Positions 1-50,125 of a stretch of DNA of 50,125 bases are shown here, piece by piece. Source of the stretch: Candidatus Melainabacteria bacterium RIFOXYA2_FULL_32_9. GTDB taxonomy: Bacteria; Cyanobacteriota; Vampirovibrionia; Gastranaerophilales; UBA9579. How positions within the stretch are numbered: position 1 is the first letter of the stretch; every line of letters begins with the position of its first letter. The DNA lies in the NCBI GenBank assembly GCA_001784615.1, contig MFRQ01000153.1, positions 1 through 50,125 on the forward strand. The letters run 5' to 3'. The notes beneath the pieces are model-generated. The model was not told the DNA's origin. It saw only the letters and a list, made by a program, of their open reading frames with translations, and searched no databases. The translations under genes and the position numbers were made by a program.

Positions 1-1948
1 CGCCAGCATTAGCAAGCATAATTGCCAAACACACACCTGCCGCAATAGCACCTGCCAACATACCACCTAATGCTTCAGCACCAAGTAGTAGACCAAATGC
101 TACTGGGGTAACAACAGCAAGTAAACCTGGAATAACCATTTCTTTTAACGCAGCAGTTGTACTAATATCAACGCAGGTAGCATAATCAGGCTTACCTGTA
201 CCGTCCATAATACCAGGTATTTCTCTGAATTGTCTTCTTACTTCATCTACCATTTTACCTGCAGCATTACCAACAGCACCGGTAGTTAAAGCGCAGAATA
301 CAAATGGTAACGCTGCACCAAATAATACACCAGCTATAACTTCTGTTTTTAACAAGTTAATTTCTTTAAGTCCAACTACTTCAGTAAACGCAGTTAATAA
401 CGCTAAAGCTGTTAATGCAGCTGAACCAATGGCAAACCCTTTACCAATTGCAGCGGTTGTATTGCCAACTGAATCAAGTTTATCAGTAGTTTGTCTAACT
501 TCTTTTGGTAAGCCTGCCATTTCAGCAATACCACCTGCATTATCAGATATAGGACCATAAGCATCAACTGCAACTACAATACCTGTTGTTGCAAGCATAC
601 CAACAGCTGATAATGCTATACCAAACATTCCACCTGTTTTATATGCAACAATCATTGCACCACAAATAAATAATATTGGTAAAAAAGTTGAAATCATACC
701 AACACCAAGACCTGCTATGATGTTTGTTGCTGCACCTGTTAATGAAGCATTAGCTATATCTTTAACTGGTTTATATTCAGAAGATGTATAGTATTCACTG
801 ATAAAGCCGATGGCAGAACCAGCAAGAACACCAACAACCAATGACCAGAAAACGTTAAAATTCTGAGGAAGGATTAATTTTACTGCAACGTAAGAAAGTG
901 CAATCATTAAAATAGCAGAACCAAATGTTCCTGCATTTAAAGCCATCATAGGATTTGATTTCTCATCTGTTCTTACAAAAGATGTACCAATAATTGAAGC
1001 CAATATACCTGCTGCTGCAATAACAACTGGTAACAATGCACCATTAACTTGGAAGTAAACCATACCTAATGTCATAGCAGCGATAATTGAGCCAACAAAA
1101 GATTCAAATAAGTCTGCACCCATACCGGCAACGTCACCAACGTTATCACCTACATTGTCAGCAATAACAGCAGGGTTTCTTGGGTCATCTTCAGGAATAC
1201 CTGCTTCTACTTTACCAACGAGGTCTGCACCGACGTCAGCAGCTTTTGTATAGATACCACCACCTGCACGAGCAAATAATGCTATTGAACTACCGCCTAA
1301 TGCAAATCCATTTACCATATTAGGATCTTTAAAAATTAAATAGAGTATTGATAAACCGAGTAAGCCTAAGCCTACAACTACCATACCCATAACAGCTCCA
1401 CCTGAAAAAGCAATACGTAAAGCTGAATTTTGAGAAGTTGCTGCTGCACACGCTGTTCTTGAGTTTGCCCTTGTAGAAACTGTCATACCAATAAATCCTG
1501 CCGTAGCAGAACAACTAGCACCAACAAGGAAACAAACTGCTGTTTGCCAATCAATAAAGTAAGCAAGAGCACCGAATACTGCAACTACAAAAATACTTAG
1601 AATTTTATACTCTCTGCTTAAAAAAGCCATTGCACCTTCCTGAATGTATTTTGAAATTTCAATCATTTTTGCATTTCCGGGTGATGCTTTTAAAATTTTG
1701 CCTACTAAAGCGCCTGCAAAAACTAATGCTGTAACTCCACCAGCAACTCCTAAATAAGCAAGATTTTCTGTTGCAAATACGTTAATTTTTAAATAGGTAA
1801 GAACACCTACAGCTACCAATAACAATAGACCAGGAATTAAATATTCCCAATAAGTGGTAGCAACTTTTGACTCAGCCACAAGAGTTTGAAGTTCCTGAGT
1901 TTGTGGATTTAACTCTGTAGCATTTTCTTGAACATGATCTTCATACAT
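1..1948 (-). CDS. hppA: K+-dependent membrane-bound pyrophosphatase (H+/Na+-translocating), 3' end cut by window edge
   Basis: Absent from the ORF track because it runs off the window. Reverse translation from ATG at 1948 gives [16 protein letters not shown]...[18 protein letters not shown]. The diagnostic [12 protein letters not shown] block (rc of 431-466) is in the same frame as the ATG. Confidence 0.9.
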
Positions 1949-2531
1949 AGTTTTCACTTTTAAAATCCCTTATTCTACATACTTCCACACTAAGTTAATG
2001 TTACTCTGTAATTCTTGATAGTAAAGTCTTTTTTACTTTATTTTCTAAGTTTTTAAGATTACTTAATAAAGCTTTTAGCTTTTATGCATATTACAATTTA
2101 ATATTTAAATAAACAATTTTTTATTATTTTTACTTAAGACACTTTACAATAAGTATCTTAATATACTTTATTATATGTGTCTAATAAAATTTTAAAAAAA
2201 TAAAGCTTAAACACTAAGAATACATATGTAAATTATATCTTTTGGAATGAAGATACAGTAATGATAATAATCTTAAAAAATAACATTAGTCTTTTCTCCA
2301 ATAATCATTAAATTTTAGCCATTTCAAATTTTCACAAACATATATAAAGCTCAAACAAAACAAATATAAAAAGTATTTTAAATGCCTAAAATTAACTACA
2401 CAAATTTAAAATATGAAAAAATAAGCAAAATTTTTAATACTTTTATTTTTAAACCACTAATATAGGTATGATTTTTTTAAAATTTTTATTTACATTAAGT
2501 TAAGTATTAAAACTCCGTTTATCACTAAATC

Positions 2532-2559
2532 TTGTCTTATATATTTTTTGTTGTATGAT
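2532..2559 (+). promoter_or_regulatory. candidate sigma-70-type promoter for birA-oad cluster
   Basis: TTGTCT (2532-2537), 16 nt, TATGAT (2554-2559). About 80 nt upstream of the birA ATG inside a 690-nt AT-rich divergent intergenic region. Confidence 0.3.
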
Positions 2560-2641
2560 AGATTTGGAGTAATATTAACCTCGCACCAAAGCTAAACTAG
2601 CATTATAACAATGAAATTTATACTTAAAGAGATCGTGTAAA

Positions 2642-3385
2642 ATGGTATATGATTACAACATACTTTGTTTTGATGAAATAGATTCTACCAACACATATTC
2701 ACTGAAAAATCTTGCTAATTTGAGTGATAGGCAAGTCATTGTTGCAGCAAAACAAACCAGCGGCAGAGGAAGGTTAGCTCGTAAATGGATTTCCGATGTT
2801 GAGGGTAATGTTTATATGTCTATAGTTTTAAAACCCTCACCAACATTAGATAATAATTTACCTTTAGCCAATATTACTCAGTATATGTCAGTAGTGCTAT
2901 GCAGGATTCTTGAAAGCTACGGTGTAAATCCAGAAATAAAATGGCCTAATGATGTATTAGTTAATGGTAAAAAAATATCAGGAATCTTAAGTGAGATTTC
3001 TACTCAAGGAAATGCTCTAAAAGGTTTTGTACTTGGAATAGGTATAAATCTAAATTTGGCTCAAGAAGATGTAAATCAAATTGATCAGCCAGCAACTGCG
3101 TTGAATTTAGAAATTAATCAACCTGTCCATAAAGACATGTTTATTAAACAATTACTTGATGAATTCTTTATGGATTATGACCTCTTTCTTAATGGAGGGT
3201 TTATAAGTATAAAAGCAGAATACCAGCAAAGAAGCTTATTTCTTGGCCGTAAAGTTGTAATCAATAAACCTCAAAAAAAAGATAACGGCATTGCAACAAG
3301 AATTAACGATGATGGTTCTTTATTAATAGTCAAAAACAATCTGGAAGAAAGCACAATAACAATAGGAGATCTTGTATGCCTGTAA
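2642..3385 (+). CDS. birA: biotin--protein ligase (group I, no N-terminal HTH)
   Basis: 247 aa. GRGRLARKW matches the GRGRxGRxW biotinyl-AMP loop. Its end overlaps the oadG start by 10 nt. Confidence 0.85.
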   Translation: MVYDYNILCFDEIDSTNTYSLKNLANLSDRQVIVAAKQTSGRGRLARKWISDVEGNVYMSIVLKPSPTLDNNLPLANITQYMSVVLCRILESYGVNPEIKWPNDVLVNGKKISGILSEISTQGNALKGFVLGIGINLNLAQEDVNQIDQPATALNLEINQPVHKDMFIKQLLDEFFMDYDLFLNGGFISIKAEYQQRSLFLGRKVVINKPQKKDNGIATRINDDGSLLIVKNNLEESTITIGDLVCL

Positions 3386-3621
3386 ACGATAGCGATTTAA
3401 TAACGCAAGGCCTGATATTAATGGTAGTTGGAATGTCTGTAGTATTTGTATTCCTAGGTATAATGATCGGTGTCATGAATACGACAGCAAAAGTTTTAAA
3501 ATTAATTTCAAAGTATTTTCCTGAAGAAATCAAAATTAAGGATAAACTTGAAAAAGCAATTGAGCAGAATGATGAAGTAGCGGTAGTATTAGCAGCAGTA
3601 AATGCGTATATAAAAGGGTAA
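3376..3621 (+). CDS. oadG: oxaloacetate decarboxylase gamma subunit-like small membrane protein
   Basis: 81 aa with one N-terminal TM helix (LILMVVGMSVVFVFLGIMIGV) and a charged tail. Sits directly upstream of oadA, as in OadG-family genes. Confidence 0.6.
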   Translation: MPVNDSDLITQGLILMVVGMSVVFVFLGIMIGVMNTTAKVLKLISKYFPEEIKIKDKLEKAIEQNDEVAVVLAAVNAYIKG

Positions 3622-3624
3622 GTC

Positions 3625-5427
3625 ATGAGTAAAAAATTAATTAAAGTAATGGACACGTCTTTTAGAGACGGATTTCAATCAGTTTATGGTGCAAGAGTTC
3701 TTACTAAAGACTTTTTACCAGCAGTAGAGGCTGCAAAAGAAGCTGGCATTAGACATTTCGAATCAGGTGGTGGTGCACGCTTCCAGTCTTTATATTTTTA
3801 CTGTAATGAAGATGCATTCGCTATGATGGATGCATTTAGAAAAACTGTAGGACCAGACGTTGAACTACAAACCCTTGCCAGAGGAATTAATGTGGTTGGC
3901 CTTGAATCTCAAAGCAGCGACATTATCAAACTTCATGCAGAGTTATTTAAAAAACACGGAACCACAACCATCAGAAATTTTGATGCACTAAATGATGTTC
4001 AAAATTTAGTATATAGTGGCAAATGTATAGTTGATGCTGGCTTAAAGCACGAAGTTACAGTTACTATGATGGAATTACCTCCTGGATGTGTAGGCGCACA
4101 TACACCTGAATTTTATGTACAAGTGCTAAGAAATATACTAGATGCTGAGATTCCTTTTAGTTCTGTATGTTTTAAAGATGCATCAGGTACATCAACTCCT
4201 TCCAAAGTTTATGAAACCATTAAACAAGCAAAAGCTATGATTCCTGAAGGAATCGAGATAAGTTTCCATACTCATGAAACAGCAGGTACTGGTGTTCTTG
4301 CGTATAAAGCTGCTCTCGATGCAGGTGCAGATATTATAAACTTAGCAATGGCTCCTGTTTCAGGTGGCACATCACAACCTGATATTATAACTATGTGGCA
4401 TGCCCTCAGAGATACAGAATATGACCTTGGAATAGACATTAATAAGATTTTAGAGGCTGAAGAAGTATTTAAAGAATGTATGAAAGACTATTTCATGCCA
4501 CCAGAGGCTTTAGCAGTTGATCCTCTTATTATCTATTCTCCAATGCCAGGCGGAGCACTAACAGCAAATACTCAAATGATGAGAGATAATAACATTTTAG
4601 ATAAATATCCAGAAGTAATCAAAGCTATGAGTGAGGTAGTTAAACTTGGTGGATTCGGAACTTCAGTAACACCTGTTTCTCAATTCTACTTCCAACAAGC
4701 ATTTAATAACGTAATGTTTAATCCATGGAGTAAAATTGCTGACGGATACGGAAAAATGGTTCTTGGTTATTTTGGAAAAACTCCAATTCCACCAGATCAA
4801 GAAGTTGTAAAAATAGCTTCAGAGCAACTTGGTCTTGAACCAACAACAAGAAATCCCCTTGAAATTAATGATGAAGATCCAAAAAAAGGGATTGAGGCAG
4901 CTAAAAAAATGTTACAAGCTGCAAATTTGCCTGAAACTGATGAAAATATATTTATTACAGCAACCTGTAAAGAAAAAGGCATCGCATTCTTGAAAGGCGA
5001 AGCTACAGTAGGAGTAAGAAAGAATATTAAGCCTAAAGAATCAAAAATAAAAGCTGAAGGCTATACAGTAACAGTTAATAATAAGAACTATGCAGTAGTA
5101 ATTGATGGATATCAAGCGAGAATTAATGGCAAAACTTATACAATTGATGTTAAAGAAGGTATTCAGGAACCTGAAATGGCATTAAAAGTTAAGAATCAAG
5201 CAGCTTCTACTGATGCTATTGCTATTAAATCACCTCTTCCAGGAACTATTTTAAGAATAAAAGTAAATGTCGGTGATAGTGTTCAAGAAGGAAAAACTCT
5301 GCTTGTTCTTGAAGCAATGAAGATGGAAACCAAGATTAAAGCCACAAAATCCGGTACAGTATCATCCATTACGGTTTCACCTGGAGATCAGGTAGAAACT
5401 GGACAAATATTAGTATGGATCAATTAG
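3625..5427 (+). CDS. oadA: oxaloacetate decarboxylase alpha subunit (carboxyltransferase + biotinyl carrier domain)
   Basis: 600 aa. HMGL-like carboxyltransferase blocks FRDGFQS, FKDASG and HTHETAG. C-terminal biotinyl domain with EAMKME. Confidence 0.85.
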   Translation: MSKKLIKVMDTSFRDGFQSVYGARVLTKDFLPAVEAAKEAGIRHFESGGGARFQSLYFYCNEDAFAMMDAFRKTVGPDVELQTLARGINVVGLESQSSDIIKLHAELFKKHGTTTIRNFDALNDVQNLVYSGKCIVDAGLKHEVTVTMMELPPGCVGAHTPEFYVQVLRNILDAEIPFSSVCFKDASGTSTPSKVYETIKQAKAMIPEGIEISFHTHETAGTGVLAYKAALDAGADIINLAMAPVSGGTSQPDIITMWHALRDTEYDLGIDINKILEAEEVFKECMKDYFMPPEALAVDPLIIYSPMPGGALTANTQMMRDNNILDKYPEVIKAMSEVVKLGGFGTSVTPVSQFYFQQAFNNVMFNPWSKIADGYGKMVLGYFGKTPIPPDQEVVKIASEQLGLEPTTRNPLEINDEDPKKGIEAAKKMLQAANLPETDENIFITATCKEKGIAFLKGEATVGVRKNIKPKESKIKAEGYTVTVNNKNYAVVIDGYQARINGKTYTIDVKEGIQEPEMALKVKNQAASTDAIAIKSPLPGTILRIKVNVGDSVQEGKTLLVLEAMKMETKIKATKSGTVSSITVSPGDQVETGQILVWIN

Positions 5428-5442
5428 TCAAAGGAGCAAGAA

Positions 5443-6582
5443 ATGCAATTATCACAATCAATTCAAGACTTATATAAATCAACCGGATTTTCAGCAATGG
5501 AACCAGGTCAATTCATAATGATAATAGTAAGTTTTTTACTGTTATGGCTTGCAATTAAAAAAGATTTTGAACCTTTATTGCTTATACCAATTGGATTTGG
5601 AGGACTTCTTTCAAATATTCCAATTGCTGATATGGCTGGTCCACATGGTTTTCTTGGCATAATATATGAATTCGGTATTAAATCAGGTTTATTCCCTTTA
5701 TTCATATTTATCGGTGTAGGTGCTATGACTGATTTTGGTCCGTTAATAGCCCATCCTAAGACTGCTTTATTAGGAGCAGCAGCTCAATTTGGCATATTTG
5801 CCACACTTATAGGTGCTTTATTCTTAGCTAAATACTTTGGATTTCAATTTGGCTTACCAGAAGCAGCGTCAATAGGTATTATCGGTGGAGCTGATGGTCC
5901 AACAGCAATATTTTTAACTTCAAAGCTTGCTCCTCACTTATTAGGGGCTATTGCAGTAGCGGCCTATTCATATATGGCGCTGGTACCAATTATTCAACCT
6001 CCAATTATGAGATTTCTTACCACTAAAGAAGAGCGCGCAATTGAGATGAAGCAGCTAAGGCCTGTATCACAACGTGAAAAAATTGTATTCCCATTAGTTG
6101 TACTAACATTGACCATCTTATTCATACCTGATGCAACACCTCTAATTGGCGCTCTTATGTTCGGTAACTTACTAAGAGAATCAAGAGTAGTAGAAAGATT
6201 ATCAAAAACAGCACAGAATGAGTTTATTAATATAGTAACAATTCTTTTAGGATTAACTGTTGGATCAAAGTTGTCAGCAGATCAATTCTTAAGGGCAGAA
6301 ACATTAGGAATTCTTTTATTAGGATTAATAGCATTTAGTCTTGGCACAGCAGCTGGCGTATTACTTGGAAAAGTAATGAACTGGTTCTCAAAAGATAAAA
6401 TTAATCCATTAATTGGGGCTGCTGGTGTATCTGCTGTTCCTATGGCAGCAAGAGTAGCAAACAAAGTGGGGCTTGAAACAAATCCTCATAACTTTTTATT
6501 GATGCACGCAATGGGGCCGAATGTTTCAGGAGTTATCGGTTCCGCCGTTGCAGCAGGTGTATTATTAGCTATAATTGGTTAA
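5443..6582 (+). CDS. oadB: Na+-translocating decarboxylase beta subunit
   Basis: 379-aa polytopic membrane protein. [12 protein letters not shown] and [14 protein letters not shown] blocks are typical of the beta subunit family. Confidence 0.88.
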
Positions 6583-6625
6583 TACTTAAGTTTAGTATAT
6601 AGTTTACTTAACAAAGGAGAAGGTC

Positions 6626-8290
6626 ATGGGTTCAAAAGAGCATTTTACGAATTCTGAAGAATTCAAAAAACTTACTTCTGCCCCGAGAACGACAATTCAA
6701 GCAGCATTTTTTGGAAACAATGTAGAAAATGTCTACACTGTATCAGAAGCTTACAAACTCGCAAAAGATAGCTCTGGGACAATCGAATTAACTGGCATGC
6801 CGGTTTACGAACCTGAAAAGCAAGGGTTACCAAAAGAAGCCAATATGCTTTTATTCAATGATGGAACTGTTGTTGGCAGATGTGCAGCTGCCCGTAAGAT
6901 TGTTGGAGAACCAGGCTGCGATATGTCTGAGTTATTACCAATAATCAGAGAAGCTGTTTATGGCACAAGATACAAATTAATGTATCATTCTCAAGCTGTT
7001 GTTGGTTTAGAAGGAGACTTTATGATTAAAGCTCACCTGTTAATTCCAGAAGGCTTTGAGAACGTAATTTACAGCTGGCTATTAAACTTCCAGTATATCA
7101 ACGAAATGTACAGCGAAATGTACAAAAATTCAAGAGAAATACCTGAAGGTGACATCTACATCTTCTCAGATCCTGACTGGACACATCCAGACTATCCATA
7201 CGGCTTAACATTCTTTGATCCAAAACATAATTGTGCTGCAATACTTGGAATGAGATACTTTGGAGAACACAAAAAAGGAACTCTAACTCTTGTCTGGGGA
7301 GCTGCAGCAAGAAATGGATACGCTTCTTGTCACGGTGGATTAAAGAGATACAATCTTGCAAATGATAAAAAATACTCTGTTGCGGTATTCGGGTTATCAG
7401 GATCAGGTAAATCAACAATTACACACGCTAAACATGATGATAAATATGATGTAACAGTACTTCATGATGATGCATTCATTATTAACGTTAAAGATAAATA
7501 CTCAATTGCTCTTGAACCTGCATATTTCGATAAAACCCAGGATTACCCAATGGGTTGTGATGATAATAAATTTATTCTTACCCTTCAAAACAATGGCGCC
7601 ATTATGTATGAAGACGGCAAGGTTTATGCGGTGACAGAAGATGTCAGAAACGGCAATGGCCGTGCTGTAAAATCAAAGCTCTGGTCACCAAACAGAGTAG
7701 ATAGAGTAAATGAACCTATTAATGCTATTTTCTGGTTAATGCAAGATCCTACAATCCCACCTGTATTAAAGCTTAAAGGTGCTTCATTAGGATCAGCAAT
7801 GGGTGCAACATTAGCTACAAAGAGAACTTCAGCTGAAAGATTAGCTGAGGGTGTTGATCCTAATGCTCTTGTTGTTGAACCATATGCTAACCCATTCAGA
7901 ACATATCCTCTTGAAATGGACTACAGCAGATTTAAAACATTAATCGAAGATGGTGTAGATTGCTATATCCTCAATACTGGTAGCTTTATGGGCAAAAAAG
8001 TTCAGCCCAAACATACTTTAGGTGTTATAGAAGCTATTGTTGAAGGTACAGCAAAATTTGAAAGATGGGAAAGCTTCTCTGATATAGAAATTCTTAAATT
8101 AGAAGACTTTAATGCGGATTTCAGCAATGAAGAATACAAAAATCAATTCATTGCAAGAATGCATGACAGAATCAAATTTATAGCATCAAGAGAAACTGAA
8201 AAAAACGGCCTTGATAAATTATCTCCAGATGCTTTAGAATCGCTGAAAAAAGTGGTAGAAGAAGCTGGTAAATTAAGCGCTAAAGTATAA
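6626..8290 (+). CDS. pckA: phosphoenolpyruvate carboxykinase (ATP)
   Basis: 554 aa. GLSGSGKST kinase-1a P-loop. Length and overall blocks fit ATP-dependent PEPCK. Confidence 0.9.
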   Translation: MGSKEHFTNSEEFKKLTSAPRTTIQAAFFGNNVENVYTVSEAYKLAKDSSGTIELTGMPVYEPEKQGLPKEANMLLFNDGTVVGRCAAARKIVGEPGCDMSELLPIIREAVYGTRYKLMYHSQAVVGLEGDFMIKAHLLIPEGFENVIYSWLLNFQYINEMYSEMYKNSREIPEGDIYIFSDPDWTHPDYPYGLTFFDPKHNCAAILGMRYFGEHKKGTLTLVWGAAARNGYASCHGGLKRYNLANDKKYSVAVFGLSGSGKSTITHAKHDDKYDVTVLHDDAFIINVKDKYSIALEPAYFDKTQDYPMGCDDNKFILTLQNNGAIMYEDGKVYAVTEDVRNGNGRAVKSKLWSPNRVDRVNEPINAIFWLMQDPTIPPVLKLKGASLGSAMGATLATKRTSAERLAEGVDPNALVVEPYANPFRTYPLEMDYSRFKTLIEDGVDCYILNTGSFMGKKVQPKHTLGVIEAIVEGTAKFERWESFSDIEILKLEDFNADFSNEEYKNQFIARMHDRIKFIASRETEKNGLDKLSPDALESLKKVVEEAGKLSAKV

Positions 8291-8309
8291 ACCATAAGTC
8301 CATAATAAT

Positions 8310-8335
8310 AAAGCCTTCTATAACTAGAAGGCTTT
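8310..8335. terminator. hairpin between convergent pckA and PrimPol genes
   Basis: 10-bp stem AAAGCCTTCT (8310-8319) / AGAAGGCTTT (8326-8335) with a 6-nt loop. Confidence 0.55.
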
Positions 8336-8341
8336 ATTGCT

Positions 8342-8902
8342 TTAAGAATTTATTATTAAATTTGATAACCAGTCAGGCAATGGGGCTAAAGGCACATCAT
8401 TGGGACTAGCTCCATCTTTCCATTTATAAATATTTCCACTAGCATGAAGGCTTCGTGGTGCTATAATCCAGTCATAATCACTCTTAAAGTCAAGTCCTGG
8501 CCTAAAAGCATTTCTGGTCATAATTCCTGATTTAGGATATTTAAAGTAATAATGCATTCCATTTCCACCGCTTATTGCAGTTACTGTTTTGGGGAATTCT
8601 CCATATTGCGCTGTAAGTACGCTCAATAACTCATCCCCATCATCTCTTGGATCGACATCTAAAACAACGATTCCTGATGCCATGCCTGTTGCTATTCCTA
8701 TATTAGAGCCCATCCACAGTTCAGACATTTCTTTTATAATTTTAATATTATCTGTTGCATCGCTAATCCCATTCTGAGTTTTGGGATGTTTACCAACACT
8801 TTTACAGTCTTGTTTTCCACAGGTACATTTGCTATTCATTACTGAATAAACAGGGAAAACTGAGTAGCCGTACGCTATATACTGATATATCTGATCTAAC
8901 AC
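8342..8902 (-). CDS. stand-alone PrimPol (archaeo-eukaryotic primase superfamily) domain protein
   Basis: 186 aa. AEP motif I VVLDVDPRDDG (DxD), motif II GGNGMHYYF (sxH), motif III region GLDFKSDYDWIIAP. Cys-rich insert KCTCGKQDCKSVGKHP. No PriCT or helicase domain follows. Confidence 0.75.
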   Translation of the reverse strand: MLDQIYQYIAYGYSVFPVYSVMNSKCTCGKQDCKSVGKHPKTQNGISDATDNIKIIKEMSELWMGSNIGIATGMASGIVVLDVDPRDDGDELLSVLTAQYGEFPKTVTAISGGNGMHYYFKYPKSGIMTRNAFRPGLDFKSDYDWIIAPRSLHASGNIYKWKDGASPNDVPLAPLPDWLSNLIINS

Positions 8903-9190
8903 TTATTTACTCCACTTACAATAGATTTTCTAAACATTTTGGCTGAGATTCTATTAAATCTAAATTTTCTTACTTTCTCATAATAAATTAATCCGATTAT
9001 TAACCAATCTTTTAGGATGTAATTAATATTTCAGCGCTATCATTGTGATAAGGAAGAAATATGAGAATCTCGTTATTGAAGAAATTATTAAATTATTGTG
9101 TAAGTTTTTAGCAATAATTATACAAATATTGTTTTTATATAAATAGAGGAAGAAATTCCTTTTAGATAAAAATGCGATTTGGGAAGGGAA

Positions 9191-10153
9191 ATGGTCAGGA
9201 ATATTAATTACCCTCAATATTTCTACCAATCAGGCAGGACAAATCAAGATTTGCCTGCTTATAATGAGTTTCGCTTAAAATATGATAAGCATAATGCCAC
9301 GCTAGATCCTAAATTAGCCAGAGATATTGAGGATATTAAAGATATTCTTGATATTTTTGCTCTACAAAAAAAAGCTGATAGTGAAAATAAGTCAAAGGCA
9401 TTATTGAGCCCTGTACCATTTGTTAGAAAACTTGACGGTGCACAGGAATCTTTTAAAGAAGGTGACATTCTAAAAAGCTTAGGTAAATTTGGACTTTTGG
9501 CAGCTTGCTTACCTGAAGATACAAGAGATGTAAATAATGCTGTTAACCAGATTCTTGGAAAAGGAGATAAAAGCATTCCTTATAGTTATCAACCTAAGTT
9601 TTCTTTCTTCAGGGGGACTTTATTTGAATCTGGACTGAAAAAACTCAATGATTCACAAAATAGTACTTTGCAATCTATAGGTAAAAAAATATATAAAGCT
9701 GATAAAACTCTTTATGACACCCAATTAGGTCTAAAATTCCTAAAAAAATTGGGCTGGCAAGACGACTTGGCCAAAAACACCTCACGTATTGATTTTATGG
9801 ATAGAGTAATACAAGGATCAAAAATTAAAGGAAGTTTAATTTCAAAAATACTCGGCAAATCTATGCTCAGAATTCCAACTCTAAGCATAATAACCCTTTC
9901 AATATTGGAAATACCTTCCATAATAAAAGCTTTTACCCAAAAAGACAATTCAAAAGATAACCTGATAAATGGCACAAAACAAACAGTAAAATCGGGAATT
10001 AATGTTTCATCATTATTATCCGGTGGAGCTGTCTTAGGTGCTATAGGTCAAAGCCTGCTAGGTCCTGTTGGCTCTTTAATAGGTTTAGGATTAGGATCCT
10101 ATTACGGCTCTCAGACTGGAAAGTTTATAAACGATAAAATAGACAGAATCTAA
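9191..10153 (+). CDS. hypothetical membrane protein with C-terminal glycine zipper
   Basis: The track start at 9179 is TTG. ATG 9191 preceded by GGGAAGGGAA is more likely. 320 aa, no family recognised. C-terminus has IPTLSIITLSILEIPSII and GGAVLGAIGQSLLGPVGSLIGLGLGSYYG. Confidence 0.6.
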   Translation: MVRNINYPQYFYQSGRTNQDLPAYNEFRLKYDKHNATLDPKLARDIEDIKDILDIFALQKKADSENKSKALLSPVPFVRKLDGAQESFKEGDILKSLGKFGLLAACLPEDTRDVNNAVNQILGKGDKSIPYSYQPKFSFFRGTLFESGLKKLNDSQNSTLQSIGKKIYKADKTLYDTQLGLKFLKKLGWQDDLAKNTSRIDFMDRVIQGSKIKGSLISKILGKSMLRIPTLSIITLSILEIPSIIKAFTQKDNSKDNLINGTKQTVKSGINVSSLLSGGAVLGAIGQSLLGPVGSLIGLGLGSYYGSQTGKFINDKIDRI

Positions 10154-10626
10154 TCCTTATATCCTAATTTCTCGAGAATTTCCTGATTAATTTTTAGTTC
10201 TTCAAGTGTTTTTACAACTGTTTCTTTTGGAATATTCCATTTATCCTTTAAAATTTCACCATAATCAGGAATTAGGTCTTTTCCAGAGGGCATAACCTGA
10301 GTAGCTATTAAAATAGCTTTTATATTTTCAGGAGTTCCTTTAATATTTTCATCCATCACATATGCACGTAATGCAGCAATATCACCCCATAAGCTTCTGT
10401 CTATTTCTTTAAGAAATTGCTTATCAGCACCACTTTTAAGGAGTTCTTTCATCTCTTTACTATCACCAAATAAATCACCAAAAAATCCTTTAAAATTAAC
10501 TGTATTTTGACTTAAACTAACCGTGTCCTGATCTAACTGCTGCAACTTAGGCATATCATGGTGAAAACTTTTCTGAGATTTATTAACATAATTATTGCCC
10601 ATAAAACTGTTCATATTAATTTTCAT
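10150..10626 (-). CDS. hypothetical protein, tandem paralog 1
   Basis: 158 aa. Roughly three-quarters identical to the next ORF by eye. AAGGA SD upstream. Its stop overlaps the stop of the convergent 9191 gene by 4 nt. Confidence 0.6.
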   Translation of the reverse strand: MKINMNSFMGNNYVNKSQKSFHHDMPKLQQLDQDTVSLSQNTVNFKGFFGDLFGDSKEMKELLKSGADKQFLKEIDRSLWGDIAALRAYVMDENIKGTPENIKAILIATQVMPSGKDLIPDYGEILKDKWNIPKETVVKTLEELKINQEILEKLGYKD

Positions 10627-10631
10627 TTTAT

Positions 10632-11105
10632 TTAATCCTTATATCCTAATGGATCAAGAATTTCCTGATTAATTTTTAGTTCTTCAAGTGTTTTTACTAC
10701 TGCTTCTTTTGGAACATTCCAAAGTTCTTTTAAAATTTCTCCGTAATATGGAATTAAGGATTTTTTAGGAGTGACCTGAGTAGCCATTAAAATAGCTTTT
10801 ATGTTTTCAGGAGTTCCTTTAATGTTTTCCCACTTTATATGGGCATATAATGCGTTAGTATCACCCCATAAGCTATTTTCTACTTCTTTTAAAAATTGCT
10901 TATCAGCTCCACTTTTAAGAAGCTCTTTCATCTCTTTGCTATCACCAAATAAATCGCCAAAAAAACCCTTAAAATTAACCTTATCCTGATTTAAACAAAC
11001 TGTGTCCTGGCTTAACTGCGTTAATTTAGGCATGCCATTTTGACGCTTGCTTTGCGCTTTATTTATTATTCTGCCAAATCTTAAAACATCATCATTAAAT
11101 ATCAT
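10632..11105 (-). CDS. hypothetical protein, tandem paralog 2
   Basis: The track start 11150 is TTG. ATG 11105 preceded by AAGGA (8-nt spacer) gives 157 aa, matching the length of paralog 1. Shared blocks are VNFKGFFGDLFGDSKEMKELLKSGADKQFLKE and VVKTLEELKINQEIL. Confidence 0.6.
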   Translation of the reverse strand: MIFNDDVLRFGRIINKAQSKRQNGMPKLTQLSQDTVCLNQDKVNFKGFFGDLFGDSKEMKELLKSGADKQFLKEVENSLWGDTNALYAHIKWENIKGTPENIKAILMATQVTPKKSLIPYYGEILKELWNVPKEAVVKTLEELKINQEILDPLGYKD

Positions 11106-11360
11106 TTTCAGAATCCTTATTATATATGTATTCGAATATATTAAATCCAAACCAATAATTAAATTGCTAGACTTATATAAAAAAATAAGAAGTCTAGCCA
11201 GTAGGGCTAGGACAATTTACCACTTAATATTAAAAGAAATTGTAATAATCAACGAATTAAATAGTTAGATAGATATATTCTAAACCAGCAATTATGCTAA
11301 AAACCCTGAAATATGCCTACTCAAATATCGAACCTTTTTAACACAAAACTACTATGATTA

Positions 11361-11481
11361 AGATCCTATCCGAGAATTCAAAAAATAATGCTTAGAGATT
11401 GCTTCACAAGATAAATTTTAAAAAATATCCCTGCTGAAAGGTTCGCAATGACAGCAAAAACTTATTTGTCAGATAGGATCT
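11361..11481. mobile_element. MITE-like 121-bp element with 10-bp terminal inverted repeats
   Basis: AGATCCTATC (11361-11370) and GATAGGATCT (11472-11481) flank a body that recurs at 19131-19212, 26079-26172 and 47895-47957. Confidence 0.5.
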
Positions 11482-11488
11482 AAGTAAA

Positions 11489-11520
11489 AACCGTTTTAAT
11501 CTATTAAAATCAAAACGGTT
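11489..11520 (-). terminator. hairpin at 3' end of acetyltransferase gene
   Basis: AACCGTTTT (11489-11497) pairs with AAAACGGTT (11512-11520). Only a short T run (about 3 nt) lies beyond the stem on the minus strand. Confidence 0.45.
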
Positions 11521-12247
11521 AAGAACTAATCTGCTTTTTAGCAATATAATCCTGTTTAATACGTTTAATATCTCTATTTAAACGCCTGACAATTCTCCTA
11601 AAGAGATTTTTTCTCATCTTTTTTGCAGGAACCCCTACCACAGTTATACCATCAGGAACATCATTGACCACAACTGCTCCTGCTCCTACAATACAATTTC
11701 GCCCAAGATTTTTAGTGCGTAAAATAGTTGCCCCAGCCCCAATAAATGCCCCATCTTTTATAACCAGAGAACTCCCAACTGTACAACCTGGAGATATAGA
11801 AACATAATCTTCAAGTATTGTATCATGACTAACTATACAATATGGGCGGATTGTAACAAAATTACCTATATTTACCCTAGTGCCAATATTACAACCTTCT
11901 TCTATTAAAGATCCAAGACCAACTTCACTATGAATTATGTCTACTGCTGGATGGATAAGCGTTGGAATTTTACAACCATAAAACTCAAATAAGTTTATTC
12001 TTCTCTTAAATTCAGATAAAGAACCAAAATAATTACTAAAAAAATAAATGTTTTTATCCTTTTTAACTAAATCAGCTACTACTTCCCTGCCCCCTAAAAC
12101 AGGAATTCCTAAAATTAATTTTCCGTGTTTTTGCACGTTATCGTCAATAAATCCCAGTATCTCCCATTCAGGATTTACACGATTAATTGCATTAATAAGT
12201 TTAACTATATCTGGATAAACGGTTCCATAAATTACTAATTTCTTCAA
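11519..12247 (-). CDS. NeuD/PglD-family sugar O/N-acyltransferase (left-handed beta-helix)
   Basis: N-terminal KKLVIYG...ILGFIDDN Rossmann-like part. C-terminal hexapeptide repeats IGNFVTIRPYCIVSHDTILEDYVSISPGCTVGSSLVIKDGAFIGAGATI. TTG 12247 with AGGAG 8 nt upstream is preferred over the track ATG at 12286. Confidence 0.75.
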   Translation of the reverse strand: MKKLVIYGTVYPDIVKLINAINRVNPEWEILGFIDDNVQKHGKLILGIPVLGGREVVADLVKKDKNIYFFSNYFGSLSEFKRRINLFEFYGCKIPTLIHPAVDIIHSEVGLGSLIEEGCNIGTRVNIGNFVTIRPYCIVSHDTILEDYVSISPGCTVGSSLVIKDGAFIGAGATILRTKNLGRNCIVGAGAVVVNDVPDGITVVGVPAKKMRKNLFRRIVRRLNRDIKRIKQDYIAKKQISS

Positions 12248-12484
12248 CCAAATCACTCCTATGCATAAATTATCATTTTCTATCATTATTTATCACAATT
12301 TTCCTACAAGCATAATCCTATAATATAACTAGCCCAACATATTACTCGTTTATTACAGACAGAATAAAGAAAAATCAGCAAAAACAGACTTTTATTCAGA
12401 GTAAACTTAAATTACTATTGAATAATATTTCTGGAAGTATTAGATTATTATAGGAATCCGTTAATTTAAATAAGTGAAAATAAT

Positions 12485-13156
12485 ATGGAATTAAGTTTAA
12501 AAAAATCTGAAAATATACTGGTATGCAACCACCCTATCGCTCTTCATAATTTAACTGTTATGAGGGATAAAAACACTACTGCAGAACTTTTTAGAAATGC
12601 AACAAGAAGATTGGCTCAAATATTATTTTTAAATGCTACAGATAACCTGCCAATTATTAATAAAATCGTTGAAACCCCATTAGTAGAGACTCAAGCAGAT
12701 ATAATTGATCCTGATTCAGAAGTTATTGTTGCACCAATCCTACGAGCCGGATTGGTTTTTTCAGAAATTGCCAGCGAGCTTTTACCAAATGCAAGAGTTC
12801 ATCATATCGGACTATATAGAGATGAAAAAACTTTAAAACCTGTCTCTTATTATAATAATTTACCAGAAAGTTTTAATAATCCTGAAGATACTTTCATTTA
12901 CCTGCTTGACCCAATGCTTGCAACAGGTGGTTCAGCAATTGCAGCAATTAAACTATTTACCGATCTGAATATCAAAGAAGAAAATATCAGGTTTATATGC
13001 CTGATAAGCGCACCTGAAGGAATAAGCAGGTTACATTCAAAATTTCCAAGTGTAAAAATAATTACAGCCTGTATAGACAGTAACCTCAATGAATTTGGTT
13101 ATATTCTCCCTGGACTTGGTGATGCAGGAGATAGAACTTTTAATACTACGTATTAA
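12485..13156 (+). CDS. upp: uracil phosphoribosyltransferase
   Basis: LDPMLATGGSA PRPP loop and ILPGLGDAGDR C-terminal motif. Confidence 0.9.
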   Translation: MELSLKKSENILVCNHPIALHNLTVMRDKNTTAELFRNATRRLAQILFLNATDNLPIINKIVETPLVETQADIIDPDSEVIVAPILRAGLVFSEIASELLPNARVHHIGLYRDEKTLKPVSYYNNLPESFNNPEDTFIYLLDPMLATGGSAIAAIKLFTDLNIKEENIRFICLISAPEGISRLHSKFPSVKIITACIDSNLNEFGYILPGLGDAGDRTFNTTY

Positions 13157-13286
13157 TTAACTTACATTAATTACCCAAATTGCTTATATATTGGAATCTC
13201 CTCATATAATAGGACAAATAGCCAATGTGTGAGCAATATTTATATGCCATGAATTAATTTGAGTTCCAATATCAGGAATATTTTTT

Positions 13287-13946
13287 ATGGATAATTACAA
13301 GATTTATGAATCAAGAGAAAAGGCAGGCGAAGTTTTAGCTGAAGAAATAAGCAAGTTAAATCTTCAAAAACCTTATTTATTAGCTATTCCCAGGGGAGGA
13401 ATTCAAGTAGCTGAGGCAATTGCAGATAAACTCAAAATTCACATTGATCCGATAATAGTAAAAAAACTTCCCGTTCCAGGTAATCCCGAAGCAGGATTTG
13501 GAGCAATAACAGCTGATGGAAAAAGGGTAATAGACGAAGAAACCGTATCTTATCTTGGTCTTTCAGAAGACCAAATAAATAGAATAGCAAACAATGTAAT
13601 GCAAGAAATACATCATAGAATAGAGGTTTATGGGGACATAAATCAGAAAAAAGTAGAATCATCAGATGTAATAATTGTTGATGACGGAGTTGCAACAGGT
13701 TATTCATTAATTGCAGCTATAAAGAGCATAAAAGACATGCGGCCAAATTCAGTTACAGCGGCAATACCGGTAAGTTCAGGAAGTGCTTACGAAAAATTTT
13801 CAAGGCTTACTGATCATGTGATCTGTCCATTAATTGAACGCACTTATTTCTTTGCCGTGGGCAATTATTACCGTGAATGGTACGACTTAACTGAGGAAGA
13901 GATAAAAAGCATTTTAAAAAAATATCGAGATAAATATCAATCATAA
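13287..13946 (+). CDS. type I phosphoribosyltransferase-family protein
   Basis: VIIVDDGVATG PRPP-binding loop. 219 aa. Substrate not inferable. Confidence 0.7.
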   Translation: MDNYKIYESREKAGEVLAEEISKLNLQKPYLLAIPRGGIQVAEAIADKLKIHIDPIIVKKLPVPGNPEAGFGAITADGKRVIDEETVSYLGLSEDQINRIANNVMQEIHHRIEVYGDINQKKVESSDVIIVDDGVATGYSLIAAIKSIKDMRPNSVTAAIPVSSGSAYEKFSRLTDHVICPLIERTYFFAVGNYYREWYDLTEEEIKSILKKYRDKYQS

Positions 13947-13975
13947 AAAAAAAGGGTTAACTTAAGAGCTAACCC
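13945..13975 (-). terminator. rho-independent terminator downstream of flagellin genes
   Basis: On the minus strand, GGGTTAGC/GTTAACCC imperfect stem (13954-13975) followed by a 9-nt T run (rc of A run 13945-13953). Confidence 0.55.
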
Positions 13976-14075
13976 AGTTTACAGGGAGAGTGTTTTTTAT
14001 TGGGATAGGTTATTTGTTGAAAAAACCACTATAAATTTTTCTTTATACTCTCTCAATATTTTTTATCTTGTTATT

Positions 14076-14918
14076 TTATCTCATTAACGATAATGCTAAT
14101 TGCGGAATTTGATTTGCCTGAGATAAAACTGTTGCAGAAGCTTGTTGAAGTATTTGGCTCTTAACCATACCAGCAGTTTCTTTTGCTATATCTAAGTCAC
14201 GGATCCTAGATTCAGATGCCTGAACATTTTCATTCAATATGGCAAGGTTTTCTAATGTACTTTCTAATCTGCCTTGTAAAGCACCTACACTTGACCTTCT
14301 ACTTGTTATTGAAGTAATAGCTGTATCTAATACACCGATATAACTTCTAATTAGAGTTGATGTCCAAGCACCACCGGCTATGGCTATAGTAACTCCGATT
14401 GTTGAGGCTTGTGAATCTGTTAAGACACTAGCAATACTTATCGTATTAGTTGATGCTGTTGAATTTGCTCCAACTTGAAGTGTGGAACTTGCTGTTGTAC
14501 CATCCAGCAAGAATATGTTATTAAACTTGGTACTCTTGGCGATTCTGGTAATATCATCAATACGAGCAGTTATCTCTGACAATATAGCTGTTCTTTCAGT
14601 AGAACCATTAGTATCGTTAGCAGCTTGAATACAGAGTTCCCTCATCCTCTGAAGGTTTTCGTTTATCACTGTGAGCCCACCTTCAGCAATCTGGAGCATA
14701 CTAATACCATCCTGAACATTACTGGTTGCTCTTGCGTTACCACGAATCTGACCTCTTAATGATTCTGAAATTGATAATCCTGCTGCATCATCCGCTGCTC
14801 TGTTAATTCTGTAACCTGAAGACAATTTTTCAATGGACTTTGTTAAACTAACCGTGTTTTTGTTTAAATTTCTTTGGGCAATTAAAGATGCAATGTTGTT
14901 GTTAACTGTTAATGACAT
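14076..14918 (-). CDS. flagellin (short, about 280 aa)
   Basis: N-terminal INRAADDAAGLSISESLRGQIRG and QDGISMLQIAEGGL. C-terminal AKETAGMVKSQILQQASATVLSQANQIPQLALSLM. AAGGAGAG SD. Confidence 0.92.
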   Translation of the reverse strand: MSLTVNNNIASLIAQRNLNKNTVSLTKSIEKLSSGYRINRAADDAAGLSISESLRGQIRGNARATSNVQDGISMLQIAEGGLTVINENLQRMRELCIQAANDTNGSTERTAILSEITARIDDITRIAKSTKFNNIFLLDGTTASSTLQVGANSTASTNTISIASVLTDSQASTIGVTIAIAGGAWTSTLIRSYIGVLDTAITSITSRRSSVGALQGRLESTLENLAILNENVQASESRIRDLDIAKETAGMVKSQILQQASATVLSQANQIPQLALSLMR

Positions 14919-15076
14919 GATTCACTCTCCTTGTATTTACCATAAGTTCCCTCTAAATAATTTATGTTCTTTAATTAATGACTTTAATTTTGGATAAACT
15001 AGAATTAGTTTTTATTGAGTAATAAATCATATTAATAATTTATGTGTTTAGCTCATCGTGTTATTGAAGTTTCTAA

Positions 15077-15922
15077 TTAACTTCTGAGTAATGATAATGC
15101 TAATTGCGGGATTTGATTGGCTTGGGAAAGCACGCTAGCAGATGCTTGTTGAAGTATTTGATTTTTAACCATATTAGCTGTCTCTTTAGCTATATCAAGA
15201 TCACGAATTCTGGATTCTGATGCCTGAATGTTCTCATTCATTACTGTAAGATTTTCTAATGTACTTTCTAATCTATTTTGTAAAGCACCTATATTTGATC
15301 TCTTTGTTGATATTGCGGTAATTGCTGAGTCTATTACTCCTAAATAGCTTCTAATTAAAGTTGAAGTCCATGCACCACCAGTTATAGCAATAGTAACTCC
15401 GATTGTTGATGATTGAGTATCTGTTAAAACACTAGCTACATCTATGGTATTGGTTGATACAGTTGAATTAGCACCAACTTGTAACTTTGTACTTGTAGCA
15501 GTACCATCAAGTACGGAAATATTATTAAATTTTGCACTCTTAGCAATTCTGGTAATATCATCAATACGTGCATTTAATTCTGCAAGAATTGAGGTTCTTT
15601 CAACTGAACCGTTAGTATCGTTAGCAGCTTGAATGCATAGTTCTCTTATTCTTTGAAGGTTCTCATTTATTACGGTAAGTCCACTTTCAGCAATCTGGAG
15701 CAGGTTAATACCATCTTGTACGTTACCGATTGCTTGTTTGTTACCTCTAATTTGACCTCTTAATGCTTCTGAAATTGATAATCCAGCTGCATCATCTGAT
15801 GCTCTGTTAATTCTGTAACCCGAAGATAATTTCTCAATGGATTTTGTTAAGTTAGATGTGTTTTTGTTCAAGTTTCTTTGTGCGATTAAAGATGCAACGT
15901 TGTTGTTGATAATAATTGACAT
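15077..15922 (-). CDS. flagellin paralog (short, about 281 aa)
   Basis: Same conserved N/C blocks. The track start 15931 is a GTG abutting the SD. ATG 15922 has AGGGAG 8 nt upstream. Confidence 0.92.
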   Translation of the reverse strand: MSIIINNNVASLIAQRNLNKNTSNLTKSIEKLSSGYRINRASDDAAGLSISEALRGQIRGNKQAIGNVQDGINLLQIAESGLTVINENLQRIRELCIQAANDTNGSVERTSILAELNARIDDITRIAKSAKFNNISVLDGTATSTKLQVGANSTVSTNTIDVASVLTDTQSSTIGVTIAITGGAWTSTLIRSYLGVIDSAITAISTKRSNIGALQNRLESTLENLTVMNENIQASESRIRDLDIAKETANMVKNQILQQASASVLSQANQIPQLALSLLRS

Positions 15923-16327
15923 AGTAAACACTCCCTGTATTCTTAAATTTACTTCCTTGTAAACTAAAATTTATACATAACAAACTAAAGCCAGTATCAC
16001 TGTCATTTTTTGTAAATTTGAAAACAAAAGTCCCTGTAATAATTAGCAGATACTAATCATTAAACTATTTTGATTGCTTAATTACCTTTCATAAATCCAT
16101 CCCGGACTTATCAGGTTAGCTTATTTCCTAAGCTTATTTATATTCAGTCATTTGATTAATCCATAAATCATTAGACTTTTATAAAGTAAGCTTAAAAAAC
16201 GTCGTAATTAAAAAACTGTAAAAACTTTCATATTTAAACCCTCCCGGAAATCCTCGTTATCAATAAATATAAGTTTATTGAGTCTCTCCCTTTTACTTAT
16301 TTAGTTGTTTTTCACTCTCTACATTTA

Positions 16328-16354
16328 ATATCGGTTCACCTTAAAAAAACTTTA
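16328..16354 (-). promoter_or_regulatory. sigma-28 (FliA/SigD)-type promoter
   Basis: rc reads TAAAGTTT (16347-16354), 11 nt, ACCGATAT (16328-16335), against consensus TAAA-N15-GCCGATAT. Points toward flagellin 15922, about 400 nt downstream. Confidence 0.6.
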
Positions 16355-16477
16355 ACAAATTTCATATTTAATCCTCTATATGGAGGAGAAGATATTTTTG
16401 TAATAAACTGAATAATATTGATTTTTCTTGATTACAGCCAATATGACTTTTACCTGAAAACCAGAGGAAATAAGCCA

Positions 16478-17227
16478 ATGCCTCAATTTTTTATATCTAG
16501 CGAAAACATAGTTAATAATAATATATTAATCACTTCAAAAAATGATATTAATCATATAGTAAATGTTTTAAGACTTAAAAAGGGCGATAAGCTTATTTTA
16601 ACTGATCCTGGATCATTAATATACGAAACAGAGATTTCTGAAATTAAGCCTAACTCAATAGAAACGATAATTTTAGATAAATACGAACCAACACGAAAAC
16701 TAAATATTGATATTACTCTTGCACAAAGCATTTTAAAATCGCAGAAACAAGATATAGTAATACAAAAAGCAACTGAACTTGGCGTAAACACCATTATTCC
16801 TTTTATCAGCCAAAATACAGTTGTAAAACTGGAATCAGAAAAAGATAAGAATCAGAAGATACAAAGATGGCAAAAAATCGCTTATGAATCTTCAAAACAA
16901 TGTCAGAGAGTTACTATCCCAGAAATTAGTCAGATTATTAGCATAAACGAGTTAATTGAATTAAACAATTTTGATGTTAAGCTTGTTTGTGCAGAAAAAG
17001 ACGCTCAATTTTCTATTAAAAAGCTTTTATTGCAAAATAAAGAAAATATTATAAAGAATTCCAGAATACTGGTTATTATCGGCCCTGAAGGGGGTTGGGA
17101 TGATAAAGAACTACAATTATTCAGGTCAAAAAACATCACTTTAGTAAGCCTTGGCAATTTAATCCTAAGAGCCGAAACAGCATCAATAACTGCAATATCG
17201 GATATAATCTATGAATATGAACTCTGA
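16478..17227 (+). CDS. rsmE: 16S rRNA (uracil1498-N3)-methyltransferase
   Basis: The track start 16418 is TTG. ATG 16478 (MPQFFISSENI) follows AGAGGAAA. C-terminal IIGPEGGW and LRAETA SPOUT blocks. Confidence 0.85.
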   Translation: MPQFFISSENIVNNNILITSKNDINHIVNVLRLKKGDKLILTDPGSLIYETEISEIKPNSIETIILDKYEPTRKLNIDITLAQSILKSQKQDIVIQKATELGVNTIIPFISQNTVVKLESEKDKNQKIQRWQKIAYESSKQCQRVTIPEISQIISINELIELNNFDVKLVCAEKDAQFSIKKLLLQNKENIIKNSRILVIIGPEGGWDDKELQLFRSKNITLVSLGNLILRAETASITAISDIIYEYEL

Positions 17228-18656
17228 TAACATTGTTAATAATATTGAAAATGAGGTAATAAACAAGATTCTGGTGAGCTTATGCTCAGAAAATACAGAA
17301 TTATATCTTGTTGGTGGATATATTCGAGACTTAATACTTGATCGTCGTGGTTATGACAGAGATTATGCAATTAAAGGTGAAAGTGCAGCTGAATTTGCCA
17401 AAAAAGCTGCTGAGTTTTTCAACGGATATTATGTTTTACTGGATAAAGACTTTGATATAGCAAGAGTCATCATGCCTGACAAGAAGAATACCCTTGATTT
17501 TGCAAGTTGTGTAAAACAGGATATATATGAGGATTTAGCAAGAAGAGATTATACGATAAATGCAATAGCCTACAGGATAGATGGAGAAAAATCAGGACTT
17601 ATAGACCCGCACAATGGTGCAAATGACATAAATAATAAGATTATTAGGGCAATATCAGAGCAAAATCTTATAGATGATCCTCTTAGATTGTTAAGAGCAT
17701 TCAGATTCGCAGCTCAGCTGAATTTTAACATTGAAGATAAAACGCTAAATTACATAAAAACTCATAAATCTTTGATCAATCGTGTCTCAGTAGAAAGGAT
17801 CAATGTAGAGCTGGTTAAACTTTTTGAGTCAAATCATACAGCTGTTAATCTGGATTTAATGAAGAATATTGAATTCTTAGATGAAATCCTGCCAGAAATC
17901 AGCATTCAGAGAAAAATCCCACCAAATTTACACCATCATCTAGGTCTTCTTGATCATTCAATTGAAACAGTAAAACAACTGGAAATAAATGTACAAGACA
18001 TGCCAGAGTGGGTAAAAGAGCGTTTAAATCAGGAACCCGCTGCTAATATTAAGCTGGTTTCATTGTTAAAAATAGCAGGACTGCTTCATGATATAGGAAA
18101 ACCTTCCACCTGGCAGATTGATGAACTTGGAAGGCATAGATTCATAAAACATGAAGAAATAGGAGCAGAACAGGCTGTAGACATTTTAAAACGTCTAAGA
18201 TTCAGCAAAAACTCGATAAAATATATGACAAAGATAATAAAATATCATCTTTACCCTTCACAGCTATTAAAATCTGATGAGGAAGTCACAGAAAAAGCTA
18301 TTTTAAGAATGTTTAGAAAAATTGGTGAAGAGACCCCGGAAATTCTTCTTATAGCTATGGCAGACAGGTTAAGCGCAAGAGGGCCTGAAATTACAGAGAA
18401 TATCGTAAATAACAATATTAAAGGTCTATACTGGCTTCTTGAAAAATACAAAGAATCTCTTGAAAAGGAAGAAGCGCTTCCAAAGTTATTAAGTGGCCAT
18501 GAGGTTATGGAAATCTTGGATTTACCAAGAGGAACTGAAGTAGGAAGAGTATTAAAAGCACTCAAAGAAGCTCAAATTTCAGGTGATGTAAATACAAAAG
18601 AAGAAGCAATAAATTTCGCAAAAGGATACGAATACAAAAAGAAAGAGACTGAATAA
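17211..18656 (+). CDS. cca: CCA-adding enzyme / poly(A) polymerase-family nucleotidyltransferase with HD domain
   Basis: GGYIRDLILDRRGYDRDYA head motif, RDYTINA, and LLHDIGKP HD block. Overlaps rsmE by 17 nt. Confidence 0.8.
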   Translation: MNMNSDNIVNNIENEVINKILVSLCSENTELYLVGGYIRDLILDRRGYDRDYAIKGESAAEFAKKAAEFFNGYYVLLDKDFDIARVIMPDKKNTLDFASCVKQDIYEDLARRDYTINAIAYRIDGEKSGLIDPHNGANDINNKIIRAISEQNLIDDPLRLLRAFRFAAQLNFNIEDKTLNYIKTHKSLINRVSVERINVELVKLFESNHTAVNLDLMKNIEFLDEILPEISIQRKIPPNLHHHLGLLDHSIETVKQLEINVQDMPEWVKERLNQEPAANIKLVSLLKIAGLLHDIGKPSTWQIDELGRHRFIKHEEIGAEQAVDILKRLRFSKNSIKYMTKIIKYHLYPSQLLKSDEEVTEKAILRMFRKIGEETPEILLIAMADRLSARGPEITENIVNNNIKGLYWLLEKYKESLEKEEALPKLLSGHEVMEILDLPRGTEVGRVLKALKEAQISGDVNTKEEAINFAKGYEYKKKETE

Positions 18657-18710
18657 CAAGTTTTCTTCATTTGATTTTGCATAATACAGCTTATTAAGAG
18701 CTTATCCGAC

Positions 18711-19212
18711 AAATAAATTAGGTGCTTGCCTAGAATAATATTTAATGATTGGTAATAGATTTCTAATATTTGCGGTATTTATAAAATTTTAAAATCGTCC
18801 AAACTGTCATTACAGGAGGCAGCTTTGCTGCACTATTAAAGTCTACAATCATAGTTTATTATCAAGATTGATGATTTTAGAAAAGTGACTGTGTCACCGT
18901 CTTTCCAATGTTCACTAGATAGATTGCCACGCCTGCGTTGCAGGCTCGCAATGACAGTGCATGTTATTAGAATGATTGATGACTTAAAAAAGTGACTCTG
19001 TTACTTTGCGGTGATAGTGCGTATTATTGGAAAGATTGATGGCTTAAGACAGTGCGAAGCACCTCGCAATGACATTCTTTATTATTAGTGTATTTTAACA
19101 TTTTCTAAGCAAGCACAATAAATTATTGCAGTCATTGCGAACCTTTTATTATGGATATTTTCTAAAATCGATCTTGTGAAGCAATCTCTAAGCATCATTT
19201 TTTGAATTCTCA
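18711..19212. repeat. cluster of modular GTCATTGCGAG-box intergenic repeats
   Basis: CTCGCAATGAC at 18946 and 19064, GTCATTGCGA at 19131. Three units of TATTATT..GATTGATG..short hairpin (GTGACTGTGTCAC, GTGCGAAGCAC). Flanked by inverted TGCTTGC(C/T)TAGAA. Confidence 0.8.
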
Positions 19213-19220
19213 AACATACT

Positions 19221-19952
19221 CTAGCTCAACATTTGTTGAAGTTCATTAGCATTTTGCGCTGCAAATCCTGCTTGATCATTATTGAAATATGCAAATACTT
19301 GTTTTCCTTGATCAACATAACCCTTGATATCGTTTGAAAACCCATTTATCTCATCTTTATTATATAATCCTGCTCCAAGAGTAACAGGACCGTGATATCT
19401 AATATAAACAAAATCAGCTGTAATTTCCTTTGGTGATTGAAAATCGCCTAAATAGTATATGCAAAATGCTACATTATTTTCTCTCATCAAATCATAAGCC
19501 ATGGGATTAAACCAGCTCGGATCACGAAACTCAAGCACATGTTTATAATTCTTGGGAAGAATATTAAGAAAAGCCTTTAATCGTTCTGGATTAAACCCAA
19601 AACGTGGAGGCAATTGAAAAAGTATAGGCCCTAATTTATCGCCAAAAGCCTGAATTCTATCAAAGAAAAGGGATGTTGATTTTTCCGGATCAATAAGCTT
19701 TTTCATATGTGTGATATATCTACTTGCTTTAACTGAAAAAATAAAGTCCTCAGGGGCTGTCTCTCTCCATTGAACAATTGTTTTTTCCTGTGGCAGATGA
19801 TAAAAACTATTATTTACTTCAACTGTACAAAAATGGTCTTTATAATAGTTTAGAAAATCTTTTTCAGCAAAATTATTTGGGTAGAAAGTTCCTAACCAAT
19901 GCTTATAATGCCAGCCGGAAGTACCAATATGAATAAGCTTTGTTTTACACAT
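19221..19952 (-). CDS. DUF72 (YecE-like) family protein
   Basis: IHIGTSGWHYKHW N-terminal block. The track start 19994 is TTG. ATG 19952 is preferred. Confidence 0.75.
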   Translation of the reverse strand: MCKTKLIHIGTSGWHYKHWLGTFYPNNFAEKDFLNYYKDHFCTVEVNNSFYHLPQEKTIVQWRETAPEDFIFSVKASRYITHMKKLIDPEKSTSLFFDRIQAFGDKLGPILFQLPPRFGFNPERLKAFLNILPKNYKHVLEFRDPSWFNPMAYDLMRENNVAFCIYYLGDFQSPKEITADFVYIRYHGPVTLGAGLYNKDEINGFSNDIKGYVDQGKQVFAYFNNDQAGFAAQNANELQQMLS

Positions 19953-20120
19953 TATGCCAGATCCTTTATTTAACTTGTAAGATCTAACAGTCAAAGGATT
20001 TTCTCATCAGTTACTTGTTTAAATTTCTCATATCAAATTAAATAATACCCAGAACGCACAGTATAATTACGGTAATGCTGTCGGGCATTACGGTAAAGTC
20101 TTAAAAGACCCTAAAGATTA

Positions 20121-20154
20121 AAAACAGATGAGACTCTGATCTCATCTGTTTTGT
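20121..20154 (-). terminator. rho-independent terminator after the small membrane protein gene
   Basis: AAAACAGATGAGA / TCTCATCTGTTTT stem, T-rich on both sides. Confidence 0.65.
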
Positions 20155-20173
20155 TATGACTTAAGCTGTATAC

Positions 20174-20503
20174 TTAACGTTTGAGTATAGCTCCCATATG
20201 ACTTAACCACAAACAAGCTGGTGCAATAAAATATCCTAAAGGATTAGTTAAACCAAAAACAAGTGGAGCAGCAATAGCACCAATAGTTCCTATAGAAATA
20301 GTGGCTAATTCACGACTACCTAAGAAAAATTTCTTAATCATCTTGTCGTCTAATTTATTTCCTTTATCAATTACTGTTTTAACAACATTTTGCATACTGC
20401 CAAATGCTACTTGGTCTGAATCTAGACCTTGAGGCATTTTAGCAGATTGCTGAACTTTTAACTGTGGAACATGATTTTGTGTAAAAGACACTGGCTTAAT
20501 CAT
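20174..20503 (-). CDS. small membrane protein (109 aa), unknown function
   Basis: ATG 20503 preceded by AAGGAGAG (the track TTG at 20527 overlaps the SD). Hydrophobic C-terminal half. The N-terminal MPQGLDSDQVAFGS resembles the N-termini of the 10150 and 10632 paralogs. Confidence 0.55.
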   Translation of the reverse strand: MIKPVSFTQNHVPQLKVQQSAKMPQGLDSDQVAFGSMQNVVKTVIDKGNKLDDKMIKKFFLGSRELATISIGTIGAIAAPLVFGLTNPLGYFIAPACLWLSHMGAILKR

Positions 20504-20680
20504 AATTTTCTCTCTCCTTGTAAACAAAGATTAAATTGTATTACATACACTATATAGCTATAAAACTTGTAAAAAAGAAAGTTGCTAGCAAATTTTGAAA
20601 CTAGCAAAAAAATTTTATTATGACCATATAATCAGTAAGGACGAGACTAGAAGCCATTTAAGAAATAAAAAACGTATATC

Positions 20681-20834
20681 TGTCATTGCGAGGAACGTAG
20701 TATCGAAGCAATCTTTCCAATGTAGCTTATTGCTTATAATTGTTATTTGGAAAGATCGCCACGGGCTTAAAGCCCTCGCGATGACATTGCGTATTATTGA
20801 TAGGGTTGATGACTGAAAAAAGTGATTATGTCAC
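20681..20834. repeat. GTCATTGCGAG-box repeat cluster
   Basis: TGTCATTGCGAGGAACG...GAAGCAATC, CCACGGGCTTAAAGCCCTCGCGATGAC, then TATTATTGA..GTTGATGAC..GTGATTATGTCAC. Confidence 0.8.
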
Positions 20835-20909
20835 ATCATAATGTTAGAGATATGACTGGAAGGGTTGTTAACCAATGACAATACGAAACAGCCTTATGAT
20901 GATATTAGA

Positions 20910-21809
20910 TTAAAGAACTTTTCTGGAAAAGAATGAAGGAAAAGCAAATCTGGTACGTTCTTTTGCTTTTTCACTACCTGGTTCAGCAAACCCATACAGA
21001 AAATCTAATTCGATTTTTAAGTCCTCTGCTGAGATAAACTTGGTTAATAACCCGCCTTGTGCTAGAGAAATATCTCCTGTTTCCTCAGATACAACTAAAC
21101 AAGCAGCATCAGACACTTCTGACATACCAATAGCAGCCCTATGTCTTGTACCAAATTTCCAACTCAAAGTAGGATCTTCAGTTAAAGGCAATAAAACTCC
21201 AGCTGCAACAATTCTATCTCCGCTTACAACCACGGCACCATCATGCAATGGGGTATTAGGGTGAAAAATAGTTAATAATAATTCAGTACTGACTTTTGCA
21301 TCTATTTTGGTACCAACTTCAATATAATTCTCAAAACCGGTTGTATTCTGAATAACAATAAGAGCACCTATATGAGACTTACTTAAATGCTTTACAGTCT
21401 CAGTAAGCTCACTAATAGTATTTTTAACCTCAGATTCAGTTCCAAAAGCAAAAATATTCTTACTTAAAATCCCTGGCTGACCCAAATATCCCAATAATCT
21501 TCTTAATTCAGGCTGAAATATCACTATTAAACCAAATACAATGATACTTACAATACCTTCAAGCAACCTGCCAAGTATTTGCAGATTAAATACTTTACTA
21601 ATTAATAATGCAAACAGCACTAAAAGAGCACCATTCAAGAGACGCTCTGTCGGTGTTCCTTTAATATGTCTATACCATCTATACGCAGCAAGTCCAAATA
21701 CAACGATAAAAAAGATTATTATAATCAACTCAAATACATCAAGCGGATTCATGGTCATTAGAAAGTCCATGAACGGATGATGTTTCACTTTTTGTAAGTA
21801 TTCGAACAA
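20910..21809 (-). CDS. cdaA: diadenylate cyclase (c-di-AMP synthase), membrane-anchored
   Basis: N-terminal TM helices, then DAC blocks HDGAVVV, RHRAAIG and SEETGDISLA. The start is TTG with AGAGGA 9 nt upstream. Internal ATGs at 21770 and 21752 are alternatives. Confidence 0.85.
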   Translation of the reverse strand: MFEYLQKVKHHPFMDFLMTMNPLDVFELIIIIFFIVVFGLAAYRWYRHIKGTPTERLLNGALLVLFALLISKVFNLQILGRLLEGIVSIIVFGLIVIFQPELRRLLGYLGQPGILSKNIFAFGTESEVKNTISELTETVKHLSKSHIGALIVIQNTTGFENYIEVGTKIDAKVSTELLLTIFHPNTPLHDGAVVVSGDRIVAAGVLLPLTEDPTLSWKFGTRHRAAIGMSEVSDAACLVVSEETGDISLAQGGLLTKFISAEDLKIELDFLYGFAEPGSEKAKERTRFAFPSFFSRKVL

Positions 21810-21822
21810 TATAAGACATCCT

Positions 21823-23160
21823 CTAAAGTTGACAGAATAACCTTTCTGGCACTTTATCCAAAGCTGCCAAATCCCCGTAGGTTTCTCTTTTTATTATAAC
21901 ATCTGATGAGGAATTCTGAACCAAAATTGCTTCAGGTCGTGGAACTCTATTATAATTACTGGACATAGAGTAGTTATAAGCACCTGTTGCAAAAATACAA
22001 ATAATATCACCAGGTTCAGTTAGAGGAAGTTCTATATTTTCGATCAAAATGTCTCCAGATTCACAAAATCTACCCGCAATTGTAATAGTTTCTTTTGTTT
22101 CAGCATTAACTTTATTGGCAACTACGGCATGATAAATGGCTTGATACATAGCAGGTCTAGGGTTATCAGCCATGCCACCATCAACAGCCACGTATTTTTT
22201 TCCTTCAGGAACTTGCTTTGAACTACCAACTGTATACAGAGTCACACCGGCTGTTCCAATTATACTTCTACCGGGTTCAATTATTAATCTTGGCTCTGGC
22301 AGGTTATATTTAGCCAAATTATCGCTTACTGATTTAACAATTACTTTGGCAATTTCTTCCATTGAAGGTGGGTCATCACTTTCAGTATATTTGATACCTA
22401 AGCCACCTCCAACATTCATATCTTCAAGGATTAAACCATATTTATCCCTAATATATGCAAACTGTCCAAGTACAACTTCAGCTACATCATAATAAACTTG
22501 AGTTTCAAATATCTGAGAACCTATATGACCGTGTAATCCTTTTAATACAAGATTTGAATATTGTTCATTTATCAACTCTATAGCTTCATCAAGCTGGGAT
22601 AAATCAAAACCAAATTTGCTGTCAAGATGACCTGTTTGAATATATTCATGGGTATGACATTCAATTCCTGGAGTGATTCTAAGAAGAATATTAACTTTAC
22701 ACCCCTTTGATTTAGCAAGATTATCTAAAAGAGCCAACTCAAGGAAATTATCCACCGTAATTCTGCCAACATTTGACTCAATAGCCAGATCAAGTTCATC
22801 TATAGTTTTATTATTTCCGTTAAAAAACACTTTTTCCATAGGAAAATTTACGCTAACAGCGGTATAAATTTCCCCGCCTGAAACCACATCAAGCCCAAAG
22901 CCTTCTTCTTTTATAATGCAGCACATGGCTTTTGTCATAAAAGCCTTTGAAGCATAAAGCATTAAACTATTTTTATACTGAGAAAATGCTTCTTTATATC
23001 CCATGCAGCTTCTTCTAATTGTTTCTTCATCAAAAACATAAAGTGGAGTGCCGTATTTTTCAGCAAGCTCAACCACATCACAACTGCCTATTTCAAGATG
23101 ATTTTCATCATTAATCTTAGCTGTGCAAGGCATTACTGATTGATTAACTGCTTCTACCAT
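21823..23160 (-). CDS. lysA: diaminopimelate decarboxylase
   Basis: 445 aa. YASKAF PLP-lysine region, HIGSQ, CESGD. Confidence 0.9.
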   Translation of the reverse strand: MVEAVNQSVMPCTAKINDENHLEIGSCDVVELAEKYGTPLYVFDEETIRRSCMGYKEAFSQYKNSLMLYASKAFMTKAMCCIIKEEGFGLDVVSGGEIYTAVSVNFPMEKVFFNGNNKTIDELDLAIESNVGRITVDNFLELALLDNLAKSKGCKVNILLRITPGIECHTHEYIQTGHLDSKFGFDLSQLDEAIELINEQYSNLVLKGLHGHIGSQIFETQVYYDVAEVVLGQFAYIRDKYGLILEDMNVGGGLGIKYTESDDPPSMEEIAKVIVKSVSDNLAKYNLPEPRLIIEPGRSIIGTAGVTLYTVGSSKQVPEGKKYVAVDGGMADNPRPAMYQAIYHAVVANKVNAETKETITIAGRFCESGDILIENIELPLTEPGDIICIFATGAYNYSMSSNYNRVPRPEAILVQNSSSDVIIKRETYGDLAALDKVPERLFCQL

Positions 23161-23202
23161 TTATCTCTCCTTAACAATAAAACCATTAATTAACTCAATA
23201 AT

Positions 23203-24255
23203 TTAAGAGTAAGTTTTTATTATATTATAGGCCGTATCTCTTTGAGCTGCCGTGAAACCTGCTCTTTTAATTGTTTTAACTATCTCATCTATAGTAGTTT
23301 TATATTCTACTCCAGCAGATTTAACAACATTCTCTTCCAGCATTGTACCACCAAAATCGTTAGCGCCAAAGCTCAAACTCAGCTGCGCAACTTCTAATCC
23401 CTGAGTTACCCAGGAAGCTTGAATGTTAGGAATATTATCTAAAACTATACGAGAAATTGCTAACACCTTCATATAGTCATAACCAGAACTATAATAAATA
23501 TCACCACTACCTAATTCAGTATTCTTAGGTTGAAAAGTCCAGGGAATAAAAGCTGTAAATTTTCCTGTTTTATCCTGAAGATCCCTAATTTTCAAAAGAT
23601 GTTCAATTATATGTTCTGGTCTTTCACCAACTCCAAAAACCATAGTAGCAGTAGTACTTAATCCAATTTCATGAGCAGTTTCCATAATATTTAACCATTC
23701 TCTTGCAGAAATTTTATTAGGACTAATTTTAGTCCTGATTTCATCAGACAAAATTTCAGCCCCACCGCCTGGAATGGAAGATAAACCATATAAAACAAGC
23801 TCCTGCAACAATTCTTTTGGACTAATATTATTTTCTTTAGCTATAAAAGAAATTTCCGGAGGAGAAAAGGCATGAATAGTAAGAGCAGGAAAGTCTCTCC
23901 TGATATTACTTATTAAATTAGTATAGTACTCAAGCGGTAGATCCTTATTTAACCCGCCTTGAAGAAGTAATTGAGTACCACCAACAGCAACAAGCTCATC
24001 AATTTTTGCTTTTATAGTCTGATAATCAAGAACATACCCGTCCTCTTTATTTCTGTAAAAAGCACAAAACTTGCACTTACAAGAACAAATATTTGTATAA
24101 TTAATATTTCTATCAACAACAAAAGTAACAGGCTCAGAATTAGGATGCAGTTCCTGCCTCTTTAAATCGGCCAACATGCCAAGCTCAATGAGATTATCTA
24201 CCTCAAAAAGCTCAAAACATCTTTCTTCATCAATTCTTTTATCTAAATTTAACAT
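23203..24255 (-). CDS. mqnC: MqnC/MqnE-type radical SAM enzyme (futalosine menaquinone pathway; MqnC-like)
   Basis: DRNINYTNICSCKCKFCAF CxxxCxxC region and about 350 aa length. MqnC versus MqnE or CofH cannot be settled by eye. Confidence 0.6.
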   Translation of the reverse strand: MLNLDKRIDEERCFELFEVDNLIELGMLADLKRQELHPNSEPVTFVVDRNINYTNICSCKCKFCAFYRNKEDGYVLDYQTIKAKIDELVAVGGTQLLLQGGLNKDLPLEYYTNLISNIRRDFPALTIHAFSPPEISFIAKENNISPKELLQELVLYGLSSIPGGGAEILSDEIRTKISPNKISAREWLNIMETAHEIGLSTTATMVFGVGERPEHIIEHLLKIRDLQDKTGKFTAFIPWTFQPKNTELGSGDIYYSSGYDYMKVLAISRIVLDNIPNIQASWVTQGLEVAQLSLSFGANDFGGTMLEENVVKSAGVEYKTTIDEIVKTIKRAGFTAAQRDTAYNIIKTYS

Positions 24256-24388
24256 TATTAACCATTATTATTTCATCTAGCAGACTACTTTAATCTTATC
24301 TAAATTCTGTTCTACTATCAAATCATATTCATTTATAATTTAAAAACTATTATTGAACTCAAACAAAATAAAATGATATAGTAACTCT

Positions 24389-26014
24389 ATGTCAAATAAA
24401 TTCAACGAAGAGAAATTCATATATACACCTGCTCCAAAAGAAAAAGATGCTATTCCATTCTGGTGGTGTTTTCCAAGTACATACCAAATTGGCATGGCAT
24501 CACTGGGATACTTAAGCTTATTCAGAATTTCAGACCAAAATAAAGACGTTTATCCGGAAAGAATTTTTACTAACACTGAAAAAACTACGCATAAAATAAG
24601 CGTAGTTGAACTTGCCGGTTTTTCATTTTCTTTCGAACTGGATTTTTTGAGTATATTCAAGATTTTAGAAAAATATAATATACCCTTCAAAGCCTCAGAT
24701 CGAACAGAGGGATATCCTCTTATTTTTGGGGGAGGGCCCGTTTTAACTGCTAATCCTGAACCTTATGCTGAGTTTTTTGACTTTATTATAACGGGAGAAG
24801 GGGAAGAAATAATTCCTGAACTTGTTACAGCTTATAAAAAAATTCGTCACTTAAGTAAAAAAGAAAAGTTAATATATCTTGCTCAAATTTCAGGTATTTA
24901 TGTCCCGTCTTTGTACAATATTGAATATCATCCCGATAATACAATTAAATCTTTTACCCCAGATATACCAGAAGCTCAAGAAACAGTAACCAGAAGATGC
25001 ATAATGGACTTAAGTAAATGCATTTATAGCCCGATTCTTACAGAAAAATCTGTATTTCCTAATATGTTTTTAATAGAAACAGCCAGAGGCTGTCCAAAAA
25101 GATGTCGTTTCTGCCTTGCAAGTTATTTAAGTCTACCTGCAAGATATCCTGATTTAGAAGGCATCCTAAATGCAATAGACACAGGACTTGAATATTCTAA
25201 CAAAATAGGACTTCTTGGAGCTTTAATAACCGAACATCCACATTTTGAAAAAATTTGCGAATATCTTTTAGCTAAAAGACAGGAAAAAGAATTTGAGATT
25301 TCTGTATCTTCTTTAAGAATAGATAAAATAACCCCATTAATAGTAAAAATGCTTGTTGAAGGAGGCCAAAGAAATACAACAATAGCGATTGAAGCCGGTA
25401 GTGAACAGTTAAGAAAATTTATCAATAAAAATCTTTCTAATGAAGACATACTTAATGGAATAAAAATAGCCAGGGAAAATGGTTTAACAGGCTTAAAAGT
25501 TTACGGCATAATTGGACTTCCTTCTGAGACAGAAGCAGATATTACCGAGCTTATTAACTTAATGAAAGAAATAAAAAAAGAAAATAAAGGATTAAAGCTG
25601 ACTTTGAGTATAAGTTCCTTCGTCCCTAAAGCCCACACTCCATTACAATGGGATAAAAGAGAAAAAAATAAGACTTTGCAGGATAAGCTCAATTATCTTC
25701 AAAAAGAACTAAATAAAGCCGGGATACTTTTTAAACCGACAAGCCTTAAATGGGACTACATTCAGGCAGTTTTATCAAGAGGAGATAGAAGATTAGCGCC
25801 TTTATTGGAAAAAGTTTATGAATATTCAGGTACGCTGGGCAGCTGGGGCAGAGCTTATAAAGAATTAACCGAGGAAGAAAAGTTGGATATTCCTGAGCTA
25901 GATTGGTATGCGCTTAGAGAAATCCCTTATGATGAAATCCTCCCCTGGGATTTTATAGATACAGGATTAAACAGAAAAACACTCGAAAAAGAACGAGAAA
26001 AAGCTTACAAATAA
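24389..26014 (+). CDS. radical SAM protein with B12-binding-like N-terminal domain
   Basis: TARGCPKRCRFCLASY cluster motif. The N-terminal FPSTYQIGMASLGYLSLF block resembles the TIGR03960-type uncharacterised rSAM family. Confidence 0.7.
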   Translation: MSNKFNEEKFIYTPAPKEKDAIPFWWCFPSTYQIGMASLGYLSLFRISDQNKDVYPERIFTNTEKTTHKISVVELAGFSFSFELDFLSIFKILEKYNIPFKASDRTEGYPLIFGGGPVLTANPEPYAEFFDFIITGEGEEIIPELVTAYKKIRHLSKKEKLIYLAQISGIYVPSLYNIEYHPDNTIKSFTPDIPEAQETVTRRCIMDLSKCIYSPILTEKSVFPNMFLIETARGCPKRCRFCLASYLSLPARYPDLEGILNAIDTGLEYSNKIGLLGALITEHPHFEKICEYLLAKRQEKEFEISVSSLRIDKITPLIVKMLVEGGQRNTTIAIEAGSEQLRKFINKNLSNEDILNGIKIARENGLTGLKVYGIIGLPSETEADITELINLMKEIKKENKGLKLTLSISSFVPKAHTPLQWDKREKNKTLQDKLNYLQKELNKAGILFKPTSLKWDYIQAVLSRGDRRLAPLLEKVYEYSGTLGSWGRAYKELTEEEKLDIPELDWYALREIPYDEILPWDFIDTGLNRKTLEKEREKAYK

Positions 26015-26172
26015 ATTATTGCAGTCATTGCGAGTACTTCGTACTGTCATAGGTCATCAATTGTTGCAATAATATCCCGCTGTTATTGCGAACTTTTCAA
26101 CAGAGATATTTTAAAAATTTATCTTGTGAAGCAATCTCTAAGCATCTTTTTTTGAATTCTCGGATAGGATCT
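26015..26172. repeat. GTCATTGCGAG-box repeat cluster plus MITE-body copy
   Basis: GTCATTGCGAGTACTTCGTACTGTCATAGGTCATCAATTGTTGCAATAATA, then GTTATTGCGAAC...ATCTTGTGAAGCAATCTCTAAGCAT...GAATTCTCGGATAGGATCT. Confidence 0.8.
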
Positions 26173-26296
26173 TATTACATACTTAAGAGTAATAAATGTT
26201 AATTTATCTTAAACTCCTAAATTTAAAAAGCATTTTTTTAAATTTAGGAGTTTTTACTTATTTGAAAATCGTTATTCTAGCCCCAAAGGAGTAATT

Positions 26297-27475
26297 ATGA
26301 ATTCAATTGTAAACTCGAATACTAATTTCACTAAATACCAGCCATCAAATTTAGCTCAACCCAAATATAATAATATTGTACCTTTTAGAAATACTCATAA
26401 AAACGATCTTATAAGCTTTGCAGGAAAAGCAACTGATCCGGAAAAAGAGGCCAAAATAAATGAAATAGTTAAAGCAATAAAAAATGCTAAGAAAGTTGCC
26501 GTATTAACTCACGTATCAGCCGATGGAGATGCTGTAGGCTCACTTGCAGCAATGAGAGAACTAGTTGCAAAACAAAAGAACGTTAAAAAGGTAGAAGCAT
26601 TTATTGTAGGCAACATACCTGAAAACTTCAAATCCTTAGAAGATACAAAATCATTCCAATACATAACTAAGAAAACTCCTGGAAATATTCTTAACGAGAA
26701 ATACGATTTGGTAATTACTGTTGATGCTGCCAGAAAATATATGCTTGCTAATGCAGCAAAAATATTCGATAACGCAGATAAAACTATTAAAATTGACCAT
26801 CACCCTGATAGCGAAGATTATGCAAAAATAAACCTTGTTGATGAAAATGCCTCTTCTGCATCTCAAGTTATAAAAGAGCTTGTAAAGCCATTAGGAGTTA
26901 AATTAACTAAAAACATAGCATCAGATCTTTATCTGGCTCTTCTTACAGACACACAAGGTTTTAGATTTCCTAAAGATCCTGTCAAAGCTTTTGAAGATGC
27001 AACTGATTTAAGCAAAACAGGTATAGATGTACAAAATATATATAGAAACTGTATGGATAGAATCTCAAAGCCACTATTAGATGTGTACACAAAAGCCTTA
27101 CAAAACATTGAATTTTCTAATGATGGTTCTATAGCATACTATATTCAAGATCAGGAAACCCAAAAAGCCTACCCTGAAGAAGTACAAAAAGACAGGGCAG
27201 GAGCTAAGGAAGTATTGAAGAAAATTTACGAGATAATACTTCCAAATATTAAAGGTGTTAAAGCCTCAATGATGTTAAATGAGACTTTCGATGGTGCAAC
27301 TACAGCAAGTCTTAGAGGAAGAGATATACCTGTAAATGACATAGCAAAGCAATTTGGCGGTGGTGGCCATGAATTTGCTGCCGGGTGCAAAATAAACGAA
27401 AAACCGGAAAAAGCTCTTGAAATCCTACTAAAAGCATTTCAAGAGAAAAAAGAAAGAGAAACTAATAATAATTAA
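26297..27475 (+). CDS. DHH/DHHA1 phosphoesterase (NrnA/DhhP-like) with about 48-aa N-terminal extension
   Basis: HVSADGDAVGS, KIDHHPD and GGGHEFAAG motifs. The canonical domain begins near residue 50. Confidence 0.8.
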   Translation: MNSIVNSNTNFTKYQPSNLAQPKYNNIVPFRNTHKNDLISFAGKATDPEKEAKINEIVKAIKNAKKVAVLTHVSADGDAVGSLAAMRELVAKQKNVKKVEAFIVGNIPENFKSLEDTKSFQYITKKTPGNILNEKYDLVITVDAARKYMLANAAKIFDNADKTIKIDHHPDSEDYAKINLVDENASSASQVIKELVKPLGVKLTKNIASDLYLALLTDTQGFRFPKDPVKAFEDATDLSKTGIDVQNIYRNCMDRISKPLLDVYTKALQNIEFSNDGSIAYYIQDQETQKAYPEEVQKDRAGAKEVLKKIYEIILPNIKGVKASMMLNETFDGATTASLRGRDIPVNDIAKQFGGGGHEFAAGCKINEKPEKALEILLKAFQEKKERETNNN

Positions 27476-28311
27476 GATAAATTCAAATTTTTTATCAATT
27501 CAAGCCTCTCTCTTTTAGAAAAAGGCTTGACATAATTCATCAATAAATCAATCACATTTAAATAAGCATATTGAGCCTCATCAAACTCAATTTTACAAAC
27601 GTGTCTTGTTAAATCACTATAATAATTTAATATTTGAGAATATAATTCAGAAAAAAATTCTCTGTAATCTTCAAATTGGTATTTATCAAGGCTAAGTTGA
27701 GATATACCTGGGTCATAAAAAAGATTATTACTGGATTTCATACTGTAATATTTAATAATCTTATGCCAGGCCTGAACTTGCTTACATATTATCTTGTTCT
27801 GCAATAACTCTTCAGATAAAACATGCCCTAATTCATGTGCAAAAGTATCAAGAAACAAGCTTTTATCATATTCACCTGTAATATATTCAAGTGGAATTAT
27901 TATAATTTTATCACCATAAGAGCTATAATCAGTGTTTAAAGAGAAGCATAATTCATTTATATTATTTAAAAGTAGTTCACCAGAATGTTCAAGCATCCTT
28001 CTTATAGCAATAATAAAATCAACAGGAATATCTATATAAACGCCTTCAGGCCAATTTAAAATAGGAGGAAATCTATAAACATAAATATTTGATATAAGTT
28101 CATAGATTTTATTTGTCTTAAAATATGACTGTAAAACAAGATTTTTAATATCAATGTCATGAAAATTACAATAAAAAATTTTTCTTGAATAATCCTGAAA
28201 ACTAAAGGTTTTTAATTTATGAGAATAAAATTTCTGTTTAAACCCTAACATCTTAATTACCGTCAAAATAAAATTAGTATGGTAACCTATATATACAGAC
28301 AACTTGATCAT
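27472..28311 (-). CDS. hypothetical protein with HExxH zinc-metallopeptidase-like motif
   Basis: FAHELGHVLSEE is the only recognisable motif. No signal peptide seen. The start is uncertain (no clear SD). Confidence 0.4.
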   Translation of the reverse strand: MIKLSVYIGYHTNFILTVIKMLGFKQKFYSHKLKTFSFQDYSRKIFYCNFHDIDIKNLVLQSYFKTNKIYELISNIYVYRFPPILNWPEGVYIDIPVDFIIAIRRMLEHSGELLLNNINELCFSLNTDYSSYGDKIIIIPLEYITGEYDKSLFLDTFAHELGHVLSEELLQNKIICKQVQAWHKIIKYYSMKSSNNLFYDPGISQLSLDKYQFEDYREFFSELYSQILNYYSDLTRHVCKIEFDEAQYAYLNVIDLLMNYVKPFSKRERLELIKNLNLS

Positions 28312-28385
28312 AAAAATAGACTAAAAGATGATATACATATAATAATGAATGTTAGATCAATTTTAATCCCAAAAAGGGGCAATAT

Positions 28386-30095
28386 ATGAAACAAAGAATC
28401 ATATTAATTATCGTAATTTTTATTATTACTCTTGCAGGGTTAATATTTGTGCATAAAAATTTCCTAATGACAAAAGCACAGACTTTCAACCCCACAAACA
28501 ATAAAAATATGATTAGGGTTGGAATAAGCACAAATGATTTTAGTAAGTTTGAGTATGATGAAATCAGTATTACTTCAAGAGGAAGATTTGAGTTTATAGA
28601 TAAAAACACTGGTTTGTCCATAGCAAACTCAGCAGGAAATGATATATTCACAATTAAAATAACTGACACAATGATGTCCGTTTATAATTCAGACAAACCT
28701 ATAGCAAAAAATATAATCGGTCCAATAAGTATTAAGTCTCAAAATAATACACCTTTTGAAATAGTTGACCTGAAAAGAAAAGGAAAACCTGCGCTTTATC
28801 GAGGGGAATTTGAAATAATTAAATCCCCAACAAAAAATAATAAATTTTCTGTTGTAAATATTTTACCCCTAGAAGATTATCTAAAAGGGGTAGTACCTAA
28901 TGAATTGCCTACTCATTTTGGCTTAGAAGCACTAAAAGCTCAAACAGTGGCTGCAAGAAATTATGCAATAAAGCCAAGGGTAAAACAATATTCTCAATTC
29001 GACATCTGTGATTCAGTAGAATGTCAGGTATATTTTGGGTATAACACAGAAGAATATTTATCAAACAAAGCTATAGAAGAAACAAAAGGACTTGTGGGTT
29101 TATATAATGATGATGTTATCCTGGCATTATACAGTTCTACTGCCGGCGGATACACAGAAAATTATGAAAATGCTTTTTCTGAAACAGGAAGTACAAAATT
29201 CCCCGCAACTCCATTACCATATTTGAAAGGAAAACCTGATATTGCAGGAACTCCAGTATTAAATAGTGAAAAAGCAGCAAGAAATTTTTATTCTTCTTCT
29301 CCCCCTAGTTTTGACGTAAACTCACATTACTACAGATGGACAAAAACCTGGTCAAGAGCAGAACTTGAATCAATTGTTAATAAAAATCTTATTAAATACT
29401 ATTCCCCATCATTTATTTACCCAAAACCGGAAAAAGAATCTAACATAGGAACATTGCAAAAGATAGAAGTACTATCAAGAGGAGTATCCGGCAAAGCTAT
29501 GATTGTAAAAATCATAACAAATAATGGAGAATGGCACGTATTAAAAGAACTGGTTATTAGAAGAGTTTTTGAAAATTCAGGAAAAATACTTCCAAGCGCT
29601 AACGTAATTTTCAACAATATATATGATTCTAACGGGAACCTTGTACAAATAGAAGCATTTGGAGGTGGACTGGGGCATGGTGTTGGTATGAGTCAATATG
29701 GTGCAGGTTATATGAGCAAGTCCGGCTATACCTTTGATAAGATACTTCAACATTATTATGATGGCATCTCTATAGGCACCTGGCCCATAATATTAACTAC
29801 AGGAAATATCACAACACCAATAACACAAACCTTTACCTCTCCTACTGGCAAGGCAAGCTTAATCATAGATAATAAAGATCATATAAATAATCTTAAAATA
29901 ACAGTAAACTCAAATGAGATTATTGTTTCAAAAGATGAATTAAATAGTGATAAAGTTAAAATAAATCTTGATAAATATACCTATAAAGGAGTAAATGAAA
30001 TAGTATACTATCCCCTCGAAGAGCAAAAAGCAAAAAATATAAAAGCATGGATAGAGGTTTTTGCACCAAATACGAGCAAAACAAGTGTTAACTAG
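28386..30095 (+). CDS. SpoIID/LytB-domain protein
   Basis: N-terminal membrane anchor, then LEDYLKGVVPNELP, ALKAQTVAARNYA, YSSTAGGYTEN and GHGVGMSQYGA. Confidence 0.85.
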   Translation: MKQRIILIIVIFIITLAGLIFVHKNFLMTKAQTFNPTNNKNMIRVGISTNDFSKFEYDEISITSRGRFEFIDKNTGLSIANSAGNDIFTIKITDTMMSVYNSDKPIAKNIIGPISIKSQNNTPFEIVDLKRKGKPALYRGEFEIIKSPTKNNKFSVVNILPLEDYLKGVVPNELPTHFGLEALKAQTVAARNYAIKPRVKQYSQFDICDSVECQVYFGYNTEEYLSNKAIEETKGLVGLYNDDVILALYSSTAGGYTENYENAFSETGSTKFPATPLPYLKGKPDIAGTPVLNSEKAARNFYSSSPPSFDVNSHYYRWTKTWSRAELESIVNKNLIKYYSPSFIYPKPEKESNIGTLQKIEVLSRGVSGKAMIVKIITNNGEWHVLKELVIRRVFENSGKILPSANVIFNNIYDSNGNLVQIEAFGGGLGHGVGMSQYGAGYMSKSGYTFDKILQHYYDGISIGTWPIILTTGNITTPITQTFTSPTGKASLIIDNKDHINNLKITVNSNEIIVSKDELNSDKVKINLDKYTYKGVNEIVYYPLEEQKAKNIKAWIEVFAPNTSKTSVN

Positions 30096-30117
30096 ACTTG
30101 AAGAGTAAAAAACCAAA

Positions 30118-31713
30118 ATGACAAAAAGTAATCTAATTAAAGTAGCTGGGTTAATAGCAGTAATAACCATTCTGAGTAAACTTGTAGGATTCTTAAGAGA
30201 TGTGGTGACAGCTGGAGCTTATGGTGCAACTACAATTAGTGATGCTTATTTCTATGCTTATCAAATACCTGCATTTGCATTAATTCTGCTTGGGGGATTA
30301 GGTGGACCTTTTCATACTGCAACAATTGCTGTTTTTTCTAAAATAATACCTGATATTGAAGAAAAACCTTCAAAAGAAGTTCAAAGTCTTTTAAATTCTT
30401 TTATAACAATAACGGGCATATGCTTTTTAGCATTAACCATATTAGTCTGGATATTTGCAGATCCAATAATAAAAGCTATAGCAGCAAATGCAAGTCCAGA
30501 ATTGCATAATCTGGCAACATTACAATTAAAAATAATGGCTCCAATAATGTTAATAGGTGGAGTTATAGGGATATTATACGGAATCTCTAACGTATATAAA
30601 GAATTTATGTTTACTGCCCTAAGCCCAACAATGGTAAGTATAGTAATAATCGGAGCAATATTAGTATTTAGAAACGATTCTACAGGAATAATTCTTGCCT
30701 GGGGCACCTTAATAGGCGCATTAGTTCAACTTTTAATACAATTACCTGTATTTTTCAAATCAGGTTTTACATATAAACCTGAATTTAAATTTTTCGATGA
30801 AAAAATAAAAAATATCAGAAAAATCCTCCTCCCTGCAATGATCGGAACAACCATAGGGCAAATAAATATATATGTAGATATGTTCTTTGCTTCTCAATTA
30901 ATCGCAGGAGCCTGGACTGCTATTGGATATGCAAATAGAATTTTTCAATTCCCTGTTGGAATCATAATAACAGCCTTACTGGTTCCATTATTTCCTATGT
31001 TTTCAACATTTGTTGGAAAAAGAGACTGGGACTCCCTTAAATATTATTTCCATAGAGGCTTAACATCATTATGGTTTATGTCCTTTCCAATTCTGGCTTT
31101 CATAATTATTTTTGCACAAGATGGAATAAAATTACTGCTTGAAAGAGGCCAATTTGATGCTAACGATACATATATGGTAAGTTTAGCTCTTATATATTTA
31201 TCTATCTCAATAATCCCATATGTAGCAAGAGATACCTTAACTAGAGTATTCTATGCATTTGATGATTCTAAAACCCCATTTTACGTAGCTATGGTTTCAA
31301 TTATAGTCAAAGCGACCCTGAATTTTATGCTCATAGGACATCTTGGCATTGGAGCCATAACTCTATCTACTACAGCAGTGACTATTATTAATTGTTTATT
31401 GCTGGCAATATTTATCAGAAACAAGATCGATCTTGAGTTTAAGCAGTTTATATCTCCTACGTTAAAAATCATTTTTGCTACTCTAACTATGTCAGCTATT
31501 GCCTTTGGATTTAAATGGTATTTCGAACAGGCAATGCCTGATACCTTACTTTATCTGACATTAAAACTCACAATTTGTGGAGTTATAAGCATAATAGTAT
31601 ATTTCATTACAGGCAAACTATTAAAACTTGGTGCAGCTGAACACGTTTTAGAACGGTTAAAAACTATGATTTGCAAGAAACCTATTACAGATACTGCTAT
31701 ATCAGGTGAATAA
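30118..31713 (+). CDS. murJ: lipid II flippase MurJ/MviN
   Basis: 531-aa polytopic protein. N-terminal ILSKLVGFLRDVVTAGAYGAT block typical of MurJ. Confidence 0.88.
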   Translation: MTKSNLIKVAGLIAVITILSKLVGFLRDVVTAGAYGATTISDAYFYAYQIPAFALILLGGLGGPFHTATIAVFSKIIPDIEEKPSKEVQSLLNSFITITGICFLALTILVWIFADPIIKAIAANASPELHNLATLQLKIMAPIMLIGGVIGILYGISNVYKEFMFTALSPTMVSIVIIGAILVFRNDSTGIILAWGTLIGALVQLLIQLPVFFKSGFTYKPEFKFFDEKIKNIRKILLPAMIGTTIGQINIYVDMFFASQLIAGAWTAIGYANRIFQFPVGIIITALLVPLFPMFSTFVGKRDWDSLKYYFHRGLTSLWFMSFPILAFIIIFAQDGIKLLLERGQFDANDTYMVSLALIYLSISIIPYVARDTLTRVFYAFDDSKTPFYVAMVSIIVKATLNFMLIGHLGIGAITLSTTAVTIINCLLLAIFIRNKIDLEFKQFISPTLKIIFATLTMSAIAFGFKWYFEQAMPDTLLYLTLKLTICGVISIIVYFITGKLLKLGAAEHVLERLKTMICKKPITDTAISGE

Positions 31714-31716
31714 AAA

Positions 31717-31751
31717 AGAAAATTCAGCTGGTTAGCTGAATTTTCTTTTTT
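31717..31751. terminator. bidirectional rho-independent terminator
   Basis: 12-bp stem AGAAAATTCAGC (31717-31728) / GCTGAATTTTCT (31735-31746), with an A run before and a T run after. Confidence 0.75.
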
Positions 31752-31769
31752 ATTTAGACCACTAATTAC

Positions 31770-32174
31770 TTATTTTTCATCATTTTTAGTTTTTAATTTT
31801 TTATCTTCTTTTTCCTGTTTTTCTTTAGCTTTTTTATTTTCTTTTTCTTTTGTTGCTTGAGCATTAAGAACAGGACTATCATAAATATAATCTCGTCCTG
31901 CATCACCACCATCTAAATTCCTGTTCATACGTTCTGCTGATGCTGCCATTCTTTCTAACATATTAATTATATAATTAATCCAGTTTTCTTCAAGAACCCT
32001 ATTTTCTTCAGTTCTTTTTTCATTAGCTCGCTTTTCAGGATCAATAAATATACTTATATTTGGTTCTTTATCATCCTTTGAAATACTTTCTTTCTTTTTA
32101 CTTAAGCTTTGAATTTCTGTTTTTAAAGCAGTAGCATCAACATTACCATTCATTTGTAAACTAGGACTGCTCAT
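31770..32174 (-). CDS. hypothetical Lys/Glu-rich protein
   Basis: 134-aa ORF with a highly charged low-complexity C-terminus (KEKENKKAKEKQEKEDKKLK). No family recognised. Confidence 0.45.
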   Translation of the reverse strand: MSSPSLQMNGNVDATALKTEIQSLSKKKESISKDDKEPNISIFIDPEKRANEKRTEENRVLEENWINYIINMLERMAASAERMNRNLDGGDAGRDYIYDSPVLNAQATKEKENKKAKEKQEKEDKKLKTKNDEK

Positions 32175-32760
32175 AAGTTACCCCCAAATTTATCTATACA
32201 TAAAAACACCTCTAATTTATTAAAAACAAAATAGATTTAAAAATTGCCTATAAAATATAGAATTATGAAATATCTGATATATAAAATTTATCTACCTTGA
32301 GTCAAACTAAAAATATAAAAAATCTCACCAGTAGCAAGCATCCAAAAATGATTTTTTTTCATTATGAAGTCTCAAAACAGGACATTGCAGTCTTAACAGC
32401 ATTATTCTCTTTTTAGAAAATTTAAAAACAGGGTATTTACAGGGAAATTCTTATTTTTTCAACTACTTATAAATATACGTGTATGTAAATTGCAATTATT
32501 ACTGAATAAAAGAAGCTCAAGTAAATAAGATTCCCTAAAAACATAACAGGGAATTATTTTTGAAATTTTAGTTAAAAAACTTTAAATGTAAAAAATATAA
32601 TTCCTAAAGCTGCAACTATATTAGAAAGACTATAATAATAAACAAATTACTGATTATGCTTAAGCTTCTCATAGTAATTTTGAAAATATGTAGAACAGTA
32701 ATGTTTATTTTATACTGATTTTTTGAAACAGATTAAATAAATTAAGAAGTTAGATAATCA

Positions 32761-33049
32761 TTGTTCCAATTGCCAAATGCACAAATATATTCATTACAAA
32801 AAGGCTATGGGATTGAGCAGTTAAAAGATTTACCTAAACCTTGGAGAAACATTTAATGATTTCTCAGACACTGCTGTCATTCAAAATCTTGATCTTGTTA
32901 TAGGAATAGATAGTGCTGGAGCTCTAGATAAACCTGTCTGGTATAAAAGCGCAAGACTATTCAGACCAAAATTAAATGAAAACAGGATAGAGGTTATGAA
33001 AAAAGTAAAATCAAGTCTTGAAGAATTATACCCACGAAGGTATTTCTGA
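32761..33049 (+). pseudogene. remnant of the C-terminal domain of a GT9 (heptosyltransferase-like)/TPR-GT protein
   Basis: Frame 1 reads LPNAQIYSLQKGYGIEQLKDLP and stops at 32854. The +1 frame from 32852 reads FNDFSDTAVIQNLDLVIGIDSAGALDKPVWYKSARLFRP. An internal segment between GKPVW and WYxSxRLFRQ-type blocks is missing, and there is no N-terminal part. Confidence 0.6.
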
Positions 33050-33186
33050 TGATTTTGTGAATATCAAATAATTATTATTTATAGTATAAATTAAAATTAT
33101 TGCCATAATAGATAATAACCAAATTAGCTTAATAAGGTAATGCCTTAAGTCAATTATTCGGTTAAGATAGTTCTGGTGGGGTAATT

Positions 33187-33309
33187 ATGGGGTTTTATCT
33201 AATGGAATCACTCCAAACAGTAGCGAAATGTTTTGGGATAGTTGGAATCTTTATTCTGCCTTTACTTATCATTATTATTGCTTATTACCTTTTATTTTTA
33301 GCATTATAA
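33187..33309 (+). CDS. candidate 40-aa hydrophobic peptide
   Basis: MGFYLMESLQTVAKCFGIVGIFILPLLIIIIAYYLLFLAL. GGTGGGG SD at 33175-33181. A terminator hairpin follows. Confidence 0.35.
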   Translation: MGFYLMESLQTVAKCFGIVGIFILPLLIIIIAYYLLFLAL

Positions 33310-33330
33310 TTGCGTATTCAAAAGACTAAA

Positions 33331-33357
33331 GAGGCTTCATTACTGAAGTCTCTTTTT
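33331..33357 (+). terminator. rho-independent terminator
   Basis: GAGGCTTCA (33331-33339) / TGAAGTCTC (33344-33352), 4-nt loop, TTTTT at 33353-33357. Confidence 0.6.
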
Positions 33358-33416
33358 ATTTACAAGGTTATAATAACTAACAAATCCGCTATTTTATGAT
33401 TTTATCTCGATAAAAT

Positions 33417-34664
33417 TTATAATTTGACTAACCTGGCAAATTTACGCTTTCCAACTTGCAGAATTAAGGAGTCGTTACCGTTAAATCCAATTTTTTGACC
33501 AATATCTGTGACTTTTTCGTTATCAATTTTAACTCCACCACCTTGAATTAAGCGTTTTGCTTCACCTTTACTTTGCGCCAGACCTTTTTCTGCAATAAAA
33601 TCAATTAATGAAGTCCCTTCATTGACACTAATTTCCTCTATATTCTCAGGTACACCTTTTTTCTGGAATATATTTATAAATTCCTGTTCGGCATTCTGGG
33701 CTTCTTCAAGAGAATAATACTCAGTTACTATAATTCGAGCCAGAGTCATCTTATAATCTCTTGGATTTACCTGACCAGATTCTAATTCCTTCTGATAATC
33801 CCTTAATTGTTCAGTTGAGACATCGGTAAGCAGCTCAAAATATCTCAAAATTAAGTTATCAGGAATAGACATAATCTTGCCATACATATTTTTAGGATCA
33901 TCAGTCAAGCTAATACAATGCTCAGGATATGATTTGGACATTTTTACAACACCGTCAGTGCCTTCAAGAAGTGGTAACAGTATTACCATCTGAGGATTTG
34001 TCTTACCATAAGCATTCTGAATATCCCTGCCTAAAAGAACGTTAAATCTCTGATCAGTTCCACCAAGCTCAATATCTGAGTTTACTATTACTGAATCATA
34101 TGCCTGCATAAGAGGATAGAAAAATTCATGTACAGAAATTGGTTTACCTTCAGTATAACGTTTAGAAAAATCTTCTCTTACAAGCATTTGAGCGACCGTT
34201 ACATTAGATGAAAGTCTTAATAGATCAGTTAATTTCATCTCATGCAACCAGTCCGCATTATTAACAATTTCAGCTTTAGTTACATCAACAACTTTACTCA
34301 TCTGATCCAGATAAGTTTTAGCATTTTCATCAACTTCTTCCCTGCTAAGGCTTGGTCTTGTTTCTGATTTACCCGACGGATCACCTATCATAGCAGTAGC
34401 ACCACCAATTATTAATATAACCTGATGCCCTGCAAGCTGAAATTGCTTTAATTTTCTCATTACAACAGTGTGTCCAAGGTGTAAATCAGGTCTTGTAGGA
34501 TCAAGTCCCAGTTTTACTCTTAAAGGAGTTCCTGTTTCATCTGCTTTTTGAAGTTTTTTTGCAAGTTCCATCACTCCACCAGGTAAAACCTCAGCACCTC
34601 TTGCAAGAAACTCGGCTTCCTTTATAAATTTTTCAGCAATTTCTTTATTTTCTACTTTATCCAT
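33417..34664 (-). CDS. tyrS: tyrosine--tRNA ligase
   Basis: HLGH (HIGH-class) motif, KMSKS, C-terminal S4-like domain. Confidence 0.92.
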   Translation of the reverse strand: MDKVENKEIAEKFIKEAEFLARGAEVLPGGVMELAKKLQKADETGTPLRVKLGLDPTRPDLHLGHTVVMRKLKQFQLAGHQVILIIGGATAMIGDPSGKSETRPSLSREEVDENAKTYLDQMSKVVDVTKAEIVNNADWLHEMKLTDLLRLSSNVTVAQMLVREDFSKRYTEGKPISVHEFFYPLMQAYDSVIVNSDIELGGTDQRFNVLLGRDIQNAYGKTNPQMVILLPLLEGTDGVVKMSKSYPEHCISLTDDPKNMYGKIMSIPDNLILRYFELLTDVSTEQLRDYQKELESGQVNPRDYKMTLARIIVTEYYSLEEAQNAEQEFINIFQKKGVPENIEEISVNEGTSLIDFIAEKGLAQSKGEAKRLIQGGGVKIDNEKVTDIGQKIGFNGNDSLILQVGKRKFARLVKL

Positions 34665-34672
34665 ACTCGCCT

Positions 34673-35890
34673 CTATTTGTCTGTTAAAATACTCAAAATA
34701 CTTTCTACATCCTTGTCACCTCTGCCTGACAAGCAGACAGTGACAATATCATCTTTTTTTGTTTTGGGCATAAGTTCTTCTAAATAAGCAAGGGCATGTG
34801 AGGATTCAAGAGCAGGTACTATGCCTTCCAGTCTTGTTAGGAGCTTAAATGCATTTAAAGCCTGATCATCATTAATTGGAAAATAACTAACCCGGCCTGT
34901 ATCTTTCAGGTAACTGTGCTCCGGGCCAACACCGGGATAATCAAGTCCTGCTGAAATACTATGCGCTTCTTCAATTTGCCCATAATTATCCTGAAGCACA
35001 TAGCTCATAGACCCATGCAATACACCAGCTCTACCTTTAGTAAGGCTTGCAGCATGTTTATTTGTTTCCACTCCACATCCAGCAGCTTCAAGACCAATTA
35101 AATTTACATTTTTATCTTTGATAAAACTATAAAACATGCCCATCGAGTTACTTCCTCCGCCTATACAGGCAAGGACATAATCAGGTAATCTTTTTTCCAT
35201 CTCTAAAGACTGATATCTGGTTTCATTTCCTATAACTGACTGGAAACATCTAACCATTTTAGGATATGGATGGGGTCCAACAGTTGAACCTATTATATAA
35301 TGGGTATTTTCCACATTTGTCACCCAATCCCTAATGGCCTCACTGGTAGCATCTTTAAGTGTCCTACTACCGGAATATACAGGTGTGACTTTTGAGCCCA
35401 ATAGTCTCATTCTATCTACATTAACAGCCTGACGCTTCATATCCTCTTCACCCATGTAGACTTCACATTCCAGGCCAAAGAGAGCACAAACCGTAGCCGT
35501 TGCAACACCATGCTGACCCGCTCCGGTTTCAGCTATTATGCGTTTTTTACCCATTTTTATAGCAAGCAATATCTGTCCCAGGGTGTTATTGATTTTATGA
35601 GCACCTGTATGGTTCAAATCTTCTCTTTTTAAATAAATTTTAGCTTTTCCATAATATTCAGTAAGCCTGGTCGCCAAATATAAAGGTGTTGGCCTTCCTG
35701 AATAGTTTTTCATTAAACTATATAGATCATTTAAGAAATTCTCATCTTCCCATGCCTGATTAAACGCTGTTTCCAGTTCAGTTAACGCAGACATTAAAGT
35801 TTCAGGCACATATTTCCCACCAAACTCACCAAATCTACCTTTAATATCAGGCAATTTATAGGGCTCATTTTTATCAAAAAAATGGTTCAT
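34673..35890 (-). CDS. trpB: tryptophan synthase beta chain
   Basis: [24 protein letters not shown]-lysine block, GGGSNSMG. Lies 8 nt upstream of tyrS. Confidence 0.92.
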
Positions 35891-36096
35891 TATTTTCCCT
35901 CAACTAAAATCAAGTTTAATATTAATTTTAGACTAATAAATAATTAAATTAAACACTTTATGAACTCTATTTATAAATAATTCTGATCCTTCAGGCTAAA
36001 AATAATAGTACTGAAGGAATTTCTTATGAAAATCTTTATAATTTTTAGAAAACTTATTAGAACGTCTGGTTTCTGAGCCTACATCCACCAAATCCA

Positions 36097-38412
36097 CTAG
36101 AAAATCTCACTGGTTATAATATTAGACTTATCTTTATAATCAAGAATTTTATCTCTTTTGATTTTATGAACAAGATATGCAGCCTGGCCTATACTTAAAC
36201 TCTCATCATTAGTCGAAATATTTTTATGTGTTAAAGGCATTAAACCAACTTTTTCAAGTTCTTTAACAGTTCTTTCAAGTAAAAGCACATTCATCCAGAC
36301 TGAACCAGATAAAGCAACCTGCTTAATTCCCTTTTTCTTGCTTATTTCAAGACAAGTATGAGCTACCATTTTTGCAAGAGTATTATGAAATTTACCGAGT
36401 ATCTTAGAAACAGGCTCTTTTAACTCAATATCTTTAGCTATAAACTGTATCAGGCTATTAATATTTTTAATATTGTAATCTTTCAGTAAATATATATCTT
36501 CACAGTTCTTATCAGCCAAACTTTCAAGATAGAGAGCCGAATATTCTTCATAATAAGAATGTCTGGCAGCTCCAACTATTGCAGCAACAGCATCAAACAA
36601 TTTTCCTGCTGATGAAGTCAAGGGCGAGCTTACACCTTTATTCATCAAGCTGGAAAACATATATTCTTCTTCCTGACTAAGTTCTAAATTCTTATACGCA
36701 GGATGACTAATATCAATTCCGGCTTTTTGTAATAAACTATAACCTAACCTATAAATCTGAGACTCTTTTCCTTTAACTCCAATCATCTTAAAAACAGGAA
36801 TATAAGCTGCTCTTTCATATTTTAAATCTCTTGAAACAAGGAATTCCCCACCCCAAACTGTCTGATCAGCACCATATTCTGAACCATCAAATATTACGCC
36901 AATAACCGGAGTAGTTATTGCAATATCATTGTCAACAAGGCAACTAATCAAATGGGCATAACTATGCTGCATTTGCGAATATGGGATTTTTAATGTTTTT
37001 ACATACCTTGTAGAAAAATAATCAGGATTTAAATCACATACGGCATGTTCTGGAGATACATTAAATAACTTGCAAAACAATATTACATTCTTTTTATACA
37101 AATCAAAAACATTAGATGTATCTAAATCTCCCATATAAGGACTAACATGGATTCTACCATCCGGAGTAGTAAGAGCAATGGTAGAATTCTGATGAGCTCC
37201 ACATGCTAAAACTACAGGACAAGAATCCATATCCATTAGGAGTCTATTATTAGGAGCATAGCCTCTAGCTAATCTAAATGAGTACTTTTTGTTATTGGCC
37301 ACAGTAACAATACTGTCATCTGATCCATTTTTAATATTTAAATCATGGAATAAAATCCCATCAACCAATTCCCCAAATGCGGATTCAGCCTTATGATTAT
37401 CTATCTCAATTGTTTGACCGCTTTTATTGGCACTACTCATTAATAAAACATTGAAATTACCGCTATCAAATAACAAATAATGAATTGGATTAACAGGAAG
37501 CATGACGCCGACTCGATCAAATCCTGAAGCTACATTCGAAGCAAGGTAATCAGGATTTTTAATACGTAATACAACTACCGGTCTCTCTTTTGATGTTAAT
37601 AATTCCTTCTCAACATCATTTACATAAGCAAATTTTTCTACTTCCTGAATATTTCTTGCCATTACGGTCAGAGGCTTATCTCTTCTAACTTTTATTTCCC
37701 TGATTTTTTCTACTGCTTCACTTGAAAAAGCGCTTGAACATAAATAGAAGCAATTAATACTTTTTAAAAGCATTATTCCTTGCTGATCAATAATTCTGGC
37801 AGCTACCTTAAAGCTCTCTTCCTGATTAAGATAGACTTTATTTTTATCTTTTAGCCAAATCCTTGGCCCACAAGCATGACAGTTAGAAAAATCCCCATCT
37901 AACATTTCCTTACTTATATCTTCTTGACACTCATAGCAATATTCAAATTCACCAAATGAAGAATTTTCCTTGGTAAAAGGCAAAGAATTAATAACACTGT
38001 ATCTAGGGCCACATTTATTGCAAGCAATAAACGGATAATTATGTTTCCTTGACTTAGAATCGAATAACTTACTTACACAGTCATCACATAATGCTGTATC
38101 TTGCGGCACAGGTTCAACGTAATTAAACTCAGAATCGCTCTCAATAATATAAAATCTATTACTGTTTAAAACAGTTACATCATGTGATTCAAACTCTACC
38201 ACTTTTGACATAGGTTTAGCGTTATCACAAATAGATGATACAAACTCAATTACTGAGTAATTATCACCCTCAACTTCCATAATGATAAATTCATTACAGT
38301 ACTTAACCCAACCTGATAGTCCAAACTTTTTAACTAAAGAATAAACATAAGAAATAAAAGCTTTAGACCCAATAATACCAGAAATCTTAATACTTTTTCT
38401 AACTCTCACCAT
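36097..38412 (-). CDS. hypF: HypF-like carbamoyltransferase
   Basis: 771 aa. Acylphosphatase-like N-terminus, two CxxC-x18-CxxC zinc-finger units (CDDC...CNKC, CYEC...CHAC), then YrdC-like and Kae1-like parts. Confidence 0.8.
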   Translation of the reverse strand: MVRVRKSIKISGIIGSKAFISYVYSLVKKFGLSGWVKYCNEFIIMEVEGDNYSVIEFVSSICDNAKPMSKVVEFESHDVTVLNSNRFYIIESDSEFNYVEPVPQDTALCDDCVSKLFDSKSRKHNYPFIACNKCGPRYSVINSLPFTKENSSFGEFEYCYECQEDISKEMLDGDFSNCHACGPRIWLKDKNKVYLNQEESFKVAARIIDQQGIMLLKSINCFYLCSSAFSSEAVEKIREIKVRRDKPLTVMARNIQEVEKFAYVNDVEKELLTSKERPVVVLRIKNPDYLASNVASGFDRVGVMLPVNPIHYLLFDSGNFNVLLMSSANKSGQTIEIDNHKAESAFGELVDGILFHDLNIKNGSDDSIVTVANNKKYSFRLARGYAPNNRLLMDMDSCPVVLACGAHQNSTIALTTPDGRIHVSPYMGDLDTSNVFDLYKKNVILFCKLFNVSPEHAVCDLNPDYFSTRYVKTLKIPYSQMQHSYAHLISCLVDNDIAITTPVIGVIFDGSEYGADQTVWGGEFLVSRDLKYERAAYIPVFKMIGVKGKESQIYRLGYSLLQKAGIDISHPAYKNLELSQEEEYMFSSLMNKGVSSPLTSSAGKLFDAVAAIVGAARHSYYEEYSALYLESLADKNCEDIYLLKDYNIKNINSLIQFIAKDIELKEPVSKILGKFHNTLAKMVAHTCLEISKKKGIKQVALSGSVWMNVLLLERTVKELEKVGLMPLTHKNISTNDESLSIGQAAYLVHKIKRDKILDYKDKSNIITSEIF

Positions 38413-38802
38413 AGCTAATTTAAATAACCCCTTACAGAACGATATTCTAACAGACTCTCCAACTTAAAGAAGTACCGACTAATTTCCCCTATTTGCTTTA
38501 AAACAGATCTAAAAAAATATTGACACTAAAAAGTAAAATTTAACTAAATTAATTATTTATTTTAATAATCGGTTTTCTATAATATCTATAACTAAAATTA
38601 TTACATAAACACAATTTTGTACAATAGTCATAAGTACATTGACTCTGAGACTTTACGTACACGATTCGATTTAATCTATTATTTAATTAATTTAGTTATT
38701 GTTCCATGATACCCGTTTTAAATTCTTTTTAAATATGAATGCCCGAAAACGGTTAACTAAATTTACAAACTTAGAGTCCCTATCCAATAAACAAATTTTT
38801 AT

Positions 38803-39005
38803 TGTCAATTGCGAGGTGCTTCGCACTGTATCTGGTTATCAATCATTCCAATAATACCGCTAATATTACAAGGGTACTTCGCACTTTCTTTGGTCAATAA
38901 TCATTCCAATAATACCTCGCTGTCATTGCGAGCCATGAATCGTGACTTGAAGAAATAATCATACTCGCGTGGCAATCTCATAAACTTATGCAGGTGCACT
39001 TGCGA
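38803..39005. repeat. GTCATTGCGAG-box repeat cluster
   Basis: GTCAATTGCGAGGTGCTTCGCACTGT..TCAATCATTCCAATAATAC (twice), then GTCATTGCGAGCCATGAATCGTG...CGCGTGGCAATCT. Confidence 0.8.
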
Positions 39006-39929
39006 CTATAAGTTGGGAGCCAGAACAGTCACGGCCTGACAATCAAGCTTAATCTGCTCTACTAATTCAGCTTCAGAAGCAAACCGCTTTTCGTCTCTCA
39101 GTTTTTTAAGAAAAGCTACTTCTATATTCTTGTGATATAAATTTCCACTATAATTTAATACATGAGCTTCCACAAGATTTACGGTAAGATCTCCAAAAGT
39201 TGGCCTTTTGCCGACATTAATCACCGCAAAATAATTTTCATTACCAATATAAGCAAGCCCCGAATAAACCCCGGCAGCAGGAGATATCATGTTTTCCGGC
39301 AATTCCATATTAGCAGTAGGAAAACCAAGCTGAGTTCCTCTTCGTTTCCCTTGAATTACTGCACCTTTAATGGAAAATGGCCTTCCAAGCAATTTTGAAG
39401 CCGAATCAACATCACCACTCGAAATTAAATTTCTTATATCAGAGCTGCTTGCCACCTGACCCTCTATAGCAACAGGAGGAATTACAGTAACTTTGTAACC
39501 ATATTGCTCACCATATTTCTCAAGCAACTTATGATCACCTTTTTTCTGAGAACCAAATCTATGATTATAACCTATGCTAATGTGCCTAACATTCAATCCT
39601 TCCACCAATACACTTTTAATATATTCAACAGCGGATATCTTAGACAATTCTTCAGTAAAATCAAGTAAAAGAACAACCTGAACCCCTAAAGCTTCAAACA
39701 ATTCAAGTCTATCTTCAAGATTTGTAATTAATTTTAGAGAATTTTTTGATGTAATATACTGAGGATGATTAGCAAAAGTCACCACTGTAGCTAATGCGTC
39801 AGTAGTTCTAGATTTTTCTATAGCATCTATAATGACTTTTTGATGTCCAAGATGCACTCCGTCAAACACGCCCTGTGCAAGACATGATGCAGGAATAAGA
39901 TTGGGTTTTATCTCTCTGAATACTAGCAA
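39006..39929 (-). CDS. ribF: bifunctional riboflavin kinase / FMN adenylyltransferase
   Basis: GVFDGVHLGHQ at the N-terminus and GKRRGTQLGFPTAN in the kinase domain. TTG start. Confidence 0.9.
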   Translation of the reverse strand: MLVFREIKPNLIPASCLAQGVFDGVHLGHQKVIIDAIEKSRTTDALATVVTFANHPQYITSKNSLKLITNLEDRLELFEALGVQVVLLLDFTEELSKISAVEYIKSVLVEGLNVRHISIGYNHRFGSQKKGDHKLLEKYGEQYGYKVTVIPPVAIEGQVASSSDIRNLISSGDVDSASKLLGRPFSIKGAVIQGKRRGTQLGFPTANMELPENMISPAAGVYSGLAYIGNENYFAVINVGKRPTFGDLTVNLVEAHVLNYSGNLYHKNIEVAFLKKLRDEKRFASEAELVEQIKLDCQAVTVLAPNL

Positions 39930-40194
39930 CTTAGCACCTTTAACTTACATATCTATTAAATTATAATACAAAGACACTCGTACACTTCAATCAACATAGA
40001 AAATATTATCAAACGTAATTAACTATTCAAGTTACATACAAAAAATTCTAGTGAATATTAATGAAATGCCATGTTAAAATACAGTGTAAAGAAAAATCTT
40101 ACGTTAAACTAAAAAAGTTTTTAGGAATAAGTTAAATCAATTTTATTCATTAAATACTTTTTCGACTATTACAGAGTTTGGGTGGGTAGAAAAT

Positions 40195-41277
40195 ATGGCA
40201 AAAGTCGAATTAAAAAATATTACCAAGATTTACGATAAAACAGAGACTATAAAGAAAACAAGCTTCGATATTAAAGATAAAGAATTCATTGTGCTAGTTG
40301 GCCCATCAGGATGTGGTAAATCAACTATATTAAGAATGATCGCCGGGCTTGAAGATATAACAACCGGAGAAATTTACATTGGAGACAGAGTTGTCAATAA
40401 TGTACACCCAAAAGACAGAAATATTGCAATGGTATTTCAGAATTATGCTCTGTATCCTCATATGAATGTCTATGACAATATGGCATTCGGCCTCAAAATG
40501 AGAAAATTCAAGAAGGATGTAATAGATAACAGAGTAAAAGAAGCAGCAAAAGTTTTAGATTTGACAGAATATTTAGAAAGAAAACCAAAACAACTCTCAG
40601 GCGGACAAAGACAAAGAGTTGCATTAGGAAGAGCTATAGTTAGAGATCCGGCTGTGTTTTTAATGGACGAACCACTTTCTAACCTTGATGCAAAACTCAG
40701 AGTTCAAATGAGGTCAGAAATAAAAAAACTGCATCAAAGACTTCAAACCACATTTATTTATGTAACACACGATCAAGTCGAAGCCATGACAATGGGAGAC
40801 AGAATTGTTGTGCTTAATAATGGTGTCATTCAACAAGTAGACACACCTAACGCTATTTATAACAAACCAGAAAATATTTTCGTAGCAAGCTTTATTGGCT
40901 CACCCGCAATGAACTTTACTGAAGTAGAAACCCTTTCTGATAATACTCTTAAAATAGCAGATCAGTATATAAATGTTGATGATGAATTAATAAGCATCAT
41001 TAAAAGCAATAATCTAACCGGTAAAAAGGTCATCCTGGGAATAAGACCTGAACACTTTGCCACCGGATCTACTGAATCAAAAAGCATAAAAGTAATTCCT
41101 GATCTTGTTGAAATGCTTGGAAGTGAAAAGCTTGTACACTTTATGATTAATAATAAATCATTGACAGCAAAAATATCTCCTGATTTTGAAGCCAAAGTAG
41201 GAGAAGAATTGTCATTAGTTTTAGATACATCAAAATGCTTGCTCTTTAATCCTAATACACAAAACAGGTATAAATAA
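40195..41277 (+). CDS. sugar/glycerol-3-phosphate-type ABC transporter ATP-binding protein (MalK/UgpC/MsmX-like)
   Basis: Walker [18 protein letters not shown], Walker [13 protein letters not shown]-terminal regulatory domain. No permease or binding-protein gene is adjacent. Confidence 0.9.
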
Positions 41278-41278
41278 A

Positions 41279-41452
41279 TTACGCTACAAAATCCAGACTC
41301 CGCACCTTCGATATACTGGTTATTTTTGCGTTATTGCCAAAACTAATATTTGCCTTACTAGATAATGTCATAAAAGGATCATAAGGGTTATTAGGTTCAG
41401 TCTTTACGGTTTTATCAATTTTAAAACCTGCTTTTTCTAACATATTTCCCAT
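41279..41452 (-). other. out-of-frame C-terminal continuation of the methyltransferase
   Basis: The alternative frame reads MGNMLEKAGFKIDKTVKTEPNNPYDPF..., the usual (E)ML.KAGF tail of class I methyltransferases. It is offset by 1 nt at the AAA run (rc of 41445-41447). Confidence 0.6.
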
Positions 41453-42345
41453 TCACTGCAACTGTGATAACCGTCTTCCCTGACAGGAACACCGTCATAA
41501 GACGTATAAACTTTGTATAGCATTTCATCCATTACAACGTTAAAAAGCTTCTCTGAATCATTCTTGGCATCAAATTCTCTAACAATTAATTTACCATTAG
41601 GACTTAAGATGCGACGAATCTCTTTAAGTAAACCATCAGGATTTTCGGCATGATGTAAAACCGTAAATAAAGTTACTAAATCCTGTGAATTATCAGGTAA
41701 AGGGATTTTAACCCCGTCAAATTGTTTAATTGTGAAAGGATAAGTTTTATCAGGTCTTATATATACTTCTAAGCCCGTTACTTTATCTTTCTTTAATTTT
41801 AAAGCACTACCTATTGCTGATGTTATTTCTCCATCACCACAACCAACATCAGTAAATATTTCGACTTTCTTATTTCCTAAAATGTCTTTAACTTGCCCTA
41901 CCCTTCTTTGAAATCTTTTTTCATCATCTGTAGCAAAACTGTTATCTATTTGAGGCCTAATTTTCTCAAAAAATTTGCTTAATTCTTTATAAATTTCATC
42001 ATTAGACAACTTAGAAGAGCAAAGAGCATCAATACGTTCTAAAAAAGCTTTCCCAAATTCTGGGCACTCTTTAAAATTACCACACATTACAGACTTTTCG
42101 ATCATTTCACGAACTATGCTATCCTTCCAAGCTTCTTTGATACTTCTCTGTATATTGCCTAGAAATGATATATCATTTTTGTATTCCTGATTTAAAGCTG
42201 ATGAAAATACATCTTTATCTAAATATGATAGTGACGAAGCTGCTTTTTCTTTATGCAAATTTTTCTGGAAAGCGAGTTGCACTCCAGAATTTATTTTTCG
42301 AGAAAAACAGCCAAAACCAACATCACTAATCATACATTTGTTCAC
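41437..42345 (-). CDS. class I SAM-dependent methyltransferase with long N-terminal extension; 3' end apparently frameshifted
   Basis: Motif I DVGCGDGEIT and LHHAENP. GTG at 42345 or ATG at 42333. The ORF ends ...HSCSEWEIC directly before an out-of-frame continuation. Confidence 0.7.
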   Translation of the reverse strand: MNKCMISDVGFGCFSRKINSGVQLAFQKNLHKEKAASSLSYLDKDVFSSALNQEYKNDISFLGNIQRSIKEAWKDSIVREMIEKSVMCGNFKECPEFGKAFLERIDALCSSKLSNDEIYKELSKFFEKIRPQIDNSFATDDEKRFQRRVGQVKDILGNKKVEIFTDVGCGDGEITSAIGSALKLKKDKVTGLEVYIRPDKTYPFTIKQFDGVKIPLPDNSQDLVTLFTVLHHAENPDGLLKEIRRILSPNGKLIVREFDAKNDSEKLFNVVMDEMLYKVYTSYDGVPVREDGYHSCSEWEIC

Positions 42346-42480
42346 TTTATTAATAAACCTTAAAATCCTAAGTTATTTAAGGATAAACCAACTTAAAAAA
42401 TGCTTTATAAGTATAAAAAATAAGTTTAATTTATATAAAGTTTACAAATTCTATGATTTAGTCATTTTATCTAAACAAAT

Positions 42481-42509
42481 AAAGCCTCTTACTTTGAGTA
42501 AGAGGCTTT
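42481..42509. terminator. 12-bp-stem hairpin downstream of the GntR-like gene
   Basis: AAAGCCTCTTAC (42481-42492) / GTAAGAGGCTTT (42498-42509), T-rich after it on the minus strand. Confidence 0.7.
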
Positions 42510-42527
42510 ATAAGCATTTTATAAGAA

Positions 42528-43781
42528 TTACTTATTAACTGTACGATATACAGCCATATGTTCAGGGTTAATAGATAACCAGGTGAATGAAGTTTCTTCA
42601 CTTTCATCAACCTGTGGCATGCTAATAACAAAAGTACCACCGTATCTACCACGAGAAAACTTAACAACATTCTGTTCAGAAAGTCTTTGAAGTGCTTTTC
42701 TAATGGTATTGCTACTAACTTTTAATTGTAAAGCTAATTTACTCATTGCAGGAAGCTTATCGCCAACTTTATAATTCTCTTTAATCAAGAGCTTCATATG
42801 ACGCTCAACCTTTTCATAGTTATAAAGACTTGCTTCTAAAGCTGAAGCAAAAATTGAATCTGCGTCACTACCATAAAACTGAGCTTCTGATGGTAAACGC
42901 ATAATAAATGTACCGTATCTACCTCTTTTAGACTTAAGGATGCCTTGCTCGACCAAGCGTTTCATAGCATCATGAACTGTCTTAATACTCACTTTTAAAA
43001 TATCAGCTAGTTCAAAGTGTGACGGTAATTTATCATTAACCTGAAATCTCTGGCCAATTAATTCTTTTAGATCACGCTCAACTTGATTTACAAGAGTATC
43101 TGATTCAAGATTTGCATCAATTTCGTCGCATTCGTCAATAACAGGTATATCTTTTAGAATCCAGTTAGCTTTGTTACCCCTGCAACCTTTTGATTCAATA
43201 ATACCAATGCTTGCAAGATATTCTAAAGCCAAACGTGTAGTATTTGGTGCACTACCGATAACTTTAGCTAATTCTCTTGATGAAGGAAGTGGCTCACCAA
43301 CCGAGTATGAATTTTTAACTATGATTTTCTTTAATGCCACTATTGCCTGTTCACGTTTAGAAGTTTGTTTTCTAAGTTCTGCCGCTGGACTACTAATATC
43401 TCTGACAAAAGTACCAATACGCTGTTTAGATTCAACATGCCCTTTATCTTCAATAAATCTAATTGCAGTTTGGACAGTACCGATACTAACTCCAAGATGT
43501 GCAGCAAGAGCGGCTTTTCTTGGTAGTAAATCATTCTTTTGAAGTTTACCTTCTTTTAATCCCGCTTCAATCCACTGAATTATCCAATCAGCAAGAATAT
43601 TATCTTTTGTTCTGATTGAAGTTTTAAAATCAGGAAGCTTATTTGGAAGCTCACTAATCTCAATTCTGCGCAAGTTTGCTTTTGTAATGATTTTCTTGTT
43701 GTTCAAATTCAATAATTCAGCATTTGCCATAACACTGTCCTTCACTTCTTCCTGTGACCTCAATTCATCTGCGATTACCAT
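42528..43781 (-). CDS. transcription-factor-like protein with four tandem GntR-type winged-helix domains
   Basis: Four repeats of the xLPSxRxLAxxLxVSxxTVxxAxxxLxxxGxxxxxxGxGxF pattern: LLPRKAALAAHLGVSIGTVQTAIRFIEDKGHVESKQRIGTFV; PLPSSRELAKVIGSAPNTTRLALEYLASIGIIESKG; KLPSHFELADILKVSIKTVHDAMKRLVEQGILKSKRGRYGTFIM; KLPAMSKLALQLKVSSNTIRKALQRLSEQNVVKFSRGRYGGTFVI. Confidence 0.8.
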   Translation of the reverse strand: MVIADELRSQEEVKDSVMANAELLNLNNKKIITKANLRRIEISELPNKLPDFKTSIRTKDNILADWIIQWIEAGLKEGKLQKNDLLPRKAALAAHLGVSIGTVQTAIRFIEDKGHVESKQRIGTFVRDISSPAAELRKQTSKREQAIVALKKIIVKNSYSVGEPLPSSRELAKVIGSAPNTTRLALEYLASIGIIESKGCRGNKANWILKDIPVIDECDEIDANLESDTLVNQVERDLKELIGQRFQVNDKLPSHFELADILKVSIKTVHDAMKRLVEQGILKSKRGRYGTFIMRLPSEAQFYGSDADSIFASALEASLYNYEKVERHMKLLIKENYKVGDKLPAMSKLALQLKVSSNTIRKALQRLSEQNVVKFSRGRYGGTFVISMPQVDESEETSFTWLSINPEHMAVYRTVNK

Positions 43782-43834
43782 ATATTTAAAACCTCCTGAC
43801 TTATACTTAACGAAATACCGTAATATTAAAATTT

Positions 43835-43932
43835 ATAGTAGTACAACAACGTAAACTGATAGCTTGAAATTAAGTCTGCCTGTTTCAGTGGTTATAGTCG
43901 ATAACTTAAGTTAGGTAATGGATATTACCAAA
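43835..43932 (-). repeat. left copy of 98-nt inverted repeat (upstream of the 4xGntR gene)
   Basis: The rc aligns without gaps to 45934-46031, 80 of 98 identical. The first 22 nt (TTTGGTAATATCCATTACCTAA) are identical. Confidence 0.85.
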
Positions 43933-44337
43933 TTTATTTAGCTTCCCTACCTACTTAAATATGTTGTATTTTTAAATAAGTATTCGTTGATAATAATAAA
44001 ACAAGAGCATGAAAAAAAATTGCTAAAATTTAAAAAAATATTAAGTACAAATTTTTTTTTACGTTATACAAAACAAAAAAAAATCCCAAACCAACCATAA
44101 ATATTGAGTAAAAAAAATCATAATTTATCAAAAACTTATTTTTTTATTATTAAGATTTTTTAATATCAACTAGAATTTTCATCTAAATGATTTTAATAAT
44201 CTTAATGGAAATTATAAATTCTGAAAGATTCATCTTATAAACCCAAACTAATAATGACAATACGCTGCAGCTCATTTCAGAAATAAATAAAAACTCAGGT
44301 TTCTGGAACAATATAGATAAAAAATAAATCTAAATAC

Positions 44338-44366
44338 TTGATAAGTATTTTGGCTTTAAGTAATAT
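44338..44366 (+). promoter_or_regulatory. candidate sigma-70 promoter of rpmB
   Basis: TTGATA (44338-44343), 17 nt, TAATAT (44361-44366), about 50 nt upstream of the rpmB ATG. Confidence 0.5.
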
Positions 44367-44419
44367 GTTAGTGAAAAAGTTAAAAGAGTTTAAGTATTAA
44401 AATATAAGAGGTAAAAACA

Positions 44420-44611
44420 ATGTCCAAACAATGTACAGTATGTGGAAAAACACCATTAAAAGCAAACAAAGTAAGCTTCTCAAACAAGCATCATAGATAT
44501 CGCCAATTTCCAAACTTACAATCAATAAGAGCAAACATTAACGGTACAGTTAAAAAAATTAGCATATGTACTTCCTGTATAAAAGCTAATAAAGTTCAAA
44601 AAGCCATATAA
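44420..44611 (+). CDS. rpmB: 50S ribosomal protein L28
   Basis: 63 aa. MSKQCTVCGK...VSFSNKHHRYRQFPNLQ is typical of L28. Confidence 0.9.
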   Translation: MSKQCTVCGKTPLKANKVSFSNKHHRYRQFPNLQSIRANINGTVKKISICTSCIKANKVQKAI

Positions 44612-44702
44612 TACAAAAAGTTATATAATTAAACTTACCTATTGAATTTTCATCATTCATTATAGTAAGTTTAGTATATATAATATCCAGTTATAATTAA
44701 CA

Positions 44703-44740
44703 CCTCTTTAAGGTTGCTCCTTAAAGAGGTTCTTTTTATT
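44703..44740 (+). terminator. rho-independent terminator of rpmB
   Basis: 11-bp stem CCTCTTTAAGG (44703-44713) / CCTTAAAGAGG (44719-44729), then TTCTTTTTATT. Confidence 0.8.
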
Positions 44741-44797
44741 ATGTATACCTAATAAGGACAGCGTAAAAATACTTATGGATTTTGATGAGCGAAGCGA

Positions 44798-44842
44798 GAG
44801 CTTACAATTTCGAAAACGACGAGTTTTTGAAATTGTAAGCTC
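44798..44842. repeat. 20-bp-stem perfect hairpin with adjacent repeat-family fragments
   Basis: GAGCTTACAATTTCGAAAAC (44798-44817), loop GACGA, GTTTTTGAAATTGTAAGCTC (44823-44842), one G-T wobble. GGTGACTCAGTCAC and CACTATTAAAGTCT next to it also occur in the 18.8-kb cluster. Confidence 0.7.
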
Positions 44843-45093
44843 ATTCTAATCCAATAGGTATTTTTGTAGGTGACTCAGTCACACTATTAAAGTCTTTAAC
44901 TATTTCAACCTTATATATGTGCCTTTGGCACTTCTTATAACCAGCAAATAATCGAGCAATAAAAAATGCGTAAGTATTTTTTATTGCGTCCTTAATATAC
45001 CCCGGAATCCAATTGCTTTTTCCTTTAATATTTCCCAAAATAATAAAAGATTTTCTAAAAATAAACGTATATATTCGAGGGGAGGCGTTATAT

Positions 45094-45792
45094 ATGTATA
45101 TTCATAATGAATTCCTGGAATTACAAGTTAGCATAGTCTTCTATTTAATAATGATTCCTCTCTGGGCTCTGGCATTCAACAAAATAAGGAAAATCTTTAA
45201 ACTAGATTCCATCCCCATAATTATCCTGGGAACCGCTTTCTCTTTTACCATATTAATGTTTGATCTACCGTTTTTAATAGAAATCCCGGGCAATATAACC
45301 TGCGCTACCCTGCTAAGTATTTTATTCGGACCCTGGACAAGTTTAATAATAATAACTTCAGCTTTAATGATAAAAAGCATTTTTTTCGGAGATGGAGGGA
45401 TAAGTACTTTTGCGGTAAATAGCTTTATATTAGCCTTTATTACTTCTTTTACAGGTTATTATTTATATAATAAAGTAAATTCCTCAAAAACCTTAAGAAC
45501 GATTTTTCCTAAACCATTAATTGCAGGAATTAGCGCATATTTTTCATCAATTTTCTCGGTAATATCACTAATATTAATATTTAAACTGCAAATCCTGCTG
45601 GTAGGAGTAAATACCTCTTCTGATTTTCCATATACAATACGTAGTATGATAGCTATAATGCTAGCAGAACATTTATTAATTCTCGGACTTATTGAAGCTG
45701 CGATAACTATAACAGCCCTTGTCTTTTTAACAAGAGATAATAATTATTTATTAAATCTAATAACCAAAAATAATAAACTTTTAGTCAATTAA
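45094..45792 (+). CDS. CbiM/NikM-like ECF-type membrane protein (orphan)
   Basis: The track start 45013 is TTG. ATG 45094 follows GGGGAGG (45079-45085). 232 aa and polytopic. LFGPWTSLIIITSALMIKSIFFGDGGISTFAVNSF resembles the CbiM core LLGPW...LLFGDGG. Confidence 0.55.
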   Translation: MYIHNEFLELQVSIVFYLIMIPLWALAFNKIRKIFKLDSIPIIILGTAFSFTILMFDLPFLIEIPGNITCATLLSILFGPWTSLIIITSALMIKSIFFGDGGISTFAVNSFILAFITSFTGYYLYNKVNSSKTLRTIFPKPLIAGISAYFSSIFSVISLILIFKLQILLVGVNTSSDFPYTIRSMIAIMLAEHLLILGLIEAAITITALVFLTRDNNYLLNLITKNNKLLVN

Positions 45793-45803
45793 TTCATTTT
45801 ATG

Positions 45804-45891
45804 AACAAAAGGGAAAGCCGCACTTGTCTTAGGGGCGCGGCTATCAGGCTTGGGGAGGAGATTGGGTAATTTCCCAATTCTATGGCTTTAT
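45804..45891 (-). ncRNA. candidate sigma-28-dependent small RNA with C-rich (anti-SD-like) tract
   Basis: G+C-rich island in AT-rich DNA directly downstream of a consensus sigma-28 promoter. Hairpin 45859-45881, single-stranded CCUCCCC, terminator-like hairpin AGCCGC/GCGGCU (45816-45842) followed by UUUCCCUUUUGUU. No ORF. Confidence 0.4.
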
Positions 45892-45898
45892 ATTATAT

Positions 45899-45925
45899 AT
45901 ATCGGCACGTTTCCAAAAAACTTTA
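45899..45925 (-). promoter_or_regulatory. consensus sigma-28 (FliA/SigD)-type promoter
   Basis: rc reads TAAAGTTT (45918-45925), 11 nt, GCCGATAT (45899-45906), an exact match to TAAA-N15-GCCGATAT. Confidence 0.6.
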
Positions 45926-45933
45926 ATAATTTT

Positions 45934-46031
45934 TTTGGTAATATCCATTACCTAATTTAGGTTAACGATTAAAGCCACTGAAGCAGTTAGACTTAGTTTA
46001 AAGTTACCAGTTATCGTTGAAGCACTACTAT
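45934..46031 (+). repeat. right copy of 98-nt inverted repeat (upstream of the 91-aa ORF)
   Basis: See 43835-43932. Contains the palindrome GGTAAT-ATCC-ATTACC. Confidence 0.85.
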
Positions 46032-46117
46032 TTTTTTTATTCTTTTAAGATATATTAATTTAGTATTTCAATGGATTGTAGTAATATTATTTAGTAATAC
46101 AAGGAAACCTGAGAAAA

Positions 46118-46393
46118 ATGGACAAAAAAGAATTAGTTGAACTTCTTCTAGAAAAAAAATTTGGCACTAAAAACCCGGCTGAAATTAAAAATATACTAGA
46201 AATTAATATTTTTGAGTCTTTAGACGATTCAGAAAATCCTCTTGGCATTGGAGTAGAAATTATTCTTGAAGATGAAAATGGAAACGAAATAAAAGAAGAG
46301 TATCAAATAAACAAAGAAGGTGTAATTTATTCCTGGGGAAACGCACCTGTTATTGATGAAAGAAGTCTTGAAAAGGCCCCAAAGTTAGATTAA
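46118..46393 (+). CDS. hypothetical acidic 91-aa protein
   Basis: ORF with AAGGAAAC upstream. No family recognised. Confidence 0.5.
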   Translation: MDKKELVELLLEKKFGTKNPAEIKNILEINIFESLDDSENPLGIGVEIILEDENGNEIKEEYQINKEGVIYSWGNAPVIDERSLEKAPKLD

Positions 46394-46509
46394 TCTTAAA
46401 ACCGTCATACTTAACCTGTTATGGGGTTTATAAAAGCAGAATAATTAAAACATTTTATAATTTATATCTAGTAGTAAGATTTGCAAATAATATATTAAAA
46501 GCAAACTCC

Positions 46510-46695
46510 CTGTCATTGCGAGGTGGCTAAGCCACAGTGACATTGTCAACAATCTTTCTTTAATATACAAAATCATTGATGATATGTTTGTGGCACCGTG
46601 GCAATCTATACAATATACTATTCAAGCCTTAAAATTACATTAAAGTTGTACATAGGCAAGATCCTCACGTCGATTCTCTCCTCAGGATGACAATT
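46510..46695. repeat. GTCATTGCGAG-box repeat cluster
   Basis: TGTCATTGCGAGGTGGCTAAGCCACAGTGAC, CACCGTGGCAATCT, and AGATCCTCACG...CTCAGGATGAC variant. Confidence 0.75.
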
Positions 46696-46939
46696 CGGGG
46701 AATTATAGCATATTATTTGTCGATCTATACACTAGTAGAGTGGCCAATAACATACATACCTTACCTCAACGATTATCATAACTTTTGAAACAAAATACTA
46801 GTAGTGTGATTCAATTATTAAAGATTGTCAGAAAATTCTAACAAGTAAATAGTCAGGTAATATTGATCCTATTGAGAATGAATATAGTGATATTTATTCA
46901 TAAACTGTATAGGAGTTAGCTGATTAAGGGGTAATAATT

Positions 46940-47794
46940 GTGCTTGTTTATTGGAATTTTAACTTAATAAAAATAGAAAATAAGTCTGATTATCAATTTT
47001 TTGATAGAGCTTTTCATTTTGGAGATGGAGTTTATGAAACCATAGCTGTTAAAGATGGAAAAGTAATGTTCTTTGATGAACATGCCAACAGGCTTGTAAG
47101 TAATGCAAACAGTCTAGATATTCCAATTATAATTGATATACCTGACTTGGGGAAAAATATTGATAATATTATTAAATCAAATAAGATAGATCAAGGTTTT
47201 ATAAAGGTAATTGTTACTCGTGGGCTTATGACTGATGCCGGATTGAGCTATCCGAAGCCTATGAAACCATCTCTCTTAATCTGGGGACAGAAATGCGGCT
47301 TTACTCCATTAAAAGAAAAAAGACCATATAAAGTTATTCAGAGCCAGCATGAAAGAAGAAATCCTTATTCAAAAGTTACTTATACCAAAACTCTAAACTA
47401 TTTAAGCAATATAATTGCAAAGAATGAAGCGGATGCAGCGGGTTGTGATGAAGCAATATTTCTTAATACCAATGGCAACCTAGCTGAAGGAACCACATCA
47501 AACATATTTTTAATTGATAATAATGGAAAAATACACACTCCTGAAGTTGCAAGCGGGCTATTAAACGGTGTTGTAAGGAGTAAAATTATTCTTGCAGCTA
47601 TTGAACTTGGCTTTGAAATTGAAGAATCAGTTATATCTCCTAATAAATTAAAGCATTCAAAAGGCTGTTTTCTAACGAGTACTCTACTAGATATCCAGCC
47701 TGTTAGTGAAATATTAGGAGTGGCTAAATATGAAGTATCAAGTTCTATAGATATTCTTGAACAGCTTGAAAACAAATATCAAAGCTATAGTTAG
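46940..47794 (+). CDS. class IV (fold type IV) PLP enzyme: aminodeoxychorismate lyase or D-/branched-chain aminotransferase-like
   Basis: FHFGDGVYETI and EGTTSNIFLI blocks. GTG start with AAGGGG 8 nt upstream. Confidence 0.75.
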   Translation: MLVYWNFNLIKIENKSDYQFFDRAFHFGDGVYETIAVKDGKVMFFDEHANRLVSNANSLDIPIIIDIPDLGKNIDNIIKSNKIDQGFIKVIVTRGLMTDAGLSYPKPMKPSLLIWGQKCGFTPLKEKRPYKVIQSQHERRNPYSKVTYTKTLNYLSNIIAKNEADAAGCDEAIFLNTNGNLAEGTTSNIFLIDNNGKIHTPEVASGLLNGVVRSKIILAAIELGFEIEESVISPNKLKHSKGCFLTSTLLDIQPVSEILGVAKYEVSSSIDILEQLENKYQSYS

Positions 47795-47825
47795 CGATTT
47801 TATTAGGTAATAATTATGTGTCTGG

Positions 47826-47958
47826 CAGTCATCACGAGCCATTAAATACGGAAGATATCGTTTATCTTAATTGCGAAGTGATCTTAATGATACATGCCTA
47901 GGGATTGCTTCACAACTTCGATTTTATAAAATATCCATAATAAAAGGTTCGCAATGAC
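47826..47958. repeat. GTCATTGCGAG-box variant plus MITE-body copy
   Basis: GTCATCACGAGCC..., then GGGATTGCTTCACAA...AAAAGGTTCGCAATGAC (same body as 11391-11453). Confidence 0.75.
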
Positions 47959-47987
47959 TTTCTCGATCAGTCTTATTTTCTATTATT

Positions 47988-49058
47988 CTAGCCTATATTT
48001 TCAGCTTGTTTACTTTTCTTGGTGATTTTAAAATCTTCATTTTGCTGATAAATTTTTTCTAATTCGGCGAAAGATTTTAATCCTGACTGTGCTCCAAAGC
48101 TCTCAACTATGGACGCAGAGTTTATTGATGCAAATATAATGGCTTTTTCAATATCCCAGTTAAATCTCATTAAGCTGGCGACAAAAGTACTGGAAAACGC
48201 ATCTCCTGCTCCAAGGGTGCTAATTACTTTGGCAGGATAAGCAGGGGCATGGTAAAATGTTTCTCCATCGAATGCTATTACACCTTTACTTCCATCTGTA
48301 ATGACTACAACTTTAGGTTTATAGGTTTTTAACCTAAAAAGCATCTCGTGAACACTATGTGACCAGGGGTCAAATTCTCCGGGCTTTTGATAAACTTGTT
48401 CATGCCCTTCCTGCATCCCTGTAATATTGAATGCTTCTGACTTGTTCATTATTAAGACTTCAGCTGTTGATACAACTTTTTTTAAGTCTTCAACTCCTCT
48501 TTTAATTTGAGTAGTTCCAGGGTTAAACGCCATCGAGACCCCGTTTTCTTCTGCAAAATCCGCAATTTTATCGAGTACAAGATTGGAATTCCCACTTAAA
48601 GGTGCAATATAAATCCATTTTGATTTTTTTATGTCATCCCAGGGTATTTCATCTAAAGAAATGTGACTATTAGCACCTCTATGAGCAAGAACGGTTCTAT
48701 CACCTTCAAAACTTGTTAATATTACTGAAAAACCTGTTTTATAGTCATCTGTCTGTAATATTAATGAGCTATCAACTTCTTTTTCTTTTAATCTTCTTAA
48801 AACAGCTTCTCCATTAATATCTTTTCCTGTTTTAACTATTGTTGCAGCTTTATATCCCAGATTTGCGAAGTTTACAGCAGAGTTAACCGCTCCACCACCA
48901 ACATCCAGCGCTGTTTGTTCAACTTCAATTTTGGTGCTGTAATCAAAACATAGAAGAGATTTGCTTGAATTAGCATCCTTTACTTCATGAATTTCCGCAA
49001 AATTGCTTTCAATAAATATATCTTGAGTTGCACTGCCTATTGTAATTACGTCAAACAT
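47988..49058 (-). CDS. PfkB-family carbohydrate kinase
   Basis: N-terminal DVITIGSATQDIF, GAGDAF motif, 356 aa with a C-terminal tail. Confidence 0.85.
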   Translation of the reverse strand: MFDVITIGSATQDIFIESNFAEIHEVKDANSSKSLLCFDYSTKIEVEQTALDVGGGAVNSAVNFANLGYKAATIVKTGKDINGEAVLRRLKEKEVDSSLILQTDDYKTGFSVILTSFEGDRTVLAHRGANSHISLDEIPWDDIKKSKWIYIAPLSGNSNLVLDKIADFAEENGVSMAFNPGTTQIKRGVEDLKKVVSTAEVLIMNKSEAFNITGMQEGHEQVYQKPGEFDPWSHSVHEMLFRLKTYKPKVVVITDGSKGVIAFDGETFYHAPAYPAKVISTLGAGDAFSSTFVASLMRFNWDIEKAIIFASINSASIVESFGAQSGLKSFAELEKIYQQNEDFKITKKSKQAENIG

Positions 49059-49150
49059 ACCAATCCCCTTATAATTTGAGCCTTAATATCTTTTGTAATA
49101 TTATATAAAATATAAAGTATACTCAAGTTGCTACTTAAATAATCTTGGAC

Positions 49151-49285
49151 GTCATTACGAGGTACTTTGCACTGTCATAAGTCATTAATCCTTACAATAA
49201 TACTACTAAAGGCACTACGTATTGTCATTGCGAGCCAGGAATCGTGGATAATCAGCAAAATCATACTTGCGTGGCAATCTCTAAG
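49151..49285. repeat. GTCATTGCGAG-box repeat cluster
   Basis: GTCATTACGAGGTACTTTGCACTGTCATAAGTCATTAATCCTTACAATAATAC, then GTCATTGCGAGCCAGGAATCGTGG...TTGCGTGGCAATCTCTAAGCA. Confidence 0.8.
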
Positions 49286-49356
49286 CAATAAATTTATATG
49301 GCTAGCAACTTGAATAATGTATATTATAAAACTTTTATATTCAGGTAACTTTAAAA

Positions 49357-50125
49357 ATGTTTTATTTAGAGAATAAATCAGGTATTAAATACTATAAATC
49401 CAGCATACTGGATGACAAGAATCTGGTCCATGCTTTTACCACAAGAATTGGTGGTAATACGCCTGAGCCACTTAATTATTTTAGTTTAGGAGCAGCTAAT
49501 CAGCCTGAGTTTAAGCCTTATATAATTGAGAACAGGCAAAAAATTTGTAAAGTATTGGATCTGGATTATAACCGGATAATAAATCCTGATCAACAACATA
49601 CTGACAATATAAAGGTTATAACCAGTATAAATGATGATTTATCTTTAACTGATGGTGTAATTACAGCAATTCCAGGACTTGTATTAATGTTATTATTTGC
49701 AGATTGTACGCCCATAATTATTTATGCTCCTAAAGAAAGAGTTATTGGCGTAATTCATGCCGGATGGAGAGGGACAGCAAAGAGGATTGTTCAGAAAGCT
49801 GTTAACATATTCACCAATGAGTTTAATACATCTGTAGGTGGAATAAAGGTTGCTATTGGTCCGACAATTGGGCAATGTTGTTATCCTGTTTCTAGTGAAG
49901 TGGCTCTTGAGTTAAAGCAAAGTATCAGTGAAAATTATAATAGTGTATTTAAAGAAAATATTGATAAAGTTCAAGTGGATTTAAAAAAGTTGAACGCTCA
50001 ACAATTAATAGAAGTAGGGGTTACAAATATTGATACATTGGATGATTGTACTAGCTGCCAAAATTCATTATTTTATTCATACAGGGCAGATGATGGTAAA
50101 ACAGGCAGGCATAGTGCAATAGCAA
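49357..50125 (+). CDS. pgeF: YfiH/PgeF-family (DUF152, laccase-domain) peptidoglycan editing factor, 3' end cut by window edge
   Basis: Absent from the track (runs off the window). MFYLENKSG...LVHAFTTRIGG, FADCTPII, IHAGWRGT, CCYPV, SYRADDGKTGRH. Confidence 0.85.
   Translation, partial: MFYLENKSGIKYYKSSILDDKNLVHAFTTRIGGNTPEPLNYFSLGAANQPEFKPYIIENRQKICKVLDLDYNRIINPDQQHTDNIKVITSINDDLSLTDGVITAIPGLVLMLLFADCTPIIIYAPKERVIGVIHAGWRGTAKRIVQKAVNIFTNEFNTSVGGIKVAIGPTIGQCCYPVSSEVALELKQSISENYNSVFKENIDKVQVDLKKLNAQQLIEVGVTNIDTLDDCTSCQNSLFYSYRADDGKTGRHSAIA

Follow-up and report, generated by a model that had tools for sequence, protein, structure and literature searches.

The window, that is, the whole 50,125-nt stretch of DNA analysed here, encodes a 417-residue protein (4xGntR) formed by four tandem winged helix-turn-helix (wHTH) domains of the GntR family, an arrangement that is far beyond chance. 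Judged by sequence comparison, it is a lineage-specific protein family conserved throughout the class Vampirovibrionia (Melainabacteria). We favour, with a probability of about 55%, the reading that 4xGntR is an effector-less transcription factor which, as a single chain with several wHTH modules, would bind a composite DNA element, regulate itself and control a small regulon.

Four winged-helix domains in one chain

In the classical layout of GntR regulators, a single wHTH reportedly precedes a C-terminal domain for effector binding and oligomerisation, which may be of the FCD, UTRA, aminotransferase-like, or YtrA-helix type, among others. These regulators act as homodimers on short palindromic operators, from which they are released by a small-molecule effector. 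The textbook rule of one wHTH and one sensor, with the dimer on a palindrome, is broken by a conserved sensor-less chain of four wHTH. The ORF and the parts of its product are the following.

42528 to 43781, minus strand: ORF of 4xGntR, 417 residues and stop (ORF listing; Pfam GntR in four stretches)
Residues 1-30: variable N-terminus, mean majority fraction 0.26
43602 to 43691, minus strand: residues 31-60, conserved basic N-terminal arm (alignment; majority fraction 0.62; pLDDT 80-87)
43389 to 43601, minus strand: residues 61-131, wHTH D1, signature LLPxK...GVSIGTVQNAIRxIEDxGxVESKQRIGT
43152 to 43358, minus strand: residues 142-210, wHTH D2, signature LPSSRELAK.IGSAPNTTRLALEYL...RGNKANW
42894 to 43103, minus strand: residues 227-296, wHTH D3, signature KLPSHxEL...LKVSIKTVHDAMKRL..QGIL.SKRGRYGT
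42618 to 42824, minus strand: residues 320-388, wHTH D4, signature KLPAM.KLA..L.VSSNTIRKALQ.L...FSRGRYGGTFV
42531 to 42617, minus strand: residues 389-417, conserved C-terminal tail, motif SFTWLSINPE..YR (alignment)

The ORF starts with ATG, and a GGAGG ribosome-binding site is located 9 nt 5' of this codon. The search with the Pfam GntR family (PF00392) gave E=2e-47 and 159 bits, the gathering cut-off being 27 bits, in four separate stretches. This was the result anticipated by the first-pass annotation, which had read four GntR wHTH in tandem directly from the sequence. By its wHTH the protein belongs to the GntR family, and it departs from the classical architecture of the family. The AlphaFold2 model, another check proposed at that stage, was built on 52 orthologues and also yielded four helix-helix-helix-strand-strand winged-helix units, at approximately residues 59-126, 142-209, 230-293, and 322-385. 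Its pLDDT was 78.9 and its pTM 0.57; given the latter value, the model is an uncertain guide to how the domains are placed relative to one another.

It had also been claimed that the chain lacks any effector or oligomerisation domain, and this was borne out by the domain map. Among the 25 Pfam matches listed there was no family other than wHTH ones. The NCBIfam models PdxR, LldR, HutC, PhnF, and others aligned through their N-terminal wHTH parts alone, four times each, and the full-length models of the FadR, HutC, and MocR types all scored far under their cut-offs. Outside the four wHTH the protein has a 60-residue N-terminal arm, linkers of 10-23 residues, and a C-terminal tail of 29 residues, so there is no space for an FCD, UTRA, aminotransferase, or YtrA-type C-terminal domain. 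In the orthologue alignment K34, L37, P50, F52, T58, K59, and D60 of the arm were invariant or nearly so, and W401, N405, and Y412 of the tail were invariant. The four domains share 32-48% identity in pairs, D3 and D4 being the closest.

By comparison with canonical regulators (FadR, HutC/NagR, MocR/GabR, and YtrA), each domain of 4xGntR is a typical GntR wHTH, and an inverted repeat of the GT...AC type is likewise present in the candidate operator described below. The differences are the number of wHTH, four per chain instead of one, and the lack of the C-terminal effector/oligomerisation domain, hence of an obvious ligand control or obligate homodimer. The YtrA subfamily contains the shortest GntR proteins, of about 120-130 residues, with one wHTH and two C-terminal dimerisation helices; 4xGntR, with 417 residues and four wHTH, falls outside it, and the YtrA-type structures 4r1h, 3by6, 2du9, and 2ek5 were aligned by Foldseek to single domains only. 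Considering that there is no effector domain, what controls the activity of 4xGntR would be its own abundance, partner proteins, or modification, and not a small-molecule ligand. The protein is probably monomeric.

Several proteins with three or four winged helices per chain were found among the top fold matches, namely SelB WH1-4, TFIIIC tauB, RPC34, and UFL1/DDRGK1. Their roles are RNA binding, eukaryotic Pol III initiation, and scaffolding; in SelB, the four WH lie C-terminal to an EF-Tu-like GTPase and bind the SECIS RNA. The best Foldseek match was precisely the C-terminal four-WH fragment of SelB (1lva, E=5e-6), and this, together with the presence of UFL1/DDRGK1 among the top matches, would suit tandem winged helices that bind RNA or proteins and not DNA. 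We consider such a role very improbable. The TM scores of these matches were 0.16-0.22 with 11-14% identity (0.16/0.22 and 11% for 1lva), 4xGntR has no GTPase domain, and the four known systems showed no sequence kinship to it (TM 0.13-0.22). Moreover, every domain is by sequence a bona fide GntR DNA-binding wHTH, in which the Thr and Arg/Gln/His of helix 3 and the Gly of the wing are conserved, as is typical of DNA readers.

A family conserved across the class

The best 120 database homologues were 351-441 residues long, nearly all of about 400-440, with 56-87% identity and, in most cases, more than 90% of the query covered; they came from independent contigs, and at least 120 full-length orthologues were counted. 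The identical 417-residue protein was present on 9 contigs from independent samples, including GCA_001786555.1, and 80 loci gave one unbroken tblastn match. The suspicion that single-domain genes were fused into this ORF by an error of assembly or annotation is refuted by these data, and the gene is genuine, as had been supposed.

A pattern scan of GTDB, with one genome per species, detected the gene in at least 131 species-level loci. Their labels were Gastranaerophilales, Vampirovibrionales (including Vampirovibrio chlorellavorus), Caenarcanum, and Melainabacteria. A few bins were labelled otherwise (Gammaproteobacteria, Clostridia, and Coleofasciculaceae), and we take them to be mislabelled because some of them (L003 and L014) share the same upstream element. 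The exhaustive HMMER search retrieved 533 representatives at 50% clustering, with full-length members down to 30% identity; among those of 30-45% identity, the nameable ones were again Gastranaerophilales. Experimental genetics hardly exists for Melainabacteria, and 4xGntR is one of the small number of regulators in this group that are both strongly conserved and lineage-defining.

The four domains were conserved about equally, with majority fractions of 0.69-0.78. The invariant residues were S99, G101, T102, Q104, and R108 with the wing SKQRIGT in D1; R169, N180, T181, and T182 with W207 of the wing in D2; K267, T268, and H270 with the wing RGRYG in D3; and N358, R361, and K362 with the wing RGxYGGT in D4. 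When D1-D4 were aligned to the GntR consensus, the invariants of each domain appeared to sit at the DNA-contact positions of the FadR type, at the start of helix 3 and in the wing. Recognition surfaces that are frozen yet differ among the four domains speak for as many distinct sub-sites or partners, and against redundancy.

This pattern also bears on the idea of an architectural or nucleoid-associated protein, or one of DNA bridging, replication, or segregation, whose four wHTH would bind or loop DNA at low specificity. Conservation across the whole class, with 55-60% identity between orders, the lack of an effector domain, and a variable gene context (see below) are in line with it, and so are the multi-winged-helix proteins TFIIIC tauB and RPC34 among the nearest fold matches and the faint Pfam matches to the DnaD_N and RepL HTH. 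However, each recognition helix has polar residues that are invariant and domain-specific, as if bases were read specifically. The protein also carries only a modest net charge (64 K+R versus 54 D+E), the fold matches had TM scores of no more than 0.13-0.22, and the DnaD and RepL matches are generic HTH overlaps under the cut-offs. A role of this kind is therefore unlikely.

The first-pass annotation had not recognised the architecture as described. For the Melainabacteria protein this stands, as no earlier description of it was found: a literature search on tandem or multiple GntR domains, or on GntR in Melainabacteria, gave nothing relevant, no characterised homologue was found in the literature or databases, and no PDB chain with tandem GntR domains came up in either the sequence or the fold search, the former giving single-domain GntR matches only. 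The tandem architecture itself is not unique. Proteins of about 390-470 residues made of GntR wHTH alone, that is, with at least three PF00392 domains and nothing else, as in 4xGntR, were found with five units in Streptomyces (e.g., WP_307527659.1 and WP_149824153.1) and with four or five in metagenomes. The repeats of these proteins most resemble one another, with 55-69% identity, and their identity to the domains of the Melainabacteria protein is just about 30-45%, from which it follows that the tandem architecture arose independently. In addition, the Streptomyces proteins are sporadic and have five units, whereas 4xGntR is class-wide and has four.

Several HTH modules per polypeptide are also found in Myb R1R2R3, the paired domain, and AraC/Rob, where a monomer reads adjacent, nonidentical sub-sites. 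The design would be analogous in 4xGntR, although folds and lineages differ. To our knowledge, there is no described example of a bacterial GntR protein reading sub-sites as a multi-module monomer. 4xGntR offers a natural system for the study of tandem winged helices on long composite sites, useful for the design of DNA binders.

The bipartite element upstream of the gene

Two kinds of noncoding sequence precede the gene, a conserved bipartite element and one copy of a repeat of about 98 nt.

43989 to 44028, minus strand: bipartite element, candidate promoter/self-operator; TAGCAA (44020-44025), N15/16, TTGTTTTATTATTATC (43989-44004)
43835 to 43932 (43822-43932 at widest), minus strand: repeat copy 1, between the conserved bipartite element and the ribosome-binding site
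45934 to 46031 (to 46044 at widest), plus strand: repeat copy 2, upstream of an orphan 91-residue ORF (46118-46393)

The repeat had been proposed as the binding target of the protein, a proposal that we discarded. The two copies, of about 95-98 nt, form an inverted pair with 79-80% identity, each oriented to its downstream gene and located 45-70 nt 5' of the start codon (of the 4xGntR gene and of the 91-residue orphan ORF, respectively). Both are missing at the orthologous sites of ACD20 (L083), whose protein is 87% identical, and the copy next to the GntR gene is missing in L081 (82% identical protein), with contiguous flanks in both cases. Since the repeat is absent from these two closest orthologous loci while their flanks are contiguous, it cannot be the ancestral operator. 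No Rfam match was obtained, no excess of RNA structure was detected in either copy (fold z-scores of -0.03 for copy 1 and 0.18 for copy 2), and the 80 related loci contained no further copies. By these comparisons the repeat is a recent, small, lineage-specific mobile insertion, apparently MITE-like, lying outside the ancestral locus.

The bipartite element, which lies upstream of this insertion, is a good candidate for the binding site, and a better one than the repeat. Its consensus is TAGCAA-N15/16-TGTTTT(A/T)AT..., it was recognisable upstream of 4xGntR orthologues from all orders, and in most orthologues it is found about 50-250 nt 5' of the gene. The motif search was performed with a two-block PWM at a threshold of at least 17 bits; the element preceded the gene in 62 of about 78 orthologous loci, and only 10 other sites reached this score in 1.75 Mb. 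In the window, the element of the 4xGntR gene scored 20.0, each of its blocks occurs once, and the sequence is 100% identical in ACD20. The form of the Vampirovibrionales is CTAGCAACAAA-N10-CTGTTTTAATATAAACAAGA, and it contains the palindrome TGTTT-N6-AAACA, which fits the GT-Nx-AC type said to be the generic GntR operator. In these GC-rich genomes the element is kept amid intergenic DNA that is otherwise not conserved. It is an asymmetric element of about 27-45 bp, and the starts of its boxes are 21 bp apart, equivalent to two helical turns, exactly so in three orders. In the gut clade its right arm and spacing differ, and the recognition helices are unchanged.

We also considered the element as a sigma-70 promoter, and this was rejected. 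Promoter prediction gave no sigma-70 consensus overlapping the element of the 4xGntR gene, and the distance from TAGCAA to the nearest -10-like hexamer, counted by hand, was 20-21 bp, more than a standard promoter allows.

According to the favoured reading, 4xGntR would bind the bipartite element as a monomer or pseudo-oligomer, with different GntR domains reading different boxes two helical turns apart (21 bp from start to start); the closely related pair D3 and D4 might take one arm of the palindrome each. The position of the motif upstream of its own gene suggests self-regulation. The first-pass annotation had conceived a monomer reading four half-sites, and part of this idea is retained: several different sub-sites fit the domain-specific helix residues and the long, asymmetric upstream element. 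As for the number of four half-sites, the DNA displays no more than two clear boxes, to which a palindromic extension is added in some orders.

Another possibility is that 4xGntR is a DNA-binding factor with its own sites elsewhere, and that TAGCAA-N15-TGTTTT is read by a different protein, either a dimer of the CRP/FNR/NtcA type or a special sigma factor, of which the 4xGntR gene would be a target. Sites of the CRP/FNR/NtcA family have a TGT-N10-ACA geometry, and the palindrome TGTTTTAATATAAACA has it as well. Furthermore, the element is located where a class II activator or a promoter element would be, no sigma-70 consensus lies over it, and it varies in the gut clade although the recognition helices are invariant. 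On the other hand, the presence of the element before this very gene throughout the class is the classic signature of autoregulation, an asymmetric element of this length is longer than a CRP-type site, and the exact spacing of two helical turns between TAGCAA and TGTTTT in three orders also speaks against another reader. On balance, we find this alternative doubtful, and we retain binding of the element by 4xGntR as the preferred reading.

A broader version of the preferred reading can be put forward only tentatively. 4xGntR might be a class-wide, ligand-independent master regulator, a single chain whose four wHTH modules would read an asymmetric operator of about 30-45 bp and control the protein itself along with a regulon in which orphan and mobile-element genes are found. 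If such a modular single-chain master regulator exists, the largest class of one-component wHTH regulators would gain a new way of recognising DNA, and four GntR modules would act in non-photosynthetic cyanobacteria as the modules of eukaryotic multi-module readers do.

Candidate regulon and gene neighbourhood

The same motif was found a second time in the window.

9106 to 9165, plus strand: second bipartite element; TAGCAA (9109-9114), N15, TGTTTTTATATAAATAGAGGAAGAAA; PWM score 22.7
9191 to 10153, plus strand: orphan 320-residue ORF, candidate regulon member, downstream of the second element

The score of 22.7 bits is to be compared with a maximum of 18.3 over 20 Markov shuffles. The element lies 30-85 nt 5' of the 320-residue orphan ORF, for which no Pfam match was obtained and whose product has a glycine-rich C-terminus. 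Three orthologues of this ORF (46, 40, and 38% identity) also have the element upstream, with the N15 spacing kept; this makes the motif the mark of a regulon or of a promoter class. Other strong PWM sites in the orthologue loci were located before further orphan proteins and before a gene that by eye is apparently an Orn/Lys/Arg decarboxylase. 4xGntR would regulate, besides its own promoter, a small regulon of mostly orphan genes, in part from mobile elements. The hypothesis can be tested directly, now that there are a candidate operator and a putative first member of the regulon.

Two of the three loci with orthologues of the 320-residue ORF adjoin phage or integrase genes, and for this reason the corresponding part of the window (9106-10153 together with 8342-8902) may be a mobile element. 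The ORF at 8342-8902 on the minus strand, beside the 320-residue ORF, is presumably a primase-polymerase.

A metagenome scan for TGTTTTAATATAAACAAG gave 67 matches, nearly all of them chance matches in unrelated DNA, the true self sites being only those of L105 and L113. The 55-kb metagenome contig L114 (5104-5664) contains an exact match to TGTTTTAATATAAACAAG, which is preceded at 14 nt by TAGCAA, one base less than the usual spacing, and followed 15 nt later by a 175-residue orphan ORF; no 4xGntR gene is present within 1 kb of it. This site could belong to an additional member of the regulon, or it could have arisen by chance. An element before the ribosomal protein S11 gene in L154 (contig Ga0208373_1097385, 1236 nt) was rejected as belonging to a chimeric contig, in which a Melainabacteria 4xGntR gene, represented by its promoter, 5'UTR, and first 12 codons, runs in frame into an S11 gene of Patescibacteria. 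The native S11 is a 193-residue form (P0314) without the Melainabacteria leader. The case shows that short metagenome contigs need caution.

Across the orthologous loci we found no conserved operon context for the 4xGntR gene. The order rpmB, 4xGntR, methyltransferase/TPR, malK is common to close relatives only. The lack of a conserved neighbourhood argues for a trans-acting regulator, not for a local operon repressor.

The sole recurrent neighbour was the gene of an HExxH protein of about 240 residues, without Pfam match and absent from the window, which was present in 32 of the 80 loci, all from the gut clade. It is located on the same strand, 22 nt downstream of the 4xGntR gene (loci L042-L079, e.g., L076 7210-7950), and the two genes are probably co-transcribed in that clade. 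It was also possible to see, 3' of the HExxH gene and before a 52-residue orphan ORF, a TAGCAAAAA...TGTTTT-like sequence (L076 8019-8312), which recurs in L047, L051, L053, L055, L061, and L078. This sequence, which coincides in part with a good TTTACC-17-TATAGT promoter, could be a further target or merely a similar promoter.

Finally, one clade has a three-codon mini-ORF (ATG ACA CAT/TAT stop) in the 5'UTR of its 4xGntR gene. The mini-ORF stands between a first ribosome-binding site and the real one, just before the latter; it is located at 3440-3490 in L005 and at 1100-1140, on the reverse strand, in L154.

Follow-up and report, generated by a model that had tools for sequence, protein, structure and literature searches.

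Small RNAs (sRNAs) that depend on the flagellar sigma factor sigma-28 (FliA) have been described in Escherichia coli, as UhpU, MotR, FliX and FlgO (PMC10578931), and in Campylobacter jejuni, as CJnc170/FlmR (PMC11187230). The E. coli representatives derive from the UTRs of other genes and bind Hfq, with MotR and FliX pairing inside coding sequences (PMC10578931). Streptococcal csRNAs are sibling sRNAs that carry an anti-Shine-Dalgarno sequence in an unpaired region between two stem-loops (PMC3091779), and RsaE/RoxS use C-rich unpaired motifs to pair with G-rich ribosome-binding sites (PMC6158497, PMC5419742). Yfr1/Yfr10 (PMC2190773, PMC6778093) belongs to the Cyanobacteria, the sister group of the Melainabacteria, and combines a 5′ stem-loop, an unpaired centre of 16–20 nt with a C/U-rich motif, and a GC-rich terminator with a U tail.

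The locus described here shares features with each of these. It lies in a 50,125-nt stretch of DNA (hereafter the window) from an ACD20-like melainabacterium (Gastranaerophilales) of aquifer metagenomes, whose genome has 33% G+C. Between a CbiM-like gene and an open reading frame of 91 codons (orf91), the minus strand carries the succession of elements listed in Table 1, which we interpret, with moderate confidence, as an independent sRNA gene of ~88 nt (~45890 to 45804), driven by sigma-28 and equipped with a C tract that pairs with G-rich ribosome-binding sites.

Table 1. Elements of the candidate sRNA gene in transcriptional order, with positions in the window (L001 and L010, syntenic relatives; L035, paralog)
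Element	Sequence	Positions	Strand	Remarks
−35 element	TAAAGTTT	45918–45925	minus	Exact sigma-28 (FliA/SigD)-type consensus; same in L001, L010 and L035
Spacer, 11 nt	TTTGGAAACGT	45907–45917	minus	Identical in L001; one change in L010
−10 element	GCCGATAT	45899–45906	minus	Consensus match
Predicted transcription start (~45889–45891) and short single-stranded 5′ leader		45879–45891	minus	Placed by promoter spacing
5′ hairpin, 6 bp	AUUGGG / CCCAAU, loop AAAUUA	45861–45878	minus	Predicted fold; arms 45878–45873 and 45866–45861
Unpaired C-rich tract, 18 nt	CUCCUCCCCAAGCCUGAU	45843–45860	minus	Predicted fold; putative seed / anti-Shine-Dalgarno
Terminator hairpin, 8 bp including one G-U, 11-nt loop	AGCCGCGC / GUGCGGCU	45816–45842	minus	Predicted fold; arms 45842–45835 and 45823–45816
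U-rich tail	UUCCCUUUUGUU	45804–45815	minus	Predicted 3′ end; T run after hairpin

As sigma-28-type we considered a −35 element TAAA(GTTT) and a −10 element GCCGATAA with 15 nt from TAAA to GCCGATAA, that is, 11 nt between the two 8-mers. The minus strand reads TAAAGTTT-N11-GCCGATAT from 45925 to 45899, exactly where an earlier reading of the sequence alone (the sequence-only reading) had placed a consensus promoter of this type. Allowing up to two mismatches, the 27-nt promoter pattern occurs at two sites in 50 kb where chance alone would give 0.05, and a window scan with the looser pattern TAAA-N14-16-CCGAWA returns the same two, bearing out the earlier claim that the only other comparable promoter points at flagellin. 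This second site, TAAAGTTT-N11-ACCGATAT (16354–16328, minus strand), is oriented towards two tandem flagellin genes, identified by Pfam Flagellin_N/C, and with it the same motif stands before late flagellar genes of the same genome. The flagellin ATG lies ~400 nt 3′ of that promoter and is thus not adjacent to it; no terminator-like site was called between them, the first one following the second flagellin gene.

Family members treat the parts of the promoter differently. The CCGAT of the −10 element does not vary among the six aligned members, the element as a whole reading GCCGATAA in variant B and ACCGATTA in L035. The spacer of L035 is ATAAAAAAAAT, wholly unlike TTTGGAAACGT and still 11 nt long, and therefore the length of the spacer is conserved and its sequence is not; the boxes are kept where spacer sequence and flanks have been free to vary. 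Judged by this promoter, the sRNA gene would be under sigma-28 control. The 50-kb window holds no gene for FliA or another sigma factor, and neither is mentioned in the main text of two Melainabacteria genome publications or in supplements to one of them.

Sigma-28 promoters usually start transcription 7–9 nt past the −10 element. The RNA body predicted on this basis (45804–45890, minus strand, ~88 nt) has 49.4% G+C compared with 32.7% in the window and ranks in the top 0.2% of 87-nt windows, in agreement with the unusually G+C-rich stretch reported from the letters alone. The fold likewise reproduces the proposed 5′ hairpin, unpaired C tract and terminator-like hairpin with U tract, at an energy of −22.8 kcal/mol (z = −2.9 against shuffles); across the folded family sequences, z ranges from −2.9 to −5.0. 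The terminator hairpin is followed by a T run on the minus strand only, the plus strand having ATCAGGCTT at that place, and because the promoter is also on the minus strand we take this to be the one transcribed. U runs are longer in the paralog and in variant B.

The C-rich tract is unpaired in the predicted folds of all five full-length sequences, namely the three orthologs, a reconstructed variant B and L035. Its putative seed CUCCUCCCCAAG is identical in all six aligned members, the paralog included, and occurs once in the window. The terminator stem AGCCGC/GCGGCU is constant in all members, with loops that vary in length and sequence (CCCUAAGACAA, CCCAAACAAA, CGAAAAA, CCAAAA). In the 5′ hairpin, the stem is unchanged and the loop varies (UUAUUA in L001, AUAUUA in L010, with further changes at 45869 in a closer strain from run X5 and in variant C), and other family members have unrelated hairpins at the 5′ end (GACC/GGUC, GACCA/UGGUC, GGCCAA/UUGGCC). 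None of the 14 base pairs is altered on both sides, the stems being either invariant or lost. As they are invariant among alignable members, the case for structure is made by folding energy, by variation confined to loops and by the replacement of one hairpin by another.

Comparison with the two syntenic relatives argues that the unit is maintained. From the −35 element to the tail, 118 of 126 nt are identical to L001 and 119 of 126 to L010 (94%), whereas the neighbouring genes rpmB, cbiM and orf91, compared between the same genomes, agree at 55–67% of third codon positions, close to saturation, CbiM has 63% amino acid identity, and the intergenic flanks of the unit are below 50% identity or unalignable. 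Substitutions are seen solely in the promoter spacer, the 5′ leader (which has one, along with a 1-nt deletion), the loops of both hairpins and the U tail, and the three differences listed for the closer X5 strain all lie within loops. Purifying selection on the unit is therefore strong, and stems and C tract have been spared change. The order cbiM, sRNA unit, orf91 is common to the three genomes. The sequence-only reading had stated that it would be contradicted if related genomes lacked the promoter boxes and the C tract; the relatives retain both, and boxes, tract and terminator stem are kept even in the paralog. The sequencing runs in which the sRNA sequence occurs are DNA runs only.

The paralog, in the ACD20-type assembly GCA_003499585.1 (L035), sits at an unrelated locus without cbiM and has in common with the sRNA gene only the two promoter boxes (−35 and −10), CCUCCUCCCCAAG and the terminator stem. 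It is laid out as TAAAGTTT-N11-ACCGATTA, followed further on by CCUCCUCCCCAAGUCUAGU, AGCCGC-loop-GCGGCU and a U run, with the remainder different and no stable 5′ hairpin in the predicted fold. Further members, found on metagenome contigs of runs X1 and X2, have the same promoter, differing 5′ hairpins and (A)UACCCCAA. Variant B and contig 477317 continue from there as (U/C)CUCCU; of the third, contig 320316, 30 letters were recovered, the last of them being ACCCCA. These contig comparisons show differences only more than 30 nt from the alignment ends, so that variants B and C are partly known. By our own count, variant B may carry up to three substitutions within CCCCAAGCCUGAUAGCCGC. From these sequences, the sRNA is one of a multi-copy family of putative sibling sRNAs in this melainabacterial clade.

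To the extent that it was surveyed, the family is found only in a narrow clade. A covariance model built for it (R1), which can be used for annotation in other genomes, finds no second copy in the window or in ~17 kb of additional flanking DNA from this genome. The exact core 19-mer has only chance matches among 185,579 GTDB species-representative genomes; all six lie in high-GC or unrelated contexts, without promoter or hairpins, and were rejected as homologues. In JGI metagenome contigs, L010 is the only true homologue among nine matches to the 19-mer. Related Gastranaerophilales no longer share synteny in the 10-kb flanks of TyrRS, and of these loci L035 alone contains a paralog. Three distant CbiM homologues used to check synteny (P0003, P0004 and P0006) belong to plain cbiMNQO operons of other organisms, with no sRNA. 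At two loci of homologues of the 91-aa ORF (L018 and L019), the element was not found in the ~110 nt present upstream, and at a third (L020) an IS remnant takes its place. A 21-bit model match at L033 proved to be just a terminator.

Rfam 15 gives no match in the whole window at gathering thresholds. When 601 nt and 106 nt were scanned with E relaxed to 10, only noise far below threshold came back (rli60, snR33, TarB and mir-1017); these negatives extend to Yfr1, RsaE and csRNA insofar as release 15 contains them. A tRNA/tmRNA scan was also empty. Like the sigma-28-dependent sRNAs, the melainabacterial RNA has a strong 3′ stem-loop and a synthesis that would be tied to the late flagellar sigma factor, a link by which post-transcriptional regulation is coupled to assembly of the flagellum in those sRNAs, and it is close in size to MotR (~95 nt). 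It differs from them in being encoded by itself, between a promoter and a terminator of its own, in its C-rich anti-Shine-Dalgarno tract, in its paralogs and in its phylum, a distinction drawn from published descriptions and the Rfam negative. The csRNAs resemble it in that there are several siblings per genome, each with the promoter signature of one regulator, and in having two stem-loops, some having only the terminator stem-loop, as L035 does; they differ in that the regulator is the response regulator CiaR and not a sigma factor, in having next to the anti-Shine-Dalgarno sequence an anti-AUG (CAU), of which there is no sign here, and in belonging to the Firmicutes, and our RNA lacks an Rfam match. 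RsaE and RoxS have several C-rich regions and are controlled by redox regulators. The likeness to them drawn in the sequence-only reading stands for the C-rich seed and fails for the Firmicute context, the host being a melainabacterium with a different kind of promoter; as no Rfam family matches (E up to 10, 106 nt), it is an analogy only.

The resemblance to Yfr1 goes furthest in architecture. For a layout of 5–10 bp, 12–25 unpaired nt and 5–10 bp with a U tail, the values here are 6 bp, 18 nt and 8 bp; both RNAs have variable loops, and both contain the hexamer CUCCUC. The Yfr1 motif ACUCCUCACAC, however, is matched at only 7 of 11 positions in the best register, UCUCCUCCCCA (four mismatches), and again at 7 of 11 in the paralog, whereas the published descriptor tolerates at most two (PMC2190773). 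Yfr1 is also shorter (54–69 nt), and lies in guaB-yfr1-trxA synteny rather than beside cbiM and a 91-aa ORF; a sigma-28-type promoter was seen only for the melainabacterial RNA. Architecture, unpaired length and the CUCCUC core thus agree, but motif, covariance model search, synteny and promoter leave homology unsupported, and we consider it rather improbable that the family is a counterpart of the Yfr1/Yfr10 class that predates the split of Cyanobacteria and Melainabacteria and has been wired to the flagellar sigma factor in the form of several sibling sRNAs.

The C-rich stretch probably binds ribosome-binding sites. CCUCC is the core of the 16S anti-Shine-Dalgarno sequence in general. Of the 37 start regions in the window, the majority show only weak pairing with the tract (weaker than −12 kcal/mol); the energies of three range from −21.0 to −14.3 kcal/mol, and a site at a mini-ORF in the flagellin leader (~16230) reaches −15.4 kcal/mol. 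The best in-window matches fall exactly on ribosome-binding sites. The GGGGAGG pointed out earlier in front of the convergent CbiM-like gene is indeed present (45079–45085, 8 nt before the ATG); it is a 7-bp match only, and L001 has GGGGGAG at that site. Candidate targets in the window would be a malK-like ABC ATPase gene (40195), cbiM (45094), the flagellin-leader mini-ORF and pfkB (49058). A tract containing CCUCC would pair with nearly any Shine-Dalgarno site, which makes target specificity doubtful.

These data also bear on the alternative that the RNA is real and works in another mode, its C tract being a binding site by which an RNA-binding protein is titrated or recruited, or a sponge for G-rich RNA. 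In every member more than 12 nt of the tract are invariant, although 6–7 nt would be enough for a seed, and this alternative was also put forward in the Yfr1 study for the ultraconserved motif of that RNA (PMC2190773). There is, besides, no convincing extended mRNA target in the window: the only long complementarity to the sRNA in 50 kb is the antisense strand of the gene itself. We know of no bacterial protein in this lineage that recognises such a tract, however, and the tract reads as an extended anti-Shine-Dalgarno with its best matches at ribosome-binding sites, and we consider this mode unlikely.

Alternatively, the promoter could be there to send antisense or convergent transcripts into cbiM at its 3′ end, acting through cis-antisense pairing or transcriptional interference, with the hairpins as an attenuator rather than as parts of a trans-acting sRNA. 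As proposed from the sequence, the promoter has no downstream ORF: no minus-strand ORF follows 45925, and the next gene is the convergent cbiM (45094–45792), whose stop at 45792 is ~11 nt from the U tail. The hairpin lacks a T run on the plus strand, and cbiM transcripts could read through it and become complementary to the sRNA. In L001, however, a separate, bidirectional-looking hairpin (AACAAGAAGCTTATTTCC...GGAAATAAGCTTCTTGTT) stands between cbiM and the sRNA gene, so the overlap is not conserved; the paralog has no cbiM beside it, and selection acts on the C tract and stems rather than on the portion closest to cbiM. We regard this explanation as improbable.

It is more doubtful still that the element belongs to a downstream gene, as its 5′ leader or attenuator. 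Only the paralog suggests this, with a 335-aa ORF on the same strand after 60 nt; the window, L001 and L010 all have a convergent gene next and none on the same strand, every member retains a complete intrinsic terminator, and no riboswitch or leader family matches. Just as poorly placed is the idea that the sequences are so alike because a mobile DNA element has recently spread horizontally or undergone gene conversion, and not through selection on an RNA gene. Mobile DNA does have a hotspot in this intergenic region, with a ~100-nt multi-copy repeat adjoining the promoter, different repeats at that place in L001 and L010 and an IS remnant in a related strain, but the unit occupies the same syntenic position in three genomes, shows no terminal repeats and is single-copy across the window and the additional flanking DNA covered; substitutions avoid stems, boxes and C tract, and the paralog has diverged everywhere else. 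A small protein, encoded either by a minus-strand UUG frame of 27 codons or by a plus-strand ORF of 36 codons (45850–45960, after GGGGAGGAG), can practically be set aside: in the window neither frame is interrupted, and the latter has a strong Shine-Dalgarno-like sequence, but 1-nt indels in L001 and L010 (AAAGCC to AAACC, in L010 an equivalent single-A deletion, and one in the terminator loop) shift both at 94% nucleotide identity, and because they break the small ORFs on both strands, the unit is non-coding.

We therefore favour an intergenic, non-coding sRNA gene with its own promoter and intrinsic terminator. RNA polymerase with a sigma factor of the sigma-28/FliA type would start 7–9 nt past GCCGATAT and stop at the AGCCGCGC/GUGCGGCU hairpin and U tract, so that the sRNA would be made together with late flagellar genes such as flagellin. 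The two hairpins would keep the invariant CUCCUCCCCAAG(CC) single-stranded, and the tract, which contains CCUCC and extends the anti-Shine-Dalgarno sequence, could then pair with the unusually G-rich (GGGGAGG-like) ribosome-binding sites of a subset of mRNAs, blocking translation initiation, altering mRNA stability, or both.

Melainabacteria are a non-photosynthetic, flagellated sister lineage of the Cyanobacteria, known almost solely from metagenomes, and our literature searches, none of them aimed at exactly that question, turned up no regulatory RNA in this group (Vampirovibrionia). On sequence and comparative evidence, the element would be a first sRNA family in Melainabacteria. Because its tract extends the anti-Shine-Dalgarno sequence, the sRNA could link the motile state to the translation of a defined set of mRNAs whose ribosome-binding sites are unusually G-rich, and it would carry the theme, recognised only recently, that flagellar sigma factors drive sRNAs too, seen so far in E. 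coli and Campylobacter, into a distant phylum.

The minus strand at this locus (...ATTATTAAAGTTTTTTGGAAACGTGCCGATATATATAATATAAAGCCATAGAATTGGGAAATTACCCAATCTCCTCCCCAAGCCTGATAGCCGCGCCCCTAAGACAAGTGCGGCTTTCCCTTTTGTTCATAAAATG...) is best explained as a free-standing small RNA (sRNA) gene under a sigma-28-type promoter, and we consider it highly probable that the gene is genuine and independently transcribed. The strand was assigned on the basis of the promoter and the U tract. TAAAGTTT and GCCGATAT stand 11 nt apart, as is canonical for sigma-28/SigD; when as many as two mismatches are tolerated, the pattern occurs twice in 50 kb, against 0.05 expected, which bears out the exact consensus that a sequence-only reading had proposed at 45925-45899, and a looser scan of the window returned the same two sites. 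The second site holds as the internal positive control for which it had been taken, since it is aimed at tandem flagellin genes and the first terminator-like site is called after the second of these, with none between promoter and genes, the caveat being that the first flagellin ATG (15922) is ~400 nt downstream. A search for fliA in the window found none. Within the flagellin leader (15922-16354, minus strand, ~400 nt), a strong ribosome-binding site, GGGAGGG, precedes a mini-ORF of 7 codons (MKVFTVF), and the flagellin genes (15931-15077 and 14918-14076) appear to share one terminator (13975-13954).

Features of the sRNA locus, the flagellin control site and start regions with predicted pairing to the C tract
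Feature	Position	Strand	Sequence or length	Basis or remark
-35 box	45925-45918	-	TAAAGTTT	Sequence
-10 box	45906-45899	-	GCCGATAT	Sequence
5' hairpin		-	AUUGGG-AAAUUA-CCCAAU	Predicted fold
Unpaired tract		-	CUCCUCCCCAAGCCUGAU	Predicted fold
Terminator		-	AGCCGCGC-loop-GUGCGGCU, then UUCCCUUUUGUU	Predicted fold
UUG frame		-	27 codons	Open in window
ORF behind GGGGAGGAG	45850-45960	+		Open in window
Second sigma-28-type site	16354-16328	-		Aimed at two tandem flagellin genes (Pfam Flagellin_N, Flagellin_C)
malK-like ABC ATPase start region	40195			Predicted duplex -21.0 kcal/mol
cbiM start region	45094			Predicted duplex -15.8 kcal/mol
Mini-ORF, flagellin leader			7 codons; GGGAGGG	Predicted duplex -15.4 kcal/mol
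pfkB-type kinase start region	49058			Predicted duplex -14.3 kcal/mol

The GC-rich body and its layout of hairpin, unpaired tract and terminator, both anticipated in the earlier reading, were recovered: G+C of 45804-45890 is 49.4% versus 32.7% for the window (top 0.2% of 87-nt windows), and the predicted fold has an energy of -22.8 kcal/mol (z = -2.9). As had also been noted, no minus-strand gene follows the sRNA; the next gene is the convergent CbiM-like gene (45094-45792, plus strand). Two frames, one on each strand, are open in the window, and both are shifted in relatives by 1-nt indels while nucleotide identity is still 94%; these frameshifts exclude a small protein, and the unit is non-coding. 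In plus-strand orientation the sequence after the hairpin is ATCAGGCTT, and this would not bring about termination.

Among sequencing runs, the window matched groundwater-metagenome DNA only, and a contig of NCBI assembly GCA_001786555.1 has the identical sequence. The tyrosyl-tRNA synthetase (TyrRS) of the window is 89% identical to ACD_20C00127G0005, with Candidatus Gastranaerophilales as the next named relatives, which places the host, on sequence grounds, as an ACD20-like melainabacterium and not a Firmicute; Melainabacteria, flagellated and non-photosynthetic, are the sister lineage of Cyanobacteria (PMC3787301, PMC4040986). The gene order rpmB, cbiM, element, 91-aa ORF is common to the window, L001/L002 (ENA groundwater assemblies) and L010 (AMFJ01007824.1, ACD aquifer data set). 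CbiM of the relatives is 63% identical to that of the window at the amino-acid level, and identity at third codon positions is 55-67% for rpmB, cbiM and the 91-aa ORF; in a sliding comparison, the element reaches 93-95% beside a gene at ~70% and intergenic flanks that are below 50% or unalignable. A single base differs within the promoter spacer, in L010, and the stretch linking the -10 box to the 5' hairpin shows a substitution and a 1-nt deletion; the other differences are in the 5' hairpin loop (AAAUUA, UUAUUA or AUAUUA among orthologs), in the terminator loop, including a 1-nt deletion, and at one base of the U tail. The three listed for a closer strain from sequencing run X5 all occupy loop positions (45826, 45829, 45869). 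No change affects the promoter boxes, either stem or the C tract in L001, L010 and the X5 strain. The sequence-only reading had staked itself beforehand on conservation of the boxes and the C tract in relatives, and this is what was found, with 118/126 and 119/126 positions identical in the two relatives over the unit that begins at the -35 box and takes in the whole U tail. The feature is real and strongly selected, and that interpretation stands.

A paralog at L035, a contig of assembly GCA_003499585.1 that carries ACD20 TyrRS, reads TAAAGTTT-ATAAAAAAAAT-ACCGATTA, then ...GUAGACCACUGAUUACCAUACCAAACCUCCUCCCCAAGUCUAGUAGCCGC-CCAAAA-GCGGCUUUCUUUUUUUGUU on the minus strand. Relative to the window copy it keeps the -35 box, CCGAT of the -10 box at equal spacing, CCUCCUCCCCAAG, and the AGCCGC/GCGGCU stem with its U run, the remainder not being conserved; retention of only the boxes, C tract, terminator stem and U run is the pattern expected if exactly those parts are functional. 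Contigs from runs X1 and X2 gave two further variants, partly reconstructed rather than read, because the contig comparison does not show differences in the last 30 nt at either end of an alignment: variant C has unchanged stems and new loops, and variant B has GCCGATAA...AGACCGAAUUAGGUCAUACCCCAAUCUCCU..., the terminator AGCCGC-CGAAAAA-GCGGCU and a U run. Contigs 477317 and 320316 have the promoter in common and continue as GAGACCAAAGUGGUCAUACCCCAACCUCCU and GUAAGGCCAAAUUUUGGCCAUCAUACCCCA, respectively, the latter with 30 letters recovered, ending before the CUCC part. The 5' hairpins of these further members are unrelated (GACC/GGUC, GACCA/UGGUC, GGCCAA/UUGGCC) and stand ahead of the same C-rich sequence.

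The C tract is unpaired in all predicted folds (three orthologs, variant B and the L035 paralog); the orthologs and variant B fold more stably than shuffles (z -2.9 to -5.0), and the paralog is predicted to have no stable 5' hairpin. Compensatory covariation was not found, with 0/14 pairs changed on both sides and the stems invariant, and the case for structure rests on folding energy, loop-confined variation and the exchange of the entire 5' hairpin for a different one elsewhere in the family. A covariance model built from family members detected no second copy in the window and ~17 kb of extra flank from the same genome. The exact core 19-mer is absent from 185,579 species-representative genomes except for six chance matches, and has one true homolog among JGI metagenome contigs. 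So far the family appears confined to ACD20-like aquifer Melainabacteria, a weak negative because the search used the exact word only.

Rfam 15 gave no family match for a 106-nt query, even at E up to 10, so that the proposed comparison with RsaE/RoxS survives as a functional analogy but not as a family assignment. In function, the sRNA is likened to sigma-28-dependent UhpU, MotR, FliX and FlgO of E. coli, which are UTR-derived and Hfq-binding (PMC10578931), and to sigma-28-dependent CJnc170/FlmR of C. jejuni (PMC11187230). The streptococcal csRNAs are similar in architecture and in how the family is made up: they are sibling sRNAs under one regulator, some with the terminator stem-loop alone, and their shared unpaired region between two stem-loops complements Shine-Dalgarno sequences (PMC3091779). 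The most intriguing resemblance is to cyanobacterial Yfr1, which has a 5' stem-loop, 16-20 unpaired nt with the ultraconserved ACUCCUCACAC and a GC-rich terminator (PMC2190773). The architecture, an 18-nt unpaired section and CUCCUC recur here, but the motif matches at 7/11 positions, whereas the Yfr1 descriptor allows at most two mismatches, the length is ~88 nt rather than 54-69 nt, and synteny and promoter differ. Yfr1 membership was rejected on these counts, and common ancestry is a possibility of low probability.

The sRNA would be transcribed together with late flagellar genes, and the invariant single-stranded tract would be its business end. CCUCC is the core of the 16S anti-Shine-Dalgarno sequence; the tract contains it and extends it to CUCCUCCCCAAG, so that it would pair best with unusually G-rich ribosome-binding sites. 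We somewhat favour pairing with such sites as the way in which the sRNA acts; its targets, mode of action and sigma-28 dependence are what we infer. Most of the 37 start regions in the window pair weakly with the tract (weaker than -12 kcal/mol), and no long complementarity to it was found anywhere in the 50 kb. As proposed, a GGGGAGG site, the complement of CCUCCCC, precedes cbiM, the only gene in the window whose ribosome-binding site perfectly complements this 7-mer core; a weaker 7-mer, AGGAGAU, complementing the 5' edge of the tract, precedes an 81-codon ORF at ~3376. The cbiM site of L001 is GGGGGAG. The adjacency of cbiM and the sRNA gene is probably coincidental, because a separate hairpin lies between them in L001.

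That the C tract is instead a protein-binding site or sponge is plausible, because more than 12 nt of it are invariant. The element could also be the leader of a downstream gene, as the same-strand ORF 60 nt beyond the L035 paralog would suggest, but such an ORF is found at the paralog only. Beyond that ORF (335 aa, without Pfam hits on record; paralog and ORF at L035 8982-10172, minus strand) lie two more, of 102 and 664 aa, and then sbcD/sbcC-like genes, a module with a possible link to DNA repair or defence.

Surroundings rich in repeats would suit an origin as mobile DNA, but the unit keeps its syntenic position in relatives, is present in one copy in the sequence examined and is under selective constraint. 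A ~100-nt dispersed repeat (45934-46039, plus strand, and 43827-43932, minus strand; 80% identity between copies) adjoins the sRNA promoter on its upstream side with the first copy, and its depth in metagenome contigs (up to ~190 versus 5.6 for the genome) suggests a highly multi-copy, MITE-like element. L001 and L010 lack it there and have a different repeat (GGACTGCGGTTAAAATTGCAAGCGGCTTGCTTGGCAAGGCG...), which in L010 also lies upstream of cbiM. In L020, from a related strain, the repeat position next to the sRNA promoter is taken by the remnant of an IS transposase.

Cis-antisense action on, or interference with, cbiM fails on conservation, as the arrangement is conserved neither in L001 nor at the paralog locus. 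The CbiM-like membrane protein is solitary, without cbiN, cbiQ or cbiO downstream in the window and L001, and its nearest homologs outside the clade (~35% identity) are all in full cbiMNQO operons. Just past the rpmB terminator hairpin (44702-44730), ~240 nt of the rpmB-cbiM gap (44750-44990) are missing from L001 and L010 and, by this comparison, therefore represent an insertion or deletion. Upstream of rpmB (L28), an AT-rich intergenic region of ~490 nt (43930-44420) matches L001 and L010 at ~90% identity, much more closely than the neighbouring genes do at third codon positions, with a nearly invariant block of ~110 nt (~43960-44080); it yielded no Rfam match and no conserved ORF. A 417-aa protein (42528-43781, minus strand) consists of four GntR-type winged-helix domains in tandem and lacks an effector domain, an unusual layout for a GntR regulator. 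The 91-aa acidic ORF (46118-46393, plus strand), which diverges from the sRNA gene, is without a Pfam match, and its homologs (72-99% identity) were found in the aquifer clade only.

Read as a free-standing gene under a sigma-28-type promoter, the sRNA fits known kinds, those controlled by the flagellar sigma factor and those with an anti-Shine-Dalgarno seed, and its family, from an uncultured lineage, has not been described before.
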